Below, in pieces: positions 1-39,111 of a DNA stretch of 39,111 nt. The stretch comes from Octopus sinensis (lineage: Eukaryota): the NCBI RefSeq assembly GCF_006345805.1, contig NW_021835307.1, positions 1-39,111 on the forward strand, in the 5' to 3' direction. Position numbers and translations under genes: made by a program. The notes beneath the pieces are model-generated. The model was not told the DNA's origin. It did no database searches and worked only from the letters and a program-made list of their open reading frames with translations. Position 1 is the first letter of the stretch; each line of letters begins with the position of its first letter.

Positions 1-114
1 GCAATAAGGAAATGCATGAACCTTGTTTATATTCATTTTCAGGGAAATGAAGAAGTCTTTAATGTAAACTAACTCTAATCCCGTCTTCAATAATTCATTT
101 CTGTTCTGTCACAG

Positions 115-229
115 ATTCACAACAGCACTGGCCCCTCCCCCCTATTATAAAACCATGTTTGAGAGGCATCAGCTGGTTTCCATAACTAACAAACCGTCAC
201 AGAATGGGATTCAGATTTTCAATTCTTGA
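115..229 (+). CDS. Possible terminal exon of an upstream plus-strand gene (FTTALAPPPYYKTMF...IFNS-stop)
   Basis: Strong acceptor ttcatttctgttctgtcacag| with actaac upstream. The phase-2 frame contains PPPY. AATAAA at about 485 and 511. Upstream exons would lie outside the window. Confidence 0.25.
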
Positions 230-562
230 AATTAAGTGGGTACCCTTCCAATCACACCCAGAGAATAATTACAAAGTTTCTATCAAATTAACTCCCAGGG
301 CACTGGTTGGCCCAGGGCTAAATTATGAGACATGCCAAAGGTATCATGAAGTGGGACTGAACTCAAAATATTGTGGTTGTAAAAGGTTTAGAAAAAAAAA
401 CTATGTGATAAGATATGAAGAAAAATTGTAATTACCTATTTTCAGGACGAGAATTGTTTCATTAGAATTAATTATCTATATAAAATAAAGGAAAGGTTTC
501 ATTAAAAGTCAATAAAGATCTCCTTAATACGCACGAACATAATTATTGATTTGAGTACGCTA

Positions 563-586
563 TATATACATACATACATATGTATG

Positions 587-646
<60 letters not shown>

Positions 647-680
647 TATATATATGTATGTATATATATATATATATGTG

Positions 681-756
<76 letters not shown>

Positions 757-757
757 G

Positions 758-805
<48 letters not shown>

Positions 806-842
806 ATATTATATATATATATATAATTATATATATATATAT
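563..842. repeat. Interrupted (TA)n microsatellite, representative of many
   Basis: Other (TA)n tracts at about 987-1066, 6905-6993, 9822-9914, 13086-13185, 23655-23975, 24210-24315 and 29215-29480. (TACA)n 4446-4506, (GAAA)n 7385-7452, (TATG)n 26714-26790, (TTA)n 16817-16890, 31534-31618 and 38665-38723, (CAC)n 3298-3345. Confidence 0.95.
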
Positions 843-1005
843 TAAAAATAGGAAAGAATGGAGCTGAACGACGAATTAACAAAATTCCTTTATTTTCGAC
901 ATATATTTCGAAGGCTGCATATTCCTAATTGTGAAAGAATAAGGAGTACATTATGTTGCTTTCTCATCAGGAAAAGCAAGGAACTTATGTCCTTATATAT
1001 ACATA

Positions 1006-1068
<63 letters not shown>

Positions 1069-2076
1069 AATTAAAAAAAACAGAGAAAAGGAAAAAGAAA
1101 AAACAAACAAGCGTGACAACGTTGTACAAGCAATGTATTAATAAGATGTGCAGAGAAAGAAAAGAGTAGTAGTTTTACATTTCGAGCGTAGCTCTTCTTC
1201 AGAACCAGGAAAAACAAGGAAACTTCCAGAAGAAAGAGGAAATAATGCCAACAATCACTTTCTGTTACATATCCAAATACAAGTGTGAGTGCGCGTACAT
1301 ACACACACTCACACACACGTATATACCCAGACACAGACATACGCGCACACGCACATATAGGTATATATAAAGGGAAAGTTTATGAAAATAAACAAAAGAC
1401 GAAGGCAGGTGGTTTACAAACAAACAAATGTATTAGTATAGCGCTCAGGAATAGAAAAAGTATTTTACGTTTCGAGCCTATGCTCTTCTACAAAAAGATA
1501 CACAGAAAAAAAACAAGGAGAGAAACCAGGAGAGAAAAAATGTATGTAGTATATATATATATCTTCATACACACGGCAAGCTGCTTTCAGTTTCCGTCTA
1601 CCAAATCCACTCACAAAGGTTTGGTCAGCTCGAGGTTATTATTGAACACTTGACCATTTGGTTGGGAAGTAAACTTCTTACCGCATAGCCGTGTGTGCTA
1701 AGAAGTTTAATGATGATGAGGATGATGATGAGACCCACACATGTCTATGTGTGGCCCTCATCATCATGTAGTGTCAGATTTGCAAGCTGACACGGGTTTC
1801 ATGTTTTGAGAATATATATGAACATATGTGTGTCTGTGTGTGTTAAATATTATCAACGACGTAACATTTGATTATTTTATTAAAAACTTCTCCTTGGCTT
1901 CCAACGAAATTTCCACTAAATGATAGCAACATACACACATGTCCGCGATGTGTAAAAGTGTGAGATTTTGCACAAGTATAAACAAACTGTGGTCATTTGC
2001 AAGTTTGTTGTGGCCTCTCCCCTCTCAATAATTACAATCCCATTTCCCCACTTTGAGTTTCAAATATTCTAAACCT

Positions 2077-19444
<17,368 letters not shown>

Positions 19445-19812
19445 GGTTGGAGATGGAAAGAATTGGTTAGCCTTGAGAATTGGTGATTTTTCCTTTATAA
19501 AGGTCTTTTGCAAAGAATAAGGGAATTCTATATCAAATATTCTTGAGATGAATTGTCTTTAATTTCTTTTCATTTATCTGTTCAGCTGTTTTATAAACTG
19601 CAAAACACAAACAGAATATTGTCACATGTCAGTTGATATTTTAAACCGTTGAATAATTCTTGTTTTATAATTCTTACAATGTCAAATTCTGGTTAAAAAA
19701 AGAAACGAAGAACAATCTTTTCGAGAAGCAGCTTTACATTCATTCATCTTGTGGTTTGACCAGCCGCAGCTACCACCTCTGGTGGACGGCTTTATAGCAA
19801 TTAAGTGAAATA

Positions 19813-20010
19813 AAGTAGCTTGCTTACAACCACATAGATCCGGGTTCGGTTCCACTGCGTGGCACTTTGGCCATGTATCTACTGCTACAGCCTCGGGCCG
19901 ACCAAAGACTTGTGAGTGGATTTGGTAGACGGAAACTGAAAAGAAGCCTGTTGTATACACACACACACACAAACACATATACACACACACAAACACACAC
20001 ACACACACAC
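19813..20010 (+). mobile_element. SINE family A head and body
   Basis: gtagcttgcttac...gggttcggttccactgcgtggcac...gaaactgaaaagaagcc followed by (CA)n. A detached tail lies at about 20590-20730. Confidence 0.8.
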
Positions 20011-20474
20011 ACTTTCAGCTTCTGACCAGCGTCGTGTTACATCGTTGTTTTTCGTCCGCCGCTATAGCATCGCCGATAGGCTCCTTTCCTTGCGCCAGAG
20101 AAATAATTTGTTTGCTTGTTATCAGTCGTAAGACCTTGTTGTTGTTTTCACCGATAATGCTTCTGTATTTCATGTTTCTGTATTCCATTATTTTTTTGTT
20201 TTTTTATATTCGTCCCTTTGCTGTCCTGGTGTCCGTATGCATTCGATCCTTCTTCCAGGAAATCTACGCTCCAGCTTAGTTTTTTCTAATGCTCGTTGCT
20301 TAGTTTTTCTTGGAGGGCTGGCCGTGATCTAGTAATCTCAAGATTAATCAGCCGAAATTACTACGATGATCCGGTTCCTGACTGAAGACTGAGGGTTTCG
20401 AATGTCCTCCATGTTTATTGTATCGTCTTCTAAGAGTTATACGTTCTTGTCCATGTTGTATTTTTCTACATACC

Positions 20475-20519
<45 letters not shown>

Positions 20520-20596
20520 CGTTAAGTCTCGAGCGGAGCTCTTCGTCGGAAATATAGAAGGAAAGATCCAGAGAAGGGAAGACAGAGGATATGTGT

Positions 20597-20642
<46 letters not shown>

Positions 20643-22123
20643 TGTGTGTGTGTTTGTCCCCCACAATATCGCTTGACAACCAATGCTGGTGTGTTTACGT
20701 CCCCGAAACTAGTGGTTCGGCAAAAGAGACCCGTAAAATAATGATAATGAAAATTACTGTATACAGTGCTCAGGTGCACCACAACTTGTCAAAAGTGCAT
20801 ATAAAGTATATGCAGAAATGTACAATAAGGATAATATTAATGATAAGATAATGAATCAGAATATAAATGACGGTATTGGATTATTCTCCTTTTGCTGATG
20901 TCTCACATTTTCTCTTTAGGTTTCCTAAATATATGGATTCTCGAGTGTGAGACACAAATTCATAAAAGATTTCTGAAAATCCCGAAAACTAAAAACGTTA
21001 CGGGGGGTTATACAGAATTTTTGCTATCGTTTAGCCATGCGGATCTCTAGGTCACTCGATGCATGACCCTAAAACTTGCATATTATATTTTTATCTGAAA
21101 GTAGGAAAATGAATAGTGTGTTTATGAGGGAATGTGAATGAAGTGTTGAAAGGAATATTGCGGGTGCGAGTGCAAGCATTTAAAGTGTCATCAGAGAACA
21201 GTGGGAATGTTAAAACAACAGAGAGGAAAAAACTGAAAGCGTTCAAACAAAAAAAATGCAAATACAATGCAGTAAAGTAAAAAACAGGATAATCAAATAG
21301 GCATTCGAATGAGAACTGGTGACCGGTCAACGTTGGTAAGCATCTCCATAGCATCACTTTTGCGAAGTTAATTGAACTGAATTTTATATGGTTTATTTCC
21401 CAGTATGTTAATATCACCGTGTTTGTATCTCTCAAAAGAAAAGAAAAATTATCCAAAAATTCGATCCCAACAAATGCCATTTTCTTCATGGGTGGTTCTA
21501 CCAGGTTTAGCTGATTTCTTTCCTTTCTACTGATTCCATTGAAGAACACAAGAGACAAAGCTTGCAATTCACAGAGGAATGGTAAGTTATGACAATTTTA
21601 TCAGTTGTATATGCACAGCAAACTTGCCTAACCCCTTCGTAGTAGCATAACCTTATTAACATTATATAACCCCCTGAACATTAGCTTACTCTTAGCATAG
21701 CTTAACCACTTGGCTAATTAAATGCATATTCATCTACCTCGTTTTGAATTGATCATGCATTATCTCATACTCTTGAGATTTTGTCGCTGGGATTGTTAAT
21801 TTTTAGAATGACAGTGTAGGGTCAGTATGAAAGGCCGAATTTGTCTGGGCTAAATGCTAACGAATGAAAGTGAATACAAAATAACAATCTGTTCTACTAT
21901 GGGCAGAAGGTCTGATATTTTGGAGTGGAAGCTAGTTAATTACATCGACCCCAGTACGCAGCTGAATAATGTGTTTGTGGGGGCATGTGAGTGAAATGCT
22001 CAAACGAATATTGTGGGTGTGTGTGCAAGCATTTAAAACAGCGAAAGTGTAATAAGAGAACAGTGGGAATAATAGGGAGAAAGAGAGAGAGAGAGAGAGA
22101 GGCAGAGAGAGAGGGAGGGAGGG

Positions 22124-22339
22124 AGGCAGAGACGTGGCTAGGTGGTACGTAACTTGCTTACCAACCACGTGGTTCTGGGTTCAGTCCCACAGCATGGCAC
22201 CTTAGGCAAGTCTCTTCCACTATAGCCTCAGGCCGACCAAAGCCTTGTGAGTGGATTTGGCAGACAGAAACTGAAAGAAGCCCGTCGTATATGTACATAT
22301 GTGTGTGTGTGTGTGCGTGTGTGTGTGTGTGTTTGTGTC

Positions 22340-22373
<34 letters not shown>

Positions 22374-22578
22374 TGTCTTTGTGTGTGTGTGTGTGTGTGT
22401 ATGTTTGTGTGTTTGTGCGTCTGTGCTTGATCCCCACTATCGCTTGACAACCGATGCTAGTGAGATTACATCCACGTAAATTAGTAGTTCGGCAAAAGGG
22501 GGGATAGAATTAATACTAGGCTTACAAAAATAAGTCCTGGGATCGATTTGCAAATGAGTGAAACAATAAAAGGATAAA
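22124..22578 (+). mobile_element. SINE family A
   Basis: Head, body, (TG)n spacer and partly deleted tail. Confidence 0.85.
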
Positions 22579-22599
22579 ACATAATGCATATATATTATA

Positions 22600-23640
22600 T
22601 ATTATATATATAATAATATTAGGGAATAAATCCAAACTTACAGGGAAAATTAGATTTAGGATTAAATCCAACTTATAGTATAAATATATCATATTATATT
22701 AAATTAGAGATAAACCACTATTAGGCAAATCAACAGTGAAAAACATAAGCCAATACATAAAATTAATTTAAAAAGTATAAAAGATAAAAATAAAAAATTA
22801 TTTAAATAATTTAAACTTATAAATTTTATATATACATACAAATATATATATATATGTATGTATATTTTTATATTTATATATTATTTTATTAATTAATTAA
22901 TTAATTAATTAATTTTTTTTTTATATATCAAAAGTATTAAAAGTTTAATAAAAGATAAAGTGTAAAACACTACGATCGTTTCATGGCAGTACCAATTCGA
23001 ATAACAATAATTTAAATTCAATCAATAATTCGAGTTATGGTTACAGCCAATCTTCAGGTTAATTGAAATATTTTTAAAATAATCAGAAATATTTAAACAA
23101 TATTTTAAGATATAAATAATATAATATAATATAATAAATAATATAATAATATAATAATTTTACTTATAATAAACTCTATCATCAAACTAGAAACTTAAAA
23201 CTTAACAATTATGATTATATCAAAATCGATTATAATGTTAAATATTAATTTTAATCTATAAGGTAGGAAACCCACCAATAATCTAATATCGGTAATAGTC
23301 TTTATCTAATTACATAAATAGTTTTTAAAAAATGACTATTATATATAAATTATCAGTGAAAATATATAAATGTATATAAATATTATAATTAAGATCTAAA
23401 ATAATCTCTATAAATAAATATATATGCATAATAAAAATTTAATAAATAATTTTTCATATTTAAGATGAAATAGCTAATTTCCAAAATACACAACACAAAC
23501 TTAACGAACTTTCGGAAATCTTATGTAAAATACTTATAGAAATAATCAATTCGTAGTTATATAGTATCGAATAAAATACTATAAATGCTATAAATATAAT
23601 TATCAATGGGAATAACTAGCGAATATCAATTTAAAAAGAC
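22600..23640. mobile_element. Extremely AT-rich Penelope-like terminal or decayed segment
   Basis: Contains cgatcgtttcatggcagtaccaattc and ccaatcttcagg motifs I associate with octopus Penelope-type terminal repeats. Recalled only; no ORF. Confidence 0.35.
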
Positions 23641-23735
23641 AATAACTAAGTTATGCTATATATATATATACATATAAATATATAAATATATATATATACA
23701 TATATATATATATGTATAAATATATATATATATAC

Positions 23736-23819
<84 letters not shown>

Positions 23820-23836
23820 ATATATATATAACACAC

Positions 23837-23940
<104 letters not shown>

Positions 23941-23974
23941 ATATATATGCACGCATTATATATTATATATATAA

Positions 23975-24205
23975 CGGGAAGGTTTATGAAAATAAACCAA
24001 AGACGAAGGCAGGATTACGAAAATAAAGAAAAGATGAAGACAGGTGGAGTACAAACAAACAATTGTATTGGTATGGCGCTCAGGAATAGAAATAAAACAA
24101 GTCTTTTACGTTTCGAGCCTACGCTCTTCAACAGAAAGATACACAGAAAAGAAACTAGGAGAGAAAAAAATGCGTGGCAGGAGCTAACGATTCAACATGG
24201 CGTTC
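23975..24205. mobile_element. Interspersed repeat (Penelope-type terminal repeat), second copy at 1372-1540
   Basis: Shares ggaaggtttatgaaaataa...gcgctcaggaataga...ttttacgtttcgagccta(t/c)gctcttc...ggagagaaaaaa with 1372-1540. A related motif lies at about 1165-1240. Confidence 0.6.
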
Positions 24206-24532
24206 TGAATATAATATATATATTCTATATATATATATATATAATATATATATATATATATTATATATATATATATATATTATATATGTTATATACATAT
24301 ATATATATATACATATACATATTGTGTAAACAAGATATTAATTGAGCATGTACTTGATATATCATTGTTAAAAATTATGGCTGGAATTCTGCTTACGTGT
24401 GCATTTTCTATGCTGTTGAATACGTGGTTGAGAATTTGGTGCTGTTCGTTTGGATGCTGTTATATATTTACTGTGTCGTCAGATCATCAAGAAAAATGAA
24501 ATGGAAATAAATTCGACCGTATACAGATTTAC

Positions 24533-24626
24533 TTTCAAAGCAACGTTCTAGTAAATCACAAAATGATTCCCATTATTCTGCATCTGCCCGACCTTATATA
24601 AGGCTGCATGCTATGGTTCTGATTGG
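24533..24626 (-). promoter_or_regulatory. Candidate core promoter and short non-coding first exon of the minus-strand gene
   Basis: In order on the minus strand: CCAAT (24626-24622), TATATAA within palindrome CCTTATATAAGG (24592-24603), Inr-like TCATTT (A at 24564), then donor aaa|gtaaat at 24532. Motif order only; no transcript evidence. Confidence 0.35.
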
Positions 24627-25123
24627 TCTTTAGCTGCGATATCAGTAGATCGTTCTACCAGAGTGGGACAGACGATACTTAGATGAAGTGGGTAGGTGTG
24701 TGTTAAGTGGTTGAATTGATATGCAGCGGTCTTATGTTTACTGAAGAAGTTCTCATAGAATTCCTTCGTTTGTGCTATTTTATATCGTCAGCAAGAACTA
24801 TGGTAAATGTATGAAGGGGAGTTGGCATTATTAATCAAAGTTTGTCATCAAACTATGCCAGAAGAGAAAGAGTAATATCTTGACCCCAAAACCATTCTAC
24901 GTCTTTAGAAATGTTCTTCTGATTTAGCTGAGTCTCTCAGATTATTTCTTGCTGACATAATAAATTGCAGCTATGAATGCAAGTATAAAGTTACAAAACA
25001 ACACTTTTAAAATATCAAGGAATAACTCGTGATAAAAGAACAATTGAAATGGGTATTGCTGAAAATGTTTGCACCTTCACATTGTGGAGAGTGAACACTG
25101 GGCCGAAATGCTAACCCGTTGAC

Positions 25124-25280
25124 AGTAGCTTAACCAGCTAACATTAATCTAATCGTTGAAAATTAGATTTACCGCTTAGCATTAGCTTAACCCCTGAACA
25201 TTAATTTAAACCCTTTAGCATTAGCTTAACTCCTTAGCATTAGCTTAACTCATTCGCAATAGCTTAACCCCTTAGCAAAT
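25124..25280 (+). repeat. ~19-20 bp minisatellite (ttagcttaaccccttagca-like)
   Basis: About 7 degenerate tandem units. A shorter related array lies at 21625-21715. Confidence 0.75.
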
Positions 25281-26794
25281 TAAATACATATTCTTTTACC
25301 TTGTTTTGAATTAATCCTTCATTATCTCATACTTTTGAGGTTTTGTTGCTGTGATTTTAAAAATATCAAGGAATAACTTGAGATAAAAGAACAGTTGAAA
25401 TGGGTATTGCTGAAAATGTTTGCACCTTCACATTGTGGAGGGTGAACATTGGACCGAAATTCTAATGTATATGTGGATGATATCTCCATTTCTATAAAAC
25501 TGCCATTTTACAAAAATGATTGGCATCGTATCATAAATTGATCCCCATAATTGAAACAGAAATCTACATCGAATCTCTGATTCCACATGAATTCAAATGG
25601 GATGATCATGGGCCGCGAGTTTTTATAGAGAAAACTGAAGATATTCAAGTTTTAAAGTTATTTCAGAAAAGGATTTCAGTTGGACAAGCGGGGCTGAAGT
25701 TGTATTTCTGTCTTGGGAACTGGTGACCGGTCAGCGTTGGTAAGCATCTCCATAGCATCACTTGCTCTTCCACATTCTGTGGAAGGGACGATTACGTTAG
25801 ATAGACGGGCCATCATCTGTTAACAGCCGCTGAGTGGCGGACTGTGTATGAAGTGGCTAACGATGCGCGGACGTGAGTTGACCATGCGATATATCCAGCG
25901 TTTCGTCTTCGTTGAGTTGATGTGGTCACCGTTTGTCAGATAAGATTTTCCGTATCACAGACCCACAGTCTTGGATCAATCGTAGACCAAGAAAGGATGC
26001 TTGGAAGCTGGAGTGTCAGCTAGCGCTCACACATTCTGCCACCCGAGTAACACGGTCGTTGAAAGTTCCACGATGAAGTTCTATTCGTTAATAGTGATGG
26101 GCAAGATCTACAACATCTTAGAGAAACCACTGGGAATCGGAATGGATGAATTAATTTGTTTCCTGAAGTATTTTTGGACCGACACCTATGGTTATCTTGC
26201 TGTAATTCCTGGCCCAGCAGTACCAAGACAAAATAATTTAGATGATAACACTTCGAATAAGTTAAGATCGGAAGGCATGAGAGCCATTGCGAACCTTGAT
26301 ATTTTTCCCCAAGACAAAAATGTAACTCAATGGTTGCGAATCGCTGAAGGACCTTGGCTTCCAGGACAGATTCAAAAAGTGGCAAGAACGTAGGAACCGA
26401 GGGGATGATGTTAAAACTTAGGTAAAAAAATGTGTTTTATGATATAGCTAATCTGGGAACCATTGATACTACCTTGTATAAAAGAACCACGTAAATACTT
26501 CCTTGTTAACTAACATAGATACACACGCTCGCGTACTCACTCACTAACACACATACACGCCCATGCACAGGTAAATATACTCTGCTGTGGTTTTGCAGTT
26601 TCGTGGCTTAAAAATCTGTAGCCATTGTTTGAATTCTGGAGGTTTTGATTGAACGACACTTTGTATTTTTAATTTACATCCTGTTTTAATTCGCAAATTA
26701 CTACGCATCGTTTATGTATGTATGTATGTATGTATGTATGTATGTATGTATGTATGTATGTATGTATGTATGTATGTATGTATGTATGTATCTT

Positions 26795-26831
<37 letters not shown>

Positions 26832-26857
26832 CTACCTATCTAGCTAGCTAGCTGTGT

Positions 26858-27010
26858 AGGTGTAGCAATATGGAAAGAATTTAGCTTCTCAAAAACATGG
26901 TCTCGAGTTCAGTCCCACAGCCTGGCAGCTTGAGTGTCTTCTACAATTCCTTCGGGTCGACGAGAGCCTTTTATGCGGATGGAAACTGAAAAGGTCCTGT
27001 CGTATAAACA
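26858..27010 (+). mobile_element. SINE family A, diverged head and body
   Basis: gagttcagtcccacag...ggaaactgaaaagg similarity. Confidence 0.65.
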
Positions 27011-27199
27011 CATACATACACACACAATCTTACACACAGACAATCACATACACACACACGTCTGTGTGTGTTGTTATGTGTGTACATGTGTGTGTACACA
27101 CATAACAAGTTGCAAGCTCTTAAAGAAGAGGGGATGAAAACTGGCAGAGGTGCAATATATCATCAAAGCCACCTTTCGGCCTTTAGTTGATCAAAATGT

Positions 27200-27510
27200 G
27201 CGCATAGTACACGAGCCCAAGTAGATGTGTGGGGGCACTTCGCCCAACTGTTTGGGATGGATGGCAGTCCGAAACACAGAGTGGACTGCAGTGCCTACTT
27301 CGACGGTATGCCACAACTCTCAGAAAGTGGGGCACTATGTTACTAAATGCCAATAACAACTGCAGAAACACGGGAAACTCAGCGGCATTTGGCCGAAATG
27401 TGCACGACGCTAATTTAAACTTCTTAGAAGGGCTTGAATCAGAGTATGGTCAACTTGTTTTCTTCTGTGCAGTTTCATTGCTAAGTAAAGGGAAGATGCT
27501 TCAACGATAT
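27200..27510 (+). mobile_element. hAT (Charlie/SPIN-like) transposase remnant
   Basis: NFLEGLESEYGQLVFFCAVSLLSKGKMLQR resembles the hAT motif FL..LESEYGDL.Y...VRWLSRGK.L.R. Confidence 0.7.
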
Positions 27511-27529
27511 ATATATATATATACCTATA

Positions 27530-28255
27530 TATAAATCACGACCTGCAGATGACTTTGGATTCTACAACAACTCTTCTGGATGATCCTCTTGGTTAAGTTC
27601 CAGAATGCTGCCATAACCCTTGCCTTCAGTTCATTTCTAGTGTCTCAAGGAATTTTGTTGGTCTGTCGCTCAACTGCGCTTCACACATAGCAATCAAGAG
27701 GGTTGCAGTGTGTGGAGTTAGGTGGCCAGATTCTAGGAGTAATGTGGTCGCAGAAATTGTCTGACAGATGAGGACTAGGTTCTCCTACTTGTGTGCCATG
27801 GGCCAGAGTCCTGTTGCCAGACATAGGATCTTCCAGCAGCCACCCTCATGATTCAGGACACTATTACCTCCTCCAGGCACTTCATGCATCTCCATTTTGA
27901 GCCTGGGGCCGTGTAGAATGCTGAATGGAGGTATAACATCACCATCACTATTGATCACTCCAAAAAACTTCGTAATCACCATTAGACTCATCCAATTCTT
28001 TCCAAATCGTCTGCATTGTCCTCGGATTGACAGCCATATACTACGAAATGTTCGTATTGGATCTTCTGGCGTGAATGCCAAGCAGTACAGCATGTCGTTT
28101 CTTAATTGCTGAGTGAATGAATTATGTCATGGTGCTGTGTTTCTCACAACAGAACCTGCTATACTGTGTAGTCAACAAAAAAAAACAAAAGCAATCAATA
28201 CGCATGCGCCGAACAAAAAATATAAATGGCGACAATTTACCCATCGCAGACAGTA
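27530..28255 (-). mobile_element. Tc1/mariner (maT-like) transposon, internally deleted
   Basis: FFGVINSDGDVIPPF, WQQDSGP, IWPPNS..CNPLD.YV and ELKARVMAAF motifs, with frameshifts. Confidence 0.85.
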
Positions 28256-28259
28256 TGTA

Positions 28260-28800
28260 TTTGTGTGTTGATAAATTAATTCCTCTAATGAATTTATCAA
28301 CACATAATTGTTATTAAATAATATTTCTTTGAATTCATTATTACACAATGAAAAATAATTACTCCCTATACCAGTGGTTTTCAACCAGGGTTCCGCCAGT
28401 ACAGTGCAGGGGTTCCGCAAGAAGTTACAAAACTGCTAAATTCGGGAGTAATTTTTAATTCTCTTGTGCAGATATGTGTGCATAAGACTATTAAATTATT
28501 GCACAGGGGTTCCTCGAGCCAGTTGAATGTTTCCTTGGGGTTCCGCTCCAGCAAAAAGTTTGAAAAGCAATGCCCTATACAATATGATTTAGCCCTACAA
28601 ATAATCTCTCGAGTTAATTTATATTTAATGGATCTAGATTTAAGGTCCCAAATATATTTACTGAGACCTGTTGAATTTATTAGATTTTTATTCCCAAAAG
28701 AATACATATTTTGAGCTACTCTTGATTTAATTTTATTCGAAGAGGACCCTATATAAATAGTGTTCAAATTATGATAATTCAAATTCTTATCATATATTAA
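28260..28800 (-). mobile_element. Penelope-like GIY-YIG fragment interrupted by a hAT MITE
   Basis: YIGSSSNKIKSR...STGLSKYIWDLK...EIICRAKSYCIG, resuming after the insert as SNYFSLCNNEFKEIL. Confidence 0.8.
28372..28572. mobile_element. hAT-type MITE with 8-bp target site duplication
   Basis: Imperfect TIRs cagtggttttcaa / ttgaaaagcaatg. TSD ccctatac at 28364-28371 and 28573-28580. Confidence 0.85.
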
Positions 28801-29290
28801 AGACTACATTATAGACTACATTATCTAAATTACAATTATTATTATATTTACATATATATATGGGAGTGTGTATATGTATATTTATATATACATAAATTCG
28901 CCCTCTGAACTTTTTAAATCCTCTCCTAAACTCTCTGACGAAGCCTAGAGACACACCCAAGTACCCTAATTTTATCCACCGATCACTACATTACATTGAG
29001 AAGATAGAAATAACACGTGGAGTACTGTAACATCTTGGCAGAAGCAGCTGTTCTTATTCCTCTATTGAAGAAATTACTAGTACTTTATATATGTAAAACA
29101 CACATGTATATATATTCTCATAATTGTTTAAAATAAATAAATAAATAGACATAATATAATGGCTAACAGTTGATACATACTACATCAGTATCTCCTCCAT
29201 TTTTTCTTACTGTGTATATATATGTAAATATATATATATATACATACGTACATATGTATATGTATGTACATATACATACGTACAATATAT

Positions 29291-29322
<32 letters not shown>

Positions 29323-29437
29323 GTGTGTGTGTGTGTGTGTGTGTAAATATATATATATACATATATATTTTATATATACATATATATAGTTCGTTTAAAT
29401 ATTTGTTGTGCAAAATGACCATTCCGAAAATATAACA

Positions 29438-29483
<46 letters not shown>

Positions 29484-30246
29484 AGCAATCTCTCCTGTAC
29501 CTCCACCACCATTCCCATAACTTCCTGGTGACTACAATGGGTATTTGTCGTATCTAAGCGTGATCGACACAAAAAACTCCAGTAAAACAATACCCATGAG
29601 AACAATACCCAATAAAATGCAATTCGATCTTTTCTCAACAACTCCTTCTCTGTTCGATCTTCTCTTACTACCACTCTTCCTCGTTCCTAAGGAACACATA
29701 TATGTCGATATGCGAAGAGAGGTAAACACATTCTGACACAACGTTTAGAGACAGTCATTGCTGTATCTGAGCCAAAGTTCTGAGCCAAAGTTCCGTCCTG
29801 AAGAGAACCAACGTTTCCACGCAACAAATCACTTGTCTCGCATTAAGGTAACTTATTTATTCCTTTATTTCTCCTCATATCTCTTTTGCTTTTAGATCAC
29901 GTTTGATATGTTTTAATTTCTGAAAGAAAGAAAAGAAGCATCAGGACCCGAAAGATGCTGATAGGCTCAGCACAAAGGAAGTAAATGTTAGGCAGGCCCG
30001 TTTTCTTTAAGGGTCAGACTCGACAGAGAAAAGGTGATTGAAAAGTAACTTTATCTCCGGGTGTGTATGCAAATTATTGATGGTGAGGTAATTCCAATTT
30101 AAGAAGTCATTCATTGCATGGTATTTCGAAAGAAATTACCTGATTTTACAGCGTATAGCTTTACAAGTCACAGAAATTGCAAGAATGGTATGGCAGCTGT
30201 AATATGGGTAAGATGAGCAAATTGGTTCAATTCTCTCCCTCCCCTC

Positions 30247-30286
<40 letters not shown>

Positions 30287-30309
30287 CTCTCTATCTACCT
30301 ATCTAACAT

Positions 30310-31080
30310 GTGTGTGTGTGTGTGTGTATTTCTTCTATGCACGGCCATAACGCTGGATCAGTCTGTACCAAATTGACCATGAAAAATTTTTCCATTACTC
30401 GGGAAACGTTCGGTGACGGTGGTTTACTAAATTTTAAACTTTTTTCAAAAACATAAATATGATTCACAAACGTCGGTTTTGTTTTTTTCGCTTTAAAGGC
30501 AAATGATTCTGATAGAAGCAAACACGATATTGAATAATTCTCCGTCATACGGCTACGACCGCATCTCTTTCTTTTTTTTAATTAAAGATAAACACTTTTA
30601 ATTGTGATAAAGAAAGAAGGGGTTTAGTCCTCACCGCCAAAATTTATTTCTCTTCGGAAATATAAGGGTGACGATGTCTTCATTCCACGGATCTCACCTC
30701 ACCTCCCCTGTGAATTTAAACTGCTCCAGTTCGAAAGTTTTGCTATGTCCATAAACAAATCTCAAGCACAATCTCTCAACGTTGTTGGACTTAATCTTGC
30801 TTCTCTGATGGGCAATTATATGTTGGATGTTCGGGAGTTGGAAGTCCCAGAACTCTTTTTCTTTGTACACCAATTAAAGGACACACTGAAAACATTGTCT
30901 ATTTAGAAGTTCTACATAATTAAACTGTGATTGATTTCAGGATTTGCTTTAATAACCCTTTGTTTATACCCACGTCAACTGACAGACTTTTTCTGAAAAT
31001 ATGTTTTTTTATCAGTATGAATATATTTATTTCCTTTAACATTCCTTTAACTTCCGAGCAACGCCGGATACTTTTATAAT
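30310..31080 (+). mobile_element. Helitron remnant with Pif1-type helicase C-terminus (30667-30923)
   Basis: GDDVFIPRI...FAMSINKSQAQSL..VGLNL...GQLYVGCS...TENIVYLEVL-stop, the Helitron helicase motifs. GC-rich gagcaacgccgg near 31060. Confidence 0.85.
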
Positions 31081-31402
31081 GATAAAAGATAAAATTGTTA
31101 AAAACTTTATCAGCGGCCAGCATATAAAAATAGACCAATTAAGGTAAAATCAACATATAATTATAATCAAGTCAGAGAAAAATCTTTCCTATATACCGAA
31201 AAGAGACGTTAAATCGTCTAACCCCTTTAAATCATCATTTCAACACGTGTGTAATCTTGTGATGAATTAAATTGGTCAGACGGTTAGGTTTGTATATATG
31301 TATGTATCTGTGAACTACGTATGTACACTTTGTTATTATGGATTTGATACAATTGATTGATGTTCTTGTTTCAGGTGAATTTGCAAATACAAACGAGTTG
31401 CA

Positions 31403-31510
31403 ATGTCTCATCTTCTTGGTGTAGGGGATGTGGTAACAATAAGTGTTGATGAGAAAACATTGAAGAAAAACCAAGAAGATCATGGAGGCTGGGATTTCCG
31501 TTTGTCAAGT
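31403..31510 (+). CDS. Mib-repeat gene coding exon 1 (MSHLLGVGDV...HGGWDFRLSS)
   Basis: Exon starts at acceptor ttcttgtttcag|31375. An in-frame TGA lies upstream of the ATG within the same exon. Donor agt|gtaagt at 31511. Confidence 0.9.
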
Positions 31511-31562
31511 GTAAGTGCTCTCTTCTCACTTGCTTTATTATTATCATTATTATTATTATTAA

Positions 31563-31618
<56 letters not shown>

Positions 31619-33438
31619 ACTAGCGGATCCCGTGCCGTCAAAAATGACGGCTTTTTGTAGTATTCTATATATAAATAAGGTACAAAATCAAGTTTTTAGT
31701 CTTATAAATCTTTTATTACCAAATTTTTGCGTAAAATCTAACTCTGTTTAGTTTATGAAGAGTTACTGAAAGAACTCTGGGTAAAATTTCTTAATATAAA
31801 TATATTAAGACATATGTAAACAAACAAATTTATTTTCGAAGCGTTTAAATGAATTATAGAATAAGTAGACAGATACATTTTATTCAACGCATAGATACTA
31901 ATGTTTGTGTAGGTGTGTGTGATTGTAATAATCGTTTTTAACCAAACAGATAAAAAGTTTTATTCAACGCATAGGTACTAAACCGGTCAGGCGGTTTAGC
32001 TTAAATGGTAAAGCATTCCCACCGGATAATAGAAGGATGTGAGATCGATCCTCATGGCTGGCGACCGACAAACTTTCTGCTTTTAAAAAGAGAAAATGGA
32101 TTTTATCCTATATATATATAGGACAAAATCCTAATTTTTTTTCTTTGATGATTGTTTTTCCAGGATGATTCTATAACTGCAGAAGAATTTGGCGGTCAGG
32201 TAGTTTAGCTTAAATGGTAAAGTATTCCAATCGGATATTAGAGGGAAATTTTTCTGCTTTAAAAAGAAAATTTTCTGCTTTAAAAAGAAAAAAAAAGATT
32301 TTATCCTTTATACATATACTGTTCAGTATCTATGCGTTGAATGAAATTTATCTGTCTACTTGTTCTACAAATTAAGACATGCATAAACTGTTAGATGAAG
32401 ATGTGTATTTATAATGTACCTTTCAACAACAGTTGTTTTATATTCATGATACACTCAGTCAATAATTATTATCCCTAATGAGTTTGTATATTGATATGTT
32501 TGTGTAGGTGTGTCTGATTGTAATAACCGTTTTTAACGAAACAGATAAAAAGAATATGGATGGTAAATCAAATTAATACTTTTGTCAATGCTATCTCGTG
32601 GTCGTCTTGAGATGTGACATCGATCATCGTTTGTTACTGAAAGAACACTGGTTCACACGTACAAACATTCACATAGTTCACTTGTACACGCACACGCATA
32701 CACACATATACTCGCACAGAGTTGAAATGCTGTTTGAATTTTCTTTTTCACCCCATCCTTTCTTATTCCCCTATCATCTTCCTTTCTCATTCATGTATTG
32801 AGACGGAGAAAGACACAAGAGTATTAGTATTATTATATCACCATCCCACTTCCATTGCACACACACACACATACACACACAAACATTCACATACCTCCCT
32901 TTTCCCTTTTCACATACACACATATTTTCACACAGAGTTGAAACGCTGTTTGATTTTTTCGCCCCTCCCTTCCTTATCTATCACACCTTCCTTTCTCATT
33001 CATACGTTGTGACGGTGAAATTCACAGAGAGTATTATCATAGTAGATTATTTTGCTTAATGATCATTGAAAACTATAATACTGACCTAGGTGTAAATGTG
33101 ATCGTGTTTAACAGAAGTTCGCTTCAAGATTCTGTTTATTTCGGGTCCATTCATTTTGATCACGCTGATCACATGTGCGTTTGTATGTATGTATGTGCGT
33201 TTGTATATATGTATGTGTGTATGTATATATATGTGTGTGTATGTATGTATGTGTGTGTATTTATATATTTATGTATGAATGTTAAATGATTTTTTTCTAA
33301 ATCCAGCTTATAGGTGATGTTGGTGAAGTTACGGGAATCGATTATAGAAGAGATGCAAGTGTGAAATTCAAGAAATACAATGACGTATTTACCATTAATT
33401 CAGCGAGTCTCTTAGTTTACAATCCTGAACAGAAATGA
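31403..33438 (+). CDS. Two-exon CDS, 79-aa stand-alone Mind bomb SH3-like (REP) repeat protein
   Basis: Exons 31403-31510 and 33307-33438 give MSHLLGVGDVVTISVDEKTLKKNQEDHGGWDFRLSSLIGDVGEVTGIDYRRDASVKFKKYNDVFTINSASLLVYNPEQK*. This matches the Mib repeat pattern VGD-V-(x)-D---L---Q--HGGW ... IG--G-V--I----D--V-F ... FT-N---L. Phase-0 intron with canonical sites. Confidence 0.85.
31620..32560 (-). mobile_element. Non-autonomous Helitron-like element (3' terminus at 31620) carrying tRNA-like units
   Basis: Minus-strand 3' end CTAG|T with hairpin gccgtca-aaaa-tgacggc (31634-31651) 10 nt inside. The 5' boundary is uncertain. Confidence 0.6.
31990..32064 (+). pseudogene. Degenerate tRNA-like sequence (second partial copy 32193-32245)
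   Basis: A-box-like tagcttaaatggtaaagc and T-arm gtgag-atcgatc-ctcat are present. Acceptor and anticodon stems do not pair. Confidence 0.5.
33307..33438 (+). CDS. Mib-repeat gene coding exon 2 (LIGDVGEV...NPEQK-stop)
   Basis: Acceptor ttttctaaatccag|. TGA at 33436-33438 followed by g|gtgagt donor. Confidence 0.88.
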   Translation, partial: LIGDVGEVTGIDYRRDASVKFKKYNDVFTINSASLLVYNPEQK

Positions 33439-33599
33439 GGTGAGTTATTACTTCTGTTGCTCATTACCACTTAAATATTTAAAGAAACAAGTGTATTCTG
33501 CTGAACATATACTAACATATTTACGATAAGTCACTTCTCATTGAGATGCTGACAAACTCATTTCTATTCCAATGAATTACAAAGTGCATTCCAGACGTT

Positions 33600-34300
33600 T
33601 TGAGTCTTTTTCCAAAGAGGTACAAAACCCTAATCTCTTTCAGAGTAGGTCCCTCTGTCTTCAGTACACTTTTTACGACACTCCATTCGTTTAGTGATGG
33701 ACCCATAGTAGTCCTCGAAAGTGAAGCTGTCCAGGACACTTCTCACAACCCGCTTCATCTTCACTTTGAACTTGGCGAACAAGCAAAATCCGCAGGGAGC
33801 AAGGCCTAGACTTTAGGATGGCTGAGGGATAGTTTTGGTGCGAATCTCTGTCAAGTAATTAGGGTCGTGAACGGAATATCGACTGATGAACCCCACTGCG
33901 GCAGGCGTTCTGGCCTTTTGTGACGAAATATATTCCTGAACTCACTCAAAATCTCTAAATATTTTCTTTGGTGGCCCTCTACCCAAAGGGAACCCAGCGG
34001 ATATCGGTGATGCCTTTGCAGTGAAGAAAGGGTGGGTATCACCAGAATCACCCTAGTGGATTTGCTGTTCCTGATATCTGGTCTTATCGCAAAGCAGATT
34101 CTTGGCTCACTCAAGTTAATCCATAAACAGCCTGCAACATTTCGTAAGTGCCTGTGGAGTTTCGCGCCGGCTGTAACACAAATCTTCATTGCACAGCAGC
34201 TTTCCAATTTGTCGTCACGTCCCGATTGCCTTCTGCAAATCAGTCAGCTGTGACAAGCAATGTACATTACGGTGTTTTCAAAGTGTTGTTACAGCCGTCT
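33600..34300 (-). mobile_element. mariner transposase remnant
   Basis: RFVLQPA..TGTYEMLQAVYG at the N-terminus. LAPCGFCLFAKFK (SPDLAPCDF-like) ...RMECRKKC...GTYSE at the C-terminus. Many stops. Confidence 0.75.
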
Positions 34301-34489
34301 CTTTAAATCGGGAATAAATAGTTGGCAGGTCAGCTTATTAGAAATATAATAATGATATACTACAGTTACAAGGTCATGGAGCTCGCAAAGCGTGCAAGCC
34401 CCGTCGTCCGAGCGCCATGAGGGCGGGCCGCCTCTCTCTAAAATGACTCAAAGCATGAAGAACGCACTTCGTATATGATAATCAAGTAA

Positions 34490-35090
34490 GGCGGCGAGTT
34501 GGCAGAAACGTTAGCACGCCGGGCGAAATTCTTAGCGGTATTTCGTCTGCCGCTAAGTTCTGAGTTCAAATTCCGCCGAGGTCGACTTTGCCTTTCATGC
34601 TTTCGGGGTCGATTAAATAAGTACCAGTTACGCATTGGGTTGATGTAATCGACTTAATCCGTTTGTCTGTCCTTGTTTGTCCTCTTTCTGTGTTTAGCCC
34701 CTTATGGGTAGTAAAGAAATAGGTATTTCATCTGCCGTTACGTTCTGAGTTCAAATTCCGCCGAGGTTGACTTTGCCTTTCATGCTTTCGGGGTCGATTA
34801 AATAAGTACCAGCTACGCATTGGGGTCTATGTAATCGACTTAATCCGTTTGTCTGTCCTTGTTTGTCCCCTCTGTGTTTAGCCCCTTGAGGGTAGTAAAG
34901 AAATAAATATTTCATCTGCCGTTACGTTCTGAGTTCAAATTCCGCCGAGGTTGACTTTGCCTTTCTTCCTTTCGGGATCGATAAATTAAGTACCAGTTAC
35001 GCACTGGGGTCGATATAATCGACTTAGTCCCTTTGTCTGTCTTTGTTTGTCCCTTCTATCTTTAGCCCCTTGTGGGCAATATAGAAATAA
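34490..35090 (+). mobile_element. SINE family B, one head plus three tandem ~185-bp body units
   Basis: ggcggcgagttggcagaaacgttagc head. Body units restart at about 34722 and 34905 and each ends aaagaaata. Confidence 0.9.
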
Positions 35091-35301
35091 GTATATGTTA
35101 AACAATTTATCACATTTATTTGCATAAATACAGCGAAAGGCAAATGTGGATTAATGTTCAGATGGCGGTGCGCCAGCATGGCCACAGCTTGTGAACTGAA
35201 ACTAGATAAAATAAAAATAAAATGAAATAAATCTACTATACTGTATTTATGGGATAAATGATTTATCACATGTAAAGACAGGGCAGTCACAGATATTGTG
35301 G

Positions 35302-35700
35302 TTTACTCTTTTACTCTTTTACTTGATTCAGTCATTTGAATGCGGCCATGCTGGAGCGCCGCCTTTAATCGAGCAAATCGACCCCGGGACTTATTCTTTG
35401 TAATCCCAGTACTTATTCTATCAGTCTCTTTTGCCGAACCGCTAAGTGACGGGGACGTAAACACACCAGCATCGGTTGTCAAGCAATGCTATGGGGACAA
35501 ACAGACACACAAACACACGCACACGCATGTATATATACATATATACGACGGGCTTCTTTCAGTTTCCGTCTGCCAAATCCACTCACAAGGCATTGGTCGG
35601 CCTGGGGCTATAGCAGAAGACACTTACACAAGGTGCCACGCAGTGGGACTGAACCCGGAATCATGTGGTTGGTAAGCAAGCTAATTACCACACAGCCACC
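35302..35700 (-). mobile_element. SINE family A
   Basis: Full-length reverse copy. Further fragments at about 260-370, 1572-1698, 10595-10720, 12110-12350, 12850-12955 and 35140-35210. Confidence 0.85.
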
Positions 35701-35981
35701 CCTTTGTTTATATTTTGTAATATTTTGTTGTGTCTCTGTCCATTCTCACTTCAAATATTGCCACAATTAACTTAGACTTACATCTTTCTTAAAACTCGGT
35801 CTCTTTCAAAGCTCCTTATCCTTTACAAACGACCCTCATTAAACAGACTTTCTACTCCACACCTTCTCTATCAGATCATTTGAACCTTCCTTTAAATCTA
35901 TATCTTATAGAACACACACACACACACTCCGATTCTGTCTGTCTGTCTATTTTCTCTCTATTTATATCTCTCTGTCTCTGT

Positions 35982-36015
<34 letters not shown>

Positions 36016-37346
36016 TTATCTATCTATCTCTTTCTCCCTCTCCCTTTCTCTCTCTCTCTCTCTCTCTCAAGTGTACATCGCTTTTTCTCATGAATCTCAT
36101 TTTCTTCACTTAAAAACACACACACTCCCTCTCTCTCTCTCTTTCTCCTCTCTTCAGATCCTTTATCTCTCTTGTGTCTCCCTCTCTCATATTTATATTA
36201 CTCTTTTTCTTTTTCAGATTACTCAGAGTTAGAAACGGAAGACATCCATCTAATATGATTAATTCAGCTGCTTTTTCTATCTGCCTCTCTGACTCCTCTC
36301 TTTCTCTGAAGTCTGGACCATATTCCTTTTACTGAGAATACAGATGTAATCTATTTCTTTCTTTCATTTTCTTTTTCTTCGACTTCTACTTCTCCTCCTC
36401 CTCCCCCTCCTCCTCCCCTTCTCTCCCTCCCCCTCCTTTCTCCCTTCTCCTCCACTCATCCCATAATGATGACGCTGACACAGAAGCTTTCTTCAATCAC
36501 CACCTCTCAGCATCAATTACTTCTGGGTCAGAAAATTCTCGAACTCAACAACTGCAAACACCCACAACAAACCTCTTGTCTAAGAGCCACTGCGAAGGAA
36601 ATACTGCTTCGACATCTCGGACAATGTTCAGGCTGCACATGCTAACCTCCAAGACCAGCTCCAAGAAAGCTACTGGCGTCATTCAGATGAAGTCGTTTTC
36701 TCTCTGACACAGAAGCATCCTTTCACTTCTCTCCCTCTCTTTCCTTTTCTACTTCTACAACTATTGGCTGTATTCATTACGTCCAGACTCACACTTCTCT
36801 CTTCCTCTTCGCCCGTATTTTGTTTCTTCTTCTGCCTTACTTAAATCTTATAATTCGACAGTTAAATCTGCAGTAAATTGTAATTGTCAACGTTTCAACT
36901 TCAATAAATATCTTTATAACTATACTTCAGTATTGTGTTCTTTGTATTCGCTGTTATTTTTAATTTAGTACGATGAATTCATTATCAATGCTTTCCTTAC
37001 AGTAAAGCTCTCTAAATAACTTTTCACGTATCAGCAGAAATATGAAACACATTGGCAACACAAAATCAAAAACCACCACACTCACTTTCACTGTAAATGT
37101 ATCTCTACAATCTACAACACATGCTCAGAGCAGGCCCTTTCATTCGGATCATATTCGCCAACTTGATGTGCTTTACAGAAAGTTTGCTTGGAGACAGGAC
37201 TTCTCTCTTCGCCTTAATTCTTTTATTCCTCACAAAAACCTCCTTCGGTAAATCTACTCAACAAATAAAAGCTTCGACTCCTTCCGGGCCAGAAGAAGGG
37301 AGGTGGCGTGTCGATATTCTTTTTATCATGCCACTCTGTGGCTTAC

Positions 37347-37508
37347 TCGTTTGTTGAGATCCGTGTTTGAAGAGTGATCTACCCGTTGAACAATGAAGAA
37401 ACATGTGATCAAACATCCTCTGGAAATTGTCATCCTCACATACAGAAAGCTCTAAACCAGATCTTCTCAAATAAGATGGTATTGACCCTTGAAAAGTAAT
37501 GAAATCTT
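37347..37508 (-). CDS. Candidate symmetric exon of an unidentified minus-strand gene or pseudogene (EDFITFQGSIPSYLRRSGLEL...GSQQT)
   Basis: 162 nt, phase 1-1, only this frame is open. Pyrimidine-rich acceptor (ccctttctttaaattacccattag|) and donor cga|gtaagc. No family recognised. Confidence 0.3.
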
Positions 37509-38014
37509 CTAATGGGTAATTTAAAGAAAGGGCGATAAATGTATTAGTACAGTTTCTTTTCATCTTTCTTTTCATTTAAATATTTCCTTAAAAAACAAAT
37601 GAAATTTTATAAACTGCTTCTTACGGGCAATCACAGCAACAACGACAACATCAACAATAACAACAAAAGGAATTAAGTTAACAAACAAAAACCAAATACA
37701 TCCCAGCATTCGATTTTAGCCGGGTGGTGCTGGGGTAAGTAGACGTTTGTATTAAACTAGTACACCGAACTAAAATACTCTGATCTGATGTTACTTGTAT
37801 TTACGTTAAAGACGAAGGTGACGGAGAGATACATTGAATTGTAGCAAAAGGCGGGGTTGTAAAAGTGTTTGAAAAACGAAAAGTTAATAGTGGAAATACT
37901 TGGAGAAGCAATGTTCGACATCAAGCGTCCTCTCAGGAACACTCTAGGTGCGATAAGAAATATGAAGTGGATGCTTTGTTTAAGATTGGCGCAGATTGAC
38001 CAGCAGAAATGCTC

Positions 38015-38600
38015 CGAGTCTTACAGAAGGAATATAAGAGACGCCACGACAATATAGCCAGGCTTGTCCATTGGACACTCTGCAACAAGTATGGAGTTGA
38101 CAGAGCAAAAAATTAGTACGATCACAAACCCGAATGCATCGTCGAAAATAAAAACACAAAGATCCTATGGCATTTTATGATTGAGTGCGACCATGAGATA
38201 GAGAATAGGAAGCAAGATATAGTCTTAACTGAGAAAGAAAACAAACTATGCTGGATCATAGACATAGCATGCCCAGCTGACAACAAGGTATGCGATAAGG
38301 AAGAAAGAAAAGTCGAGAGATGCGACAGGTTAGCTTGGGAAGTTAAGCAGTTGTGGTTGCTGAAAAAGGTGGTAGTAGTACCAATAATTGTCGGAGCCCT
38401 GGGAACAGTGAGCAAAAATCTCGAGAAGTATGTGGAACAAATAGGGGCTGCAGGAAGAGTGGAGCACTTGCAGGAACAGCACGGCTTGGAACTGCCCGAA
38501 CACACCGGAAGGTGCTCGGAAAATAAGAGGTGGTACCTTAGTTCACTGGTAGTGGAAAGCTGACGCCGTACTACATGGAAATACAATAAATAATAATGAT
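38015..38600 (+). mobile_element. R4/Dong-like non-LTR retrotransposon 3' fragment (restriction-like endonuclease)
   Basis: EYKRRHDNIARLVHW...ILW...RKQDIVL...IIDIACP...VVPIIVGALG...RKVLG-stop, then a short 3' UTR and a (TAA)n-rich tail. Confidence 0.9.
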
Positions 38601-38665
38601 AATAATTGTGTTGTAACTCCTCCTTCGATATTGTCCTCCCTTGTGACCGACGAAAGAAATTACTA

Positions 38666-38719
<54 letters not shown>

Positions 38720-38724
<5 letters not shown>

Positions 38725-39111
38725 GAGTGAGAGAGCAGTTCATGCCATCAAAGTGACACTGGGGTAAAATATACGAAGCCCAGTATACCCATCATGACTA
38801 CCCGTCTGATAAAGGTACACCAGGCACATGCATCACAACCATATGTGCGCGACATGGTGATCTCATATCAAGATAAACAGCACATGACCTTGCAGGTGGG
38901 GCCCAGTTAGAATTTTCTTCAGATTGAGTAACCCATCCCGCTCAAACGGTCCCTGAATAAGGGTTGTTTAAGGATGTTGAAAGAACCACCCATGTTTCCA
39001 GAGGTGAACTATTCAAAACCCAAAGAATCCCTCTCAACACATGGCTATGATGCTCCCCCACTACTTCTGCTCATGATCAGAGATGCACATATCGTCAACC
39101 ACTAAGGGACA
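38720..39111. mobile_element. High-copy interspersed repeat, unclassified, truncated by the window edge
   Basis: Begins at a (TTA)n tract. Recalled as a very common octopus repeat; class not determinable here. Confidence 0.45.

Follow-up and report, generated by a model that had tools for sequence, protein, structure and literature searches.

Analysis of a 39,111-nt stretch of Octopus sinensis DNA (the window) revealed, on the plus strand, a two-exon gene whose predicted 79-aa product contains one Mind bomb (Mib) repeat and nothing else. On balance, we regard this gene as a bona fide member of an octopod family that derives from the duplicated 5' end of a ligase gene, that encodes a single Mib repeat of ~80 aa, and whose product would serve as a competitor or adaptor.

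Organization of the gene

Reading of the sequence placed exon 1 at positions 31375-31510 (136 nt), directly behind the acceptor ttgtttcag/G (31374/31375; slashes within sequences mark splice junctions). The 5' leader portion of this exon (31375..31402) contains an in-frame TGA (31376-31378), followed by the ATG at 31403. The first coding part (31403..31510; 36 codons, MSHLLGVGDVVTISVDEKTLKKNQEDHGGWDFRLSS) supplies the first half of the SH3_15 repeat and ends at the phase 0 donor AGT/gtaagt after 31510. A phase 0 intron of 1796 nt (31511..33306) interrupts the SH3_15 domain. Exon 2 (33307-33439, 133 nt) begins at the acceptor aatccag/C, and its coding part (33307..33438; 43 codons, LIGDVGEVTGIDYRRDASVKFKKYNDVFTINSASLLVYNPEQK, plus the stop) contributes the second half of the repeat and a short tail. 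The stop codon TGA (33436-33438) is located 8 codons past the domain. It is followed by the final exon base, 33439, and by a consensus donor, G/GTGAGT (33439..33445, with GTGAGT at 33440-33445). Translation of the spliced exons yielded an in-frame ORF of 79 codons, with the peptides LIGDVGEVTGIDYR, VGDVVTISVDEK, and TLKKNQEDHGGWDFR in its product, and all four splice sites agree with the consensus. The original prediction had described an ATG with an in-frame stop upstream in the same exon and intact splice sites, and both were found. The range that it gave, 31375-33445, starts correctly, but coding stops at 33438, and 33445 is the end of the donor consensus; the range also leaves out a candidate exon located upstream, at 30118-30207, which has an ATG of its own. 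The donor consensus after 33439 implies a 3'-UTR intron and a further downstream exon.

MIB1 carries two tandem repeats between the MZM region and the ankyrin and RING domains. A tblastn search of the window with 136 relatives, among them MZM-bearing proteins like P0009, gave matches only at the two repeat exons and at the candidate upstream exon ("exon 0"), and no MZM, ankyrin, or RING exon was detected in the 39 kb. When every open piece was scanned permissively with an HMM, no second Mib repeat was revealed in the 39 kb, and a Pfam search with ten flanking ORF pieces gave no match. The features of MIB1/MIB2, i.e., an MZM region, two tandem repeats, and in-frame ankyrin and RING domains, are absent from the window. 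The stand-alone character that had been proposed for the repeat, without a RING domain, is supported within the window: the ORF is closed on both sides and lies inside exons whose borders are common to the relatives.

In exact-sequence look-ups, the 79-aa product was absent from all protein collections queried, and the products of exon 0 joined to exon 1 or to exon 2, P0016, and O. sinensis P0044 gave no match. With respect to annotation, public protein sets lack the 79-aa gene. Searches of the literature on SH3_15 and on octopus and Mind bomb retrieved no description of such proteins.

Domain and predicted fold of the 79-aa product

The search against SH3_15 that had been suggested as a check gave a clear result. 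The 79-aa product matched Pfam SH3_15 (PF18346) with 45.1 bits (E=1.3e-11), above the curated gathering cut-off of 24 bits, over profile positions 2-67 of 67. The separate exon pieces scored 23.5 bits (exon 1) and 14.2 bits (exon 2) against the same profile. With the family HMM, coding part 1 reached 34.5 bits at positions 7-41 and coding part 2 reached 28.6 bits at positions 42-83. The intron falls at HMM position 43/44 in phase 0, as it does in all 10 other SH3_15 units of the fetched octopod loci.

The conserved core of SH3_15 reads G.D.V ... Q.GHGGW ... G..G.V ... DGD..V ... W.FNP..L. Comparison of the conserved columns revealed that the 79-aa product keeps 12 of the 14 most strongly conserved positions (>=75%) and 18 of 30 at the >=45% level. 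The original description of the motif residues as intact was therefore mostly right: the top columns are largely kept, but the core shows the changes GHGGW to DHGGW, DGD to RRD, W.FNP to F.INS, and M to L. The Pfam score is the lowest in the family (45 versus 59 to 76 bits).

An AlphaFold2 model of the product was obtained with a pLDDT of 89.3 and a pTM of 0.78. A Foldseek search with this model gave 4TSE and 4XI6 as the best matches (TM 0.79-0.83, rmsd 1.4-1.6); the next match outside MIB had E=0.02. A phmmer comparison of the product with the MIB1 REP structure 4TSE gave E=2.8e-10. The predicted fold is an SH3-like barrel that is superposable on the MIB1 REP crystal structure. The profile match over the whole domain, the confident model, and a TM of about 0.8 to the MIB1 REP region bear out the earlier description of a single complete Mib repeat. 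The MIB1 REP region (PDB entries 4TSE, 4XI6, and 4XI7; SH3_15, PF18346) belongs to the same domain family and has the same SH3-like fold, which for the 79-aa product is that of a model. The window gene differs from MIB1 in that it has one repeat and no other domain, and the identity is just 27-31%.

A family of one-repeat genes in octopods

Gene models of 81 to 84 aa with one repeat are present in Octopus bimaculoides, Octopus vulgaris, and Argonauta hians. The O. bimaculoides protein A0A0L8FXJ4 (P0016; 84 aa), an unreviewed entry named "Mind bomb SH3 repeat domain-containing protein," is the closest relative, with 54% identity to the 79-aa product, and the two form a clade with a support of 0.92 ("type B"). 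A0A0L8FXJ4 shares with the window copy the single repeat, a homologous Met-Ser start, and a stop a few codons past the domain. It differs in its Cys-rich N terminus (MSGCSDSC), in a stop that lies one codon earlier, and in its Pfam score of 59 bits. A second subfamily, type A, comprises an 81-aa protein of O. vulgaris (P0136) and two 81-aa copies in A. hians (GAB1602226/GAB1602228; P0124/P0127). The type A genes resemble the window gene in their two coding exons, the intron position, the 133-nt exon 2, the TGA followed by a GT donor, and a homologous 5' junction; they differ in that identity is just 35-40% and in their strong purifying selection. The type A proteins start with MGL..S, which is a canonical N-myristoylation pattern, and the window product is without it. 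The N terminus of the latter, MSHLLG, shows neither MG..S nor a Cys cluster, both being lipidation-type motifs by pattern match only.

The two-exon structure, the intron position, a 133-nt exon 2 (33307-33439 in the window, 11017-11149 in L003, and 12302-12434 in L001), and a stop 1 to 10 nt before a GT donor are found family-wide. Exon 2 closes with a stop in every family member, at three different codons. Between the type A genes of O. vulgaris and Argonauta, dN was 0.09 versus a saturated dS, and start, stop, and length are kept; conservation between these loci is limited to the two coding exons. To judge from these substitutions, the type A subfamily is under strong purifying selection. 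Octopod genomes contain at least two mini-gene subfamilies, which adjoin MZM-less MIB-like ligase genes. The original prediction, which had raised the possibility of a new lineage-specific small-protein family, thus holds for the single-repeat ORF and for a family that is annotated for three octopods; it does not hold for newness, as the members are already in databases as uncharacterized predictions. Conservation of start and stop with dN/dS below 1 in other octopods, which had been proposed as a further check, was seen for type A but not for the window gene compared with O. vulgaris, where dN/dS, over 30 codons only, was 2.6 and not different from 1.

Divergence of the window copy

Exon 1 differs from its O. 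vulgaris counterpart at 20 of 90 nt, with 18 non-synonymous and 2 synonymous changes. The resulting dN/dS of 2.6, from 30 codons only, is not different from 1 (p=0.52). The flanks show ~10% differences, and exon 1 evolved faster than they did (Fisher p=0.0065). The O. vulgaris counterpart is degenerate, with HGGW changed to HVVW and no second exon. A 21-nt in-frame deletion relative to O. vulgaris was also found, by which the window copy lost the Cys-rich N terminus of both relatives. Identity to A0A0L8FXJ4 amounts to 63% at conserved family columns versus 39% at variable ones, and this retention of conserved columns lends indirect support to constraint on type B, in line with the low frequency (~10%) of a stop-free frame among unconstrained simulations at this divergence. 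The window copy is the most divergent of the family; it belongs to the fast-evolving type B branch, with its frame, splice sites, and fold-determining residues intact.

The same divergence can be explained by a decaying duplicate, i.e., a family member by descent that is now untranslated or recently inactivated and whose frame is open by chance. We consider this explanation rather unlikely, although it has the most to offer among the alternatives. The lowest domain score of the family, the 18 to 2 excess of non-synonymous changes in exon 1 with no sign of purifying selection, the loss of the N-terminal Cys cluster, and the clear degeneration of the syntenic O. vulgaris copy (HVVW, second exon missing) would all be expected of such a gene. 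The window gene is unannotated in any collection queried, and transposon fragments surround the locus and fill the intron. A stop-free frame at such divergence was obtained in ~10% of unconstrained simulations, so that an open frame is not very improbable by chance. However, start and stop are in place, none of the four splice sites departs from the consensus, and the 21-nt indel is in frame. The copy has all but two of the 14 most conserved fold residues, its identity to A0A0L8FXJ4 is concentrated at conserved columns, and its structure is confidently predicted. Moreover, the exon has diverged beyond the level of the intron, whereas plain neutral decay predicts otherwise.

Origin from the 5' end of a MIB-like ligase gene

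The nearest ligase relatives of the window gene are MZM-less MIB-like genes and not canonical MIB1/2. These octopod ligases, namely O. bimaculoides XP_014786080.1 (772 aa), O. sinensis XP_036369490.1 (509 aa), and the gene at the O. vulgaris locus L005, share with the window gene a homologous first coding exon (acceptor, leader, and ATG) and the exon pair of repeat 1. They differ in that their frame continues through two to three more repeats, ankyrin repeats, and a RING domain. The junction "cag/GTGAATTT...ATG" is homologous in the window, the gene of the O. bimaculoides MIB2-like ligase XP_014786080.1, the O. vulgaris MIB-like gene, and the type A mini-genes. The window gene begins at an ATG that corresponds by homology to the initiation codon of the O. 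bimaculoides ligase, and the sequence upstream of it is therefore a true leader and not lost coding sequence. Indels of 1 nt and 4 nt separate the relatives within the leader (31375..31402) and show it to be non-coding. A tblastx comparison revealed no conserved upstream coding exon.

At the 3' end, comparison revealed that the ligase donor AAG/GTTAGT past repeat 1 is mutated in the mini-genes, and the short tail of coding part 2 corresponds to intron sequence in the ligase genes. Because this donor is lost, the frame enters the former intron for a few codons and then stops, and the window gene ends after repeat 1. The shared 5' end together with the lost donor identifies the mini-genes as truncated duplicates of the ligase 5' end. 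In O. vulgaris, a syntenic type B exon is located ~7 kb upstream of the MIB-like gene (L005). As demonstrated by sequence comparison, the family originated when a MIB-like REP-ANK-RING ligase gene was duplicated at its 5' end. The duplicate took in the leader acceptor, the start codon, and the two repeat-1 exons, and the donor behind repeat 1 was subsequently lost. The reading frame now covers 3 to 8 codons of the former intron before the stop, and both subfamilies retain a new donor 22 to 25 nt further downstream. A natural and conserved REP-only protein of this descent would provide a clean example of the birth of a microprotein by 5'-end duplication and donor loss in a multidomain gene.

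A candidate upstream exon and the possibility of a longer product

Exon 0 extends on the plus strand from the ATG at 30118 to 30207, with the donor TGG/gtaaga at 30208, and comprises 30 codons (MVFRKKLPDFTAYSFTSHRNCKNGMAAVIW). The O. vulgaris model CAI9741122.1 (P0107) opens with an exon that is identical to it at 28 of 30 aa (97.8% nucleotide identity). The exon 0 sequence is single copy and was found only in the window and in L005. A homologue search with CAI9741122.1 retrieved no further octopus models. When exon 0 is joined to exon 1, it is read in another frame, with a stop at 31447-49, and gives an ORF of 54 codons that overlaps the ATG of the microprotein. As a 5' exon, exon 0 would place several out-of-frame AUGs ahead of the ORF, and this counts against a functional microprotein.

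It is improbable, in our estimation, that exons 1 and 2 are cassette or alternative 5' exons of the neighboring MIB-like ligase gene and thus part of a longer product or unit. Such a product could arise if splicing links exon 0 or exon 1 to ligase exons outside the window or if the UGA is recoded, and the 79-aa ORF would then be a mere by-product. Several features are in line with this possibility. The outer borders of the exon pair are both splice sites, so that upstream and downstream exons exist, and the exon 1 donor is in phase 0, like every second-half acceptor of the ligase. From synteny, one would expect a MIB-like gene just past the 3' end of the window. In O. vulgaris, the frame of exon 0 continues into the type B exon 1, and CAI9741122.1 joins the exon 0 homologue to MIB-like repeat exons. 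In the window, however, exon 0 and the repeat are read in different frames, and the ATG is preceded by an in-frame TGA. All family members have the exon 2 stop, which falls at three different codons. No upstream coding sequence is expected, as the ATG is the ancestral start codon of the ligase, and the O. bimaculoides protein begins at the homologous Met. CAI9741122.1 also skips two good first-half exons, and a ligase with orthologous repeats begins at an ATG of its own. On these two grounds the model is probably mis-joined, and the join would be a prediction artifact.

The weakest explanation, a chance likeness of two unrelated open stretches to a Mib repeat, is already refuted: only the shortness of each piece speaks for it, and against it stand the E value of the joined product (1.3e-11), the right order, strand, and phase of the halves, the intron position identical to that of 10 other SH3_15 units, and the 54% identity to an annotated octopus protein.

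Possible function

MIB-type ligases control the activation of Notch ligands. For a stand-alone family member, the product would be a free SH3-like peptide-binding module without a ligase part and would function not as an enzyme but as a competitor or adaptor. Its most likely route of action would be to occupy the sites recognized by the REP region of MIB-type ligases, whether short linear motifs or partner surfaces. The MIB1 REP region binds the C-box of Jagged1/Delta tails, and a Drosophila Mib1 variant without the MZM region is dominant negative in a REP-dependent manner (PMC11887331). By analogy with this variant, interference by a REP-only product is plausible. SH3_15 repeats are present in many non-MIB proteins and are not specific to Notch-ligand recognition, and a role of the 79-aa product as a Delta/Jagged decoy is purely conjectural.

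A broader and quite unlikely proposal is that the octopod single-REP microproteins, some of them membrane-anchored through MG..S or Cys clusters, are dominant-negative or adaptor regulators of MIB-type ligases, with the window copy rapidly diversifying. Such regulators may act at the membrane, with Notch-ligand endocytosis as one example. In a bolder variant, the conserved UGA and the donor behind it may permit A-to-I editing (UGA to UGG), by which the protein would be extended into a downstream exon. If true, a conserved natural REP-only protein would represent a ready-made endogenous modulator of Notch-ligand activation. The value of this particular locus is limited because its activity is uncertain.

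Further observations on the locus and its relatives

A conserved upstream ORF ending at the TGA had been considered, as the window and Argonauta have an exon 1 of equal length (136 nt) and three genes carry the TGA at exon positions 2-4. This idea was ruled out, since exon 1 measures 140 nt in O. vulgaris type A and 156 nt in type B, the TGA reads TTA in L005, and GTGAATTT is the conserved start of the ancestral leader. P0049, an 81-aa entry from a Tara Oceans metagenome, would have been a fifth protein of the stand-alone kind but was rejected: it comes from a 987-bp eukaryotic fragment on which a prokaryotic gene caller had taken a TTG as the "Met." ARAGORN and Rfam searches of the window gave no match, tRNA-like fragments of the intron included. 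Besides these fragments, the intron contains an (ATT)n run, a 46-nt inverted-repeat pair, and a TG/TA microsatellite, and transposon fragments lie both inside it and around the locus.

Gene structure and domain content

Sequence reading and translation revealed that splicing of two plus-strand exons yields exactly the 79-aa sequence of the original prediction. Exon 1 (31375-31510) begins at the acceptor ...ttgtttcag/G TGA ATT TGC AAA TAC AAA CGA GTT GCA ATG..., carries an in-frame TGA (31376-78) ahead of the start ATG at 31403, and ends after 36 codons at a phase 0 donor, AGT/gtaagt. After an intron of 1796 nt (31511-33306), exon 2 starts at the acceptor aatccag/CTT (33307) and contributes 43 codons and the stop TGA (33436-38); a perfect donor, G/GTGAGT (33440), lies one base past the stop.

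The joined product matched the whole Pfam SH3_15 profile with 45.1 bits (E=1.3e-11; cut-off, 24 bits), and each exon piece alone also scored against it. Among relatives, solved structures exist only for the MIB1 REP region (4TSE and 4XI6/7/B). An AlphaFold2 model generated from a family alignment of five sequences had a pLDDT of 89.3; its best structural matches were MIB1 REP structures (TM 0.79-0.83, rmsd 1.4), and the next non-MIB match followed at E=0.02. Of the 14 best-conserved columns in a 376-domain alignment, the window protein retains 12. The profile score, the model and these columns bear out the claim that the repeat is complete.

The window was searched by tblastn with all 136 collected relatives and by a permissive six-frame HMM scan of all open pieces. 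It holds exactly two half-domain exons, and no MZM (the N-terminal MIB/HERC2-ZZ-MIB/HERC2 region), ankyrin or RING sequence was detected in it. The single additional match was exon 0 (30118-30207, plus strand), a 30-codon, ATG-initiated piece with a gtaaga donor that is identical in 28 of 30 residues to the first exon of the O. vulgaris gene model CAI9741122.1. The window gene encodes one REP-type SH3-like module without a catalytic or scaffold part.

One-repeat proteins form a family in octopods

An exhaustive, profile-free homologue search over 1.8 billion representatives yielded 126 matches, nearly all of them long multi-repeat proteins of 30 to 40% identity. The top single-domain matches were short octopod proteins. 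A0A0L8FXJ4 from O. bimaculoides (84 aa, 52 to 54% identical to the window protein) forms type B together with it, and type A comprises an 81-aa O. vulgaris protein (locus L003) and two tandem 81-aa copies from Argonauta hians (L001 and L002). Each of these three loci shares the layout of the window gene: two coding exons, an intron that interrupts the domain at the identical codon position, a second exon whose length is 133 nt to the base, and a TGA 1 to 10 nt ahead of a consensus GT donor.

Conservation between the O. vulgaris and Argonauta type A loci is limited to the two coding exons, and the two genes agree in start, stop and length (dN 0.09; dS saturated, pS 0.74). The comparison thus establishes that octopods possess genuine genes for stand-alone one-repeat proteins and that these are under selection. 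The anatomy of these relatives supports the earlier proposal of a stand-alone, lineage-specific small-protein family. Such mini-proteins are already in databases as uncharacterised predictions; no description of them was found in the literature searched.

An 81-aa protein from a Tara Oceans contig (P0049; L004 170-415) was considered as a fifth stand-alone protein and rejected as a gene-caller artefact on account of its TTG start. Most likely, a prokaryotic gene finder picked up a single exon of a eukaryotic gene with several repeats. Metagenomic short SH3_15 "proteins" should be left out of counts of stand-alone genes.

Origin from the 5' end of a ligase gene

The octopod MIB-like ligases compared here lack the MZM; about three SH3_15 repeats stand at their N-terminus, and ankyrin repeats and a RING come after them. 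The stretch from acceptor to ATG is homologous across the window (tttcag/GTGAATTTGCAAATACAAACGAGTTGCA ATG), the first coding exon of the O. bimaculoides MIB2-like ligase XP_014786080.1 (tttcag/GTGAATTTGTATTTGTAGAAACA ATG), the O. vulgaris MIB-like gene (tttcag/TTGAATTAGAATTTGCGGAAACA ATG) and the O. vulgaris type A gene (ttccag/GTGAATTTATAGAGACA ATG). All 11 SH3_15 units examined, from the window, L001, L003, L005 (the O. vulgaris locus of CAI9741122.1) and L006 (the O. bimaculoides ligase locus), carry a phase 0 intron at one domain position, HMM 43/44.

Ligase genes splice straight after the repeat at ..AAG/GTTAGT, whereas the mini-genes carry mutations at this donor, which reads AAG GTC AAT in type A and TTA GTT TAC in the window. 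The mini-gene frame extends 3 to 8 codons into the former intron, to a TGA, and a second GT donor lies 22 to 25 nt further downstream in both subfamilies. Judged from these junctions, the window gene descends from the first repeat of a ligase. The simplest reading is that a ligase 5' end was duplicated and then lost its donor; the window ATG would therefore be the ancestral initiation codon, and the upstream TGA would thus sit in a genuine leader. The 1-nt and 4-nt indels in the leader among relatives are consistent with non-coding sequence. On the same reading the outer splice sites would be ancient, and the mRNA should have at least one upstream and at least one downstream non-coding exon.

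Comparison with the syntenic O. vulgaris locus

Window positions 27952-31538 are colinear with L005 5664-12012, with flanks 90 to 96% identical. Exon 0 is present in L005, and the exon 1 homologue there reads MSCCCSDSTNGINVGDMVKISVAEETLRCNKNSHVVWDPRLSR, in which HGGW has decayed to HVVW. Exon 2 has no counterpart in L005: the type B exon lies at about 11828-11985, and its first-half SH3_15 unit (11871-11990) is an orphan without a partner. About 7 kb beyond this exon lies a MIB-like gene; its repeats and those of the ligases from O. bimaculoides and O. sinensis are orthologous.

In CAI9741122.1 (277 aa; L005 10001-38665), the 30 codons of exon 0 run straight into the second half of ligase repeat 1, and two good first-half exons are left out: the type B exon and 19110-19249, the latter with a ligase-type leader and its own homologous ATG (MGETQSTF). 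Judging by these skipped exons and by the orthology of the model's repeats to those of the O. bimaculoides and O. sinensis ligases, the join is a probable prediction artefact.

A 450-bp element at the 3' end of the window (38659-39111) is 95 to 96% identical to L005 489-941 and 12321-12767 and to L006 63335-63582, each copy with an (ATT)n run ahead. Past exon 1, this young repeat obscures how far the window and L005 remain colinear.

State of the window copy

We lean towards the window locus being a genuine, still-usable stand-alone gene. Its splice sites are all consensus, and its frame is open, as happened in about 10% of unconstrained simulations at the same divergence. Identity to A0A0L8FXJ4 is 19/30 in conserved columns versus 16/41 in others, with core residues kept; the large indel, a 21-nt deletion, is in frame; and the half-domain scores (34.5 and 28.6 bits, HMM) lie inside the ligase-repeat range.

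A decaying copy is the less likely but serious alternative. The Pfam score is the lowest in the family, and the copy has lost the Cys-rich N-terminus that the type B sequences of both O. bimaculoides and O. vulgaris possess. Between exon 1 and its O. vulgaris homologue, 20/90 nt differ (18 changes non-synonymous and 2 synonymous), which exceeds the divergence of the non-coding flanks (31/303; p=0.0065). Over the 30 codons available, this pattern fits any of the following: diversifying selection, gene conversion, or relaxed selection on a locus of mosaic or paralogous descent.

That the main use of the window exons is as part of some longer transcript is improbable. Exon 0 is in frame with exon 1 in O. 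vulgaris and, through a 1-nt difference, out of frame in the window, where an exon 0-exon 1 mRNA would open a 54-codon ORF overlapping the microprotein ATG.

Putative function and N-terminal motifs

By analogy, the product of a usable stand-alone gene, a putative decoy, would bind, compete with, or bridge to REP-region partners of MIB-type ligases. The MIB1 REP region binds the C-box of Jagged/Delta tails, and Drosophila Mib1 without the MZM is dominant negative in a REP-dependent manner (PMC11887331).

Type A proteins start with MGLSIS(R) or MGLGTS(K) (L003; L001/L002 10001-10020), a canonical PROSITE-type N-myristoylation pattern that Octopus and Argonauta have both kept. Type B relatives begin with MSGCSDSC or MSCCCSDS (A0A0L8FXJ4; L005 11856-11880), an S-acylation-type Cys cluster, and the O. 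sinensis MIB-like ligase starts with MGAAEST. The window copy starts with MSHLLG and has neither motif, the segment having been lost by the 21-nt deletion. These lipidation-like patterns hint that the family may work at membranes.

Repeats and neighboring genes

Microsatellites and SINE-like repeats crowd the AT-rich window and recur, with 80 to 95% identity, in the loci from O. vulgaris, O. bimaculoides and Argonauta, which marks the stretch as octopod DNA, as originally assumed. The intron (31511-33306) is a repeat patchwork with an (ATT)n run (about 31534-31618), a 46-nt inverted-repeat pair (31854-31899/32325-32370, 91% complementary) enclosing two tRNA-like fragments (31984-32037 and 32193-32246, 87% alike), further direct repeats (31901/32496, 32697/32913 and 32775/32984) and a TG/TA microsatellite (33153-33282). 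ARAGORN and Rfam made no calls in this intron.

An element of about 400 bp has at least seven window copies in both orientations (9659-10140, 11248-11632, 17031-17404, 17952-18375, 19807-19977, 22134-22350 and 35301-35707). Several more copies, with 75 to 94% identity, are found in the loci from O. vulgaris, O. bimaculoides and Argonauta; the element is probably an abundant octopod SINE. Open pieces of 60 to 150 codons at 33524-34243 (minus strand) and at 30628-30903, 38117-38560 and 15454-16468 (plus strand) look by eye like transposon remnants: the one just 3' of exon 2 resembles a mariner-type transposase C terminus, a piece upstream resembles a helicase, and others resemble retroelements. 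No Pfam model matched any of them (E<=0.1).

A cytochrome P450 gene adjoins the Argonauta type A mini-gene (L001 1-5620, minus strand), and an O. bimaculoides P450 gene model on the opposite strand covers the whole MIB2-like ligase locus (L006 1-68990, minus strand). Because a P450 gene occurs at both loci, conserved synteny between the SH3_15 gene cluster and the P450 gene is suggested.
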